From a virus: a DNA stretch of 34,442 bases. The translations under genes and the position numbers were made by a program. The notes under the pieces were generated by a model, which saw only the letters and a list, made by a program, of their open reading frames with translations, was not told where the DNA came from and made no database searches. How positions within the stretch are numbered: position 1 is the first letter of the stretch; every line of letters begins with the position of its first letter. Location of the stretch: the UHGV virus genome UHGV-0123328; one strand, given 5' to 3'. Shown one piece after another: positions 1 to 34,442 of the stretch.

Positions 1-1271
1 TGGACGCGCCGATTGGCTACATGGGTTCCTTCAAGAATCTGTGCGACAAGCGCGGCGATACCACCAGCTTCGATGAATACTGGAAGAAAGACTCCACCGC
101 CGAGCTGTACCACTTCATCGGTAAAGATATTGTTTACTTCCACAGCCTGTTCTGGCCTGCCATGCTGGAAGGCAGCAACTTCCGCAAGCCGTCCAACCTG
201 TTTGTTCATGGCTATGTGACGGTGAACGGCGCGAAGATGTCCAAGTCTCGCGGCACCTTTATTAAAGCCAGCACCTGGCTGAATCATTTTGACGCCGACA
301 GCCTGCGTTACTACTACACTGCGAAACTCTCTTCGCGCATTGATGATATCGATCTCAACCTGGAGGATTTCGTTCAGCGCGTGAATGCCGATATCGTGAA
401 CAAAGTGGTTAACCTGGCCTCCCGTAATGCAGGCTTTATCAACAAGCGTTTTGACGGCGTGCTGGCAAGCGAACTGGCTGACCCGCAACTGTACAAAACC
501 TTTACTGATGCCGCTGAAGTGATTGGCGAAGCATGGGAAAGCCGCGAATTTGGTAAAGCTATCCGTGAAATCATGGCATTGGCTGACCTGGCTAACCGCT
601 ATGTCGATGAACAGGCTCCGTGGGTGGTGGCGAAGCAGGAAGGACGCGATGCCGATCTGCAGGCGATTTGCTCTATGGGCATTAACCTGTTCCGCGTGCT
701 GATGACGTACCTGAAGCCGGTACTGCCGAAACTGACTGAACGTGCAGAAGCATTCCTGAATACAGAACTGACCTGGGATGGTATCCAGCAACCGCTGCTG
801 GGCCATAAAGTAAATCCGTTCAAGGCACTGTATAACCGCATCGATATGAAGCAGGTTGAAGCACTGGTGGAAGCATCCAAAGAAGAAGTGAAAGCCACAG
901 CCGCACCGGTAACTGGCCCACTGGCTGACGACCCGATTCAGGAAACTATCACCTTTGACGACTTCGCCAAAGTTGACCTGCGCGTGGCGCTGATTGAAAA
1001 CGCGGAGTTTGTTGAAGGTTCTGACAAACTGTTGCGCCTGACACTGGATCTCGGTGGTGAAAAGCGTAATGTCTTCTCAGGCATCCGTTCTGCTTATCCA
1101 GACCCACAGGCACTGATTGGTCGTCACACAATTATGGTGGCTAACCTGGCTCCGCGTAAGATGCGCTTCGGTATCTCTGAAGGCATGGTGATGGCTGCTG
1201 GCCCTGGCGGAAAAGATATCTTCCTGTTAAGCCCGGATGCTGGTGCTAAACCAGGCCACCAAGTTAAGTAA
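1..1271 (+). CDS. metG: Methionyl-tRNA synthetase, C-terminal portion (5' truncated by the window edge; reading frame begins at nt 3)
   Basis: Translation (…[19 protein letters not shown]…KMSKSRGTF…ending AKPGHQVK) matches the C-terminal region of enterobacterial MetG as I recall it, including the KMSKS class I synthetase motif and the C-terminal tRNA-binding domain. Uninterrupted ORF to the TAA at 1269-1271. Confidence 0.96.
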
Positions 1272-1291
1272 CTAAACAACCATTCTTCACA

Positions 1292-1318
1292 ATGCCCGGC
1301 AACACGCTGGGCATTTTC
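1292..1318 (+). terminator. Rho-independent terminator of metG
   Basis: Inverted repeat ATGCCCGGC-aacac-GCTGGGCAT followed by TTTTCAT, about 20 nt after the metG stop. Confidence 0.6.
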
Positions 1319-1432
1319 ATATAGACACAATCCCTCCTGATTTACACAAGCCCTAAAACAATTTGTTTTCTACCTTTTGTTGATTGAGATAATAAGCCAC
1401 ATAAGAAAATAAATTGTTTCGGAGTGGTTGAA

Positions 1433-1732
1433 ATGTTGAACATTACCCAAGCCTACCAGGTGGCATTGATCAGTTCATCTCATACATCAGAGGAAGATGC
1501 TCGCCGATTCATGATCGCAAGCAATGAGCTGGATTGGGTTTCGCAAATTGACGGCGGTTGTATTGTCCACGCCGGGTTACAGGATGATGTCTGGAAAGGC
1601 GACTTGCGTCGATATGGTATATCCGAAGGCGCAATTGCTAACATTCAGAAAGTACTTGATGTAGGCTTTGACTCTGTACATTTTGATTGTGGTGCGCCGA
1701 TCGTTGAAGGGCTTGAGTGCTGGTGTTGGTAG
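1433..1732 (+). CDS. Hypothetical protein (99 aa; ORF track starts at GTG 1424)
   Basis: ORF with GGAG 8 nt upstream of ATG 1433; preceded by two AAACA-N3-TGTTT-like palindromes (1356-1368, 1406-1420). No recognisable domain. Confidence 0.5.
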   Translation: MLNITQAYQVALISSSHTSEEDARRFMIASNELDWVSQIDGGCIVHAGLQDDVWKGDLRRYGISEGAIANIQKVLDVGFDSVHFDCGAPIVEGLECWCW

Positions 1733-1902
1733 AGTGTATAAGCGGATCAATGAGTTACGGAAACAGTTAATAATGAGGAGCTTGTAATAAGCTGTATACC
1801 CTAGAAAAGCTAGACTAGGGAATAAAATGACGTGAAACTGGGCGAGACAGTAAATAATTCCGAATGATAATTGAACAAATAACCCCTTGCTCGGAGCTTG
1901 GA

Positions 1903-3093
1903 ATGACTGATACCGCTTTTTCAAAATCGTTACAAAAAGAAGTCGATCCTGAGCAGTACTTGGCGCTAAAGAATTTAGATGACAGCTCGGTTCATGCTAT
2001 TGCCCGTGACGATATCATCTGCCCCATTTGCAAAGTTGGAGGTGGTTCGTTCGTTAGAGCCACTAGGAATGGTGGCTATCACAAGAAGGCGCATTTCAGA
2101 TTTACCGGTGAAGATGGTCAAGGCCATCATCCATCATGTGATTTCTATGGAGATAGACTAACATCTGAGGTGAAGCAGCACCTTGTCTCATTCACAAAAG
2201 ATCGAACAAAGTATTCGCAGGTAATACGAAAGCTGGTCTGTGCCGGCATACAGGAAGGGATATTTACTCAAGAAAAAATGTGGCAGATGAGGGAATGGTT
2301 CTTCAATAAGCGAAAGGATTCCACATTTGAAATATGGTTAGAAAGCGAGCATTTAGACTGGCTTTATTATATTAGTGGGTTACGTGATGCATATCTAGCA
2401 TGGACAACTCCTGATATTCTACCTTTCGCGCCCATTCAGGTTACTGTGCCTGGTTTTTCTTGGAAGCGTGCGATTGACAAAGAGGTGCTAAGAGTTCACA
2501 TCAAGACTCTCCAGCAATTGCGTGAAATTTCAGTCTCACATAGAGACATTGCTGTAATCTTAGAACACATAAACAATAATCGTGACCGCACAATTCTCGA
2601 TCCATCGCATTTGGAGGACGAGATAAGTAAGACCTATAAGCTTACTAGTTTTGTGATGGGCAATTACATTGAGTTTCAGACAAAAACGGTTAGCGACAGA
2701 GCATACGGGGAAGCTAAGTTTCTGGCATTTGCAGCACTTTTGTTGTTCGTGTCAGATTGGGACCTCAACATTGCTATTGGTAAGTTTTCTAAGATTGCCA
2801 GAGTGAAGGAGGTTGATGACATGCTGGCTGGTAATTTCATTGGTCTTAATCCTTACTTCCGATACGACCTGGCTAATGCAGTGAAGAGATTGCAGGATAA
2901 CTGGCCGATTGAATACCAAGAGTTGGAGCATTGGAATGTTGAGAAATCCATGCGTGACGCATATGAAAAGTGGCGTGCGACAGAGCCTGAATTCGCTCCA
3001 CCCCTATTGCCAGACTTGTATATTGCCAAACATGAGAAAGAAGTCGCACAAGACGAGCAAGTCAGGCAGTGGATTGAGAACGGGGATGTTTGA
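1903..3093 (+). CDS. Hypothetical protein with N-terminal Cys/His cluster (396 aa from ATG 1903; alternative ATG 1864 gives 409 aa)
   Basis: Long ORF in a roughly 42% GC region; GGAG 6 nt upstream of ATG 1903. N-terminal CPIC…H…HHPSC arrangement suggests a zinc-binding ribbon. No other motif recognised. Confidence 0.6.
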   Translation: MTDTAFSKSLQKEVDPEQYLALKNLDDSSVHAIARDDIICPICKVGGGSFVRATRNGGYHKKAHFRFTGEDGQGHHPSCDFYGDRLTSEVKQHLVSFTKDRTKYSQVIRKLVCAGIQEGIFTQEKMWQMREWFFNKRKDSTFEIWLESEHLDWLYYISGLRDAYLAWTTPDILPFAPIQVTVPGFSWKRAIDKEVLRVHIKTLQQLREISVSHRDIAVILEHINNNRDRTILDPSHLEDEISKTYKLTSFVMGNYIEFQTKTVSDRAYGEAKFLAFAALLLFVSDWDLNIAIGKFSKIARVKEVDDMLAGNFIGLNPYFRYDLANAVKRLQDNWPIEYQELEHWNVEKSMRDAYEKWRATEPEFAPPLLPDLYIAKHEKEVAQDEQVRQWIENGDV

Positions 3094-3229
3094 GTGTAAT
3101 TAGCTTAATCAATCAGTTGATAATGGCGGTCACAATTTGATTCTTTTCTATAAGAATCCGTTGATCGCCACTACTCTTCTTCCATACCTGCAATCATACC
3201 CTTAAATATCAATAGGTTACTGTTGTTTA

Positions 3230-3990
3230 AGCCAATAAGAAAACAACTAAATAACAGATCAACGAAACATCAACGCTTTCACCCGATTTGGTCTAAAAAA
3301 TTGACGTTTTCACACATCACTGCTTATACCCGTAATTCTACACAGCAGACAGCGCCACAGCGTCCAATTTTCACCACAGACGACCCAACACACTACCAAC
3401 AAAAACACACGCTCAAAATCGCTCCCGTTGCGTTACACAACCATATAAACAACTTATTTTCAGGTATAACAAAACAACTAAATAACACATATGCCATTCC
3501 CCATAACAACCAACCTCTTTATGGCAGGCTACCGAAAAGACCCACCTCTTCTTCTCAGGCTATCGGACAACCAACCTAACTTTCACAGGCAATCCGAAAA
3601 CATTCATACGCGCAATACCCACGACACGCCATTACCCAAACAGCGAAGAAACACCAGAATCACTGAAACCCCAACGAAGCCTGTAACCGCAAGGTTTCTC
3701 TCAATCCCAAAAGACACGAAACATAACAATCACGGGAAACGCCATTACCCAATACACGAATAACTACAAAAGCCCTTCACGCACTCCAGACAAACAACTC
3801 AAACACAATAACGAAAGCAATCGCCCACCTGCCATTACTCCATACACGGAGAAGAACAATCACCAAAACGACGAGAACACCCCATAGAAGAACCACCGCA
3901 AAACGAACGAAACCACATACACCGACAGAGAGAACAACACGCCCAATTCACCAACAGAAATAGTCGCCGTATAGAACGTTCTGGAAGGGG
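3230..3990 (+). other. A+C-rich, G-depleted non-coding tract with three copies of a GCCATTAC(C/T)C-N-ATACACG motif
   Basis: Extreme strand compositional skew visible by eye. Motif copies at about 3626-3641, 3738-3758 and 3829-3849. Only low-complexity ORFs on the plus strand and none of 60 aa or more on the minus strand. Confidence 0.6.
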
Positions 3991-4174
3991 GTGAGCATTA
4001 ACGCCTATAGAGAGGTTGAGACAGATAAAACACGAAGAAAACACAACATGTATAGCGAAGAAGCAAGGTATGTATAAGTGGGGAGGGAAGGAGGGGTGTC
4101 GCCTCCTTTTTCGTATTTATTCAACTCCTGATTTTATCCCCCGTAACACCCCTACGGTCAGCCTTCGGTCCATA

Positions 4175-4309
4175 CAGGGAAAAGGCTGCATCCCGCTACA
4201 GAAACGGCTGGGTTGCCTTCGGGGAACGGCTGGGGATTTTCAGGGAAACGGTCGAGTTGCCTGTGTGGATTTCGGGAAAAGGCTCGATGCCGGTTCAGGA
4301 ACGGCGGCG
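4175..4309 (+). repeat. Iteron-like direct repeat array 1 (six copies of C(A/G)GGRAAMRGC at 21-32 bp spacing)
   Basis: Copies start at 4175, 4199, 4220, 4241, 4273 and 4296: cagggaaaaggctg, cagaaacggctgg, cggggaacggctgg, cagggaaacggtcg, cgggaaaaggctcg, caggaacggcggcg. Confidence 0.7.
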
Positions 4310-4622
4310 TACCGGTATAGCGAGAGGGAGAGTTGCGGCTACCCACCTGTAATGTGCGGGAAGAAGAGAGGCGCTCACGTGCAGGCGAACTTACTTACCG
4401 CTGGATTCCCTCTGAATGCCCAGCTACAGCGTAATTGTGCCAGACAGCCAACGGGTCACAATCGATTTCAGTAGGTTTTCGGGGAGATGATTATTCTGCC
4501 CACCAGCCACCTTCGGCCACTAAATCAGAATAATGTAAAAAGTGTACTCGGTACTGAACCTGAAAACTCACTGCCAAAACCACATTCACCGGAATAAAAT
4601 CCTTTTTCGCCTGTGCGTTATT

Positions 4623-4660
4623 GCGATAATAACACCAACGAGAAAACAAGTTGTTTAAGG
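4623..4660 (+). promoter_or_regulatory. Conserved promoter/operator-like module, copy 1 (GCGATAAT…AGAAAACAAGTTGTTTAAGG; palindrome 4644-4656)
   Basis: Nearly identical to the copies at 6760-6796 and 7245-7284. Palindrome AAACA-agt-TGTTT ends 12 nt before ATG 4669. Confidence 0.6.
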
Positions 4661-4668
4661 ATTGCTTT

Positions 4669-4998
4669 ATGTTTGCAAATATCGACATCAACCAAATCAA
4701 GAAATTAACTCAAAAAGAGTTTGATCAGTTTTATGAGTTAGAAGGTTGGTCTTCCACTCTGATCAATTCGCGGTGGGTGCTTGAGCTGATGACTCGTGAT
4801 GACGCACCTGCTTTGATGATTTGCGACATGGGTGAAGATGCTGACTTTATGGATATGAGCGAATTTTGTGTGGACACATACAACCGCAGCCAGAAGTACT
4901 ACTTCACATGCGATAGCGAAAATGACGTGATTTCTAAGGTCTATCTTCACCTCGTCCAGCATTGGGACGTTCAGGAGTTTCTTGAAGTATTCGAGTAA
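4669..4998 (+). CDS. Hypothetical small protein (109 aa; ORF track starts at TTG 4651)
   Basis: ORF with AAGGA Shine-Dalgarno 8 nt upstream of ATG 4669; conserved upstream module; stem-loop 5008-5026 downstream. Confidence 0.6.
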   Translation: MFANIDINQIKKLTQKEFDQFYELEGWSSTLINSRWVLELMTRDDAPALMICDMGEDADFMDMSEFCVDTYNRSQKYYFTCDSENDVISKVYLHLVQHWDVQEFLEVFE

Positions 4999-5007
4999 CC
5001 CCAACCA

Positions 5008-5034
5008 AAGCCAGCATTGCTGGCTTAATTTCTC
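5008..5034 (+). terminator. Stem-loop / putative terminator (AAGCCAGC-att-GCTGGCTT followed by a T-rich run)
   Basis: 8-bp perfect stem and T-rich tail, 10 nt after the stop at 4998. Confidence 0.5.
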
Positions 5035-5151
5035 TATAGCCGCAGGGAAGAACCTGCATATCGCTCATGCACCTGATCAATATGCTTTGTAGCCGTTTTC
5101 TTACTGGTATTATTTACGCCATTGAGAAAACAAGTTGTTTACGGAGTTGTG

Positions 5152-5463
5152 ATGAAAAAATCATTGGTTCTTGGTCTGGACAAAGACCAGAAGAGAAAAG
5201 AGAAGCCTGCACTGGTTGCTCAATTAACTTTGCTAGACATCGTTGCCAATGGAACCTCTATTCGTCTGTTCCGTGAAACAGCGGTGTCTTTCGATAAAAA
5301 CACCTTTACTCGTTATGTAATGAATGTTCGTCGCCAGCGTGGAAAAGGCTGGATGGCATTTCAAAGAATGTGGCCGGAACATCAGCTCGAACTGGCTTTG
5401 ATGGAAGTTAACCGCGTGGCCCAGCAAGAAATTCAGAGAGCATCAGTGATGGCAATAGCCTGA
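5152..5463 (+). CDS. Hypothetical small basic protein (103 aa; ORF track start 5122)
   Basis: ACGGAG Shine-Dalgarno 5 nt upstream of ATG 5152; AAACA-agt-TGTTT palindrome at 5128-5140; terminator downstream. Confidence 0.6.
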   Translation: MKKSLVLGLDKDQKRKEKPALVAQLTLLDIVANGTSIRLFRETAVSFDKNTFTRYVMNVRRQRGKGWMAFQRMWPEHQLELALMEVNRVAQQEIQRASVMAIA

Positions 5464-5497
5464 TAATGTGCAAGTGGTAATTAGTCGACAGTACGAC

Positions 5498-5527
5498 AGC
5501 CCCGCCATCCTTACGGGGCTTTTTTGT
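5498..5527 (+). terminator. Rho-independent terminator
   Basis: AGCCCCG-ccatcctta-CGGGGCT followed by TTTTTTG. Confidence 0.7.
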
Positions 5528-5589
5528 ATTGTAAGTACATACTTACGATCATAGAATAGAAAAATAACCAATACACTACGGAGAGTGAA

Positions 5590-5985
5590 ATGACCGTTAA
5601 ACGCGAAAAACTGACAGTTGATGTTTACTATGCCTCTGAAACCGCCGAAGGTAAGAATGTGGCAAAAATCACCGTTGTTACGTACAACACCGAAACTGGT
5701 GCCGAAGTCCAGGCCAGTACGATCGTGCGTAAAGGTGATGCCTCCGGCGGCGAGTACGCGACTCAATACCAGTCTATTTTCGATGCAACTGACCCGCTGC
5801 TGCTGAAAATCGAGAACTACTTCCGCCAGGTTGATGAAGAGGTGTTTGAACCAATGATGAATATGGTTAACACCGTATTCGCCTCCAACCTGAATACCAA
5901 CACTACCTGGATTGGTCAGTACGGCCTGCGCATTACCTCTGGCATTCCTGCCGACACCTTAATCCCTGAAAGCGTATTCGCTTAA
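5590..5985 (+). CDS. Hypothetical protein (131 aa)
   Basis: ORF with GGAG Shine-Dalgarno; preceded by the GTAAGTA-ca-TACTTAC palindrome (5531-5546); hairpin plus T-run downstream (5994-6024). Confidence 0.6.
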   Translation: MTVKREKLTVDVYYASETAEGKNVAKITVVTYNTETGAEVQASTIVRKGDASGGEYATQYQSIFDATDPLLLKIENYFRQVDEEVFEPMMNMVNTVFASNLNTNTTWIGQYGLRITSGIPADTLIPESVFA

Positions 5986-5993
5986 TCCTCTTT

Positions 5994-6024
5994 AAATGGC
6001 GCGCAAACCGCGCCATTTTATTAT
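5994..6024 (+). terminator. Rho-independent terminator
   Basis: AAATGGCGCG-caaac-CGCGCCATTT followed by TATTAT. Confidence 0.65.
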
Positions 6025-6102
6025 GCCCGATAACAATTTGTTTTCTGCCTTATCTGATTTGTGAAAATGATTTCACTGAAGCAACTTAATAAGGAAACCA
6101 TC

Positions 6103-6477
6103 ATGGGACTTGATATCTATATCGAGACACAGCCTAAAAACGATCTGAATAACGAGGCATCCAGAAAGCAGGTTGCTTACTTCCGTAAGTTCAATGCGCT
6201 CGTTGGGTGGATGGAGCGCAACGTAGGTGAAGTCGAAAATTGTGAGCTTTTAGAATTAACGATGAATGACATTTGTTTTCTGAAGGCTCATTTGATGCAC
6301 ATAAACGAAAGTAATTGCGAAGAGTACTTGCCTACCCGGGAAGGTTTTTTCTTCGGCAGTCAGGAGTACGATGAAGGTTACTGGCATGATGTGGGGCAGT
6401 TGAAAGAGCTTGTGGAAGATCTGATTAAGAACCACGACTTTCACAATAACAGACTGACCTTCTGCGCCTGGTGGTAA
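6103..6477 (+). CDS. Hypothetical protein (124 aa from ATG 6103; ORF track starts at GTG 6061, alternative ATG 6067)
   Basis: Strong TAAGGAAACC Shine-Dalgarno before ATG 6103; AACA-att-TGTTT palindrome at 6031-6043 upstream. Confidence 0.55.
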   Translation: MGLDIYIETQPKNDLNNEASRKQVAYFRKFNALVGWMERNVGEVENCELLELTMNDICFLKAHLMHINESNCEEYLPTREGFFFGSQEYDEGYWHDVGQLKELVEDLIKNHDFHNNRLTFCAWW

Positions 6478-6479
6478 AT

Positions 6480-6623
6480 ATGGGCGATTTCAAGAAACGC
6501 CTGAAGGAAAGAGCCGAGATGGTCAGAAAGCAAAACGCCTCTTCTGTCATCAGATACGCAAGGCAGTTTAGTCGCAACAACAAATCAGTTGAGGAAAAGA
6601 TCCTTAGCGTAATCGGGCGATAA
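6480..6623 (+). CDS. Possible small basic protein (47 aa), translationally coupled to the preceding gene
   Basis: ATG 6480 lies 2 nt after the upstream stop; Lys/Arg-rich ORF ending immediately before stem-loop 6627-6654. Not in the ORF track because it is under 60 aa. Confidence 0.3.
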   Translation: MGDFKKRLKERAEMVRKQNASSVIRYARQFSRNNKSVEEKILSVIGR

Positions 6624-6626
6624 TTA

Positions 6627-6654
6627 TTAAGACCACCAGCATTGGTGGTCTTAA
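6627..6654 (+). terminator. Stem-loop TTAAGACCACCA-gcat-TGGTGGTCTTAA (putative terminator or RNA processing/stability element)
   Basis: 12-bp perfect stem. A covarying twin occurs at 7098-7125. Confidence 0.5.
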
Positions 6655-6759
6655 ATGACTTTTAATAACCGAAGGTTAGTTTGAAACCTGGCTATCAACT
6701 TCCAGAACCTTTCTTGTGTATTCAGCCTGTATTAACTTCTTTTATGCCTTATCTACACT

Positions 6760-6796
6760 GCGATAATTACACCAACAAGAAAACAACATGTTTACG
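6760..6796 (+). promoter_or_regulatory. Conserved promoter/operator-like module, copy 2 (palindrome AAACA-aca-TGTTT at 6781-6793)
   Basis: GCGATAATTACACCAACAAGAAAACAACATGTTTACG; near-identical to copies at 4623-4660 and 7245-7284. Confidence 0.6.
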
Positions 6797-6812
6797 CAGT
6801 GAGGATATGCTC

Positions 6813-7094
6813 ATGACTGATTTCACCATTACCCCTAAAGCACAAAATGTATTTCTTGAATCATGGCTGGACTTGCCGGAAACAGAACAGCAAGAAATGG
6901 ATCATGTGGATTATGACGAGCAGGTAAGCACGCGATTCTTCCACTTTGAGGGCTGCGTTTACGACATTGCCGACTTCATGCGAGATGACCGCTTCCCTGA
7001 ATGGCACGCCAGTTATCCACTAAACGCCTTCGCCATGCTGATGATCCGTGTGGGTGATTCAGGGGATACCATCGACATCGGTCTGCTCCACTAA
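6813..7094 (+). CDS. Hypothetical small acidic protein (93 aa; ORF track start 6681)
   Basis: GAGGA Shine-Dalgarno 7 nt upstream of ATG 6813; conserved module upstream; stem-loop downstream. Confidence 0.55.
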   Translation: MTDFTITPKAQNVFLESWLDLPETEQQEMDHVDYDEQVSTRFFHFEGCVYDIADFMRDDRFPEWHASYPLNAFAMLMIRVGDSGDTIDIGLLH

Positions 7095-7097
7095 AGA

Positions 7098-7125
7098 TTA
7101 AGGCCACCAATGCTGGTGGCCTTAA
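7098..7125 (+). terminator. Stem-loop TTAAGGCCACCA-atgc-TGGTGGCCTTAA
   Basis: 12-bp perfect stem, compensatory to the 6627-6654 copy (A:T pair replaced by G:C). Confidence 0.5.
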
Positions 7126-7244
7126 ATGACCATCCTGTTTCCCGCAGGCTAAAAACACCAACCTCTTACCTCCAGGCAACCGACAAACCCACCTGTTCCC
7201 GTCCGGCTACCGCAACTTTCCACTTTGACGCCTTATTCGTACAA

Positions 7245-7284
7245 CGATAATTAACGCCAACAAGAAAACAATTTGTTATTTACG
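7245..7284 (+). promoter_or_regulatory. Conserved promoter/operator-like module, copy 3 (palindrome 7266-7278)
   Basis: ACGATAATTAACGCCAACAAGAAAACAATTTGTTATTTACG upstream of ATG 7299. Confidence 0.6.
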
Positions 7285-7298
7285 ATAAGGAATTAATC

Positions 7299-7781
7299 AT
7301 GAATTTTATCGCTACTGTAAACGCACCCGCACATGGCAATATCGCTGTAACGTTCTCTGACATTGAAAAACGAGTACTTGGTGCCTGGCGTCACAATGAG
7401 ACGGTAGAACTGTCAGAACAAGAAAAATGCATTATTGCACGCGACATCATTGGCAATCGTCGTTACTCGCGGGTATTTGAGAAAGCATATGTGGTAAATT
7501 CTGGGTTCGGAACGTTCGTCTTTCCGGTGCGCTCAGGGCGATTCTGCCAGTCCAAGCTGATTGAGTTCGCTACGCAGATTTCTGTCTGGATTAAAACTCA
7601 ATCGTCGTTCAAATTTTCCGACGATGAAGCAGTATCGCAGGGGATGCGGATCGCCAACAATGCGATTAAATGCAAAAACATTACGTATACCGCTGGCGTT
7701 GATACATGGAAACTGTTTTGCGCTAACTTTATGCTGAATGTATACGCAAGCAACCGCATCCACATCCTTGATGGCGTGTAA
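7299..7781 (+). CDS. Hypothetical protein (160 aa)
   Basis: TAAGGA Shine-Dalgarno 7 nt upstream; conserved module upstream; terminator 7790-7813 downstream. Confidence 0.65.
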   Translation: MNFIATVNAPAHGNIAVTFSDIEKRVLGAWRHNETVELSEQEKCIIARDIIGNRRYSRVFEKAYVVNSGFGTFVFPVRSGRFCQSKLIEFATQISVWIKTQSSFKFSDDEAVSQGMRIANNAIKCKNITYTAGVDTWKLFCANFMLNVYASNRIHILDGV

Positions 7782-7789
7782 CTGAGAAG

Positions 7790-7813
7790 AGGGCCAGAAA
7801 CGGCCCTTTCTCT
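7790..7813 (+). terminator. Rho-independent terminator
   Basis: AGGGCC-agaaac-GGCCCT followed by TTCTCT. Confidence 0.6.
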
Positions 7814-7830
7814 ATAGCCACCAGCTGCCG

Positions 7831-7910
7831 CAGGGAAATTTTCAGAAACGGCGAGGAACGTATTCATGAGCCGACGGGAAACGGCCAGGATTTTTTCGGG
7901 AAACGGCGGG
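7831..7910 (+). repeat. Iteron-like direct repeat array 2 (four copies; same family and orientation as 4175-4309)
   Basis: cagggaaatt, cagaaacggcgagg, cgggaaacggccagg, cgggaaacggcggg. Extended match GGATTTT(TT)C(A/G)GGGAAACGG shared with array 1. Confidence 0.7.
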
Positions 7911-8335
7911 GGTCGCCTTTATGTAGAAAACTGAGCGGGAGAAACCCGGAATCGCGCCAGAAATTGCGTAGCGGCGCTGGGGTATCGCTGGTGGGGGTTT
8001 CAGCCCCTGGGCCATCCAGATAGCTTTCGCTATGTGATTATGTGAATCCGTGGGTAAATCACTGTAAGCGCGTACACGTTGCCCAACGTGGCAATCATAT
8101 GCGAGCGGACACAGAACAACACAAAATGCCGATCCGCGCCGACAATTAAACGCGGATCACATAGCAAGAATAAAAGCCAATGATTAACCATACACCATAA
8201 CGCAATATAACGCGATTTAAGCGCGTTAATGCGCTAAGTAATGGGTATGTACTGGTAAGGATATAAAAGCGCGTCTATGGCGTTATTTTGGCGCTTATTT
8301 TTATGTTGTTGGAGTGAGTTAAAGACAATAAAAAA

Positions 8336-8401
8336 GCGCCATCATTGGCGCGTTATGGTGGGAGTATTGGAAACGAAAAAAGCGCCCACAGTGGGCGCTC
8401 G
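8336..8401. terminator. Pair of GC-rich hairpins (GCGCCA-tcat-TGGCGC and AGCGCCCA-ca-TGGGCGCT) flanked by A and T runs; likely bidirectional terminators
   Basis: Perfect stems with AAAAAA 5' and, for the second, TTTTATTT 3'. Same family as the hairpin at 8653-8669. Confidence 0.55.
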
Positions 8402-8404
8402 ATT

Positions 8405-8635
8405 TTATTTATGTAAACTGATTTCAAATCCCATTTCTACAAACGCTTTTAACATTAAAAATATATCAGCGTCATTCACGTCTGCTTTTTTTCGCTCCTG
8501 GTCGCTCAATAAGTCAATTTTGCGCGTCGTTTCATCGATAAACTCGACTGCGCGCCCAGCGTAACCAGCGATCCCAGCGATGCGATTAACAAAATATTCA
8601 TTGCGCACGTTAACGCCAGCGATAAGAATAAACAT
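8405..8635 (-). CDS. Hypothetical small protein (76 aa)
   Basis: AAGGAG Shine-Dalgarno 6 nt upstream of the ATG; bracketed by GC-rich hairpins. Confidence 0.5.
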   Translation of the reverse strand: MFILIAGVNVRNEYFVNRIAGIAGYAGRAVEFIDETTRKIDLLSDQERKKADVNDADIFLMLKAFVEMGFEISLHK

Positions 8636-8682
8636 GATTAAGCTCCTTAAAAGCGCCCATAGTGGGCGCCAGATTCCATTAA

Positions 8683-9333
8683 TTACGCTTTGAAAGCATC
8701 AGCCAGATAGTTATAGAAATCATTTTTAATAAAGCGATATTGCTGAGTGCCAGCTTTGGCGCTCCCAGCTCCTTTGACTTTTTCAACAAGTCCCAGACGT
8801 TCGCAAAGATTGATAAGCTGGTTGGCTTGAGTGTATCCTGCGTCTAATTTTATTTCGTTGGCTTTTTTCGCTTCATTCATTAAATCGAAAACAGCGCCAT
8901 TTGTGAACGTCTCGATCTCGTCGTTAATCATATCGATTAATGCGAATACACGAGATCCGGACATATCAGCGACGGAATAAACACACTTTCCAGCTTTAAT
9001 GGATTTAACCAGATAAACCAGTTTTTCCAGAGAATAACTGTTAGTCATTGCATCACGGAAAAAAACTTCTGGCGCTTGTTTGCTTGCTTTGATCGCATAG
9101 TAGAAAACAGAGCATAATTTTTCGTCTTCTACAGCGTTTACAACGTTGTTGATGAAGTAAGCAAGTTTAGTGGTCGCAGCTTGCATATTTGCTTTGTCTG
9201 CTTTAGTGTGCGTACCATTTTTATAATGTTCGTTATATGTTTGAGTTGCCAGATCTGCTTTTTCGCGCAGTTCATCGGATACAATGGAAGCAGCTTCAAT
9301 GATGGATTTTTTAGAAATGATAATGTTAGTCAT
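8683..9333 (-). CDS. Hypothetical protein (216 aa), AT-rich moron-like gene
   Basis: Clean ORF of about 40% GC with its own upstream intergenic region (9334-9570); hairpin 8653-8669 immediately downstream. Confidence 0.6.
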   Translation of the reverse strand: MTNIIISKKSIIEAASIVSDELREKADLATQTYNEHYKNGTHTKADKANMQAATTKLAYFINNVVNAVEDEKLCSVFYYAIKASKQAPEVFFRDAMTNSYSLEKLVYLVKSIKAGKCVYSVADMSGSRVFALIDMINDEIETFTNGAVFDLMNEAKKANEIKLDAGYTQANQLINLCERLGLVEKVKGAGSAKAGTQQYRFIKNDFYNYLADAFKA

Positions 9334-9567
9334 GATTTCAATCCTTAGTATAAAATTTAATTGTCGTTAGCTATTTCGCTTTCGATGAGTCCAATTATCG
9401 ATATTAGAAAAAAGATTGCAAGCGTTTTTTTAAAATTTTTTGCAGGGATGAAAGTCCTAGAAATAAAAGCGAGATCGTCGAAGGTGTTCCCTAAATAAAT
9501 AATCGATTCCGGCTTTTGACCTTATATATTTATACGGGGGAGAATTGAAAGGGTATTAAATGAATGG

Positions 9568-9601
9568 CATGTAAAATAATAACCGGACTTAGCCGGTTAT
9601 T
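9568..9601 (-). terminator. Rho-independent terminator for the 173-aa gene
   Basis: TAACCGG-acttag-CCGGTTA with a T-run following on the minus strand. Confidence 0.65.
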
Positions 9602-9614
9602 ACCCTTATAGAAA

Positions 9615-10136
9615 TTAAAACGGAAGGATTCGTTCAACCCAATCGAAGAAAATAAGAATTTTTCTGCCGTCTTTCAACTTAAGTGTGACTAGGCAGGCAT
9701 CAACGCCATCTGACGTTCCCTCAATTTCGCGGCCGTCTGCCATGTAGACCCTTATAGATTGGCCGTTTTGATAAGCCTTGCGACATATCTTAAAAAAATC
9801 ACGACGTGATGGCTGGTTGTCTACATAGTCAGGGTGTATTGTTAGTCTCCCTTTGAAATCGTAATCAATGCCATCAATTACGCCTGATTCAATTGTGCTA
9901 ATGCGCTCAAGTGGGAGCCTTATACGATTTTCTTTGTCAAATGGAGTTGGACAAAGGTCAACTTTGTTACGAGATGACATGAGACCATAAACGTACATGC
10001 AAAACACTTGGCCGTCTTCGAGAGTGACTCTTACAGGAAATTTAGCCCCCCGCCAGAAGAGCAAGGTGCGTTCAGCATGTTCGTAGTCTCGCGGCCATAC
10101 TTCAGCCGGTATGCCGTAGGTGATGTCTTTAACCAT
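9615..10136 (-). CDS. Hypothetical protein (173 aa) with an internally repeated (R)VxLxDG motif
   Basis: ORF with its own terminator. Motifs VRVTLEDGQ, IRVYMADGR and VTLKLKDGR suggest repeated small beta-rich units. Confidence 0.6.
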   Translation of the reverse strand: MVKDITYGIPAEVWPRDYEHAERTLLFWRGAKFPVRVTLEDGQVFCMYVYGLMSSRNKVDLCPTPFDKENRIRLPLERISTIESGVIDGIDYDFKGRLTIHPDYVDNQPSRRDFFKICRKAYQNGQSIRVYMADGREIEGTSDGVDACLVTLKLKDGRKILIFFDWVERILPF

Positions 10137-10238
10137 AGTCTACCTTTTTAAGTCTTTTTTGGTCATTATATACATCTCTATGATGCGTAGACAGACTAAC
10201 CGTACATTCCACCAAAAATTGATTATGGAATAAGTTTC

Positions 10239-11039
10239 ATGAAGAATGGGATGAATAAAAAATACTCATTAGCATTGTTAATAGCGGCTTTACTATTAAC
10301 AGGTTGTGATTCTGATGAAGAGCGAGCCATAAATCTAGTTGAAAAGGATATTCGCTCTACACTGCTAGATCCTGATGCTGGTCGGTTCACGAATATGCGA
10401 GCTATTCAGTTAGGTGAAAATAGCTATTCATATATGGTATGTGGAGAGGTGAATGGCAAAAACGTCTTGAACGCCTATACAGGTGCGACCGCATTCAATG
10501 CACACATCTTTGATGTTCGTGAACGTAACCCGATTGTATTCGTTACAATGGATAAAAGTACCAACTCGGCAAGAGAACGATTACGTTTTGAACGCCAAAA
10601 TCTAGCATGTAAAGAAAATGGTGTGAAACTTTATCTGGAAAACGAATCTAAAATCAGGAAGGAAAAAGAGAAAATAGATGATTTAAAAAAAACTCCATTA
10701 GGTCAGGCTGTGTTTGATGCTGCAAGTGACTCGACATATGTGAGTAGAGAGTTGGGCGAATCGAGAGGTGTTAGTGAAGTGTATGCAAGAGAAAATGATA
10801 AATATGCCCTTGTTAGCGTCACCAATTATGACACTCCTGACTTTTACAAATTTAGGAAAAAAGACAACGGTGAATTAGAACCTGTTAGAGGGCTGTCTTA
10901 TACCGGCTATCCATTCGCAGTTGCGCTGTGCCATTCTGAACAAACAGATTATGACAAATGCATAACAGAAGAAGAAATCAGGTTGCTTCGAGACGAAAAG
11001 AATAAGCTCGACGATTTTGTCGTACCACCAGAAGAATAA
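10239..11039 (+). CDS. Predicted lipoprotein (266 aa; alternative start ATG 10251)
   Basis: N-terminal signal peptide ending in the lipobox LLTGC; Lys/Glu-rich C-terminal region. Transcribed divergently from the 173-aa gene. Confidence 0.65.
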   Translation: MKNGMNKKYSLALLIAALLLTGCDSDEERAINLVEKDIRSTLLDPDAGRFTNMRAIQLGENSYSYMVCGEVNGKNVLNAYTGATAFNAHIFDVRERNPIVFVTMDKSTNSARERLRFERQNLACKENGVKLYLENESKIRKEKEKIDDLKKTPLGQAVFDAASDSTYVSRELGESRGVSEVYARENDKYALVSVTNYDTPDFYKFRKKDNGELEPVRGLSYTGYPFAVALCHSEQTDYDKCITEEEIRLLRDEKNKLDDFVVPPEE

Positions 11040-11097
11040 CATATACAAAATATTTAATTGCTGTAAAATTTAATCGTTCAGACATAGGGAAAGCCCG

Positions 11098-11140
11098 ACG
11101 CCCTCGACAAATCTTTTTGGTATCGTCGAGGGCGTGTTTC
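11098..11140 (+). terminator. Stem-loop (11-bp perfect stem ACGCCCTCGAC / GTCGAGGGCGT, 16-nt loop) after the lipoprotein gene
   Basis: Perfect inverted repeat followed by GTTTC; weak T-run. Confidence 0.4.
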
Positions 11141-11427
11141 AGATATGCATCCTATTGAACTCTTCAGATTTATAGGTAGATAGCGTTAATTGGCGTTTTT
11201 GTTCTTCTCTTTTTTGCAAATTTCATCACATGCAATATCATCTACTATATTTCTTAGGTCACACGTTTTTATAAATTGTCGCATATATCCTCCGAATTTC
11301 TTCGGAGACGAAGCCTACAAATATCATTCAGCCTATCAAGATCTTTTTTTTTCAGCCGAAGGTATATACATTCAAAAATGTGATGAGTGTCACATGCAGG
11401 TGCTCTCATACACCTGCATGTAGACTA

Positions 11428-11994
11428 TTAATCATTCAATAATCTATATTTTCTTTTGATTAAATCTTCACCTTTTTTGGTGAACACAAAACCAAATTGC
11501 GATTTTTTGTTCAGCCTAAGGACTCTGTTATCCAACGCATCGGTTGATGGAATCAATGTTTGATCATCTATCCAATTAAGTAGCGTAAGAAAGTTCAGCA
11601 GCCTCAACGTTGTTGTGCGAAGCTCTTTCGATATATTTTCAATGCTGGCAATTCGTCTTTCTTTTTTCTCAGGTGGTACAGATAATTGTTCTTGAGGTTT
11701 CGTGGATAGATAATCAATTTCGTTTGCAGCATCGAATGATATGTGTGGCGTTATTTTGCTAAAAAAGCCTTTCGCTGACTCACTTGATAATAAACCAGAC
11801 CTATTCATATCGTTTGTTATTCTGTACAGGAGTGGACTGTGTTTCATTTCAGGATAACGTTGATAAAAGTTAAGCAATTCAAAAGCAGCATTAGCGCCAA
11901 CAAGAAAATCAGAAGGATCGCTGACTTTCCAGAAAGAATGATTTTTCTTAGCGCCAGTGGTGTCAACAAATGATAATTCTTTTAACCAACTCAT
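11428..11994 (-). CDS. Hypothetical protein (188 aa from ATG 11994; ORF track start 12027)
   Basis: Last gene of the minus-strand helicase operon. AAAGGAG Shine-Dalgarno before ATG 11994. Inverted repeat CATGCAGGTG-N8-CACCTGCATG (about 11394-11421) downstream. Confidence 0.6.
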   Translation of the reverse strand: MSWLKELSFVDTTGAKKNHSFWKVSDPSDFLVGANAAFELLNFYQRYPEMKHSPLLYRITNDMNRSGLLSSESAKGFFSKITPHISFDAANEIDYLSTKPQEQLSVPPEKKERRIASIENISKELRTTTLRLLNFLTLLNWIDDQTLIPSTDALDNRVLRLNKKSQFGFVFTKKGEDLIKRKYRLLND

Positions 11995-12027
11995 GATGTG
12001 CTCCTTTCTAACAAGTGAGCACATCAT
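11993..12027 (-). promoter_or_regulatory. Perfect 11-bp inverted repeat (ATGATGTGCTC / GAGCACATCAT) enclosing the ribosome-binding site and start codon of the 188-aa gene
   Basis: On the mRNA strand: AUGAUGUGCUC-acuuguuagaaag-GAGCACAUCAU-G. The Shine-Dalgarno sits in the loop/stem junction and the AUG at the 3' end of the stem. Confidence 0.5.
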
Positions 12028-12059
12028 AGAATTAGTAGATAGGGGGTAAATATGAAATG

Positions 12060-12338
12060 TTACGGCAACCTGCTCAGTATTTCCTCTAAATCTTTTTTTG
12101 TCATATTGGAGTTTTCATAGATGCGCATGATTTTCTCACGCGTCTTAGCGGAAACCCCAACAGCAGATGTGACTTTGTCAAATTCAGCCATAGTCATCGT
12201 CTCCAGAATGGCATTGATAACTTCAGCCTTAGACATCTTGATTTTTTTCTCTTTGAGTTTTATTTGAAATTTTCCAAGTTTTTCATTGGCCTTATCAGAC
12301 AATGCCACTTGGCAATAAGTTGTTTTCTTTTCGCTCAT
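12060..12338 (-). CDS. Hypothetical small protein (92 aa), Lys/Glu-rich
   Basis: ORF starting 3 nt after the helicase stop (translational coupling). Confidence 0.55.
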   Translation of the reverse strand: MSEKKTTYCQVALSDKANEKLGKFQIKLKEKKIKMSKAEVINAILETMTMAEFDKVTSAVGVSAKTREKIMRIYENSNMTKKDLEEILSRLP

Positions 12339-12340
12339 AA

Positions 12341-13900
12341 CTAATCTCGTTTCAGAACTCCAAAATCGAATGCGCCATCAATAGGCAATACACCTTCTGC
12401 AAAGCCAGGTGTGGTGTCGATGATGTGTTTTCGCTCATAAGAGTGAGACAACAGGTATTTGTTGCTAATGTCAATGAAATCAGTGATAAAACACACGTTT
12501 GCCTGATTCTTCTTGGCTCGTAAGCCACGACCGACACGCTGTCTCATTTCAACTTCTGCTTTCCCACCACCAGCAAGAATGACCGCACCAACGCTTGGCA
12601 CATCAACACCAACATCCAGAATAGTCGAGCCTATTAAAACATCTATTTCACCAGACGCTAAACTGTTCAGCTTTGCTTGCCTTGTCGACTGGTTCGATTC
12701 CCCATAAATGAAGTCAACTCTAAGGCCGGACTCTTTCATCATTTCCATCAGGATTTGCCCGTGGCGTTTAAGACGAACCAGAGTCATACAATTGAGAGAA
12801 TGTTGCTTATAGAGCAATGCTTCGCGAACAATGGCCTCATTACGTCCCAAATTATACACGATCCCCAACTGATAAGCCTTTTGGTAGGCTGTGCTCATAC
12901 CTACTCTAAAATTGAGGTGTTTGTTGGCAAGTTCCGCCTTTATTCTGACCTCGTCTGGCTTGTAGGCAACTTTATGATAAAGGAAGTACGGTTTTGCCAG
13001 AATGCCTCGATCAATCAGGTACTTTTCTGTGACTTTGATTTCAATTCGCCCAGCCACAGCCATCAGACGCATGTTGGCTTCTGTAGAATCCTTCATGAAC
13101 GGCGTGGCCGTAAGTGCCAGACGATAGTCTGCGTTCACACATAATCTGGCAATGTCATAGAAATTAGAACCTGAAGACTCATGCGCCTCTTCCAGAATAA
13201 GCAGAGACACACTTGAAAGGAAGCGTTTCACCAAGTCCCGACGTTTGAGGTGGTAGCTCTTCTTATCTGGAGTTGCATCGCGTGGTGGTTCTTCAAGGAA
13301 ACTTGCCAGAGTTTGAACTGTAGCGACGTTGATATGTCGTGATACCTGGAACTCACCAGAGCCAATGACTCCAACCTTTTGGTCTTTTAACCACGGTTCG
13401 CCATTTTCGGCGCGGTAGTCGATGGATCTCTGGAAGTTTTCGGCCATTTGAAACATCAGAACAGAGCGGGTTGTTAAAAATAATGTCATTCGACCGATAC
13501 GTGCAGCTGCTTTGCAGGCAACATTAGATTTCCCGCCACCAGTAGCGATCTGCGCAATCATCATTCCCTCTCGAACCAGTGTTTCCACAGTCTGATCCTG
13601 ATACGCATAATCAGGATTGTATGGGAATGGGTTAACCGCCGGATTTGGTTTACCAAGCGCCGGGGCTTTGTCTTTGCGGATATGAACACATTTGATGCCC
13701 GCCTTGTTCAAGTTCGCCGCTACAGGCTTGGCAAAGCCAGCAGGGAACGAGTTTTTACTCCAGTTGAACATCGTGCTTGTGCCCTTCCAGTCGCCAGTCT
13801 CGACTTCGTAGCTCAACATCTGTTGCACCATTTGCTTTACCTTGTCATCTGCGCCAGAAATAAGCGCATTAACTGCGTTAGATACAATCCGAACAGTCAT
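12341..13900 (-). CDS. Superfamily 2 DEAD/DEAH-box helicase (519 aa), probable phage replication/recombination helicase
   Basis: Motif I ATGGGKS, motif II LILEEAHE, motif III LTATP and motif VI QRVGRGLR. AAGGAAAGAGG Shine-Dalgarno before the ATG at 13900. Confidence 0.8.
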   Translation of the reverse strand: MTVRIVSNAVNALISGADDKVKQMVQQMLSYEVETGDWKGTSTMFNWSKNSFPAGFAKPVAANLNKAGIKCVHIRKDKAPALGKPNPAVNPFPYNPDYAYQDQTVETLVREGMMIAQIATGGGKSNVACKAAARIGRMTLFLTTRSVLMFQMAENFQRSIDYRAENGEPWLKDQKVGVIGSGEFQVSRHINVATVQTLASFLEEPPRDATPDKKSYHLKRRDLVKRFLSSVSLLILEEAHESSGSNFYDIARLCVNADYRLALTATPFMKDSTEANMRLMAVAGRIEIKVTEKYLIDRGILAKPYFLYHKVAYKPDEVRIKAELANKHLNFRVGMSTAYQKAYQLGIVYNLGRNEAIVREALLYKQHSLNCMTLVRLKRHGQILMEMMKESGLRVDFIYGESNQSTRQAKLNSLASGEIDVLIGSTILDVGVDVPSVGAVILAGGGKAEVEMRQRVGRGLRAKKNQANVCFITDFIDISNKYLLSHSYERKHIIDTTPGFAEGVLPIDGAFDFGVLKRD

Positions 13901-13982
13901 AAACCTCTTTCCTTAGTGCCTTTTGTATGTTATTTGGCTATTATAATAAGTAAGTGATTACTTAGTGGATTGTAGCAATAAA

Positions 13983-14663
13983 ATGGATGTAAAAATCACG
14001 ATTTTGCAGGTTGATGTTGCCAACCTTCGCCCGAATACCTGGAACACCAATTCGGTTGGTGCGCAGAATTTTGAAAAACTGAAAGGTTCTATCGAAAAAT
14101 TGGGCTTTTTTAAGCCAATTTTGGCTCGTGAACTTGAAGATGGATTTTTTGAAATCCTCGGCGGCGAACATCGCTGGCGTGCTGCTATTGAGCAAGGAAT
14201 TTCAACGGTTCCGGTGCTTTCTGTGGGCAAAATTAGCGATGTCGTAGCTAAACAGATGTCACTGGTGGACAACGAGCGATACGGTGAAGACGACCAAATC
14301 GCATTGCAACGCTTCATTGAAGAAATTCAGTCAGAACTTGACTATCAACTGTCTGAAATCGCCCCGTATGACGACGAAATCTCGATGGTTTTAGCAAAAG
14401 AGGCGGCAATCGACCTTGAAGCACTGGAGGCGTTGTCTCGTGGTAGTGATGAGCCTGTCGATACCGACAAACGAGAGAAAACCGAACGTGTCGGTGCGGA
14501 ACATCAGACCATGCGCTTCAAAGTAACTTTCGATGCGTCAGATCGCGTTGCAGAAACCATAAAAAACATCATCAAAGACCAGGCAATTAATACTGGCAAT
14601 GAAATGGAAAACGCTGGTGAGGCTCTGGTGTGGCTGGTCGACTACTACAAGGAGCGTATGTAA
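13983..14663 (+). CDS. ParB/Srx N-terminal-domain protein 1 (227 aa from ATG 13983; ORF track starts at GTG 13965)
   Basis: ParB-like N-terminal signature region (…FEILGGEHRWRAAIEQGISTVPV…); acidic C-terminal half. Confidence 0.65.
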   Translation: MDVKITILQVDVANLRPNTWNTNSVGAQNFEKLKGSIEKLGFFKPILARELEDGFFEILGGEHRWRAAIEQGISTVPVLSVGKISDVVAKQMSLVDNERYGEDDQIALQRFIEEIQSELDYQLSEIAPYDDEISMVLAKEAAIDLEALEALSRGSDEPVDTDKREKTERVGAEHQTMRFKVTFDASDRVAETIKNIIKDQAINTGNEMENAGEALVWLVDYYKERM

Positions 14664-15331
14664 TGACCAAAAAGTTTGAAATCGTATATCGCGACCCGGC
14701 AGATCTTATTCCCTATGAGATGAATGCCAAAAAGCATGATGAACAGCAGATCCGAGATCTGGCCGCAGCCATTAAAAAGCGCGGATTTGACCAGCCAATT
14801 ACGGTCGATAAGAACGACGTAATTATTACTGGCCACGGCCGCCGTGAGGCTGCAATTTTTGCTGGACTTGAGCGCGTACCGGTTATTGTTCGCGATGATC
14901 TCAGTGATGACGAGGTTCGTGCGAAGCGCCTTGAAGATAACCGACTTGCCAGCATTGATTACGATGCAATTAAGCTACAGAAAGAGCTTGAGTCGCTTGT
15001 TCTGGACGATATCGAGGTTTTCGGCTTCGAAGAGCGTGAGTTGAATGTTCTCGTTGGCAGTATGACAGAAGAAATGGACACCGACTCGCTAGTTATCGAT
15101 CTTGGCGAAGAAACTAAACGACAGAAGGATGAACACACCGAGATCAGTCGTGAAGTTGCAGCGGAAGAAGTACGTGTTGTCGACGTATTGGGCTTTAAAA
15201 CGCTCCCTGCTGGCTCTGCCATTGTTGTTGGTGATTTGCTTGCCCATATGGAAGAAATGACGGGAGAAAGCGGGGTAGACGCATTTGTGGCATATGCGGA
15301 GAAGATCTCTTCCGGGGAGATGGCTGCATGA
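14663..15331 (+). CDS. ParB/Srx N-terminal-domain protein 2 (222 aa; ORF track start 14630)
   Basis: …ITGHGRREAAIFAGLERVPVIV… ParB-like motif. ATG overlaps the upstream stop (TAATG), with AAGGAG Shine-Dalgarno. Confidence 0.65.
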   Translation: MTKKFEIVYRDPADLIPYEMNAKKHDEQQIRDLAAAIKKRGFDQPITVDKNDVIITGHGRREAAIFAGLERVPVIVRDDLSDDEVRAKRLEDNRLASIDYDAIKLQKELESLVLDDIEVFGFEERELNVLVGSMTEEMDTDSLVIDLGEETKRQKDEHTEISREVAAEEVRVVDVLGFKTLPAGSAIVVGDLLAHMEEMTGESGVDAFVAYAEKISSGEMAA

Positions 15332-15993
15332 GCAAATACATCATCAACGTATCGTTTCAGACACGCGTAAATAAAACCACGCGCACGTTGGAAATCGCTG
15401 AGTCGTTCGGGCTTGGCCTGGACGAAAAAGAGTGGACGCTTTACGACAATCTGGAGCTGGAAGTGAAGCAGGGCGATGTGGTGTACATCACCGGCCAATC
15501 CGGTTCCGGCAAATCCGTTGTGCTGCGCGAGTTGCAACGACAGATGAAGGATGAAGGGCTGTCTGTAGCCTCCATCGATGATTTTACCTTCGATAATGAG
15601 GTTAACGTCATCGATCAGTTGGGCAAAACGACCAGTGATGCGCTTGGGTTGTTATCTATGGCTGGTCTGAACGATGCATATCTGTTTGTTCGCAAGCCTT
15701 CTGAAATGTCAGACGGCCAGAAATATCGTCTCAAGATTGCCAAACTGATTGAGTCAGGCGCTAAAGTATGGGCTGCTGACGAGTTCGGCGCTGTTCTCGA
15801 CCGTGTAACCGCTCAGGTTGTGGCGTCTAACCTCCAGCGTGCCGCTCGAAAGGTTGGTGCGACGGTAATGGTGGCGACGACTCACGAAGACCTGAAGAAC
15901 GCGCTGCGCCCTGATATGCAGATCACCAAGCACTACAAAGAACGCGTGAAGGTGGAATATCACAATGGTAGTCATGATGAGGTCCATTCATGA
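15328..15993 (+). CDS. Minimal ABC-type ATPase (221 aa, nucleotide-binding domain only)
   Basis: Walker A GQSGSGKS, ABC signature-like MSDGQKYRL, Walker B VWAADEF and H-loop ATTHE in canonical order. Start overlaps the upstream stop (ATGA). Confidence 0.7.
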   Translation: MSKYIINVSFQTRVNKTTRTLEIAESFGLGLDEKEWTLYDNLELEVKQGDVVYITGQSGSGKSVVLRELQRQMKDEGLSVASIDDFTFDNEVNVIDQLGKTTSDALGLLSMAGLNDAYLFVRKPSEMSDGQKYRLKIAKLIESGAKVWAADEFGAVLDRVTAQVVASNLQRAARKVGATVMVATTHEDLKNALRPDMQITKHYKERVKVEYHNGSHDEVHS

Positions 15994-16607
15994 CGGACAT
16001 CATCATTAAACGCTACCGCCCTGAAGAGTTTCCGCGTCATCTGGACTTTCTGGAGCGAATGACTGTTACAAAGGGAACTGTAGAGGACTGGCACGCTCTT
16101 AAGTCGCTTCACTACAAAACAGACGGCAAACCTTTCGCGCCAACTTACTATCGCTGCGAACTTGATGACCGTCTGGTGGGCGTCGTGGTTATGGCTTACC
16201 CGAAACTACTGTTGGCACCTCGCCACCGCATGTTTCCTAAGTTGAAACCAACCACTAATACCACCGTGGCTAACCAGTACTGGGGTCGGTACGTGAATAA
16301 CAACTTTGCGGTGATCAGTCGCTCAGTTGTGGATACTCAGTATCGTGGCGTAGGCGTCTCTTATAGAATGATTAACCTGGTTAGCAGGATGCATGACCGG
16401 CCAATCATTGAGATCCAGTCCTCGATGAGCAAATACAATCCCTTCGCCATGAAAGCAGGGTTTAAGTTCATCCGCCCTGAGCGACCGAAGAGCTATGAAA
16501 GTGCACTGCGTGTATTCCAGCGCCATTTCCGTTCCGACCCGGGTGATAACGAGGCGATCGTCAAAGAGTTGTTCGCAATGAGCGAGTCTCGTCGTCGCCG
16601 TGCGTGA
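15990..16607 (+). CDS. GNAT-fold (acetyltransferase-like) protein (205 aa)
   Basis: Motif-A-like VVDTQYRGVGVSYRMINLV and motif-B-like NPFAMKAGFKFI. Start overlaps the upstream stop (ATGA). Confidence 0.5.
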   Translation: MTDIIIKRYRPEEFPRHLDFLERMTVTKGTVEDWHALKSLHYKTDGKPFAPTYYRCELDDRLVGVVVMAYPKLLLAPRHRMFPKLKPTTNTTVANQYWGRYVNNNFAVISRSVVDTQYRGVGVSYRMINLVSRMHDRPIIEIQSSMSKYNPFAMKAGFKFIRPERPKSYESALRVFQRHFRSDPGDNEAIVKELFAMSESRRRRA

Positions 16608-16875
16608 TCTGGTGGCGGACTACCACAAGAACAGTTCCCTGGCAAAAGCTGGGCGGAATCGTGGCACGACGATTCAGGACATTGCCGACAGTCTGGTGGA
16701 CGAGGCCAGCATTGTGAAGCTGCTCAAGGACATTCACAACCTGAGCTTTACGTCTCCGTTGTATGGTGTGTATCGAAACCCTGACTTTGGTCGTCGACTG
16801 CCTGACACGCTGCCACTGCTGGCATTCGACAAACAACCTTTGGATAAACCGTTGGAAATTGCTTTACCGGCATAA
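16600..16875 (+). CDS. Hypothetical small protein (91 aa, GTG start overlapping the upstream gene by 8 nt)
   Basis: ORF continuing the operon; no recognisable motif. Confidence 0.45.
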   Translation: MRDLVADYHKNSSLAKAGRNRGTTIQDIADSLVDEASIVKLLKDIHNLSFTSPLYGVYRNPDFGRRLPDTLPLLAFDKQPLDKPLEIALPA

Positions 16876-16884
16876 GGATTTGCC

Positions 16885-17151
16885 ATGACGTTAACCGATA
16901 AACAAAAGGACATCATCAAAACGCTCAATCTCGGTTATGAGCGAGGTCATCTACTTGATCTGGACGAATTGCTTGAAGTTTTGCCGTACAAGACAACAAA
17001 GCAAAGTATCCAGTTCTCAATTCGCGCTCTGATAAAAAAGGGGCTGGTGGAGAAAGGGCATACGCGCCAACGCAGTGACAATCGCTATCACCGCCGGACT
17101 CTTGGGTTAACCACTTTAGGTCGAGCCAAAGCGAAGTTACTGGTGATGTAA
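16885..17151 (+). CDS. Small basic protein with a possible helix-turn-helix (88 aa); candidate regulator
   Basis: ORF 10 nt after the previous gene; the segment TTKQSIQFSIRALIKKGLV resembles an HTH recognition helix. Sits immediately upstream of the large palindrome and packaging genes. Confidence 0.45.
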   Translation: MTLTDKQKDIIKTLNLGYERGHLLDLDELLEVLPYKTTKQSIQFSIRALIKKGLVEKGHTRQRSDNRYHRRTLGLTTLGRAKAKLLVM

Positions 17152-17175
17152 TCGGTCTGGGAGCTTATTTAAAGA

Positions 17176-17230
17176 CCTGCTTCTGTATATATAAATAATA
17201 AGTAACTTATTAAATATATACGGAAGCAGG
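17176..17230. promoter_or_regulatory. Large imperfect palindrome (about 27-bp arms, CCTGCTTC…GGAAGCAGG) centred on AATAAGTAACTTATT
   Basis: Arms CCTGCTTCTGTATATATAAATAATAAGT and ACTTATTAAATATATACGGAAGCAGG. Located between the regulator-like gene and the small terminase gene. Confidence 0.6.
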
Positions 17231-17347
17231 CTTAGTAAGACATGCCCAGACCTAATTAAACACCCCAGAAAACAAGTTGGTTAGCAGATGCAGTAAACAA
17301 GTTGTTTTAGAGCGCATGGACGCGCTCTGTGTGTTTTAGAGGGATCT

Positions 17348-17980
17348 ATGACGGTCGAAAAAGACGAGGTAAAAACTCGCCTGACACCAGCGGAGTGGGC
17401 CGAAGCTGAAGCCAAATGGACGTCAGGCGAATATACACTCTCAAAGCTGGAGGAAGAGTACGGCATTCGTCGTGAAACACTCTCCAGACATTTCAAAAAG
17501 CGAGGATTAGAGAAAGGCGCGGACTCTGTTGGGAAGATGGTTCGTGAGTCTCTTAAATCTGACGCAGAGCTTCGCGCTAAAGCCCGTGCGGAAAAGATAG
17601 AAGAACGTCGTACACGTTATGACGGCTGGGCGTATGCGTTGGGGCAGATGGTGATGGTCGAAGTCACTACGGCCAAACGTGAGGGTAAGCCTTTAGGGGC
17701 GATTGAGGATTCTCTCAAGAGCTTACAGAGAGCCAGTAATACCCTTGCAAAATGCTTTGAAGTTTCGTCCAAAGCATTGGGCATGGATCATGCGGAAAAT
17801 GACGAGGAAGAAATTCCGAACCTGGTATTTGGTGAGCTTACGCCTTCCCAGGTGGCGAAATTACGTCAGGAAGACGACGAGCCTGAAATCATCGATGACG
17901 AATTGCTTGAGACGTTGGAAGAAGAAGCTCTAAGCGAATTTGATGCGACAGATGATGGAAGTGAAGGGGAGGACGAATAA
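17348..17980 (+). CDS. Terminase small subunit (210 aa), putative
   Basis: Immediately upstream of and overlapping the large terminase (TAATG). N-terminal helix-turn-helix-like segment (YTLSKLEEEYGIRRETLSRHFKKRG) and strongly acidic C-terminus. Confidence 0.6.
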   Translation: MTVEKDEVKTRLTPAEWAEAEAKWTSGEYTLSKLEEEYGIRRETLSRHFKKRGLEKGADSVGKMVRESLKSDAELRAKARAEKIEERRTRYDGWAYALGQMVMVEVTTAKREGKPLGAIEDSLKSLQRASNTLAKCFEVSSKALGMDHAENDEEEIPNLVFGELTPSQVAKLRQEDDEPEIIDDELLETLEEEALSEFDATDDGSEGEDE

Positions 17981-19236
17981 TGGCAATCCCGTCCTCGCTC
18001 AGTCTTGTGCAACTGCATTCTGGACAGATGAAAGTCTTCCAGTCTCCGCATCGATTTAAAGTTGTTTGTGCTGGTCGACGCTGGGGAAAATCCCGGTTGT
18101 CGATCTCCACTATTATTCGTGCGGCGGCAAAGGAAAAAAAGCAAAGAGTCTGGTATGTCGCTCCTACTTACCAGATGGCTCGCCAGATTTTGTGGGACGA
18201 TCTACAGGAAGTTCTGCCTCGTAAGTGGGTTAGGAAAAAGAACGACACCACGATGACAATCGTGTTGAAGAACGGTTCGGAGATCGCCCTCAAAGGTGCT
18301 GATAAGCCTGACACTCTGCGCGGCGTAGCGTTGCATTTTGTAGTGCTTGATGAATTTCAGGATATGAAGGCTGACACCTGGTACAAGGTGTTACGACCTA
18401 CTCTTTCATCGACACGCGGCGGTGCACTGATCATTGGTACGCCAAAAGGCTTCTCGGAATTTCACAAACTGTGGACTATAGGCCAGAACGTAGAGCTGCA
18501 AAGAAAGGGACAGTGGAAGAGCTGGCAGTTTGTAACTGCCGATTCTCCGTTTGTACCTACGGCGGAAATTGAAGCTGCTAAGAACGATATGGACCCGAAA
18601 TCGTTCGCTCAGGAGTACCTGGCGAGCTTTGAGAACATGTCAGGGCGCGTTTACTACCCGTTCGATCGTAACGTGCATGTAAAACCGCTTCAGTTCAACC
18701 CTCGGTTGCCTATATGGGTAGGGCAGGACTTCAACATTGACCCGATGTCTTCAGTAATTTTGCAACCTCAGCCAAATGGTGAGCTATGGGCAATTGATGA
18801 ATTGGTGCTCTTTTCCTCTAACACGGCAGAGGTTTGTGATGAGCTTGAGAGACGCTTCTGGCGCTGGAAATCACAGATAACGGTATTTCCAGATCCGGCA
18901 GGTGCTTATCGCCAACATGCTCGCGGGGAGTCTGACGTCGACATATTCAAAGAGAAGGGATTCTTACGTGTCGATTATTCGAAAAAGCACCCGCCAATTG
19001 CGGATCGTGTTAATGCTGTTAACCGAATGCTGATGACCGCATCTGGAGATATCCGGCTGTATATCGATCCGAAGTGCAAGCATTTGATTGATTCACTGGA
19101 AAAAGTCATCTACAAGCCTGGAACACGAGATATGGATAAGACAGGTGGCATTGAGCATAGTGCAGACGCATTGGGCTATCCAGTACATCGTAGGTATCCA
19201 GTCAAAAACCGTGTTATTCTTGGTGGTTCTCGATAG
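17980..19236 (+). CDS. Terminase large subunit (418 aa)
   Basis: Walker A VCAGRRWGKS and Walker B HFVVLDEF in the N-terminal ATPase; Asp-rich RNase H-like C-terminal nuclease region; position before the portal gene. Confidence 0.85.
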   Translation: MAIPSSLSLVQLHSGQMKVFQSPHRFKVVCAGRRWGKSRLSISTIIRAAAKEKKQRVWYVAPTYQMARQILWDDLQEVLPRKWVRKKNDTTMTIVLKNGSEIALKGADKPDTLRGVALHFVVLDEFQDMKADTWYKVLRPTLSSTRGGALIIGTPKGFSEFHKLWTIGQNVELQRKGQWKSWQFVTADSPFVPTAEIEAAKNDMDPKSFAQEYLASFENMSGRVYYPFDRNVHVKPLQFNPRLPIWVGQDFNIDPMSSVILQPQPNGELWAIDELVLFSSNTAEVCDELERRFWRWKSQITVFPDPAGAYRQHARGESDVDIFKEKGFLRVDYSKKHPPIADRVNAVNRMLMTASGDIRLYIDPKCKHLIDSLEKVIYKPGTRDMDKTGGIEHSADALGYPVHRRYPVKNRVILGGSR

Positions 19237-19262
19237 GTAAGTAATTATCTAAGGTTATTCAA

Positions 19263-20837
19263 ATGGAATTGAACGACAAACAAATTAAGGATCTGGTGGC
19301 GCGACGCCACCCGGAATACGAAAAGAAAAAAGAACATTGGGACTTCCTCGCCAGCACTTACGCTGGCGGGCGTGGTTGGTTTACAGACAATATCTTTCGT
19401 TACTTTAAAGAGGGAGATCAGGAGTTTAAGGAGCGAGTTGAACGTGCTTATCGCTTCAACCACACTCGTGAGGTGGTAAACCTCATCAACAAATATCTCT
19501 TTAAAGAAGACATTCATAGAAATATCGAAGAGGCACCAGAGCAGATCCGCAATTTCTGGAAACGTGCGACTCGCCAGAATGCCTCTATTGACTCATTTAT
19601 GGCCGCTATTGATTTGCAGTCGTCTATTTACGGTCGCATATGGGTTGTTGTCGATAGCACGATGAGTGGTGATGTTGAGTCAGTAGCTGACGAGAAAAAG
19701 AAAGATGCTCGCGCCTACGCCTACTGGATTTCACCTCAGCAAATGCTGGATGTGGCATGGGACGACGACGGGAATATGTTGTGGGCGTTAATTGTGGAAG
19801 TCGCTCGTGATGACGCAGATCCTTTTACTTCTACAGGTCAGGAATACCAACGTTATCGTCTGTGGACACAAAACGAGTGGTATCTGTTCCGCGAGGAAGT
19901 GAAGAAGGGCGCTGGTGGAGCAGGTCGCCGTCAGGCAAAAGTTATTTTAGAGGATAGCGGTGAGCATAATCTCGGCGTAGTTCCTGTGTTTCCTGTTGAT
20001 TGTATTGGAGAAAGTGAATCACCGTATTTCAGCCCATCGTTGATCGATGATATCGCTTATCTTGATCGTGCGGTTGCAAACTATCTGTCAAACCTTGATG
20101 CCATTATTCAGGATCAGACATTTAGCCAGTTGGCTATACCGGTACAGTCGCTTTTACCTGGTGATGAAAACCACACTAAAGTGCTTGAAATGGGCACAAA
20201 GCGAGTCTTCACCTACGATTCTGAAGGTGGAAACCAGCCGTTTTATCTGTCACCAGACCCGAAACAAGCTCAGATGATCATCACTACGATTAAGACGGTG
20301 ATTAACGAAATCTACCATTCAGTTGGTGTAGCTGGTGAGCGAACGAAGCAGGACAACGCACAGGGAATCGATAATTCATCTGGTGCCGCAAAAATGTATG
20401 ACTTCCAGCGTGTAAATAGCTTGCTTGTCACAAAAGCAGAGCGTCTGGAAAGGGCTGAACGCCAAATCATGCTACTGGTTGCGAAATGGATGGGGGCAGA
20501 TCTGGACGAAGACCACTCTTTAATTGCGTATCCAGAAAGTTTCGATATTCGTGGCCTTACTGATGAATTTTCTGTTGCCGAGAAACTGTCATTACTTCAG
20601 GCACCGGACTCTGTACGTCGTCACCAGATGGAAATGCTTATTGAGAAGATTTTCCCGAACATTACTGAGGCGATGAAAAAGGAATTTGATAAAGATCTCT
20701 TGAATTTTCCTCCAAAAAATGATCTAAATACCCTTGAAAATAAGTCAGTACTTACTTATGATCGTGGTACGGCCCAAGAAAGCGGGCAAGATCAACCCCG
20801 AGGGAATGGGGACTCATCTACTCAAGAGAACGAGTGA
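19263..20837 (+). CDS. Portal protein (524 aa)
   Basis: Size and position directly after the large terminase; acidic C-terminal tail. Confidence 0.75.
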   Translation: MELNDKQIKDLVARRHPEYEKKKEHWDFLASTYAGGRGWFTDNIFRYFKEGDQEFKERVERAYRFNHTREVVNLINKYLFKEDIHRNIEEAPEQIRNFWKRATRQNASIDSFMAAIDLQSSIYGRIWVVVDSTMSGDVESVADEKKKDARAYAYWISPQQMLDVAWDDDGNMLWALIVEVARDDADPFTSTGQEYQRYRLWTQNEWYLFREEVKKGAGGAGRRQAKVILEDSGEHNLGVVPVFPVDCIGESESPYFSPSLIDDIAYLDRAVANYLSNLDAIIQDQTFSQLAIPVQSLLPGDENHTKVLEMGTKRVFTYDSEGGNQPFYLSPDPKQAQMIITTIKTVINEIYHSVGVAGERTKQDNAQGIDNSSGAAKMYDFQRVNSLLVTKAERLERAERQIMLLVAKWMGADLDEDHSLIAYPESFDIRGLTDEFSVAEKLSLLQAPDSVRRHQMEMLIEKIFPNITEAMKKEFDKDLLNFPPKNDLNTLENKSVLTYDRGTAQESGQDQPRGNGDSSTQENE

Positions 20838-20858
20838 TAAGTAACAAAAGGAATTTTT

Positions 20859-21746
20859 ATGAATCTGTGGCAAATGCTTTTGGCCCGTCGTGGTCTGATG
20901 GATGTCGCTGAAGCGCATGAGCGTGGAGGCGCTGGCGGTGTAGCTGCTGATAATGAGCAGAGTACACAAGATCCTGACAAACAGGGTGAACAAAAAGAGC
21001 AGCCGAAGGGCGATGACGAATACGCTGGCATGACTCAGGAAGAGTTACTGGCCGAACTTCGTAAAACCAAGAAAGCTGGTGCTGAACTGCTGAAGGAGAA
21101 CATGAAGCGCAAAGAGAAAGAGCGCACATTGGCCGATCAGCTTGCTCAGTACGGTGATATCGATCCGGCTCGTGCTCGCCAGCTTTTAGAAGCTGAACAG
21201 GCCGCAGAAAACGCACGTCGTGAGGCGGAGCAAGCTGAACTGGAGCGTCGTGGTGAGTTCGATGCTGTTAAAAAACAGATGATCGAAGCACACCAGGCAG
21301 AGCTGGCACAGCGTGACGAACGTTATGCAGCACTGGAAAGTGAAAACGCATCACTGAAATCTCAATTAGTCGAGATGACCGTGGGCGCTTCCTTCAGTAA
21401 CTCTCTCTTCCTACGTGACAAAGTTCTGATGACCCCGGCAAAAGCCCGCGTGATCTACGGTTCTCATTTTGAAGTGGGTGAAGACGGTAGCGTAGTGGGT
21501 TATGACAAACCGGCAGGTCACAAAGAACGAGCTGTTCTGGTTGACGGTGAAGGTAAGCCGTTGCCGTTTGAATCCGCGATTGAACGCATTGTGCGGGCAG
21601 ATCCGGAAGCTGACGCATTGATGCGTAGCGAAGCCAAGCAGGGTGTAGGCTCACATTCCAAATCGACCTACACAATATCCCAACCGAAGAACAAGTCGAC
21701 TATGGATAAGTTGGCCTCCGGTCTGGGGAAAATTGGACTTAAGTAA
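20859..21746 (+). CDS. Head scaffolding protein (295 aa), putative
   Basis: Highly charged, coiled-coil-like sequence (AELLKENMKRKEKERT…AEQAAENARREAEQAELERR…) between the portal and capsid genes. Confidence 0.65.
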   Translation: MNLWQMLLARRGLMDVAEAHERGGAGGVAADNEQSTQDPDKQGEQKEQPKGDDEYAGMTQEELLAELRKTKKAGAELLKENMKRKEKERTLADQLAQYGDIDPARARQLLEAEQAAENARREAEQAELERRGEFDAVKKQMIEAHQAELAQRDERYAALESENASLKSQLVEMTVGASFSNSLFLRDKVLMTPAKARVIYGSHFEVGEDGSVVGYDKPAGHKERAVLVDGEGKPLPFESAIERIVRADPEADALMRSEAKQGVGSHSKSTYTISQPKNKSTMDKLASGLGKIGLK

Positions 21747-21771
21747 CATCTAAATCAAAGGGAATTGATAG

Positions 21772-22647
21772 ATGCCATTACTGCGTGAAGAAGCTGAAAA
21801 GCTGTCTAACAACGAACTTGAACAGGGTGTGATCGAAACTATCATCGATCGCGATGACCTGTTTGCCATCCTGCCTTTTATGAAAATTAATTCAAAGGCA
21901 TATCTGTACAACCGTGAAAAAACGCTGAGTGAAGCTACCTTCATCGACGTTAACGACACCATCCCTGAAGGTGCAGCAACCTTCGAAGAATGCGTTGCGA
22001 AACTGCGTATTCTGGCTGGTGACGTAGACGTTGATAAATTCCTGGCAACCACTATGGCCGACACCAATAACCAGTTGGCTATTCAGGTTCGTCAGAAAGT
22101 TAAAGGTCTGGCTCGTGCGTTCCGTCGCAACCTGATTTTGGGTGACTCCAGCTCCAACACCAAAGCGTTCGACGGCATTCCACGCCTGATGCACGCAGAT
22201 CAGAAGATCGATATCGCCGGTGCATCTATGACTTTCTCTATGTTCGACGAACTGGTCGATGCGGTGAAAGATCTTGGTGCTGACTGCATCATGATGCGTT
22301 CAGAGCACCTGCGTGCTTACCGTGCGCTGCTGCGTACAGTAAACGTAGGTCCGTCTGAAATCATGATGGAGAACTTCGGTCGTCCGATGCTGTGTCATAA
22401 CGGCGTTCCGTTCATCATCAACGACTTCATCCCGACCGATTCTGGCAAAGCAAGCATCTACTGCCTGCATCTGTCAGAAGAGAACGGCGTTACTGGTCTG
22501 TATGGCGGCGACAACGCAGGTATCGTTGTTGAAAACATTGGTACTGTACAGAACAAAGACGCAGTACGTACCCGTGTGAAGTGGTACTGCTCTCTGGCGA
22601 ATAAGCACGATAAGGCTATCGCTGCACTGACCAATGTAAAAATTTAA
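21772..22647 (+). CDS. Major capsid protein (291 aa), putative
   Basis: Position after the scaffold gene; followed by a strong terminator at 22680-22709, typical of high-expression capsid genes. Confidence 0.7.
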   Translation: MPLLREEAEKLSNNELEQGVIETIIDRDDLFAILPFMKINSKAYLYNREKTLSEATFIDVNDTIPEGAATFEECVAKLRILAGDVDVDKFLATTMADTNNQLAIQVRQKVKGLARAFRRNLILGDSSSNTKAFDGIPRLMHADQKIDIAGASMTFSMFDELVDAVKDLGADCIMMRSEHLRAYRALLRTVNVGPSEIMMENFGRPMLCHNGVPFIINDFIPTDSGKASIYCLHLSEENGVTGLYGGDNAGIVVENIGTVQNKDAVRTRVKWYCSLANKHDKAIAALTNVKI

Positions 22648-22679
22648 TCAGTGAAGTAGATAAGTAATTATCTATGTTA

Positions 22680-22709
22680 AAGGGTGGGCTATACGCCCAC
22701 CCTTTTTGT
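22680..22709 (+). terminator. Rho-independent terminator after the capsid gene
   Basis: AAGGGTGGGC-tatac-GCCCACCCTT followed by TTTTGT. Confidence 0.75.
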
Positions 22710-22720
22710 AGGAGCGAGAA

Positions 22721-23380
22721 ATGCCAGAACAAAAGATGAAGATTACGGAAGAGGCATTTTCGGATTTTACGGGGCATATGTGCCGTGCCGGATTTACCAA
22801 TTCTATCTCCGATGAACCTTTAACAGAGCGACAACAAAGTCAGCTATCTGCTTGTTTGCAGGCGGTTCCCTTCTCCCAATCCGTAAACATAACCCCGGCT
22901 TCACCGTCAGTTTTGGTTGGGAAAACTGTTCAACTTAGTGCAGGTATTACTATGGGTAAGAGTGCCAGTTCATTCACCTGGAAGTCAGCCAATGATCAAA
23001 TTGCAACCGTCAACGGCACTGGATTAGTAACTGGCGTAGCACCAGGCAAAGTGAAAATTACCGCAACTGATCAGGAAACCCAGCTTTCCGCGTCAGTGGA
23101 AGTCACCGTAAATCCGGTAGCCGTTCAATCCGTAACGGTAACGCCAGACTCAACCTCTGTTGAGAAAGGGAAATCAGTCAGTCTGAAAGCGAATGTTCAG
23201 CCGTCAAATGCGACGAATAAGGCAGTTACCTGGTCTTCCAAAAATAAAGACAAGGCAACGGTAGACCAGAGCGGGAACGTTACTGGTGTAGAAGTTGGCA
23301 CTGCGACGATTGAGATCGTTTCCCAAGATGGTAGCCACAAAGCGACAGCAACTGTAGAAGTTACTGCCGCACAGGAATAA
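22721..23380 (+). CDS. Ig-like (Big_2-type) domain protein (219 aa), probable capsid decoration or accessory protein
   Basis: Two tandem segments with the bacterial Ig-like pattern (…VTGVAPGKVKITATDQ… and …VTGVEVGTATIEIVSQDG…). Confidence 0.65.
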   Translation: MPEQKMKITEEAFSDFTGHMCRAGFTNSISDEPLTERQQSQLSACLQAVPFSQSVNITPASPSVLVGKTVQLSAGITMGKSASSFTWKSANDQIATVNGTGLVTGVAPGKVKITATDQETQLSASVEVTVNPVAVQSVTVTPDSTSVEKGKSVSLKANVQPSNATNKAVTWSSKNKDKATVDQSGNVTGVEVGTATIEIVSQDGSHKATATVEVTAAQE

Positions 23381-23424
23381 CCGATATTGGGCGGCTTTCG
23401 CCGCCTAAGTGGAGAGAAAGCGTT

Positions 23425-23859
23425 ATGAAACCAGCAAAAATTGTTTTATTAGAACCGCAATTTTCCGGTTATTCGGGAATGTTGTGCGGCGTTCAGTTCG
23501 AGAACGGGGTGTCCGTAGCGGAGTTGCCTTTTATCGATCAGCAAAGGATTTGTGCCTCAATGCGAGCATCAACAGTCGAGGGCAAAAATGTTTCTCCGTC
23601 TGCCGCATACAGTGATCGTGGCGAGTTGACCGCAGACCTGATTACCGAGCCAGCAGCACCTGACATTGTGCCAATGAAACGTGGGACACCAGATGAACCG
23701 GCCAAACAGATCCAGACTTTCACACGAGAAGAGTTGGAGTCAATTGCAGACAATGAAGGCATTGCCGGTCTACGTGTGATTGGTAATCAGGTTGGTGTCA
23801 AAGCGAAAGGAATTGTCGAGATGATTGAAGGCATCCTGAAAGCACAAGGCGGTGAGTAA
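23425..23859 (+). CDS. Hypothetical head-tail region protein (144 aa)
   Basis: ORF in the head-to-tail interval; function assigned by position only. Confidence 0.55.
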   Translation: MKPAKIVLLEPQFSGYSGMLCGVQFENGVSVAELPFIDQQRICASMRASTVEGKNVSPSAAYSDRGELTADLITEPAAPDIVPMKRGTPDEPAKQIQTFTREELESIADNEGIAGLRVIGNQVGVKAKGIVEMIEGILKAQGGE

Positions 23860-24692
23860 TGGCGCAGATCGACTCGTATCGTAGCGGTGAAGCTGTTTCC
23901 CTTTCATTTGCCTTCAACGTGCTGGATATCGAATCTGCTACCTACACAGTAAAGGACAGCACCGGGGCTATTCTCGTTGATGGCGAGCCGCTAGAAATTA
24001 CCAGCGGTCAAATGTCGATTCCGGTTGTCGTGTCGGCTGAATATAACCAGCTCTCTGAGAAAGAACGCGATCTGCGGTACGTCATTGTGAAGGCTGTTGC
24101 ATCGGGTCTGACGCATGAAGAGCGGCAAATGTATGTTCTGCTGAATAGTTTTGAACTGTCGATACCAGAACAGTCGTTTGCAACTGTCGCTGATGCTCAA
24201 ATGCAGGCGATCGATATGCTGAATGGGGACACTTTGCTGTCGGATGGTGAAGGCTTAATGCGCAAGCGTCTCATTGAGGCTACCAGACGAATTAAAACTT
24301 TACCGTTCTCAATCCGCAAAATTCTACGTATCGACTTTGACCGATACGATCGCCCTCAAAATATGCTGAATGTGTATGACATTCCGTGGGGAGCAGATGG
24401 AGCGTACCGGCATGATTTAGTCGATTGGGAAAAGATGACGCAGGAGAAGTTTGAAGAGTTCCCTGACTACTTCAAAGAAGCGTTGATGCTTGCCGTTGTC
24501 AACGAAGCGTGTGAGATCGCAAATGGCAATGATGTAGCCGCAGCACGAGAGGATGGCATTTTGTCAGAGTCCATCGGTGAAACAACCAACATGTACCGTA
24601 CCGGTAAAGCTGCAAACGTGCATGTGGCTCGTAGTACCTGGCGCTTGCTGGTCAGTTACATCAACAACCGTATGATTGTTCGCCGTGCGTAA
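23859..24692 (+). CDS. Hypothetical head-tail region protein (277 aa)
   Basis: Start overlaps the upstream stop (TAATG); function assigned by position only. Confidence 0.6.
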   Translation: MAQIDSYRSGEAVSLSFAFNVLDIESATYTVKDSTGAILVDGEPLEITSGQMSIPVVVSAEYNQLSEKERDLRYVIVKAVASGLTHEERQMYVLLNSFELSIPEQSFATVADAQMQAIDMLNGDTLLSDGEGLMRKRLIEATRRIKTLPFSIRKILRIDFDRYDRPQNMLNVYDIPWGADGAYRHDLVDWEKMTQEKFEEFPDYFKEALMLAVVNEACEIANGNDVAAAREDGILSESIGETTNMYRTGKAANVHVARSTWRLLVSYINNRMIVRRA

Positions 24693-24771
24693 CGCCAGTC
24701 GCATTATTTACTTTTGGTCGAAAGGGTTTTTGGCCAGTAATGAGAGCGACCGACAACAACAGGGAGAGAGC

Positions 24772-25116
24772 ATGAATATTTCGTGGCAAACAGAAATTGC
24801 GATCTACCGCTTTGGCGCAAAGAACGTTTACGGCGAGGCGCAATTACAATTCGTCAGGAAGACGAATGTCGGCGTGGTTAAGTTCGAACAGAGTAATGAG
24901 AAATCGTCAGTTCGTGCTGATAGCTCTGGTAGTCGTGGTAAGGCGAGTCTGGAGCTGTTTGATGCTGTGTTAGTTGTCCCTTTAGAAGCGGCTGTACAAC
25001 TTGATGATGTGCTGATCCTTGAAGGTCAAAAATTAAAGGTGTCCAGTGTTCATCGCCGCTGGGGGCTACGAGGAAGACCTGGGCATCTTGAAGTAGGGGC
25101 GAATATATGGGTCTGA
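24772..25116 (+). CDS. Hypothetical head-tail joining protein (114 aa; ORF track start 24676)
   Basis: AGGGAGAGAG Shine-Dalgarno before ATG 24772. Confidence 0.55.
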   Translation: MNISWQTEIAIYRFGAKNVYGEAQLQFVRKTNVGVVKFEQSNEKSSVRADSSGSRGKASLELFDAVLVVPLEAAVQLDDVLILEGQKLKVSSVHRRWGLRGRPGHLEVGANIWV

Positions 25117-25580
25117 AATACGATGCGCATCAGTTCAAACGTGCGGGGAATCGACTCAACAACAGCCAGAAAGCATTTAAGCGATATCTTATCCGGGACA
25201 TGGAAAAGCTGGCGCGTTTGGTTGAGCGTCTCAGCCGTGCAATGGCCCCGCTGGAAACCGGATCTCTGGAGACAGCCATCTTTGCCAGGGTGATTAAAGA
25301 AGGTTATTCAGGGCTGCGTATTGAGCTTTCTGTGTCTGGAGCAAAACCACGTCAGGGGCATCCGGGCGTAGAAGTAGGTGACTATGCTAAGTACATGGAG
25401 CTGGGTAAATACCGACTCGGTTATCTTTCTCGAATGAAGAACGTGACAAACCCACCAATTGCCGGTGTTAAACCCCGTGTTGGGCCACACTTTCTGGAAA
25501 GAGCGGTGGAAATTAGCGAGAAGCAGTTCTCAGAAGCGATTCTTGAGGCTGCCAGAAAAGCCGGATTTACGAGAGGTTAA
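25107..25580 (+). CDS. Hypothetical head-tail protein (157 aa)
   Basis: Overlaps the preceding gene by 10 nt; position only. Confidence 0.55.
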   Translation: MGLKYDAHQFKRAGNRLNNSQKAFKRYLIRDMEKLARLVERLSRAMAPLETGSLETAIFARVIKEGYSGLRIELSVSGAKPRQGHPGVEVGDYAKYMELGKYRLGYLSRMKNVTNPPIAGVKPRVGPHFLERAVEISEKQFSEAILEAARKAGFTRG

Positions 25581-25581
25581 T

Positions 25582-25965
25582 GTGTTTATTGAAGCGTTTG
25601 CAAGTTTGATGCAGAAGGCAAAGATTGGCACGGTCGGGACTGACATTTTCTGTCACTACTTGCCTGCCAATGTGAAATCTGGCGTCCTGCTTATTAACCC
25701 AAATACCGGCATCAGCATCGATCATGAGCTACAGGGCTTTTATCACGAATCATTCACAATCATTGTGCGTGGTTCGTCAATTACTACGACGGTTGAGAAA
25801 GCCCATAAAATCATTGAGATGTTTCCAGTAGAGGAAACGGAATCTGGTGGTGTTTATTTTCGACTTGTACGACCGATGGCGATGCCAATCATTTATCCCA
25901 AAAATGATGGGGCATTAATAGAAGCAGGCATTCCTGTTGAATTTGCTGGCTATTTATTGAATTAA
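25582..25965 (+). CDS. Hypothetical tail-completion-region protein (127 aa from GTG 25582; alternative ATG 25609)
   Basis: GAGAGG Shine-Dalgarno upstream of GTG; the ORF track entry 25459 overlaps the previous gene. Confidence 0.5.
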   Translation: MFIEAFASLMQKAKIGTVGTDIFCHYLPANVKSGVLLINPNTGISIDHELQGFYHESFTIIVRGSSITTTVEKAHKIIEMFPVEETESGGVYFRLVRPMAMPIIYPKNDGALIEAGIPVEFAGYLLN

Positions 25966-26039
25966 CTCAATTAGTAAGTATATACTTACTATTAGCGCAA
26001 TGAATGCGTAGAATTAACGGAAAAAGGAGTTTTCCATCA

Positions 26040-26786
26040 ATGTCTAATACCCATGTAAAAAACATCAAACTTGGTGCCTGTAAGGTGTCGTTTGGTGGTG
26101 TGGATTTGGGTTACACCAAAGGTGGTGTTCAGGTTGAAGTAGCCACTGAAACGCTGAAAGTCACCGTCGATCAGTTGGGGCAGACCGTAATTTCCGAATT
26201 AGTTCAGGGGCGCAACATTACCATCACCGCGCCTCTGGCTGAGTCTGTACTCCAAAACATGGTTGACCTGATGCCTGGTTCTACTCTGAGCGAAGATGAC
26301 AGCTCTGTCACGATCACATCTGCACAGGGCGTTAACCTGATTGATGTGGCGAAGGAGCTGGTTCTGACTCCGCAGGACACCACCGACTATGTGTTGACCA
26401 TCCCGAAAGCGGCAACCGCGGGCAACTTCACTATGACCTACCAGTCTGATGATGTTCGTGTGTTCTCTGTTCAGTTCAGCGCATACCCGGATGATGAAGG
26501 CGTTCTGGGCAAAATGAGCGGTCCTAAACCGGTAAAAACTGTGTCGATCTCACCGGAATCTCCAACCGTAAAAGCTGGAGAAACTGTGCAACTGACAGCC
26601 GAAATCACTCCAGCTGATGCCGCAGACAAAACCGGTGTTTGGGAATCCGAAGACCAGGAAAAGGCCACGGTAGATCAAACGGGTCTGGTACGTGGTGTGG
26701 CGCAGGGTTCTACAAATATCTCCTTCACCAGCAATAGCGGTGGTAAGAAGGCAACTAAGTCAGTAACGATTAACCCCGCAGATTAA
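26040..26786 (+). CDS. Major tail (tube) protein with C-terminal Ig-like domain (248 aa; ORF track start 26004)
   Basis: AAAAAGGAG Shine-Dalgarno before ATG 26040; C-terminal Big_2-like segment; position before the G/GT chaperone and tape measure, as for lambda gpV. Confidence 0.7.
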   Translation: MSNTHVKNIKLGACKVSFGGVDLGYTKGGVQVEVATETLKVTVDQLGQTVISELVQGRNITITAPLAESVLQNMVDLMPGSTLSEDDSSVTITSAQGVNLIDVAKELVLTPQDTTDYVLTIPKAATAGNFTMTYQSDDVRVFSVQFSAYPDDEGVLGKMSGPKPVKTVSISPESPTVKAGETVQLTAEITPADAADKTGVWESEDQEKATVDQTGLVRGVAQGSTNISFTSNSGGKKATKSVTINPAD

Positions 26787-26798
26787 TCAGTAATTAAG

Positions 26799-26826
26799 CA
26801 GAGGCTCAGGATGAGCCTCTCTTTTA
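26799..26826 (+). terminator. Rho-independent terminator after the major tail gene
   Basis: GAGGCTC-aggat-GAGCCTC followed by TCTTTT. Confidence 0.65.
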
Positions 26827-26841
26827 AAAGGATTTTAACCA

Positions 26842-27159
26842 ATGACCAAATTACTCGATCTCGATTCCATTCTGCCTCCGAAGAAAAGCATCAAATTTGG
26901 CGGTCAGGAATATCCCATCGTTGAAATGACGGTAGGTCTGTTCGTTTCCATCAAGCAGATGGAAGGCAAAGATCTCATGAACATGTCTCCTGTTGAGCAA
27001 GTGACAGCTTATGCAGATCTGGTTCGTAAGGTTATCCCTTCAGTACCTGACGAAGTTCTTGAAAAACTGACTGTTCCGCAACTCCAGCAGATCTTCACCT
27101 TCGCTATGGAAGTGATTGATGAAGAAAACGAAAAAGCGGCTGGCGAAGGGGCAAAGTAA
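26842..27159 (+). CDS. Tail assembly chaperone (gpG-like, 105 aa)
   Basis: Small acidic ORF directly upstream of the tape measure gene, with an overlapping -1 frame ORF open from 27123 to 27509. Confidence 0.7.
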   Translation: MTKLLDLDSILPPKKSIKFGGQEYPIVEMTVGLFVSIKQMEGKDLMNMSPVEQVTAYADLVRKVIPSVPDEVLEKLTVPQLQQIFTFAMEVIDEENEKAAGEGAK

Positions 27160-27509
27160 TTTCCCGCGATGAATCCGGGACAAGGACCGTCTCAATAGAT
27201 CTCGGATTCTATTTCAGTCGTGTAGTTGCTCACTACGCCGTGTCGCCATTAGAGCTACTGAACGTTCCTCTCACGATGTTCTGGATGCTCAGTCGCAATA
27301 TAGACCGTCTGCGTGCGGAAGAGGATGTCCGCAACTTACAAGTCGCTCGTGCGTCCCAGGCGGATGGCGAGGCTGTGAAGGCGTTCATGGAGGGTTTGCA
27401 ACTCAGGATTGGAAGACCAGTCGTAACAGATAAAGTCTACGATCCAAGCCAGGATAAGGCAGACCCTGACGCCAAAGAGCAACTGATGCAAATATTTGGC
27501 AGAGGATGA
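26842..27509 (+). CDS. Tail assembly chaperone fusion (gpGT-like) via a programmed -1 frameshift near 27123-27156
   Basis: The -1 frame is open from 27123 (preceded by TGA at 27120-27122) to 27509, overlapping the 3' end of the G ORF. Conserved G/GT arrangement in lambda-like tail modules. Exact slip site not resolved. Confidence 0.45.
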
Positions 27510-27516
27510 CAAGGGA

Positions 27517-30500
27517 ATGTCACAAAACGTAGAGTTTATCCTGTCGCTGGAAGACAAACAGTTTACAGCGTCAATCGATCGTGCGGGGAAACTGCTTACT
27601 CGATTTGGTGAGCAGGTAACAAAGCCTGCTCAAAAAATCCAAACCTTTGAACGCTCTTTGGGTTCGGTCGCCCGTATCATTGGCGTTCTGGAAAGCAAGC
27701 TCGATTCTACGGCAGATAAACTACAGGATGTAGCTGCCGGTTTTGAGCTTGCTTCAGATGCTACGCGTAAAATGCGTGGCAACATCACCAGCCTCAATTC
27801 TGGTCTTAAAGCCCTGATTGAGCGCGTCGATACGACAACTTCTTCAGTAGATAAACTCACCGCGTCATTACGTAAAGTGCAATCAGAGCTAAATGATTTC
27901 TCTGATTGGGCGACCTATGCAAGCAAAAGCGCAAGCCGCTTTGGTACGGAGGTCAAAGAAGCCTCTGCGTCCGTGAGTGGCATGAATACGCGCCTTAATA
28001 CCACGACGAAGCGACTCAGTAATTGGGGTGTCACAACGAGTCAGGCTGCCGAGGGACTGAAAAAGGTTCGTGAGCAGATGGACGAAGTTATCGGACGTCA
28101 GCAACTGATTAGCAAGCCGGTACGCGTTCGTACATCTGGAAGTGGCGATGGTGGTAGCGGGCGGCGTAGCGGCGCTTCTGGCCATAGCGGTAAAAGTAAC
28201 GAAGGAGGTATGTTCTCTGGCCTTCGTGGCAACATTTTCCTGCTTGGCGAGATCGGAGATGCAGCCAGAACGGTTACTGACATCATGTTTGGGTGGCAGA
28301 AGCCTATTGTTGAAGCTGCGGCCGAAATGGAACGTATGCGGGTGATGCTTCGAGGGTTGAATAAGGAGAAGTCCAACCCGGGCCAGGCTGCCGCTGATGA
28401 TATGAAGTACATCGTAGACATGGCGCAAAATGCGCCGTTCGCGATGCAGGCGTTAACAGATTCCTTCGTGAAGTTTCGTTCTGCTGGCTTAGATCCAACC
28501 GATGGTTCTCTGAAGGCGCTGGTGGACTCCGTTGCTCGTTTTGGTGGTGATAGTGAGCTGTTGAAACGTGCGGCTGTGGCCGTTCAGCAGATGTCCGGTA
28601 AGGGCGTTGTGTCAATGGAAGAGCTACGTCAGCAATTAGGTGAAGCCGTTCCTAACGCGATGCAGGCAATGGCAGACGCCGCAGGCATCACTATGGGGGA
28701 ACTGACTAAAGCCGTTGCCAGCGGTACGGTTGAGGCAAAACAGGCGTTGTCTCTGATGTTTGTTGGTCTGCGTGCGGAGAATGAGAACGCAGCGAAAGAC
28801 ATGATGCAAACCTACACAGGTGCGCTGGCGCAACTTCAGACGTCATTCACGTTATTTGCTGATCGGGTTGGTCAGGCCGGATATCTGGATTCTCTATCGA
28901 AGGGGATGAAAGAACTGGCTTCAATCATGAATAGCGCCGAAGGGATTTCGTTTGCCAATTCTTTAGGTTCGGGGTTAACAACGGCAATCGATGGGTTGCG
29001 TCAGCTTGCTCAATGGTTAGCAAAGAACCAAGAGCTGGTGATTAATCTCGGTAAGGTCGTGGCCGCGATGGTTGCGTTCAAACTGATGCGAGCAGGGATC
29101 ATGGGGGTAGTTGGCGCAGGCAGCCAGATGGTTAGCACCTTTGCCACGATGGCGACCGCCATACAGACTCCATTTAACCTCGGCGCTACAGCAGTAACCC
29201 GATTCAATCGTGCGGCACGTATGGGGCTGGCTCCGATCCCCTCTCTTATTTTCGCCATCCGTGGGGCGATTACGGGGCTTAAAGGCGCTTTTGCTGGCCT
29301 GACTGCGTTTATTGCGGCGAATCCGATAGGTTTTGTTTTCACTGCTGCAATGACCGCTGTTGCTGGCTTAATCACGTATATGACCATGCTTCGTAGCGAA
29401 ACTTCAAAGGTCGTTGACGAGATTAGGAAAATACCAGAAGCGATGACGGCGGCTAAACGTGCACAGATGGCCGAGTATAAAGCGCGTCTTGAGCAACAAA
29501 TCACGCAAAAGGAACAAGAGTTAAAATCTGGCGAAAAGGTGGTTTATGGGCCGGGTATGGCCGGAACTACAGTAAAGATTAATCATGATGAACGTAAGCG
29601 AATAGAAAATGAGCTAAATGAACTTCGTAAGAAACGCGATGAAACCAATGAAACTATTGCCAGAGGGGATTTGGCTGTAGCCAAACGTCTGGCAAAAGAG
29701 ACGGCAGAATCCCAGATAGAGAAAATACTCGAAGAGAATAGAGACTTTGCGGCAACGTTCGTGAAAGCTCGTCAGGAGGCTCTGGAGAAAATCCAGAAAA
29801 TCAAGGATGACGGTTCACTTTCGGATGACGAAAAGAACAAGCTATTGGCACCGTTACGTGAAACGGTAAACAAAAGCTATCTGGAGCCTGCGCAAAAACT
29901 GGTTGATTCACTTTCTTCTCGTAAGAATGCGACCGAGAAGCAAATCGCGACTCTTAATGATCAGCTTGAAAAAGCGAAAAAGGAAGGAAATACCGAGCAG
30001 ATTCAGAAACTGCAAGGAAGTATTCGTGGCTATCAGGAGCATTTGGAAGTCGTTGCTCAGGAACTGACTCAGGCAGAGTTTAAGAGGGATAACGCGGCCA
30101 AAAGTGGTAATGGCTTAGTGTCAATCAATGGAGATGTTCTTGGGTTAGGTACAACTGATAAAGCTGCTCAGAAGGCGCTGGCGCAATATATGCGAAACCA
30201 GATGGATTCTGCGACTTATCAACGTACTTTGCCTGACGGCACTCCGATGATGGACTTCGAAGGTAAGCCGATTATTGGGCCTAAACAACTCAAGACGCAG
30301 CTTAATTTGCAGAAAGCATCCAGCGCCAGCTCTCTGGAGAAAATGAGCGATGAAGAGCGTGCCGCAGCCATTGCTGCACTGACTAAAGCTCGTGAACAGG
30401 ATGCAGCAGCTGCCGAGAAAGCAGCCCAACGATCAGCTAACGCCTCGCAGCGTGCGGCCAAGAAGGAACAGGCAGCGCAACAGAAACTGGCAGCCGGATA

Positions 30501-32094
30501 CCAGAAGGCTCTGGACAAAGCCGATCAGCTTATGGGGCAAATGGGTGAAAGCTCTAAGGCTACGGTATCGTTTGATCAGTCTCTTCGCGATACAACGAAA
30601 TCGCTGACAGATTTGGCTAATGCGGTTCCTAACGAGTTCATCACTCAAGAGATGATCGACAAGGCGAAAAAACGTCTTGAAGACCTCAAAAATGCGACAC
30701 CTGAATATCGCGAGATGTTTAATCGCCGCAATGTTGAGCAGATGATCTCCACTTGGGCACCGAAGGCGGATTCCATTATTAGTGCTGGCTATACGCCGTC
30801 TCGCGAAGAGAAAGTTGCTGATTTCGAAGACACCTACAACCGCAATCTCAAAGCGTTGATAGAACTTCGTGATAAGGCGTCTGATCCTAAAGTTGTGGCG
30901 CTTTATACAAAGAAAATCAATCAACTGATTGCTGCTGGCAATACCGCGCTTATTAAAGAGACGGGGACTGCGACGCAGAAGTTGGCACTGGAATACGAAA
31001 ACCTGGCAGAGCAGATCGAAAGCACCTGGACTGATTTGTTTAGTGGCTTAACTGATGTCCTGACTGATTTCGTTATTAACGGGAAGATGAGCTTCTCCAG
31101 CCTATCTCAGTCCATTTTGAAAGATATCACCAATATGGTCGTGAAGTCGCAGATCACGCTGCCTCTAATGAACATGTTGGGGATGGGAACCACCGCAGCT
31201 GGTAGTTCACAGAGTGGTAATTTGCTCACCGGGGTTGCTTCCGCAGTTGCCAATCAAGGTGTGCGCATAAGCAACACTGTTAATGGCGACAAGTCGGTAG
31301 GAGAAGCCACGAAGGAGACGTCCAGTTCGGTAACTGGATTGGGGCAAACGACACAGCAGACCACCAGCGCAATTGGCACAGCAACAAATGCGATTGGTAG
31401 CTGGGTATCAGGGCTATTTGATAGCACCGAAGCCAAAGATGCTGAGACAAAAGCAGTGAAGGATTCCATCTTCTCGATGCAGAACCTCAGCTCTGTTACC
31501 GGCGCTCTGTCTGCCGCGTTTGCAATGCTTGGAGCTAATGCTTCCGGCTCTGGTAATAAGTGGTTGAATTTCGGCGCGACAGTTGCATCTGGTTTGGTTT
31601 CAGTATGGGCTGGTGGTGGATTCGATGGATTGATGTCCGGTTCTTCTGGCTCAACTTCCGGGTTCAACAATCTGACCAGTTCTGCTGCCGATGGCACGAA
31701 TGGCATTCCTGCAATTCCGAAGTTTGCAAATGGTGGCATATTCGGAAAAGACGGCGTGATCCCGCTCCGGGCATACCAGAAAGGCGGTATCGCCAACTCA
31801 CCTCAATTGGCGTTGTTTGGGGAAGGCGATATGAATGAGGCGTATGTTCCATTGCCTGATGGTCGAACAATCCCTGTAACGCTCAGTACCGATGGTATGA
31901 GTGGAGGAGGAAATGTTCTTTCTCCGGTATCAATTGAGATCAACGTCCATAGTGACGGTAGCACAACTGAATCCGGCGATACAGAAAGCATATGGAACAA
32001 TGCCGCTCAACGGATGAAAGCAATCGCGCTTGAGACTATCGCTCAAGAGAAACGCCCTGGCGGATCACTCAACCCAAACACTCAACGTAACTAA
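27517..32094 (+). CDS. Tail tape measure protein (about 1525 aa from ATG 27517; ORF track starts at TTG 27496)
   Basis: Very long ORF with coiled-coil-rich segments and Gly/Ala-rich hydrophobic stretches, between the G/GT and M/L/K/I genes. Confidence 0.85.
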   Translation: MSQNVEFILSLEDKQFTASIDRAGKLLTRFGEQVTKPAQKIQTFERSLGSVARIIGVLESKLDSTADKLQDVAAGFELASDATRKMRGNITSLNSGLKALIERVDTTTSSVDKLTASLRKVQSELNDFSDWATYASKSASRFGTEVKEASASVSGMNTRLNTTTKRLSNWGVTTSQAAEGLKKVREQMDEVIGRQQLISKPVRVRTSGSGDGGSGRRSGASGHSGKSNEGGMFSGLRGNIFLLGEIGDAARTVTDIMFGWQKPIVEAAAEMERMRVMLRGLNKEKSNPGQAAADDMKYIVDMAQNAPFAMQALTDSFVKFRSAGLDPTDGSLKALVDSVARFGGDSELLKRAAVAVQQMSGKGVVSMEELRQQLGEAVPNAMQAMADAAGITMGELTKAVASGTVEAKQALSLMFVGLRAENENAAKDMMQTYTGALAQLQTSFTLFADRVGQAGYLDSLSKGMKELASIMNSAEGISFANSLGSGLTTAIDGLRQLAQWLAKNQELVINLGKVVAAMVAFKLMRAGIMGVVGAGSQMVSTFATMATAIQTPFNLGATAVTRFNRAARMGLAPIPSLIFAIRGAITGLKGAFAGLTAFIAANPIGFVFTAAMTAVAGLITYMTMLRSETSKVVDEIRKIPEAMTAAKRAQMAEYKARLEQQITQKEQELKSGEKVVYGPGMAGTTVKINHDERKRIENELNELRKKRDETNETIARGDLAVAKRLAKETAESQIEKILEENRDFAATFVKARQEALEKIQKIKDDGSLSDDEKNKLLAPLRETVNKSYLEPAQKLVDSLSSRKNATEKQIATLNDQLEKAKKEGNTEQIQKLQGSIRGYQEHLEVVAQELTQAEFKRDNAAKSGNGLVSINGDVLGLGTTDKAAQKALAQYMRNQMDSATYQRTLPDGTPMMDFEGKPIIGPKQLKTQLNLQKASSASSLEKMSDEERAAAIAALTKAREQDAAAAEKAAQRSANASQRAAKKEQAAQQKLAAGYQKALDKADQLMGQMGESSKATVSFDQSLRDTTKSLTDLANAVPNEFITQEMIDKAKKRLEDLKNATPEYREMFNRRNVEQMISTWAPKADSIISAGYTPSREEKVADFEDTYNRNLKALIELRDKASDPKVVALYTKKINQLIAAGNTALIKETGTATQKLALEYENLAEQIESTWTDLFSGLTDVLTDFVINGKMSFSSLSQSILKDITNMVVKSQITLPLMNMLGMGTTAAGSSQSGNLLTGVASAVANQGVRISNTVNGDKSVGEATKETSSSVTGLGQTTQQTTSAIGTATNAIGSWVSGLFDSTEAKDAETKAVKDSIFSMQNLSSVTGALSAAFAMLGANASGSGNKWLNFGATVASGLVSVWAGGGFDGLMSGSSGSTSGFNNLTSSAADGTNGIPAIPKFANGGIFGKDGVIPLRAYQKGGIANSPQLALFGEGDMNEAYVPLPDGRTIPVTLSTDGMSGGGNVLSPVSIEINVHSDGSTTESGDTESIWNNAAQRMKAIALETIAQEKRPGGSLNPNTQRN

Positions 32095-32136
32095 CTATCG
32101 ACTGCCCCGACCGGGGCAGTCTCACAAGGATGTGAG

Positions 32137-32472
32137 ATGGAAAGACAAACGTTTAATTGGTATCCAGATTACGAATCTGAAAAGAGCGTAAAACCGAATG
32201 TAACGGTACTTAATTTTGGTGATGACTACGAGCAGCGACAGGCTCAAGGTCTTAATCGTATTAAAGAAGAATGGTCGTTAACCTTTACCAGATCATACAA
32301 CGAAATTAATGCAATCGATGACTTCCTGACTGAGCGATCAGGCGTTGAATCGTTCTATTGGGTTAATCCAAGAGGCAAGCAGATTGTAGTTGTATGTGAC
32401 AGTCATACGGTCAAGCGATATCAGGGGTACTGTGTCTTAACTGCTACATTCAGACAAGTATTTGAGGCTTAA
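32137..32472 (+). CDS. Minor tail protein (lambda gpM-like, 111 aa)
   Basis: Size and position after the tape measure gene. Confidence 0.65.
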   Translation: MERQTFNWYPDYESEKSVKPNVTVLNFGDDYEQRQAQGLNRIKEEWSLTFTRSYNEINAIDDFLTERSGVESFYWVNPRGKQIVVVCDSHTVKRYQGYCVLTATFRQVFEA

Positions 32473-32521
32473 GTATCTGGATAAGTAAGTACTAATTTAC
32501 TATCATTGTGGCGCTGACAGG

Positions 32522-33253
32522 ATGTTAGCGCCTACTTATTTCAAGGATGAAACAATGGGAATTAAAGCTGATATTCAGAGCTTATCTCCCTCTGCACTCA
32601 TTGAGTTGTTCGTACTGGATATGTCGAACACAACTTCAGGGGGGAAGTTATTCTTCCACGCCGGAACAAACGAACTGATGCAACCGGTCGTCTGGCAAGG
32701 AGTGACATACGAGCCGTGGCCAATCAAAGCATCAGGCTTTGACAAAACTGGCCAGGGAACGTTGCCACGTCCAAAAATTCAGGTATCGAACTTTGCCGGA
32801 ACCGTCTCTGCGGAAGTTCAGGCGAACGACGATCTTGTTGGCTGCCGCATTATTCGCAAGATGACGCTGGCTCGCTTCCTCGATGCCGTTAATTTTAAAG
32901 ACGGCAACCCAACAGCAGATCCAAACCAACATTTCCCGGATGAAATGTGGTTTATCGAACAGAAAACTCTCGAAACTCATCAGGTTGTCGAGTTTGAATT
33001 GTCCAGTGTGTTCGATTTGATGGGGGTGCAACTGCCGTATCGTCAGATCATTAAAAACACCTGCCCGTGGAAATACCGAGGGCCAGAATGCGGCTATACC
33101 GGTCCATATTTCGACAAAAATAACCAGCAGACGTCTATGTCTGGTGCTGATTACTGCACAAAACGTTATGACGCCTGTAATGCGCGTCGGAATTATTTTG
33201 CCAACGGAGTGATCCATTTTGGCGGGTTTATTGGAGCTACGCGATATGGGTAA
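32522..33253 (+). CDS. Minor tail protein (lambda gpL-like; alternative start ATG 32555)
   Basis: Cysteine cluster CPWKYRGPECGY…C…C in the C-terminal region; position between the M-like and K-like genes. Confidence 0.75.
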   Translation: MLAPTYFKDETMGIKADIQSLSPSALIELFVLDMSNTTSGGKLFFHAGTNELMQPVVWQGVTYEPWPIKASGFDKTGQGTLPRPKIQVSNFAGTVSAEVQANDDLVGCRIIRKMTLARFLDAVNFKDGNPTADPNQHFPDEMWFIEQKTLETHQVVEFELSSVFDLMGVQLPYRQIIKNTCPWKYRGPECGYTGPYFDKNNQQTSMSGADYCTKRYDACNARRNYFANGVIHFGGFIGATRYG

Positions 33254-34043
33254 TAAAGCAATCCCTGAGCTTGGCTCTGATGTTATGCAGCAAATCTATC
33301 TCTGCGCCATAAATCGCTACCCTAATGAAGCGTGTGGCTTTCTGGTGAGAACTAATGGCGACAAATATCGCTTTATGGAAGCGCGAAATGTTTCGGAGAA
33401 CCCGCAGAACACTTTTGTAATGCACGTTGACGACATTATGGCGGCGGAGGATGCAGGTGACGTAATCGCAATCTGGCATTCACATACTGATGAATCAGCA
33501 GAAGCATCTGATGCCGATCGTGCAGGCTGTGAAGCGACGGAAGTTCCGTGGATGATTCTGGCTATTCGCAAGAATGTTGAGGGAGATGCCCCTTTCCATT
33601 TTAGCGAGATGAATGTGATCACACCTGATGGTTTCGAAATGCCATACCTGGGCAGACCGTATGTATTTGGCGTATTCGATTGCTGGATGTTGTGTCGGGA
33701 CTATTTGAAGCGTGAGTTTAACGTCGAACTAAACCCGAACGCACACCTGCATATTCCATCGTGGTACACCGGCGATAACGACATTCTCGATCAGAACTAC
33801 CGTAACGAGGGATTGGTGCGTCTTGCGCCCGGAACAGAGCCTCAACGTGGGGACATCTTCTTTATCCAATACGGGAAAATGCCTGACCACTGCGCGGTTT
33901 ATATCGGCGATGGAATGATTCTTCATCACCAGATCGACCGCCTTAGTTGTCGTGCTTATTACGGCGGAATGTATCAGAAACATACGACGCATCACTTGCG
34001 TCACAGAGACTTGCTCAAGGGAGATGAGACGTGTCTGAGTTAG
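33219..34043 (+). CDS. Tail tip protein (lambda gpK-like) with MPN/JAMM-like and NlpC/P60-like motifs (alternative start ATG 33246)
   Basis: AIWHSHTDESAEASD (H-x-H…D JAMM-like) in the N-terminal half and a Cys-containing FDCWMLC in the C-terminal half; overlaps the L-like gene. Confidence 0.75.
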   Translation: MAGLLELRDMGNKAIPELGSDVMQQIYLCAINRYPNEACGFLVRTNGDKYRFMEARNVSENPQNTFVMHVDDIMAAEDAGDVIAIWHSHTDESAEASDADRAGCEATEVPWMILAIRKNVEGDAPFHFSEMNVITPDGFEMPYLGRPYVFGVFDCWMLCRDYLKREFNVELNPNAHLHIPSWYTGDNDILDQNYRNEGLVRLAPGTEPQRGDIFFIQYGKMPDHCAVYIGDGMILHHQIDRLSCRAYYGGMYQKHTTHHLRHRDLLKGDETCLS

Positions 34044-34442
34044 TTCATGTGCAGCTTGGCGGCCCTATGGCCAAACATTTTGGCCGCCACTGGCATCTAA
34101 AGGTGCGCAATACAAAACAGGCTCTGGATTTAATTGAGGCCAACAAGCCTGGGTTTAAAGCATGGATGAAGCGCAATATCAAAACCTATGACCGTTACCA
34201 CATCCAGATCACCAATAAACAGGGCCACAAGTGGTCTGTTGACGAAAGTGAATATCAGATGATGGGGCAGTCTGACAACATTGCCAAAATCCGCATTACA
34301 CCTGTTCCGCGAGGAAGCGGTGGATCTGCTTTTGGGTGGTTTCAGACGGTAGTAGGGGCCGCTTTGTTGGTTGTATCGGCGGTAGTGATGCCTGCTTTAG
34401 CACCTCTCGGTTTGTCACTGATGATGGGCGGCATGCCCGTAT
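34031..34442 (+). CDS. Tail assembly protein (lambda gpI-like), 3' truncated by the window edge
   Basis: GTG start overlapping the K-like stop; Gly/Ala-rich hydrophobic C-terminal segment (…GSGGSAFGWFQTVVGAALLVVSAVVMPALAPLG…), as I recall for gpI. Confidence 0.65.
   Translation, partial: MSELVHVQLGGPMAKHFGRHWHLKVRNTKQALDLIEANKPGFKAWMKRNIKTYDRYHIQITNKQGHKWSVDESEYQMMGQSDNIAKIRITPVPRGSGGSAFGWFQTVVGAALLVVSAVVMPALAPLGLSLMMGGMPV

Follow-up and report, generated by a model that had tools for sequence, protein, structure and literature searches.

The start region of the 188-aa gene in the stretch of DNA analysed here (the window: 34,442 nt, UHGV virus genome UHGV-0123328) is predicted to be buried in a long RNA stem-loop that is conserved together with the gene. 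We consider it probable that this stem-loop acts in cis as a translational mask of the 188-aa start, uncoupling an accessory gene from the transcript of the helicase and 92-aa genes. As modelled, the stem is far too stable for a neutral effect on translation; all folding and opening energies given here are thermodynamic predictions.

The window is an SSU5-like phage-plasmid. From 11400 to 14000 it is 98.9% identical to the phage-plasmid Cyrano (Escherichia phage Cyrano, pLF82), and 227 PLSDB plasmids match the local kilobase. The 188-aa gene occupies a variable accessory slot, in which relatives have other cassettes or a terminator, and the family of its protein is small and confined to SSU5-like phage-plasmids. 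The predicted product combines two domains, a MerR/Par/RacA-like winged helix and a flexible linker among its recognizable parts, and a tightly locked DNA-binding regulator is plausible. Pfam and PDB sequence searches with the 92-aa protein (whose AF2 model, at pLDDT 50.6, is unusable) returned no match, and this includes any match for a ribbon-helix-helix binder, as had been guessed by eye. The coordinates of the genes and of the parts of the hairpin are collected in the table.

Table. Genes and sequence features around the hairpin, in coordinates of the window
Feature	Position	Strand	Remarks
DEAD/ResIII superfamily-2 helicase, first gene of the unit	12341..13900	-	divergent from two ParB-like genes
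92-aa ORF, phrog_1466	12060..12338	-	stop codon 12062-12060
G-free pyrimidine-rich spacer, 92-aa stop to stem	12028..12059	-	0 G in 32 nt, found in 0.055% of windows
Conserved spacer block UUUACCCCC	12050-12042	-	holds -35-like TTTACC, 12050-12045
Lower helix, 5' strand ACUAAUUC	12029..12036	-	MFE and centroid structures; U12028 is a bulge
-10-like hexamer TATGAT, overlapping the 5' arm	12028-12023	-	promoter scan
Core stem, 5' arm AUGAUGUGCUC	12017..12027	-	non-coding; 82% identity, clade 1 vs clade 2
Spurious upstream ATGs in the 5' arm	12027, 12024	-	read from sequence
Loop ACUUGUUAGAAAG	12004..12016	-	last four bases, AAAG, open the Shine-Dalgarno
Shine-Dalgarno AAAGGAG	12001..12007	-	6 nt 5' of the AUG; invariant in clades 1 and 2
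Core stem, 3' arm GAGCACAUCAU	11993..12003	-	Shine-Dalgarno GAG, 6-nt spacer, AU of the start codon
Start codon AUG, 188-aa gene	11992..11994	-	N-terminus conserved from here
Lower helix, 3' strand GAGUUGGU	11985..11992	-	G of the AUG and codons 2-3; MFE and centroid structures
188-aa gene	11428..11994	-	helical N-terminal domain, disordered linker, C-terminal MerR-like winged helix (predicted)

A repeat search recovers the perfect inverted repeat where the original prediction had placed it, with arms complementary at 11 of 11 positions and separated by 13 nt. On the mRNA, which corresponds to the minus strand, the hairpin reads ucuAUGAUGUGCUC-acuuguuagaaag-GAGCACAUCAU-G, which can also be written AUGAUGUGCUC-ACUUGUUAGAAAG-GAGCACAUCAU-G. 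Reading the sequence bears out the accompanying claim that the 3' arm contains the GAG of the Shine-Dalgarno (SD) and the AU of the AUG. The RNA stem exceeds these 11 bp: 8 bp, a 1-nt bulge, the core 11 bp and a further 3 bp within the loop bring it to about 22 bp, and in both the MFE and the centroid folds the SD, the AUG at 11994 and codons 2-3 are all predicted to lie within it. The lower helix contains two G.U pairs and is thus specific to RNA of the minus strand. The predicted free energy is -20 kcal/mol for the core hairpin and -29 kcal/mol in context.

The repeat by itself is only mildly improbable. In first-order Markov simulated sequences (60 simulations), perfect inverted repeats of at least 11 bp with loops of 3-30 nt have an expected count of 0.32 per window, and 22% of the simulations contain one or more; the window has six such loci. 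Its position and conservation, by contrast, are not accounted for by chance: opening the region from -14 to +5 of the 188-aa start is predicted to cost 25.1 kcal/mol, which ranks first among the 122 annotated Cyrano CDS (median 5.9, sd 3.4), the surrounding 116-nt region folds with z = -3.2 relative to shuffles, and between clades the arms are 82-89% identical, where loop and spacer have identities of 0.26 and 0.52, respectively.

The same calculation supports the proposal that the RNA stem sequesters the SD and start codon, as the opening cost drops from 25 to a predicted 3.1 kcal/mol when the RNA begins at loop base 12016 and the 5' arm is absent. The predicted cost depends little on temperature, going from 27.5 kcal/mol at 30 C through 25.1 at 37 C to 23.2 at 42 C, and an RNA thermometer of the ROSE or fourU type is rejected, since 23.2 kcal/mol would still be needed at the highest of these temperatures.

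Conservation was assessed in about 60 loci, representing about 23 distinct upstream sequences, from IMG/VR, metagenomes, GTDB, PLSDB and Logan. Besides the window's own type (clade 1), these comprise clade 2, from Klebsiella, Enterobacter, Salmonella, Citrobacter and Cronobacter (about 41% protein identity), the P0044 type (about 35%) and clade 3 (about 25%, with synteny kept). A hairpin lies over the SD in all the intact 188-aa homologues examined, across the four clades and down to 25% protein identity, and in every clade its 3' arm starts at the SD GAG; the stem and the gene are conserved together. In clade 2 and the P0044 type the stem, CAUCAUGUGCUC/GAGCACAUGAUG, has 15-18 continuous pairs reaching codons 2-3, and the loop, which differs among relatives in both sequence and length, measures 13, 14 or 25 nt. 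The clade 3 stem, UUUCAUCUC/GAGAUGAGA, with pairs taken from individual folds, is shorter (6-9 bp), ends 4-6 nt 5' of the AUG and has loops of 13-17 nt. Elements with a different cassette 3' of the 92-aa gene lack the hairpin and have a canonical terminator or other structure instead. Where the 188-aa gene has been lost (L002/L072 and L083), a remnant stem persists, reduced from 11-18 bp to 9 bp, and L009, a locus in which an IS element truncates the gene, has kept an intact stem.

The comparison also settles which start codon the hairpin covers. Both the list of open reading frames and the Cyrano annotation begin the gene at the ATG at 12027, within the 5' arm, which gives a protein of 199 aa. 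The start at 11994, which the original prediction had assumed, is upheld, because relatives with a 14-nt loop put the ATG at 12027 out of frame, because that ATG is without an SD, and because the N-terminus M-S/N-W/Y-L-x-E-L-S/P-F-V is conserved from the AUG at 11994 in clades 1 and 2 and the P0044 type, the core L..LPF alone being kept in clade 3. The start codon in the Cyrano record is therefore mis-annotated, and the protein has 188 aa, not 199 aa. A -1 frameshift at A AAA AAA G (12099-12093), with read-through of the hairpin into the 188-aa frame, was also considered. It is rejected as a conserved mechanism because the frame is disrupted in relatives whose loop has 14 nt and because the A-run is missing from clade 2.

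On the pattern of substitutions we favour a repeat that acts as RNA rather than as DNA. A G-C to C-G swap distinguishes the clade 1 stem from that of clade 2, and one locus (L045) has changed a G-C to a G.U pair. At the extension pair of clade 2, G-C, G.U and A-U alternate along with the synonymous third base of codon 2, and the clade 3 stems vary between C-G and U-A and between U-A and U.G. In a register test 87.9% of cells were paired, versus 23-47% with a slid partner. The covariation consists of few independent events: in clades 1-2 both partners have changed in three pairs, and 76 of 500 shuffles attained the observed value of the pairs-changed measure.

A double-stranded DNA operator, bound either by the 188-aa winged-helix protein in autoregulation or by the 92-aa protein, would account for an arm sequence that is nearly invariant, beyond the needs of pairing. 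The predicted MerR/Par/RacA-like DNA-binding domain and flexible linker of the 188-aa protein would be in keeping with such a role, and the symmetric half-site changes between G-C and C-G also suit a palindromic site. We nevertheless regard a DNA operator as improbable. The spacing of the half-sites is not kept among relatives: identical arms stand 13, 14 or 25 bp apart, and in clade 3 the distance is 13-17 bp. Such variation is hard to square with a dimeric DNA operator. The G.U pairs in L045, L088 and the lower helix break DNA symmetry while preserving RNA pairing. In the window the 8-mer half-site occurs in the two arms only, and the 108-kb genome holds no extra half-sites beyond chance. 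Moreover, the transcript would fold even with a protein on the DNA.

Transcript levels bear on what happens at the hairpin. A re-analysis of LF82 RNA-seq data from five conditions lists the Cyrano genes (PMC9928086, S1 Table), with approximate FPKM values of 28-326 (helicase), 75-977 (92-aa gene) and 0-53 (188-aa gene) (log2(FPKM+5) of 5.0-8.4, 6.3-9.9 and 2.3-5.9, respectively), and its authors flagged the 92-aa gene as 12-fold over the prophage background (PMC9928086). According to this table the 188-aa RNA is 7-40 times less abundant than that of the 92-aa gene, a ratio that spreads about five-fold between conditions, and 3-15 times less abundant than helicase RNA; the 92-aa RNA is the most abundant of the unit in Cyrano. 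The 188-aa gene had been described as the last gene of a helicase, or replication, operon. It is indeed on the same strand, but the levels of its RNA qualify this description, as the 7-40-fold drop past the hairpin marks a transcript boundary rather than a point within a smooth operon. The step-down is known at the gene level only, where it fits termination, processing, or decay or Rho polarity after a translation block equally well, and the first two would involve no translational role.

One reading of this step-down is that the hairpin is merely the 3' end of the helicase/92-aa transcript, as an atypical terminator, processing site or exonuclease barrier, and that its overlap with the 188-aa start is incidental. 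The sharpness of the step at gene level and the peak level in the gene directly 5' of the hairpin speak for it, as does the outlasting of gene loss by remnant hairpins. In SSU5, the L066 type and clade 3, a canonical terminator or GC-rich hairpin is found at the same place, directly 3' of the 92-aa-type gene, and a 3' structure after this gene therefore seems to be a requirement of the backbone. Even so, we think it unlikely that a 3' end is all that the hairpin provides. With a loop of 13-25 nt, no U-tract and the 3' flank GAGUUGGUUAAAAG, it is not a canonical intrinsic terminator, and a terminator scan found nothing at its site. Its 3' arm opens at the SD GAG in every clade, and clade 3 has a separate SD-masking hairpin besides the one at the end of the operon. 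The stem extension covaries with codon 2, and the remnant stems, having gone from 11-18 bp to 9 bp, are decaying. In any case, a structure of -20 to -29 kcal/mol that covers the SD and AUG cannot but block initiation as well.

The original prediction had the stem gate the 188-aa gene by coupling to the upstream 92-aa ORF, such that ribosomes translating or terminating on this ORF would melt the stem and switch the distal gene on. The two genes are neighbours on the same strand, 65 nt separating stop and AUG, and the opening of RBS-masking structures by upstream translation is a known device, found for instance in rpmI-rplT and MS2. The reach of a terminating ribosome beyond its stop codon is only about 10-15 nt. 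The stem has its 5' strand wholly in the untranslated spacer, with 23 nt between the 92-aa stop and the base of the stem at 12036 and 32 nt between this stop and the core arm. Clade 2 and the P0044 type have about 24-30 nt here, and clade 3 has over 100 nt and a further hairpin in between; no ORF preceded by an SD runs through the 5' arm. These distances disfavour coupling to the 92-aa ORF. In addition, tight coupling would give the opposite of the observed expression, in which the 92-aa gene is highly expressed and the 188-aa RNA 7-40 times lower. This form of gating thus has to be abandoned in all likelihood. A second possible partner of the 5' arm, GAGCAGGU in the 92-aa ORF, was likewise set aside, as this pairing is not conserved in clade 2.

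In the masking mechanism that we propose, a read-through transcript from the helicase/92-aa unit would carry both arms and form a helix of 15-22 bp. As this helix would bury the SD, the AUG and codons 2-3, 30S subunits could not load; their exclusion follows from thermodynamic prediction and conservation, from which we infer the function in vivo. The distal cistron, being untranslated, would then lose its RNA, likely through Rho-dependent termination and/or decay back to the hairpin, and the hairpin may also form a 3' barrier that stabilizes the 92-aa message upstream. These steps are consistent with both the 7-40-fold step-down and the top abundance of the 92-aa gene; as would be expected of an intercistronic stabilizer, the upstream RNA exceeds the downstream RNA at the gene level. 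The outcome would be a very low level of the accessory winged-helix protein in the plasmid-prophage state. In our reading translational masking is the primary function, and the RNA step-down is its consequence, a partner function, or both. The spacer before the stem, whose C-tract is found in all clades, could, together with its conserved block, be a Rho loading platform, a ribosome standby platform or a promoter element.

For productive expression from a masked start, the mRNA would have to lack the 5' arm. A weak promoter with its -10 element in or beside the 5' arm and its start at the junction of arm and loop would be the most economical way to produce such an mRNA. This bypass by an internal promoter is the least secure step of the mechanism, and we put it forward tentatively, with doubts that outweigh our confidence. 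TTTACC-16-TATGAT is the best upstream sigma-70-like site in clade 1, and its predicted start is the first loop base, 12016. For the P0044 type and for 3 of 6 clade 3 variants, the site with the highest score has different hexamers and points to the same junction (-1..0). These scores do not rise above what random sequence gives: the clade 1 score of 8.3 falls at about the 90th percentile of best scores in random 100-nt sequences, promoter-like sites number 10 versus 5.7 expected, and the clade 2 counterpart, TTTTCC-15-CATCAT, is weak, with a score of 1.3. If there were no unmasked transcript, the synthesis of a conserved protein would be left unexplained, which speaks against the mask.

The arms are more conserved in sequence than pairing requires, and this hints at an extra constraint, for example a factor or a promoter. 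The hairpin could accordingly be the RNA operator or target of a trans-acting factor that opens or locks the stem, candidates being a translational activator resembling Mu Com, a repressor resembling MS2 coat protein, an FljA-like post-transcriptional regulator, RNase III, or a host sRNA acting on the 5' arm. Perfect RNA duplexes of 15-22 bp are plausible substrates for RNase III cleavage, and the arm sequence is invariant across clades and hosts. A gene of the FljA family lies 1.3 kb downstream and is syntenic in every clade, and FljA proteins are known to prevent translation of fliC mRNA (PMC2652032). Against these points, the loop, the usual determinant of protein recognition, varies freely in sequence and length, and the stem is closed already without a repressor. 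Double-strand cuts by RNase III would separate the SD from the AUG and not activate the gene. A search of the whole Cyrano genome, on both strands, for mimics of the 3' arm or complements of the 5' arm of 9-12 nt gave one 11-mer, in coding sequence, with about 1.2 expected; the phage-plasmid thus holds no such partner beyond chance. An Rfam scan of 11300-12500 found no family at the hairpin (a sub-threshold 'drum' lies elsewhere, E = 0.49), and an IMG/VR scan with the two 8-nt arm cores returned mostly chance matches and no new genomic context. Overall, a dedicated trans factor seems to us a slim prospect.

A bolder extension of the masking mechanism is that the 188-aa protein is a switch factor, such as an antirepressor-like or maintenance regulator, whose leaky synthesis would be harmful. 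The hairpin would then be a safety catch, released only by a conditional promoter in the 5' arm or by a trans factor specific for the invariant stem sequence, for which the syntenic FljA-like RNA-level regulator and a conserved enterobacterial sRNA are candidates. We offer this as a speculation with little chance of being right in full; for the antirepressor role in particular, the predicted structure gives a weak hint. If true, the choice between plasmid and lytic states could be manipulated through a 35-nt element, in a phage-plasmid family that is clinically widespread and can carry antibiotic-resistance genes.

Little work has been done on the regulation of SSU5/pHCM2-like phage-plasmids, although E. 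coli, Klebsiella, Salmonella and related bacteria commonly harbour them. Resistance genes are among the cargo that phage-plasmids can have (PMC9600943). No start site in the 108-kb genome is masked more strongly than the one described here, and the hairpin is linked to one small family of predicted DNA-binding proteins found in SSU5-like elements only. It thereby provides a compact, easily mutated handle on the role and timing of the 188-aa protein. The literature searched contained no published description of it.

Several known systems resemble this arrangement in part. In Mu mom/Com and in RNA thermometers, as here, a local hairpin shuts the start region. Com requires a site 5' of the stem and a dedicated activator, neither of which was identified here, and thermometers have weak, mismatched stems, in contrast to the 23 kcal/mol still needed at 42 C in the present case. 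Intercistronic stem-loops set differential mRNA stability in operons such as malEFG (REP), Rhodobacter puf and pap. The stable intercistronic stem-loop and the more abundant upstream segment are shared with our case, but those hairpins usually do not include the SD and AUG of the next gene. In rpmI-rplT (the IF3 operon) and in MS2 coat-replicase and coat-lysis, the distal RBS is held in a stem as it is here; there the masking strand lies within the upstream ORF or within reach of its ribosomes, whereas in our case the stop precedes it by 23-32 nt, or by more than 100 nt.

A closer parallel in lifestyle is the immI region of P1 and P7, in which the c4 antisense RNA blocks the ribosome-binding site of icd and Rho-dependent termination before ant follows. 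There, too, a phage-plasmid silences a regulatory gene by RNA pairing on the RBS, and the downstream transcript is reduced. The anti-RBS strand is a processed, trans-acting RNA in P1, while in our case it would act in cis from 13 nt upstream.

The T4 genes e, soc, 49 and I-TevI and Aeh1 mobE share this geometry: the SD and/or AUG is in a helix whose 5' strand is just upstream and non-coding, and the long read-through transcripts are poorly translated (about 100-fold in the case of gene e). In the T4 genes a promoter in or beside this 5' strand gives transcripts without it (PMC3014915). In clade 1 the best, albeit weak, sigma-70-like site likewise points to the first loop base. The two cases differ in that T4-like phages are virulent, whereas the element here is a temperate phage-plasmid; that no T4 late promoter (TATAAATA) is present here, the candidate promoter being weak, and poor in clade 2; that the stem here is much longer (15-22 bp) and coincides with a large RNA step-down; and that the masked gene encodes a predicted DNA-binding protein rather than a lysis or homing enzyme. 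The control logic known from T4 thus gains a temperate, plasmid-borne example. No new principle is involved, and the hairpin is a well-conserved addition to an already known type of control.

The start of the 188-aa gene is placed differently in different records. In the Cyrano record (OV696614), the deposited CDS CYRAN_116 (window 11428-12027) encodes 199 aa and begins at an ATG inside the 5' arm of the hairpin; RefSeq-type entries, together with the comparative evidence, favour a start at window 11994, which would give the 188-aa product. The spacer that precedes the hairpin has no G in its 32 nt, a composition equalled in 0.055% of such windows, and its block UUUACCCCC is found again in four of the four clades, lying in clade 3 downstream of a separate operon-end hairpin.

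Structures also follow the small gene in relatives. In clade 3 (L085, L096, L098, L099 and L101), a strong GC-rich hairpin without a U-tract after it is always present directly 3' of the small gene (117-121 aa) that comes after the helicase. Its sequence is different in every variant, so that it is the structure and not the sequence that is conserved. Variants with the lipoprotein cassette have a 7-bp hairpin, GGGAGAC-AAAGAUGAA-GUCUCCC, 3' of the 92-aa gene. Its loop holds the start codon assigned by PGAP, but the signal peptide points to the next AUG as the true start.

Published RNA-seq, whose authors class the 92-aa gene (12060-12338, minus strand) as a "moron", places its RNA 2-4x above that of the adjoining upstream helicase gene (12341-13900, minus strand), an excess that points to either an internal promoter or a 3'-proximal stabilising effect of the hairpin. 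Within the 92-aa ORF, the -1 frame is open from a slippery heptamer across the hairpin to the 188-aa frame, and frameshifting would thus yield a fusion protein. This arrangement is not conserved, the A-run being absent from clade 2 and 14-nt loops breaking the frame, and it is probably a coincidence.

Features of the 188-aa gene region, the rest of the window and the compared loci
Feature	Location	Strand	Basis or position
Slippery heptamer A AAA AAA, then G	window 12093-12099	-	within 92-aa ORF
G-free spacer, 32 nt	window 12028-12059	-	base composition
Perfect 11-bp hairpins (two)	window 11392-11421 and 11098-11135		between 188-aa and lipoprotein genes
FljA-family gene, 173 aa	window 9615-10136	-	Pfam Flag1_repress match
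Perfect 12-bp hairpin TTAAGGCCACCA-atgc-TGGTGGCCTTAA	window 7098-7125	+	sequence
Perfect 12-bp hairpin TTAAGACCACCA-gcat-TGGTGGTCTTAA	window 6627-6654	+	sequence
CYRAN_90 start	L095 about 32935 (Cyrano 82935)		outside window; opening energy
Clade-3 GC-rich hairpin	L085 2378-2420		just after upstream small gene
7-bp hairpin	L005 around 1430-1460; L073-L084		downstream of 92-aa stop in L073-L084

The 188-aa gene converges on the lipoprotein gene (10239-11039), and the two 11-bp hairpins between them, both lacking a clean U-tract, are probably terminators of the converging transcripts. The two 12-bp hairpins, about 470 bp apart, are near-identical, differing by one compensated pair; one stands about 150 nt after a ~138-aa ORF and the other directly after it, and both are followed by AATGAC. 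Elsewhere in Cyrano, the second most occluded start is that of CYRAN_90, a DUF4942 protein, with an opening energy of 18.8 kcal/mol versus a median of 5.9.

Synteny with the 188-aa gene is kept in every clade by a downstream gene with a match (E = 2e-79) to the Pfam family Flag1_repress, that of the phase-1 flagellin repressor FljA; in related elements this gene bears no annotation beyond "transcriptional regulator". FljA proteins keep fliC mRNA from being translated (PMC2652032), and through this gene the phage-plasmid may silence host flagellin.

Follow-up and report, generated by a model that had tools for sequence, protein, structure and literature searches.

The three co-oriented minus-strand genes described here, carried by an SSU5-type phage-plasmid of E. 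coli (the window is the whole analysed stretch of 34,442 nucleotides of UHGV virus genome UHGV-0123328), are best explained as a locus of two layers (probability approximately 0.7), i.e. a core unit of a UvsW-type SF2 helicase and a 92-aa protein, and an optional, silenced third gene whose product would bind DNA. By analogy with T4 UvsW and T5 D10, the helicase would remodel branched DNA (R-loops, D-loops, stalled forks, and Holliday junctions), its N-terminal 95 residues would form a UvsW-type nucleic-acid-binding domain, and its partners would be the T4-like recombination proteins that the element itself encodes (RecA/UvsX, UvsY, gp32-like SSB, SbcCD, and RuvC), the replisome relying on a separate DnaB-like helicase and primase. 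The 92-aa protein, a positional analogue of T4 UvsW.1 whose gene always follows the helicase gene and is transcribed along with it, also when the element is a plasmid in the lysogen, may be either a regulator or a DNA-targeting companion of the helicase. The third gene (gene 3) probably codes for a protein that binds DNA and combines a novel N-domain with a MerR-like winged helix; it would be kept nearly silent, with little RNA arriving there and a conserved hairpin enclosing its ribosome-binding site and start codon.

The locus is neither a defence system nor a replicative helicase module. A core helicase of the UvsW type that is transcribed in the plasmid state would make recombination or R-loop processing a part of plasmid maintenance or of the lytic switch. 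No present result overturns current understanding, and the locus is an ordinary one overall, with two uncharacterised families added; the two small proteins belong to widespread families of unassigned role and are reasonable experimental targets.

Gene content, distribution, and transcription

All three open reading frames are real genes, because each matches a PHROG family, the homologues number in the hundreds, the genes are under purifying selection, and an RNA-seq signal is found in phage Cyrano. They lie where a preliminary description of this DNA had placed them (Table 1), the third frame ending at 12027 when read from its first ATG and at 11994 in its 188-aa form. In the trio region the host element is 98.8% identical to E. 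coli phage Cyrano, its identity to SSU5 is approximately 80%, and its E. coli matches are all on plasmids (258/258). Phage-plasmids of the SSU5 type are frequent in clinical E. coli, Shigella, Salmonella Typhi, Klebsiella, and Yersinia pestis (pMT1). To our knowledge their biology has scarcely been studied, and the literature searched contained no discussion of this helicase in SSU5-type elements.

Table 1. Coordinates of genes, protein domains, and control elements of the locus
Feature	Coordinates	Strand	Basis
UvsW-family SF2 helicase gene (gene 1), 519 aa	12341..13900	-	Pfam, PHROG 16, and PDB profile match to T4 UvsW
Helicase N-terminal domain, UvsW type by alignment (residues 1-95)	13616..13900	-	HMM alignment to UvsW
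Helicase motor core (residues 98-490)	12431..13609	-	Invariant motifs; Pfam domains at 99-270 and 364-462
Gene for 92-aa basic, predicted helical protein (gene 2; PHROG 1466, function-unknown family), core partner of the helicase gene	12060..12338	-	Start 2 nt past helicase stop
Gene for 188-aa two-domain protein (gene 3; PHROG 13473), optional	11428..11994	-	Homologues, AF2 model
N-terminal helical domain of 188-aa protein (residues 1-86), no known fold match	11737..11994	-	
Predicted C-terminal MerR-like winged helix-turn-helix domain of 188-aa protein (residues 113-188)	11431..11658	-	
Hairpin pairing the Shine-Dalgarno sequence (12001-12006) and start codon of gene 3	11985..12036	-	Inverted repeat, RNA fold
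Hairpin just past gene 3 stop, likely transcript end	11392..11421	-	Perfect 11-nt inverted repeat, 8-nt loop
Divergent control region between helicase gene and first ParB-like gene	13901..13982	.	Nine-relative alignment

Only 2 nt lie between the helicase gene and the 92-aa gene, and a 65-nt spacer with a strong hairpin precedes the 188-aa gene. Homologues of the helicase occur in 1003 plasmids, of the 92-aa gene in 790, and of the 188-aa gene in 179. The first two are core genes of the group, and the 92-aa gene adjoins the helicase gene in all enterobacterial SSU5-type loci inspected (11/11); the 188-aa gene is present in approximately a fifth of the relatives and missing from most, SSU5 included. 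Conservation of the trio across related phages, suggested earlier as a check, is therefore split: the helicase and 92-aa genes are core and always adjacent, while the 188-aa gene is patchy but keeps its position in distant relatives. The third gene is sporadic and sits in a variable slot downstream of the pair.

Transcription was read from published LF82/Cyrano RNA-seq data, Cyrano being near-identical to, but not exactly, the present sequence. In the Cyrano lysogen grown overnight in LB, the values were 114 for the 92-aa gene, 46 for the helicase, 9 for the 188-aa gene, and 5 for ParB (equal to the floor), and this order was unchanged in the other four conditions. Transcripts are thus present from both genes of the core pair in the lysogen. 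The helicase and 92-aa genes form a core co-transcribed pair, from which the 188-aa gene stands apart as an optional gene under its own control. The preliminary description had treated the trio as one unit with "coupled" downstream proteins; the word suits genes 1 and 2, but not gene 3, which is set apart by its spacer and hairpin, approximately 12-fold less RNA than gene 2, and its absence from most relatives. In pairwise comparisons at unsaturated synonymous sites, dN/dS is 0.04-0.06 for the helicase and 0.11-0.20 for the 188-aa gene. An Rfam scan of positions 10900-14100 gave zero matches.

The helicase, its relatives, and its setting

The helicase matches the Pfam families ResIII, DEAD, and Helicase_C, all above cut-offs, and PHROG 16 'DNA helicase' (E=6e-94), and its orthologue is annotated 'UvsW helicase' in the Cyrano record. 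In a profile search against PDB, T4 UvsW (2oca_A) ranked first (E=6.8e-22) and XPBII second (E=1e-18); with the single sequence as query, XPBII came first and UvsW fifth. SF2 motifs I, II, III, and VI were found in two RecA-like domains, with GGGKS (121-125), EEAH (237-240), TATP (264-267), and QRxGRGLR (454-461) invariant across six homologues. It had been noted earlier that the helicase motifs begin at about residue 120, which agrees with the position of GGGKS, and that the enzyme is an SF2 helicase of the DEAH kind; the superfamily stands, but motif II is E237-E-A-H240, i.e. EEAH and not literal DEAH.

The N-terminal extension, thought at first to carry no recognisable motif, aligns with the N-terminal domain of UvsW. 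In the HMM alignment, profile positions 16-204 pair with UvsW residues 16-216 (domain i-E-value 0.005, within a whole-sequence E=6.8e-22), taking in a block LSYEVdGa...W.G.S..F...FPaGF...L..aG that is kept in six diverse homologues and appears in the alignment as F/LSYE.DG...W.G...L...P.G. An Arg/aromatic loop, present in the Providencia, Acinetobacter, and Methylobacterium homologues, reads ETGD-WKGTS in the window and in SSU5, where it lacks 4-9 residues relative to the other four homologues. The full-length helicase, N-domain included, is conserved in approximately 1000 plasmids, reaching Acinetobacter and Methylobacterium. As judged from these alignments, the extension is a UvsW-type N-terminal domain, T4 UvsW is the closest solved relative, and the enzyme appears to be an ordinary recombination/repair helicase of the T4 UvsW type.

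The likeness to T4 UvsW (PDB 2OCA) covers the same SF2 motor and the same N-terminal domain (UvsW residues 16-216 and 220-459), but the sequence relation is distant, the Arg/aromatic loop is shortened, an insertion lies between motifs Ib and II, and the present helicase is transcribed in a lysogenic plasmid state that is absent from virulent T4. The second-best solved relative, archaeal XPB/Rad25 (Sulfolobus XPBII, 6P4F), aligns over both RecA-like domains but only from the motor onwards (query position 104), the N-domain aligning to UvsW instead. An XPB/Rad25 identity was rejected, with 49.8 bits to NCBIfam NF045503 (cut-off 610) and 26.7 bits to TIGR00603 rad25 (cut-off 328.7). T5 D10, a helicase from a siphophage, has UvsW and XPB as its nearest characterised homologues; its activities and those of UvsW have been described, branch migration and effects of substrate sequence among them for D10 (PMC5180179). 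The resemblance of the present helicase to D10 is one of description, its own match being to PHROG 16, a broad phage family.

The genomic setting resembles that of T4, in that UvsX/RecA-, UvsY-, gp32-, and gp46/47-like proteins are also encoded by the present element; according to the depositors' annotation, UvsY, gp32-like SSB, RecA, SbcCD, and RuvC are encoded in the Cyrano genome, and SSB, exonuclease, and recombinase in that of SSU5. In both annotations a separate DnaB-like helicase adjoins a primase (SSU5_039/040; CYRAN_32/33), and a polymerase and a ligase are also listed. The simplest early reading was a phage replication helicase with accessory factors. The part about a phage helicase of DNA metabolism holds, and a core gene in a large phage genome that carries replication genes of its own could be expected to serve lytic replication, with the small proteins as loader and accessory factor; but the enzyme is very unlikely to be the replicative helicase, as the replisome has its own DnaB-like helicase and primase in separate genes, the present enzyme is of the monomer type of SF2 (only SF2 families match) and not DnaB/SF4, its gene lies away from the replication module and faces ParB and packaging genes, and for the small proteins Pfam, PHROG, and NCBIfam gave no match to a family of loaders or primases. 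Homology of all three proteins to replisome parts, named earlier as a refuting outcome, was not found, the small proteins matching nothing known.

The anti-phage alternative raised in the preliminary description, in which the trio would be a defence or exclusion module with the helicase as sensor or effector and two small partners, is without support and highly improbable. Its attraction lies in matches of the helicase core to PADLOC PbeA (E=4e-23), weakly to Dnd, Dpd, and Druantia helicases, and to TIGR04095 (E=4e-16), in the patchy occurrence of gene 3 in its variable slot, and in the defence systems that do occur elsewhere on SSU5-group elements (bioRxiv 2025.09.12.675607). These matches are confined to the generic SF2 core, however: the PbeA profile is matched at 253-635 of 672, TIGR04095 gives 59 bits against a cut-off of 600, and the other helicase models, in a comparison that took in Dnd restriction, Dpd, Druantia, and DISARM, match only the C-terminal RecA domain. 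At E<0.001, PADLOC has no match for the partners and neighbours (none for the 92-aa, lipoprotein, FljA-like, and 216-aa proteins; a marginal SspC at E=0.0073 for the 188-aa protein) or for the alternative cargo of the gene 3 slot, and nuclease, toxin, or other effector domains are absent from the trio. The helicase and 92-aa genes, found in approximately 1000 and 790 plasmids, are core genes rather than island cargo, only gene 3 being patchy, and the UvsW-type N-domain and the matching T4-like recombination set of the element also speak against defence. In some hosts the helicase could even be a liability, because UvsW-type helicases are reported to trigger a retron defence (PMC12746101).

The 92-aa protein

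The preliminary description had recognised no motif in either small protein, and both lack a match to a known family in Pfam, NCBIfam, and PDB sequence searches. For the 92-aa protein nothing significant was returned by Pfam (E up to 10), NCBIfam, or PDB sequence and profile searches. Its AF2 model (pLDDT 50.6) is too low in confidence for a fold search; the modelled monomer has helices at 15-30 and 37-47 but lacks a strand. Residues 6-48 follow a strand-helix-turn (K-M-S)-helix sequence pattern, and an hhalign comparison with CopG (an approximate sequence) placed helix A, turn, and helix B in register at a probability of only 4%; no ribbon-helix-helix family was matched in Pfam at E up to 10. 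From this pattern we infer a small dimeric ribbon-helix-helix DNA-binding protein, which compared with CopG, Arc, and ParG would have an extra 45-residue helical tail, the match in residues 6-48 being insignificant (4%).

The 92-aa protein is fast-evolving yet under purifying selection. Its dN is 6-18x that of the helicase, and its dN/dS is approximately 0.08 in a single informative comparison whose dS (1.07) is itself near saturation. A recombination breakpoint lies at the helicase/92-aa boundary (dS 0.13 versus 1.07), and therefore differing 92-aa alleles adjoin nearly identical helicases. Across the diverging 92-aa alleles the helicase-ParB intergenic region stays conserved, so that there is no sign of an allele-specific autoregulatory site for the 92-aa protein in that region. 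The Cyrano orthologue, CYRAN_117, is transcribed at 12x the prophage background, and the RNA of the 92-aa gene exceeds helicase RNA 2.5-4x. It is one of few Cyrano genes expressed in lysogens.

In T4-like phages a conserved 76-aa ORF, uvsW.1, lies directly downstream of uvsW (PMC1524935), and the arrangement of T4 UvsW/UvsW.1 (2JPN) is matched here by a small ORF starting 2 nt past the helicase. In the relatives from Acinetobacter and Methylobacterium, too, the helicase gene is followed by a small ORF, of 97 aa and 66 aa respectively. Together with the predicted all-helical structure of the 92-aa protein and its co-transcription with the helicase, the shared position makes it conceivable, if doubtful, that this protein and UvsW.1 are truly equivalent in function, the 92-aa protein being a helicase-binding subunit that modulates unwinding or annealing rather than a transcription regulator. 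A small downstream ORF is weak evidence by itself, though, and the 92-aa protein is unrelated to UvsW.1 in sequence or profile; homology was rejected at an hhalign probability of 0.1%, with 2JPN absent from the PDB hits of the 92-aa profile (the UvsW.1 sequence used had been checked against 2jpn_A). The 92-aa protein is basic and UvsW.1 has an acidic tail, as read from the sequences. The excess of 92-aa RNA over helicase RNA also speaks against a helicase subunit, and the swapping of 92-aa alleles beside an almost constant helicase argues against a tight co-evolving complex. The Acinetobacter counterpart in position, to which no homology of the 92-aa protein is detectable, matches RHH_4 at E=0.025, under the cut-off.

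The 188-aa protein and the control elements

The first ATG of gene 3 would give a protein of 199 aa (11428-12027); the start is most likely the ATG at 11994, giving 188 aa, because AAGGAG lies 6 nt upstream, PHROG 13473 (length 188) matches residues 12-199, and homologues begin there. Nothing significant was found for this protein in Pfam even at E=10, in NCBIfam, or in PDB sequence searches, and deep-homology searches, word-indexed as well as exhaustive over 1.84 billion representatives, returned only its own tiny family (11 cluster representatives in the exhaustive search). The AF2 model (mean pLDDT 76) superposes in its C-domain on solved MerR-type DNA-binding domains, and on this model the C-domain is a MerR-like winged helix, akin by predicted fold to pSK1 Par, RacA, MerR regulators, excisionases, and KilAC antirepressor domains. 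It differs from MerR in having no sequence-family match, coiled coil, or effector domain, and in the C-terminal rather than N-terminal position of the winged helix, which follows the novel domain and a disordered linker. Providencia and a metagenome contig share the order of the trio, with 21-25% identity for the 188-aa protein and 58% for the helicase; gene 3 probably joined the locus early in the history of the group, with frequent losses afterwards.

The hairpin ahead of gene 3 has perfect 11-nt arms at 11993-12003 and 12017-12027 and a predicted RNA fold of -29 kcal/mol (z=-6.4), and an anti-Shine-Dalgarno hairpin of this design recurs in five lineages with arm sequences that are related or quite different. 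Alternatively, it might serve as an operator in the DNA or stabilise the 3' end of the upstream mRNA. An intrinsic terminator occupies the gene 2/gene 3 junction in a Providencia relative. A promoter-like site (12050-12023, TTTACC-16-TATGAT), unconfirmed in relatives, lies upstream of gene 3. The hairpin past the gene 3 stop has no clean T-run, and the terminator scan did not pick it up.

Gene 3 most likely acts as a regulator expressed under certain conditions, not as a subunit of the helicase. Silencing at both the RNA and the translational level is common for toxic or switch proteins. The contrast between gene 2, on in the lysogen, and gene 3, silenced at both levels, would thus also fit a regulatory or toxin-antitoxin-like pair, i.e. 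a small ribbon-helix-helix antitoxin or repressor paired with a protein that is harmful or acts as a switch, the helicase being merely the upstream neighbour; the small ribbon-helix-helix-like gene comes first, as in type II systems. Such a pair is nevertheless improbable, since gene 2 persists in approximately 600 plasmids that lack gene 3 (790 versus 179), SSU5 among them, the product of gene 3 has a predicted DNA-binding rather than a toxin fold, PADLOC and Pfam give no toxin match, and the genes are 65 nt apart with a terminator between them in Providencia. A broader proposal, speculative and unlikely as it stands, is that of an old two-gene architecture, a UvsW-type helicase plus a tiny fast-diverging partner, common to T4-like phages (UvsW/UvsW.1) and to SSU5-, Acinetobacter-, and Methylobacterium-type phage-plasmids, whose partners would no longer be recognisable as related. 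In phage-plasmids the partner is made in the plasmid state, where it could gate or target the helicase, for example by setting whether R-loop or RepA-driven theta replication is preserved or is dismantled for recombination-dependent lytic replication, and the silenced gene 3 would be the DNA-binding trigger of the switch.

Consensus promoter and terminator scans showed no enrichment that would explain regulation, and no promoter site was called in the divergent control region. Alignment of that region (n=9) revealed TGnTACAAT and TATAAT boxes and a TAAG..CTTA palindrome kept in the six Enterobacteriaceae relatives, the TATAAT box being recognisable in most of the others. In Cyrano lysogens the ParB side of this region is silent and the helicase side is transcribed.

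Gene layout and identity of the element

The three co-oriented open reading frames of the preliminary description were found on the minus strand where it had placed them. The helicase stop codon is separated by 2 nt from the ATG of the 92-aa gene (gene 2), and 65 nt separate genes 2 and 3. The start codon listed below for gene 3 is the most likely one because AAGGAG lies 6 nt upstream of it, PHROG 13473 (188 residues) matches residues 12-199 of the open reading frame, and the homologues begin at the same position. The locus region shares 98.8% identity with Escherichia phage Cyrano and approximately 80% with Salmonella phage SSU5, the latter match being limited to the helicase and ParB part, and in complete E. 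coli genomes all matching places (258/258) are on plasmids of ~105-115 kb. Taken together, these comparisons show that the window is an SSU5-type phage-plasmid. The locus is flanked on the divergent side by genes for two ParB-N proteins and an ABC-type ATPase, followed by terminase and structural genes, and on the other side by a lipoprotein gene and an FljA-like gene.

Features of the helicase locus and its surroundings (positions in the window unless a related locus is named)
Feature	Position	Strand	Product or remark
Helicase gene	12341-13900	-	519 aa
92-aa gene	12060-12338	-	92 aa
Gene 3	ORF 11428-12027; likeliest start ATG 11994	-	188 aa
Hairpin before gene 3	11985-12036	-	arms 11993-12003 / 12017-12027, perfect 11-nt inverted repeat
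Counterpart hairpins in related loci	L011 2960-3005; L004 (metagenome contig) 5950-6000; L014 (Pectobacterium plasmid Drgb1) 3415-3460		
ParB-N, ParB-N, ABC-type ATPase, then small genes	13965-16607	+	divergent from helicase, just upstream of terminase
Helicase-ParB intergenic region	13901-13982		TGnTACAAT box, TATAAT box, TAAG..CTTA palindrome
FljA homologue, full-length	9615-10136	-	Pfam Flag1_repress, E=2e-79
Lipoprotein gene, variable slot	10239-11039	+	266 aa, PHROG 20234

The UvsW-type helicase

The first gene product had been described as an SF2 DEAH helicase whose N-terminal extension contained no recognizable motif. Its place in SF2 is upheld by Pfam (ResIII, DEAD, Helicase_C) and by PHROG 16 "DNA helicase" (E=6e-94); motif II is EEAH, not DEAH. 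In a single-sequence search of solved chains, archaeal XPBII was the closest match and T4 UvsW ranked lower, both matches being confined to the motor. When a profile of six diverse homologues was used, T4 UvsW (2oca_A) ranked first among solved structures (E=6.8e-22), and HMMER aligned UvsW residues 16-216 with profile positions 16-204, including a block in which the profile LSYEvdGa...W.G.S..F....FPaGF...L..aG is matched to FSFEADGYRF..W.GRIRLL....LPFGLVGQIKKFCDNFG of UvsW. On this alignment, the "extension" of ~95 residues is the UvsW-type N-terminal domain; compared with the homologues from Providencia, Acinetobacter and Methylobacterium, the window and SSU5 helicases have an Arg/aromatic loop that is shorter by 4-9 residues. 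The helicase is of a known kind, UvsW-type, and is already annotated so, the Cyrano record naming it "UvsW helicase". The helicase is encoded at full length (from residue 3) by 1003 plasmids, among them phage-plasmids of Acinetobacter (42% identity) and Methylobacterium (41%), and in those plasmids the ParB/ParB/ABC-ATPase cluster is always divergent from the helicase gene.

T4 UvsW carries out branch migration, D-loop stabilization for recombination-dependent replication, and reactivation of stalled forks, and its T5 homologue D10 is a branch-migration enzyme (PMC5180179). Both UvsW and D10 are also reported to act as triggers of Retron-Eco11. The recombination genes annotated in Cyrano include UvsY, a gp32-like SSB, RecA, SbcCD and RuvC, and the helicase therefore sits in a T4-like recombination toolkit. 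The proposal that it is the phage replication helicase was not supported, as another helicase accompanies a primase in both relatives: in SSU5 a DnaB-like replicative helicase adjoins the primase (separate genes), with ligase, DNA polymerase, SSB, exonuclease, recombinase, an SbcCD-like pair and RNase H also encoded, and the Cyrano annotation lists a DNA helicase together with a primase (CYRAN_32/33), as well as Pol III alpha and RepA. The alternative offered at the outset, an anti-phage system of a helicase with small partners, fared no better. PADLOC matches to the helicase were limited to the generic helicase core (PbeA, E=4e-23, with 253-635 of 672 profile positions covered; all others to the C-terminal RecA domain only), and the NCBIfam Dnd restriction and XPB models scored about one tenth of their cut-offs. 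PADLOC gave no match for the two small partners and the neighbours except a marginal SspC match to the 188-aa protein (E=0.0073), which leaves a defence reading of the trio unsupported.

The two small proteins and control of gene 3

The 92-aa protein belongs to PHROG 1466 (function unknown), and searches of Pfam, NCBIfam and PDB with it gave nothing significant, in keeping with its earlier description as uncharacterized. By tblastn it was found in 790 plasmids from Klebsiella, Escherichia, Enterobacter, Yersinia pestis, Salmonella and others, and its gene directly follows the helicase gene in every enterobacterial SSU5-type locus opened (the loci opened being Cyrano, SSU5, Providencia, the metagenome contig, two E. 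coli plasmids, Klebsiella, Pectobacterium, Enterobacter and a further related locus, L016). It has diverged far more rapidly than the helicase, with 58% identity to SSU5 versus 92% for the helicase and 26% versus 58% to Providencia; dN/dS is ~0.08 in the single comparison that is unsaturated at synonymous sites. When the window is compared with the E. coli plasmid pECAZ162_2, dS rises from 0.13 in the helicase gene to 1.07 in the 92-aa gene (boundary 12338-12341), a jump that marks a recombination breakpoint right where the two genes meet, so that small-gene alleles are exchanged beside a nearly constant helicase. The AF2 model is all-helical and unusable (pLDDT 50.6). A ribbon-helix-helix fold may be inferred from the sequence pattern (YCQVALS, helix, K-M-S turn, helix), the hhalign alignment with CopG being in register at a probability of only 4%. 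In T4, the conserved 76-aa ORF UvsW.1 directly follows uvsW (PMC1524935) and resembles the 92-aa gene in position, right behind a UvsW-type helicase gene; profile comparison of the two proteins revealed no similarity.

The 188-aa protein is much more restricted: only 11 clusters were found when 1.84 billion representatives were searched exhaustively, and tblastn located it in 179 plasmids. Its place is occupied by a lipoprotein gene in SSU5 and by a 154-aa gene in pECAZ162_2, and in another E. coli plasmid, p09EL50, it is kept with two other genes added; this alternative cargo showed no Pfam match above cut-off and no PADLOC match. A Providencia plasmid-size contig and the metagenome contig have the genes in the same order, a helicase followed by 94 aa and then by 205 or 212 aa, with identities of 58% for the helicase and 21-25% for the third protein; gene 3 has probably been in the locus since early in the group's history and was often lost. 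AF2 modeling from nine sequences (mean pLDDT 76) predicted a disordered linker (87-112) between a helical N-domain (1-86) and a C-domain with a winged-helix fold (113-188, pLDDT 84-89). The Pectobacterium relative has only the N-domain, as a 129-aa protein (3456-3845 of L014, plasmid Drgb1). With E. coli proteins P0006-P0010, such N-domain-only copies span 114-129 aa; this novel domain can therefore stand alone, or the copies are decaying.

Upstream of gene 3, AAGGAG and the AUG are paired within a hairpin (-29 kcal/mol, z=-6.4). The same design occurs in the P0005 lineage, in Klebsiella and Enterobacter with related arms (TTCATCATGTGCTC/GAGCACATGATGAA), and in the metagenome contig with unrelated arms (ATTCACTCCGT/ACGGAGTGAAT); a weaker anti-Shine-Dalgarno hairpin is present in Pectobacterium. 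An inverted repeat might also be read as a dimer operator, and an RNA element is favored because loop length varies by lineage (13-14 nt versus 22 nt) and the Shine-Dalgarno sequence is always in the 3' arm. In Providencia, a canonical intrinsic terminator follows gene 2 instead. RNA-seq of LF82, which carries Cyrano, placed CYRAN_117, the 92-aa gene, among the few genes 12-fold above the prophage background; in LB overnight, CYRAN_117 stood at 114, the helicase at 46, the 188-aa gene at 9 and the divergent ParB at the floor value of 5, an order unchanged in all five conditions (PMC9928086). The helicase and 92-aa genes are therefore transcribed in the plasmid state, and the hairpin and terminator, taken with the 12-fold fall in RNA seen in Cyrano, show that gene 3 is not co-expressed with the other two as part of one operon. 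The single three-gene module first envisaged thus dissolves: its third gene is optional, and the start of that gene is buried in a hairpin. What remains are modest leads rather than a new kind of system, namely what the core 92-aa protein does and what the optional, silenced winged-helix protein does.

Neighboring genes and an A+C-rich region

The ParB-N/ParB-N/ABC-type ATPase arrangement is kept from SSU5 to the Acinetobacter and Methylobacterium phage-plasmids, with packaging, partition or DNA modification as candidate roles. The ParB gene probably starts at ATG 13983 (MDVKIT) rather than at GTG 13965. The boxes and palindrome of the adjoining intergenic region are conserved among Enterobacteriaceae relatives, and TATAAT is recognizable in most others. 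FljA is the Salmonella phase-1 flagellin repressor, and its homologue here is borne by an E. coli phage-plasmid; the Cyrano orthologue, CYRAN_114, rises from log2 ~4.2 in LB to ~7-8 in macrophage-medium and macrophage samples. The lipoprotein gene is transcribed in Cyrano lysogens (29 in LB overnight, with a rise to log2 ~9 in other conditions) and behaves like a lysogenic-conversion gene. At 3230-3960 (~730 bp), the plus strand is 70-78% A+C with only 8-15% G; no convincing ORF was found in this region, which is 70% identical to SSU5 90524-91332. We speculate that a G-rich minus-strand transcript could form R-loops there, and such loops would matter for a UvsW-type helicase.

Follow-up and report, generated by a model that had tools for sequence, protein, structure and literature searches.

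The window analysed here is the 34,442-nt virus genome UHGV-0123328, an SSU5-like phage-plasmid to which Escherichia phage Cyrano is 99% identical. Upstream of its DNA-packaging genes lies a block of five genes, and the family that carries it is a large group of ~110-kb phages and phage-plasmids. The features of the locus are the following:

13901–13982, no strand: intergenic region from which the UvsW-like helicase gene (12341–13900, minus strand) and ParB1 diverge
13983–14663, plus strand: ParB1, an orphan ParB/Srx (ParB-CTPase fold) protein, 226 aa from the ATG at 13983
14663–15331, plus strand: ParB2, 222 aa, paralogous to ParB1 (~24% identity) and built in the same way
15328–15993, plus strand: stand-alone ABC-type ATPase, 221 aa, the N-terminal half of a COG2401-type ABC–GNAT enzyme
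15990–16607, plus strand: first 205 aa of a 296-aa GNAT-fold protein
16600–16875, plus strand: last 91 aa of the GNAT-fold protein, GTG-started, not an independent gene
16600–16604, plus strand: 5-nt deletion, TGCAT missing relative to Cyrano and SSU5, between short TGC repeats, exact position ambiguous
16885–17151, plus strand: winged-helix protein, 88 aa, basic (pI 10.2), the fifth conserved gene of the block
17152–17347, no strand: boundary between the block and TerS, with an AT-rich palindrome, two copies of a palindromic motif and a terminator-like hairpin

The initial annotation had described consecutive plus-strand ORFs at this locus, and these are real: 13965/13983–14663 (ParB1 is 232 aa long if the GTG at 13965 is used as start), 14663–15331, 15328–15993, 15990–16607, 16600–16875 and 16885–17151. 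The overlaps reported between them were recovered as well, namely TAATG at 14661–14665 between ParB1 and ParB2 (AAGGAG lies ahead of it, and ParB2 starts at ATG 14663), ATGA at 15328–15331 between ParB2 and the ATPase, ATGA at 15990–15993 between the ATPase and the GNAT protein, and 8 nt at 16600–16607 between the fourth and fifth ORFs, while the gap before ATG 16885, given as 10 nt, measures 9 nt. A stoichiometric complex had been deduced from these junctions. Relatives carry 0–3 unrelated small ORFs between the core genes and the tight overlaps are not conserved, so the overlaps alone are no proof of such a complex and that argument is weak. The fusion of ATPase and GNAT into one polypeptide elsewhere is the stronger support for a physical unit.

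The order helicase (minus strand), ParB-like, ParB-like, ABC ATPase, GNAT, small winged-helix protein, gap, TerS and TerL is kept from helicase to TerL in 29/29 diverse loci, at 32–64% identity. These loci belong to alpha- and gammaproteobacterial phages, prophages and ~110-kb replicons, with Pseudomonas phage nickie and Rhizobium phage RHEph10 among them, and the hosts range from Enterobacteriaceae to Rhizobiales. The initial annotation had called for such a survey and had named two outcomes that would speak against a module, individually characterised, unlinked proteins or a lack of co-occurrence; what emerged is a set of genes that stay together, the GNAT gene included, and no such characterised proteins. 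Its view that this is not a described phage module agrees with the searchable literature, in which we found no functional description of the block. TerS, TerL and portal genes come next downstream (profile matches and the Cyrano annotation), in agreement with the packaging genes first placed there.

In Cyrano lysogens, the five block genes reach 5.0–9.5 against a background of 9.8, with TerS at 7.1, ParA at 49.8 and the helicase at 46 (PMC9928086 S1 Table). The block is silent in the prophage state while ParA and the helicase are expressed, and this silence and the 29/29 gene order mark it as a core function of the lytic cycle. The same conservation bears on a defence or counter-defence role, which was among the candidates first listed. 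The block could serve host takeover, for example by inactivating a host defence or nucleoid protein by acetylation, or by ParB/Srx nicking of host DNA. In fact, ParB/Srx proteins of mobile elements include nuclease and NTPase effectors such as Osa (as cited in PMC10853773), GNAT toxins are common on such elements, and Cyrano encodes a KacT-type toxin elsewhere. Yet counter-defence genes are usually variable, whereas the block is fixed across its host range and the variable elements of the locus are the small ORFs inserted between block genes. Together with PADLOC matches that are only generic (P-loop, ParB-domain), this makes such a role distinctly improbable.

Six genes had initially been counted, including two small proteins; there are five, as a rare frameshift has made the C-terminal third of the GNAT protein look like a small protein of its own. 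The 205-aa ORF holds a complete GNAT domain and the first helices of the C-terminal region, at which the frameshift occurs, and it corresponds to positions 4–209 of phrog_886 (4.4e-119). ORF 16600–16875 continues on the same 295-position profile from 210 to 294 (2.5e-38), is collinear with residues 206–296 of the intact protein, and carries the invariant YG.Y.NPD...P.LP..AFD.Q motifs shared with the C-terminus of fused ABC–GNAT proteins. The gene is intact in Cyrano and SSU5, where it encodes 296 aa, and alignment with both places the 5-nt deletion that shifts the reading frame. Among 168 complete E. coli genomes and plasmids that carry the locus, 94.1%, the alignment value given by a 5-nt gap, was obtained for 167, 80–90% for one and 100% for none; thus, the deletion is present in none of the 168. 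The exact 205-aa product was found in only 3 ENA contigs. The two ORFs belong to a single 296-aa gene, which a rare 5-nt deletion has interrupted, and the function may be lost or dispensable in the UHGV-0123328 element.

The acyl-CoA loop of the GNAT protein, R119-G-V-G122-V-S124, has invariant R and G, and 35 columns are invariant across 39 sequences. The subunit is strongly basic (pI ~10, charge +15) with many invariant Arg, Lys and His residues. Its partner, the ATPase, shows the strongest conservation within the block (52–64% identity at long range). The ABC-type nucleotide-binding domain recognised at the outset was confirmed by Pfam ABC_tran (50.1 bits, cut-off 25) and a phrog_293 match, and the motifs GQSGSGKS, SDGQKYR, VWAADEF and ATTHE are all conserved in relatives, with Walker A, the LSGGQ-like SDGQKYR, Walker B ADEF, D-loop LDR and H-loop ATTH invariant in the alignment. 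JGI names this protein “ABC-type ATPase with predicted acetyltransferase domain”, as does the Cyrano annotation. A profile search with the GNAT family returned 908 representatives at E<=1e-3; among the best 150 of these, 61 were at least 400 aa long with the match in their C-terminal part, and ABC_tran was found N-terminal to the GNAT match in 14/14 long proteins tested. The fused proteins are 33–48% identical to the block ATPase in their ATPase part and align over both halves, including an N-terminal AExFGxG and a C-terminal Y.IW.NP. Judged by these alignments, the ATPase and the GNAT protein correspond to the separate halves of an ABC–GNAT fusion of COG2401 type that is widespread; our literature search found no paper mentioning COG2401. 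With the RxxGxS/A loop intact and invariant and the ABC catalytic motifs invariant, the enzyme is probably active.

Fused homologues are further joined to a family-B DNA polymerase (P0325, P0296), a Gins51 C-terminal domain (P0324) or a TFIIB repeat (P0274), and in other viruses they lie in replication modules with Prim-Pol, RecA, DnaB, RecJ-like and gyrase genes. No ParB gene was found within 6–7 kb of a fused ABC–GNAT gene in these viruses, so ParB proteins are not generally required.

Both ParB-like proteins of the initial annotation stand above the Pfam ParB_N cut-off of 26.3 bits (49.9 for ParB1, 35.2 for ParB2), and they match phrog_723 at 2.7e-79 and phrog_930 at 1e-112, respectively. 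In both, a nucleotide-binding domain at the N-terminus is followed by an acidic linker and by a C-terminal domain that is helical and conserved, with Box II reading GEHRWRA in ParB1, which also has a Box III-like DNER, and GHGRREA in ParB2. They are very acidic (ParB1 pI 4.5), and ParB1 orthologues occur in all diverse loci. The closest sequence relatives of ParB2 are ParB domains fused to phage DNA methyltransferases (phrog_498, ParB-methyltransferase, 1.2e-31; N-terminal region of PADLOC MTase_II, PDLC03229, 2.8e-17), and its AlphaFold model (pLDDT 82) has the same architecture as the helper ParBs of phage thymine dioxygenases.

Database names would make of the block a plasmid partition system, in which ParB1 and ParB2 segregate the phage-plasmid and the ATPase takes the place of ParA, or an ABC transporter powered by the ATPase and its neighbour. 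PHROG, GenBank and RefSeq use “ParB-like partition protein”, “ABC transporter” and “ABC transporter ATP-binding subunit”, and Pfeifer et al. list two ParB genes, found in most members of the related Acinetobacter phage-plasmid group, with the partition genes of that group (PMC7969092). However, the ParA-binding motif is absent in 10/10 ParB-like proteins inspected, neither an HTH nor a ParB dimerisation domain was detected by Pfam profiles or in the model, and ParB1 scores 43 bits against TIGR00180, under the cut-off of 58.45. No ParA gene is adjacent, Cyrano's own lying 76 kb away, and the block is also carried by phages without a homologue of Cyrano ParA, from Rhizobium, Stenotrophomonas and Xanthomonas; the system is non-canonical, as first claimed. 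Moreover, the ATPase is of ABC type and GNAT-fused elsewhere, and no permease gene is annotated in or beside the block in four phage records. An enzyme-fused ATPase, absent partition features and silence in lysogens that express ParA make partition and transport very unlikely and close to refuted, and the unusual partition accessory initially suggested is disfavoured with them.

The winged-helix protein matches phrog_900 at 1.9e-45 and, weakly, LexA_DNA_bind, Sta1/Lrs14 and the CARF-associated wHTH. In nickie, RHEph10 and metagenomic relatives, the equivalent place is taken by a small ORF that aligns with it, and tblastn detected the protein in 20/30 diverse loci. At the other end of the block, the helicase and ParB1 genes are head to head in 29/29 diverse loci, and the region between them, 13901–13982, in which a sigma-70 scan found nothing, is presumably the control region of the block. 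Towards TerS, an AT-rich palindrome (17188–17220) is followed by two copies of the palindromic motif AAACAAGTTGTTT (17268–17282 and 17293–17307) and by the terminator-like hairpin (17308–17329). The SSU5 record ends inside the AT-rich palindrome, and coordinate arithmetic puts the end of the Cyrano record in its right arm, ~10 nt beyond the centre.

Such a boundary invites a packaging role: the ParB-like and winged-helix proteins would flag or process the start site of packaging or the genome ends on behalf of terminase, and the ATPase would serve as a motor or a regulator. The block is directly upstream of TerS/TerL in every locus, the palindrome and repeated motifs lie in between, with two records cut in the palindrome, and “ParB-like nuclease” proteins beside terminase genes are common in phage annotations. 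Nonetheless, the motif preceding TerS is absent from the block, a gap of ~130–500 nt, itself kept in relatives, separates the two and holds a terminator-like hairpin, and a TerS with its own HTH is already there. A packaging accessory would also leave a conserved acyl-CoA-type GNAT without a role, and the fused ABC–GNAT relatives are found in replication rather than packaging modules. We consider this explanation improbable.

We propose instead, tentatively, that the block could encode an ATP-dependent acyltransferase that works on phage DNA in the lytic cycle with the help of ParB proteins, a reading that we hold to be possible, if short of probable. The ABC ATPase and the 296-aa GNAT protein would constitute one ATP-dependent acyl-CoA transferase, a single polypeptide in many other viruses and archaea, in which ATP-driven ABC dimerisation may clamp or position the strongly basic GNAT on its polyanionic substrate. 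The two acidic ParB-fold proteins, having no HTH, would act as NTP-gated activators or loaders that open double-stranded DNA to the enzyme, and the winged-helix protein may bind DNA sequence-specifically or regulate the neighbouring late operon. Newly replicated phage DNA would end up carrying an acylated mark, placed before or during packaging. Complex formation, ParB activation of the enzyme, DNA as substrate and the chemistry of the product are what we infer.

Several precedents point in this direction. [quoted passage not shown] Fusions of ParB to methyltransferases are enriched among phages and prophages, one ParB-acetyltransferase fusion binds GTP (PMC12704722), and DpdB has been presented as a ParB-like ATPase that assists DpdA (PMC12839542). 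The enzyme itself is linked to DNA, as far as sequence can tell, by the polymerase, Gins51 and TFIIB fusions, the replication-module neighbours and the basic GNAT subunit. DNA modification, one of the candidate roles first listed, is the best supported of them, if unproven. On the other side, we know of no modified base for any phage of the SSU5/Cyrano group, and GNAT enzymes mostly acylate proteins or small molecules. The lack of ParB genes near the fused homologues, the acidity (pI 4.5) of ParB-like proteins with no recognisable DNA-binding domain, and the frameshift in the GNAT copy of the window also count against DNA acylation, and the invariable position beside TerS fits packaging too. 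Even for the thymine dioxygenases, a stable ParB-enzyme complex was not trapped and NTP-site mutations had little effect (PMC13229309).

Perhaps the same machine acylates a protein instead, either DNA-bound or replisome-associated, of the phage or of the host nucleoid, with the ParB-fold and winged-helix proteins bringing the enzyme to DNA. Most characterised GNATs nearest in fold are protein or small-molecule N-acetyltransferases (NatA/Naa10, RimI, Gcn5), and the fusions to polymerase B, the Gins51 C-terminal domain and TFIIB could equally tether the enzyme to a protein complex. Yet the strongly basic catalytic subunit points to nucleic acid, ParB folds are repeatedly associated with DNA-modifying enzymes, and no candidate substrate protein is conserved in the block. 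Protein acylation therefore appears rather unlikely to us.

Comparison with known systems places the block, read as a DNA acyltransferase, among several partial parallels. With canonical ParABS it shares the N-terminal (CTPase) fold of ParB and the conserved Box II GxxR; unlike ParABS, it has no ParA partner, ParA-binding motif, HTH or dimerisation domain and is not expressed in the plasmid state. Mom of phage Mu, a GNAT-fold DNA adenine carbamoylmethyl enzyme, was rejected as a relative (hhalign probability 0.3%, many ordinary acetyltransferases scoring equal or better) and, unlike the block, has neither ATPase nor ParB partners. The ParB-methyltransferase fusions (phrog_498, PDLC03229) carry the N-terminal ParB domain most like ParB2, whereas in the block there is no methyltransferase domain, ParB is separate and the neighbouring enzyme has an acyltransferase fold. 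COG2401-type fusions (“MK0520”) are homologous to the block ATPase and GNAT over both halves, with the same motifs, but the block has two genes (three ORFs in the window) in their place, together with two ParB-fold genes and a winged-helix gene. TmcA/NAT10 is an ATPase-coupled GNAT that makes N4-acetylcytidine in RNA, and the block would share its logic of a P-loop NTPase joined to a GNAT, with NTP hydrolysis driving base acetylation. Finally, the thymine dioxygenases (5mYOX with a cognate ParB, needed for dsDNA modification after replication; PMC13229309) resemble the block in that an orphan phage ParB is encoded beside an enzyme, and in both this ParB combines a nucleotide-binding domain at its N-terminus with a poorly structured linker and a C-terminal domain, and lacks a DNA-binding domain. 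They differ in relying on Fe/2-oxoglutarate chemistry and a single ParB, whereas the block has two ParB paralogues, a winged-helix protein and a predicted ABC-ATPase-coupled GNAT. If our reading is true, the block parallels the ParB-dependent thymine dioxygenases of phages, with DNA as the putative substrate.

The five-gene block upstream of the terminase genes is best read, in our view, as an ATP-dependent acyl-CoA transferase made of an ABC ATPase and a GNAT protein, which would act on phage DNA in the lytic cycle; this reading is tentative and we give it somewhat less than even confidence. The block genes are already in databases, each with its own PHROG family, and no functional account of the block was found in our literature search (SSU5 with ParB and ABC, among others). 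The block and its neighbours are arranged in the window as follows, the ORFs of the block being those of the ORF map:

12341-13900, minus strand, UvsW-like helicase gene, upstream of the block and in the opposite direction
13965-14663, plus strand, ParB1 ORF, likely start ATG at 13983
14663-15331, plus strand, ParB2 ORF
15328-15993, plus strand, ABC ATPase ORF
15990-16607, plus strand, ORF 4, N-terminal part of the GNAT protein (phrog_886 positions 4-209)
16600-16875, plus strand, ORF 5, C-terminal part of the GNAT protein (phrog_886 positions 210-294)
16885-17151, plus strand, ORF of the 88-aa winged-helix protein
17348-17980, plus strand, TerS, after a 196-nt gap 3′ of the block
17980-19236, plus strand, TerL, next after TerS and followed by the portal gene

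The start/stop junctions described in the initial annotation are all present, namely TAATG (preceded by AAGGAG), two ATGA overlaps, the 8-nt overlap at 16600 and a 9-nt gap before 16885. Its count of six genes including two small proteins was wrong, since ORFs 4 and 5 are one phrog_886 gene, which leaves five. In fact, the GNAT gene is a single ORF of 296 aa both in Escherichia phage Cyrano (99% identical to the window) and in Salmonella phage SSU5 (85%), and alignment with these two phages shows that 5 nt (TGCAT) are missing from the window between short TGC repeats. The locus was found in 168 of 5,426 complete E. coli genomes, on plasmids in all 168; 167 of these loci align at 94.1%, the value given by a 5-nt gap, the remaining one aligns at 80-90% and no locus reaches 100%, so that the deletion occurs in 0/168. 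Because it is absent from these plasmids and the exact truncated GNAT product is found on three ENA contigs only, the split in the window is a rare frameshift allele or an assembly error rather than a gene pair. A programmed frameshift or conserved recoding site at 16600 was rejected on the grounds that the intact 296-aa gene is the norm and the deletion is absent from the 168 plasmids, and the same evidence excludes two genuine small genes at this position. In a rare variant from E. coli, the 301-aa protein P0027, the GNAT protein is fused straight to a ParB N-terminal domain; the identity is 98% over 67% of the query, and the variant is probably the result of a deletion that took out the ATPase gene.

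The survey of gene order in relatives that had been suggested gave a clear answer, with the order helicase (minus strand), ParB1, ParB2, ABC, GNAT, small protein, gap, TerS and TerL found in 29/29 diverse loci with enough flank, at 32-64% identity. Among them are Pseudomonas phage nickie, Rhizobium phage RHEph10 and prophages in large contigs, as well as contigs of ~96-118 kb from Yersinia, Xenorhabdus, Morganella, Phyllobacterium, Magnetospirillum, Paracoccus and others. The scan of viral contigs yielded only relatives of at least 80% identity, and distant loci were reached by exact-protein look-ups, a phage collection and a species-genome scan. Between the core genes of the relatives lie 0-3 unrelated small ORFs; therefore, of the tight operon initially described, the order of genes is conserved and the start/stop overlaps are not. 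Such insertions are located at 7994-8248 in the SSU5 locus (SSU5_128), at 6961-7999 in the related locus L084 and at 3505-3687, 4336-4755 and 5393-5895 in the related locus L088. They include a Phage_gp49_66 protein, a RyR-domain protein and a DUF2829 protein, and none is present in the window or in Cyrano. Elements of Yersinia pestis, Klebsiella and Salmonella were also found to carry the locus. Clinical Enterobacteriaceae commonly harbour SSU5-like phage-plasmids, of whose conserved core the block is a part; its annotation as partition and transporter genes can mislead the classification of phage-plasmids.

The ATPase is a minimal ABC nucleotide-binding domain (ABC_tran, 50.1 bits against a cut-off of 25), in which Walker A, the LSGGQ-like signature, Walker B, D-loop and H-loop are all invariant in the alignment, placing it in the ABC superfamily; every ABC motif initially quoted is present and invariant among the relatives. 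Similarly, the GNAT protein has the GNAT fold and the acyl-CoA pyrophosphate-binding loop R/Q-x-x-G-x-G/A that define its superfamily. Searching with the GNAT-family profile returned 908 representatives, and the best 150 of them include 61 of at least 400 aa, in which the match is C-terminal. In 14/14 scanned fused members an ABC domain (Pfam) precedes the GNAT domain, and alignments of the fused with the split forms span both halves and take in family-specific motifs at either end. The block shows the COG2401-type arrangement, an ABC ATPase with this GNAT family after it in one protein or in an adjacent gene; judged from these alignments, its two proteins probably make up one enzyme. The name “ABC-type ATPase fused to a predicted acetyltransferase” is already used in Cyrano and JGI annotations, and no paper on the COG2401 family was found in the literature search (COG2401, “ABC-type ATPase fused”). 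Searching the PDB by sequence with the GNAT profile gave no match, and the search for ATPase homologues returned close relatives only.

Some fused members carry extra domains, namely a family-B DNA polymerase, a Gins51 C-terminal domain, a TFIIB repeat or an intein. The relatives P0325 and P0296 are fused to PolB, P0324 to the Gins51 C-terminal domain and P0274 to the TFIIB repeat; the set also includes P0286, and in one fused relative the intein lies inside the ABC domain. The PolB-fused relative in locus L092/L093 (6001-9783) is a protein of 1260 aa within a Prim-Pol/RecA module. Two fused members sit in viral replication modules; the contigs of the Gins51- and TFIIB-fused proteins are too short for their context to be read. 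That the block, which is kept beside TerS and TerL in the relatives, would be a packaging accessory is improbable in our estimate. Its ABC–GNAT core is common to numerous other viruses and archaea, in which fusion with the replicative polymerase can occur.

ParB1 and ParB2 both score above the Pfam gathering threshold of ParB_N and possess the fold and the Box II GxxR of the ParB/Srx group. They are paralogues of ~24% identity with a common architecture, composed of a nucleotide-binding domain (with the invariant Box II G..R), an acidic linker and a conserved helical C-terminal domain. Both are below the cut-off of TIGR00180, the canonical ParB model; Pfam detected no HTH or ParB dimerisation domain in either, and the ParA-binding motif [LFI]G[KR]G[LFI], as defined in PMC12704722, is absent from both and from eight orthologues. 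In the AlphaFold model of ParB2 (pLDDT 82), the first ~110 residues match PadC, pNOB8 ParB-N, KorB and sulfiredoxin, and beyond these no structural match was found. By sequence, the nearest proteins to ParB2 are ParB domains fused to phage DNA methyltransferases. The NTP specificity of ParB proteins cannot be predicted from sequence or models (PMC12704722).

A role in partition or transport is hardly credible to us. A canonical ParABS system was rejected on the absence of an adjacent ParA, of the ParA-binding motif and of an HTH, and on the silence of the block in Cyrano lysogens. The neighbours of the ParB genes are the helicase and the ABC ATPase, with no deviant Walker A ParA beside them. 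The sole ParA of Cyrano (99% identical) is at 29307-29975, 76 kb from the block, and no homologue of it was found in the block-carrying Rhizobium, Stenotrophomonas and Xanthomonas phages. No parS-like repeats were found near the ParB genes, nor does the window's repeated palindrome occur upstream of the block. In LF82 lysogens of Cyrano, readings for the five block genes are 5.0-9.5 and do not exceed the prophage background of 9.8, much as for TerS (7.1) and the capsid gene (7.4) (PMC9928086 S1 Table). CYRAN_119 and CYRAN_120 read 5.0 and 9.5 versus 49.8 for ParA, values that belong to a 99%-identical relative and not to the element of the window (PMC9928086). Judged from these Cyrano data, the expression in the plasmid state that characterises a partition system is not seen. 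The UvsW-like helicase and its adjoining small gene (CYRAN_117/118) read 46 and 114 in the same lysogens against the background of 9.8; the helicase side is transcribed and the block is silent, and therefore, in the prophage state, the intergenic region that they share drives transcription to one side only. It is worth noting that CYRAN_29 (OV696614, 29975-30334), a small gene that immediately follows ParA and bears a RelE/ParE toxin annotation, occupies the slot expected for the centromere-binding partner of a small ParA and is co-expressed with ParA in lysogens.

An ABC transporter was likewise rejected, as a permease is lacking and the ATPase is fused to GNAT in relatives. Neither the window nor four annotated relatives have a gene for a permease or a substrate-binding protein within or next to the block, and the ATPase is paired with a basic, presumably soluble GNAT protein. 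The block was also rejected as a catalogued defence system, having no specific PADLOC match: the hits were generic P-loop matches (mad3, mad8, PtuA) and the ParB domain of MTase_II, with no match for GNAT. Counter-defence we regard as very improbable. Membership of the Mom family was rejected, for although Mom is among the structural matches, profile comparison of GNAT with Mu Mom was negative (hhalign probability 0.3%, 11 aligned columns).

The 88-aa protein is a basic winged-helix protein whose position is kept even in distant relatives. With ≤3 mismatches allowed, the window contains 21 copies of the palindromic motif GAAAACAAGTTGTTT (core AAACAA-N-TTGTTT), versus 2.2 expected. They fall at about 11 sites, located at 1354-1419, 3447, 4642, 5126, 6029, 6779, 7264, 12311, 17268 and 17293, most of them near ORF boundaries, with two just 5′ of TerS and none before ParB1. 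The motif looks like the operator of a phage regulator, and one candidate for its binder is the winged-helix protein, whose gene directly precedes TerS; the palindromes AAACAAGTTGTTT are putative targets of the same protein. Between the block and TerS lies an AT-rich palindrome of 16+16 nt (17188-17220), within which the SSU5 record ends, and the Cyrano record ends ~10 nt past its centre by coordinates. Because these records end there, the palindrome may mark a physical end of the genome (cos-like site) or simply reflect an assembly break point. The Nican01 record begins at TerL and is therefore uninformative on genome ends. Further downstream, 19 nt before the start codon of TerS, a terminator-like hairpin at 17308-17329 (8 pairs, then a T-run), flanked by the 10-nt direct repeat TGTTTTAGAG, may be a control point for late-gene expression. 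Elsewhere in the window, two sets of three tandem ~30-nt repeats (ACCAACCTCTT..CAGGCTACCG..) at 3509-3599 and 7129-7216 could be iteron-like or code for protein repeats; the first is within a 1-kb stretch of extreme skew (GC skew -0.32, AT skew +0.31).

In the proposed acyl-CoA transferase, the ABC ATPase and GNAT would carry out ATP-dependent acyl-CoA transfer on the DNA of the phage in its lytic cycle. Activation or loading of this enzyme would fall to the two ParB-fold proteins, and the winged-helix protein would be a DNA-binding adaptor or a regulator of the adjoining late operon. We infer all three of DNA as the substrate, the formation of a complex and the role of the ParBs. That the same ABC–GNAT machine acts on a protein instead we consider less likely. 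In the literature searched we found no report of block-dependent non-canonical bases in virion DNA. The more specific form of our reading, in which the block puts a new acyl (e.g. acetyl) mark on phage DNA bases in the lytic cycle using acyl-CoA, ATP and two obligatory ParB-fold activators, is unlikely; if true, it would reveal a DNA hypermodification machinery of a new class. Moreover, if the mechanism is confirmed, it would give a function to the uncharacterised ABC–GNAT (COG2401) family of viruses and archaea, place a second enzyme class under ParB-fold control and possibly provide a new DNA modification, with uses in restriction resistance and DNA labelling. The comparative data offer a ready design for such work: split versus fused forms, ParB-associated versus ParB-free ones, and the natural GNAT frameshift allele of the window.

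TmcA/NAT10 couples an NTPase to a GNAT domain for base acetylation, and its likeness to the ABC–GNAT enzyme is in this coupling, as an analogy only. The closest experimental precedent is that of the ParB-dependent phage thymine dioxygenases, whose ParB partners are without a DNA-binding domain and are needed on dsDNA (PMC13229309). These partners have the same architecture as the ParBs of the block. Related themes are the ParB-methyltransferase and ParB-acetyltransferase fusions (PMC12704722) and DpdB with DpdA (PMC12839542). Going by its protein sequences, the block would belong with the ParB-assisted DNA-modifying systems that are now emerging as a class, and its enzyme core would be new among them.

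Follow-up and report, generated by a model that had tools for sequence, protein, structure and literature searches.

Elements at the junction upstream of the candidate small terminase gene of an SSU5-like phage-plasmid and their genome-wide families

How the packaging operon of an SSU5-like phage-plasmid is separated from the genes in front of it, and how its expression might be controlled, is the question raised by the DNA between the gene of an 88-aa protein and the candidate gene of the small terminase subunit (terS). We analyzed this locus within a stretch of 34,442 nucleotides, which is referred to below, at its full length, as the window. A preliminary description had proposed a control region before the packaging genes, and such a region is real and conserved in front of terS and the large terminase gene (terL).

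Phage-plasmids of the SSU5 type occur commonly in E. coli, Salmonella, Klebsiella, and Yersinia, some of them carrying resistance genes, and hardly any work has addressed how they switch from life as a plasmid to the making of virions. Candidate cis-elements of that switch are a regulon of about 20 operator sites covering parA, replication genes, and the packaging operon, and three conserved boundary palindromes that divide the genome into three blocks; a further possibility is that the CsrA system of the host is tied to the synthesis of terminase. All of these are ordinary kinds of element, whose particular families in SSU5-type phage-plasmids seem not to have been described in the literature searched.

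Our tentative reading, which falls a little short of being probable, is that the region is an operon junction in which a boundary hairpin is followed by a repressible promoter and then by a translational-control hairpin. Two rightward transcription units would meet there, and each of the three modules would be the local copy of a genome-wide family. The elements exist, with the copy numbers, positions, conservation, and covariation given in the following sections, and all the binding partners and regulatory outcomes attached to them are putative, proposed from sequence.

Genes on both sides of the junction

The window derives from an SSU5-like phage-plasmid of E. coli, with 99% identity to Cyrano/pLF82. 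Positions 16600 to 18000 showed 98.4 to 99.5% identity to Escherichia phages CMS-2020a and PhiR41_1, 99.9% identity over the portion present in the Cyrano record, and approximately 78% identity to Klebsiella relatives and Salmonella phage SSU5. The genes flanking the junction are the following.

16885-17151, + strand: open reading frame of 88 aa, last in the block ParB_N, ParB_N, ABC ATPase, X, 296 aa, 88 aa
17348-17980, + strand: candidate terS, 210 aa; modelled with an N-terminal helix-turn-helix, a long coiled coil, and an acidic tail
17980-19236, + strand: terL, large terminase subunit (Pfam Terminase_6N, 3.1e-09; PHROG terminase large subunit)

The 88-aa protein belongs to PHROG 900, a family that assigns no function. 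Its AlphaFold model (pLDDT, 80.5; pTM, 0.70) matched MepR, MarR, and AF1382 winged-helix proteins in Foldseek, with TM scores of 0.67 to 0.78. According to the predicted fold, the product is a minimal MarR-like winged helix and a predicted DNA binder, in agreement with the regulator-like character attributed to it earlier.

The 210-aa gene is called terS here as a candidate, on the basis of its position and architecture. Its stop codon overlaps the start of terL, and its product falls in PHROG 867 ("DNA binding domain"); sequence and fold searches gave no significant relative of solved structure, yielding generic helix-turn-helix matches only. For its part, the terL product also matched Terminase_6C of Pfam, slightly under the cutoff. 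The synteny of the 88-aa gene block is kept in all relatives compared, and relatives with as little as 50% TerS identity still have the order ParB_N, ParB_N, ABC ATPase, X, 296 aa, 88 aa, gap, terS, terL, portal.

An operator-like motif in front of many genes

The preliminary description had placed two copies of an AAACA-N3-TGTTT operator between the two genes. The copy at 17295-17307 is indeed perfect, whereas that at 17270-17282 is imperfect. Both are located inside a 17-nt direct repeat with a spacing of 25 nt, downstream of an A/T hexamer.

17253-17258, + strand: TAATTA, -10-like hexamer of the putative terS promoter, 11 nt before operator 1; weak by sigma-70 standards
17266-17282, + strand: operator unit 1, CAGAAAACAAGTTGGTT, with the imperfect palindrome AAACAAGTTGGTT at 17270-17282
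17291-17307, + strand: operator unit 2, CAGTAAACAAGTTGTTT, with the perfect palindrome AAACAAGTTGTTT at 17295-17307

When up to one mismatch was allowed, the window contained 11 motif sites versus 2.25 expected, a number reached in none of 100 shuffles. Under the same rule, 25 sites were counted in Cyrano (5.1 expected), 22 in SSU5 (3.0 expected), and 24 in the K. oxytoca plasmid (3.6 expected). Seventeen of the 25 Cyrano sites are intergenic, compared to 13% intergenic DNA in the genome. Motif sites lie 11 to 40 nt before start codons on the + strand, and a -10-like A/T hexamer is found 9 to 14 nt upstream of them; in front of small early genes this hexamer has the form TGnGATAAT, and the helicase gene and terS operator 1 are preceded by TAATTA. 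In its extended form, the operator consensus reads AGA-AAACAANTTGTTT.

Orthologous sites were observed in Cyrano, SSU5, and K. oxytoca pCAV1099-111 before terS (40 nt), parA (30 to 35 nt), and the helicase gene (19 nt), and the site upstream of nrdB (31 to 32 nt) is kept in Cyrano and SSU5. In the K. pneumoniae lineage, operator unit 1 is absent by a clean 25-nt deletion. Since exactly one 25-nt unit is missing from that lineage, a single operator would be enough.

These counts and positions support AAACA-N3-TGTTT as the operator-like motif of a putative genome-wide regulon, whose pattern the terS sites fit. The operator reading put forward earlier thus gains from the wider comparison, the copies at terS behaving like promoter-proximal regulon operators present at 22 to 25 sites per genome versus 3 to 5 expected. 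As RNA, the motif palindrome would give a marginal 5-bp hairpin, so that it is read most simply as DNA to which a dimeric protein would bind across the start of the transcript, that is, as a repressor operator. A sigma-70 scan found no promoter at terS; we infer one there by analogy with the hexamers of the other motif sites.

In terms of the operon junction, a weak promoter would be followed by one or two 13-bp palindromic operators over the transcript start. The same promoter-operator cassette would precede some 15 to 20 other genes, including parA, the helicase gene, nrdB, and many small early genes, and one putative dimeric DNA-binding protein would repress all the cassettes, that of the packaging (late) operon among them. 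Several candidate regulators for the operator motif are annotated.

The arrangement resembles that of the P1 C1 operators and the 13-bp O_B sites of RK2 KorB, in which a short motif occurs about 20 times round a plasmid-like genome of about 100 kb, near the promoters of many unrelated operons, the partition gene included. The P1 C1 operator is asymmetric. Unlike those systems, the motif described here is unrelated in sequence to their operators, and its sites are located at about +5 to +20 and also before a packaging operon.

The composite palindrome and its further copies

An imperfect palindrome at 17176-17230 had been noted between the 88-aa gene and terS. It is present and larger than had been stated, with outer arms nesting around it; the composite element is called c1 below.

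17154-17252, no strand assigned: nested composite palindrome c1, about 100 bp; outer arms GGTCTGGG (17154-17161) and CCCAGACC (17245-17252)
17176-17230, no strand assigned: inner 55-bp palindrome; arms 17176-17192 (CCTGCTTCTGTATATAT) and 17214-17230 (ATATATACGGAAGCAGG), centre at 17204

The inner palindrome consists of 17-nt arms and an A/T-rich, largely self-complementary interior, and folded as RNA it gives 24 pairs (-27.7 kcal/mol). A fold of the intergenic region pairs both the outer and the inner arms of c1; the entire region folded with a z score of -8.3, and none of 200 shuffles folded equally well. The centre of c1 and the terS ATG downstream of it are 144 nt apart. Across 40 distinct relatives, the inner palindrome hardly varies and is far better conserved than its flanks. 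Between Cyrano and SSU5, the element shows 93% identity, compared to 18/30 and 13/33 in the flanks. In the place of c1, more distant relatives, those of Xenorhabdus, Morganella, and Photobacterium among them, have an inverted repeat that is also large and A/T-rich and has different arm sequences.

In the window, the stem of c1 is followed by CTTAG and carries no T-run; c1 is therefore not a canonical intrinsic terminator in this lineage. T-runs do follow c1 in several other lineages, reaching T8 in the K. oxytoca type. A search against Rfam gave no family above the gathering threshold anywhere in the window and, around the palindrome, miRNA-like matches only, far below threshold. A LexA box was also considered, CTGTATAT being present in each arm, and was rejected on inspection because the second half-site is missing at the correct spacing.

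A scan of the whole Cyrano genome located arms of the form CCTGCTTC(T/C)GTATAT ... ATATAC(G/A)GAAGCAGG at two places besides c1, and SSU5 also has two further copies.

Cyrano 31159-31211: c2, starting 25 nt after the last gene of the parA block
Cyrano 78084-78138: c3, starting 24 nt after the adenine-methylase gene
SSU5 33458-33513 and 78304-78360: further copies which, together with c1, are orthologous to the three of Cyrano

Every copy in these two genomes begins 23 to 28 nt past the stop codon that closes a rightward gene block, and the copy centres are located 136 to 147 nt before the next ATG. All copies are flanked by outer motifs, GGTCTGG-like on the left and CCAGAC-like on the right. 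The arms are approximately 93% conserved while the flanks have diverged; in Cyrano c2 the left flank has been replaced and still pairs with the right flank, in a different register. T-runs follow c2 (TCTTTT) and c3 (CTGTTTT). In a strand-specific wobble comparison meant to tell selection on RNA from selection on DNA, arm mismatches that are U-G compatible on the + strand dominate in c1 and c2, and C-A mismatches occur in SSU5 c3, so that taken together the mismatches do not favour an RNA of the + strand. Among the adenine-methylase proteins encoded next to c3, at least one C-terminally truncated form was found, in a search whose clustering differs from that used for the 88-aa protein, so that the counts of the two are not comparable.

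According to the operon-junction reading, the nested palindrome of about 100 bp would be an operon-boundary element placed after large rightward blocks, namely, before terS, after the parA block, and after the adenine-methylase gene. As a long GC-clamped hairpin of the transcript, it would end, process, or insulate upstream transcription. Conservation of the arm sequence makes it probable that a sequence-specific partner takes part. A comparison is offered by the RNase III processing hairpins of phage T7 and by bidirectional intrinsic terminators, as these also comprise several long, sequence-related hairpins between transcription units, built of a lower stem, an internal loop, and an upper stem. 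In contrast to them, there are only three copies here, with a very A/T-rich interior, and c1 has no T-run in this lineage.

The location of c1 directly upstream of terS and terL is also what would be expected if c1 were, or contained, the site at which the terminase recognizes or cleaves the DNA (cos, or a pac/DTR boundary), a role that the preliminary description had offered as an alternative. TerS would then bind nearby, TerL would cut the A/T-rich interior beside the right arm, and c2 and c3 would remain uncut for want of flanking recognition sequence. In agreement with this, SSU5, which is virion-derived, is deposited in GenBank as a linear record opening at the window equivalent of 17213; joined end to end, this record closes within the palindrome and neither lacks nor repeats a base. 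Two metagenome contigs have an end here as well, an independent one that starts at 17214, where the conserved right arm begins, and another that ends at 17209. The interior of c1 is the best conserved of the three copies (92% versus 81% and 50%), and in the main lineages c1 has no T-run of the kind carried by c2 and c3. A lambda-like cos, with cosN and cosB upstream of the small terminase gene, is similar in being a partly symmetric site about 140 bp upstream of terS with short repeated motifs between site and gene, in addition to the virion-derived record that begins at c1. Unlike lambda cos, the element occurs in three copies, and the short repeats are not specific to terS, being members of a family found near promoters throughout the genome.

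The presence of three copies per genome, in both Cyrano and SSU5, means that the argument from uniqueness fails for cos or pac; the flanks differ between the copies, which leaves room for a single functional one. The start of the Cyrano record is not independent evidence, this record being pLF82 re-oriented to match SSU5. Moreover, assemblies of plasmid-state DNA also break at c1, and a Photobacterium genome contig starts inside the homologous palindrome. At least 20 different C-terminally truncated "partial" 88-aa proteins were found, from contigs ending 3 to 70 nt before its stop codon, just left of c1. Both metagenome contigs are about 30 kb long, near the 31.2 kb that separates c1 from c2 in Cyrano, and were thus probably broken at both palindromes. 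Given that short-read and metagenome contigs break at c1, the start of the SSU5 record may be an assembly artefact. The palindromes of this family break short-read assemblies, and record or contig starts at this place are not to be taken as genome ends.

Terminase homology was uninformative as a predictor of packaging mode. The nearest TerL relatives outside the family show 25 to 40% identity, and those at about 25% include phages that we take to be T1-, Jersey-, and T5-like. Phages of these three kinds package by headful or by long terminal repeats, so that the homology does not predict cos. No paper reporting the termini of SSU5-type phages was found in the literature searched. On balance, the cos/pac reading of c1 is weakened, and we regard it as doubtful.

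Alternatively, the three palindromes may work as DNA instead of as RNA structures and be bound by a protein of the plasmid or phage, either as dispersed centromere-like sites or as silencing sites, as for N15 SopB or RK2 KorB. The 88-aa winged-helix protein and the ParB_N proteins of the upstream operon would be other possible binders. The position of c2 provides what dispersed centromeres would show, several palindromic sites with one at the par operon. It closes the parA block in three lineages and, in K. oxytoca, directly follows the gene of the small ParA partner, while c1 follows the operon encoding the two ParB_N proteins and the winged-helix protein. In addition, it is the arm sequence, beyond mere pairing, that is conserved across copies and lineages.

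The K. oxytoca plasmid pCAV1099-111 bears on this proposal. All three of its copies have the same altered arm, TATCCAGAGCA(A/C)GG, although c2 and c3 are only half-palindromes there, not real hairpins, with approximately 55 nt in common as a direct repeat. Such half-palindromes point to sequence recognition rather than pure structure. The concerted arm change would imply either a common sequence-specific partner or gene conversion between the copies, and it argues against three independent terminators. Furthermore, lineages with different arms show hardly any change in the recognition helix of the 88-aa protein or in the putative RHH strand of the ParA partner, and the fixed position after a stop codon in all copies suits a role at the transcript level. 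We hold DNA sites of this kind to be unlikely.

The dispersed centromere palindromes and telRL of N15 are comparable in that a phage-plasmid carries several separate palindromes, of which one is located beside the par genes; they differ in that SSU5-type plasmid records are circular and the arms are unrelated in sequence. The Cyrano, SSU5, and K. oxytoca records contain no gene annotated as a protelomerase, and a telRL-type protelomerase target was ruled out on these grounds together with the three copies per genome. GC skew was positive almost all round the genome and did not switch at any palindrome, for which reason a skew-based replication origin at the palindromes was also dropped.

In its broadest form, the DNA-site proposal would make the three palindromes parts of one genome-wide DNA-protein network peculiar to SSU5-type phage-plasmids, to which the 13-bp AAACAANTTGTTT sites, 20 or more in number, might belong too. 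A partition or ParB-like factor, for example, might segregate the plasmid and silence phage operons, as KorB and N15 SopB do, and c1 might double as the point at which the terminase opens the DNA, at the boundary of the right arm. We consider this extended scheme quite improbable.

The leader hairpin before terS

The last module of the operon junction is found between the second operator and the terS start codon. A hairpin had been reported at this place and is present, beginning about 2 nt to the left of the start given for it and actually spanning 17308-17329.

17308-17329, + strand: leader RNA hairpin, TAGAGCGC-ATGGAC-GCGCTCTG; hexaloop at 17316-17321, with GGA at 17318-17320
17330-17339, + strand: U-rich tail TGTGTTTTAG, not conserved in relatives that are more distant
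17339-17344, + strand: Shine-Dalgarno sequence GAGGGA, with a second GGA at 17342-17344; the ATG is at 17348

The hairpin has 8 pairs (-13.0 kcal/mol). In an alignment of 14 diverged sequences, 5 of 7 stem pairs had changed on both sides, and G-U pairs occur. The stem was paired in 92.9% of the cells, compared to 21 to 55% in slid controls, and the observed covariation score or paired-cell percentage was reached in none of 500 shuffles. RNAalifold predicted the same helix. The loop follows ANGGAN (AUGGAC, AAGGAU, or AAGGAA), its GGA being invariant in all 14 sequences, and the Shine-Dalgarno sequence TAGAGGGA is kept in 13 of them. The TGTTTTAGAG direct repeat (17303 and 17332) would allow a competing pairing, which was discarded as too weak and not conserved.

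In the preliminary description, the hairpin and its U-tract formed an intrinsic terminator or attenuator, and late expression would require an antiterminator, possibly the 88-aa protein. The stem is stable and GC-rich, as in such terminators; a terminator scan did pick the hairpin, with its 8 pairs and TGTGTTTTAG, and the E. coli, Salmonella, and K. pneumoniae lineages have retained the UGUGUUUU tail. However, the scan gave one match per 1.5 kb, which is the level of shuffled sequence (mean, 1.4), and the run of four U's starts 7 nt after the stem, not directly behind it. Nor is the U-tract conserved: relatives that keep the hairpin, compensatory changes included, are without it (L086 and L091 to L093; TGGTGGTTTAG, TATTGGCTAG, AGCGGGATTAG, and TAAGAGG). 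Selection on the loop sequence, which a terminator has no need of, also speaks against this model, as does the MarR-like DNA-binding fold of the 88-aa protein, unlike that of known antiterminators. The Rfam search yielded no nut, put, or qut-like family or other antiterminator-like RNA, and neither an antiterminator protein or RNA nor a functional terminator was identified. Termination and antitermination in the leader are accordingly very improbable, and the hairpin is probably a conserved RNA structure other than a terminator.

What the leader does resemble is a CsrA target. A GGA in the ANGGAN hexaloop of a hairpin is a high-affinity CsrA/RsmE site, and in glgC CsrA bridges a hairpin-loop site and a Shine-Dalgarno site 10 to 63 nt apart (PMC7652899). 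In terS, the loop GGA stands in such a hexaloop, and a second GGA overlaps the Shine-Dalgarno sequence 24 nt away. As part of the operon junction, the ANGGAN loop and the ribosome-binding-site GGA downstream would thus form a two-site target with the CsrA-glgC layout, serving translational control of terS rather than termination. By analogy, and as an inference only, terS may be under translational control by CsrA or by another factor that reads the loop.

Compared to the CsrA-repressed glgC-type leaders of E. coli, the terS leader is alike in having an ANGGAN hexaloop hairpin just upstream of the ribosome-binding site, a second GGA in the Shine-Dalgarno sequence, and a spacing within the bridging range. 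It differs in that the target is the terminase gene of a phage-plasmid, for which CsrA binding is predicted, and in that the stem, with 6 to 8 GC-rich pairs, is longer and more GC-rich than those of most CsrA ligands and more stable than those of typical SELEX ligands (by comparison with PMC7652899).

Variation among the palindrome copies

The three palindrome copies of Klebsiella oxytoca pCAV1099-111 (L222-L224) lie at the following positions:

20678-20760, first palindrome copy
56252-56420, second palindrome copy
108533-108580, third palindrome copy

The arm is altered in the same way in all three, reading TATCCAGAGCA(A/C)GG, and the second and third, which are half-palindromes, have in common a direct repeat of about 55 nt. 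This sharing indicates that the palindrome family has evolved in concert. Differences were observed among near-identical Escherichia coli elements, in which the (TA)n parts of the arms differ by indels of the dinucleotides TA, AT or TG (window 17184-17216; compared loci L010, L017, L028, L031 and L063), suggesting that these tracts are prone to slippage.

Contig ends at the palindrome

Public assemblies contain no fewer than 20 different versions of the 88-aa protein, encoded to the left of the palindrome, that lack the C-terminus; these "partial" forms are 65 to 87 aa long, and their truncations fall at the 3' end of the gene (window 17080-17148). Thus, many short-read contigs end just left of the palindrome. 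Record or contig starts at this copy (c1) are not to be read as genome ends. The 148-kb Photobacterium ganghwense contig NZ_PYMI01000008.1 (L090), from a distant relative whose TerS shows 48% identity, has one end (positions 1-30) within an A/T-rich palindrome that lies 273 nt upstream of terS and whose right arm, TGGAAGCAAGG, is similar.

Operator-like sites and the partition genes

Further AAACA-N3-TGTTT sites were located before small plus-strand genes, at window positions 1356, 1407, 3447, 4644, 5128, 6031, 6781 and 7266. Most of them lie 13 to 14 nt downstream of an extended -10 element (TGnGATAAT), with the ATG following 10 to 25 nt on. The AAACAAGTTGTTT motif was found 30 to 35 nt upstream of parA in three lineages. 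The gene pair concerned is positioned as follows:

29307-30334 in Cyrano (L097), region of parA and small partner gene
30497-31521 in SSU5 (L100), region of parA and small partner gene

Judged by eye, the sequence pattern of the small protein that partners the 222-aa ParA resembles that of a ribbon-helix-helix protein; given this pattern and the placement of the motif before parA in the three lineages, a partition protein could possibly read the AAACAAGTTGTTT motif.

The operon ahead of terS

A conserved operon (window 13965-17151) encodes a pair of proteins with ParB_N domains, an ABC-type ATPase, one or two uncharacterised proteins and the winged-helix protein. Within the SSU5-like family, an operon of this type always preceded terS in the relatives compared for synteny. 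One member, a conserved 296-aa gene 5' of the 88-aa gene, is intact in Cyrano (CYRAN_122), whereas it is split here into two ORFs:

15990-16607, first ORF
16600-16875, second ORF

The split is due to the absence of 5 nt, TGCAT, at about 16601 relative to CYRAN_122. This deletion would be a frameshift mutation, unless it stems from a sequencing error.
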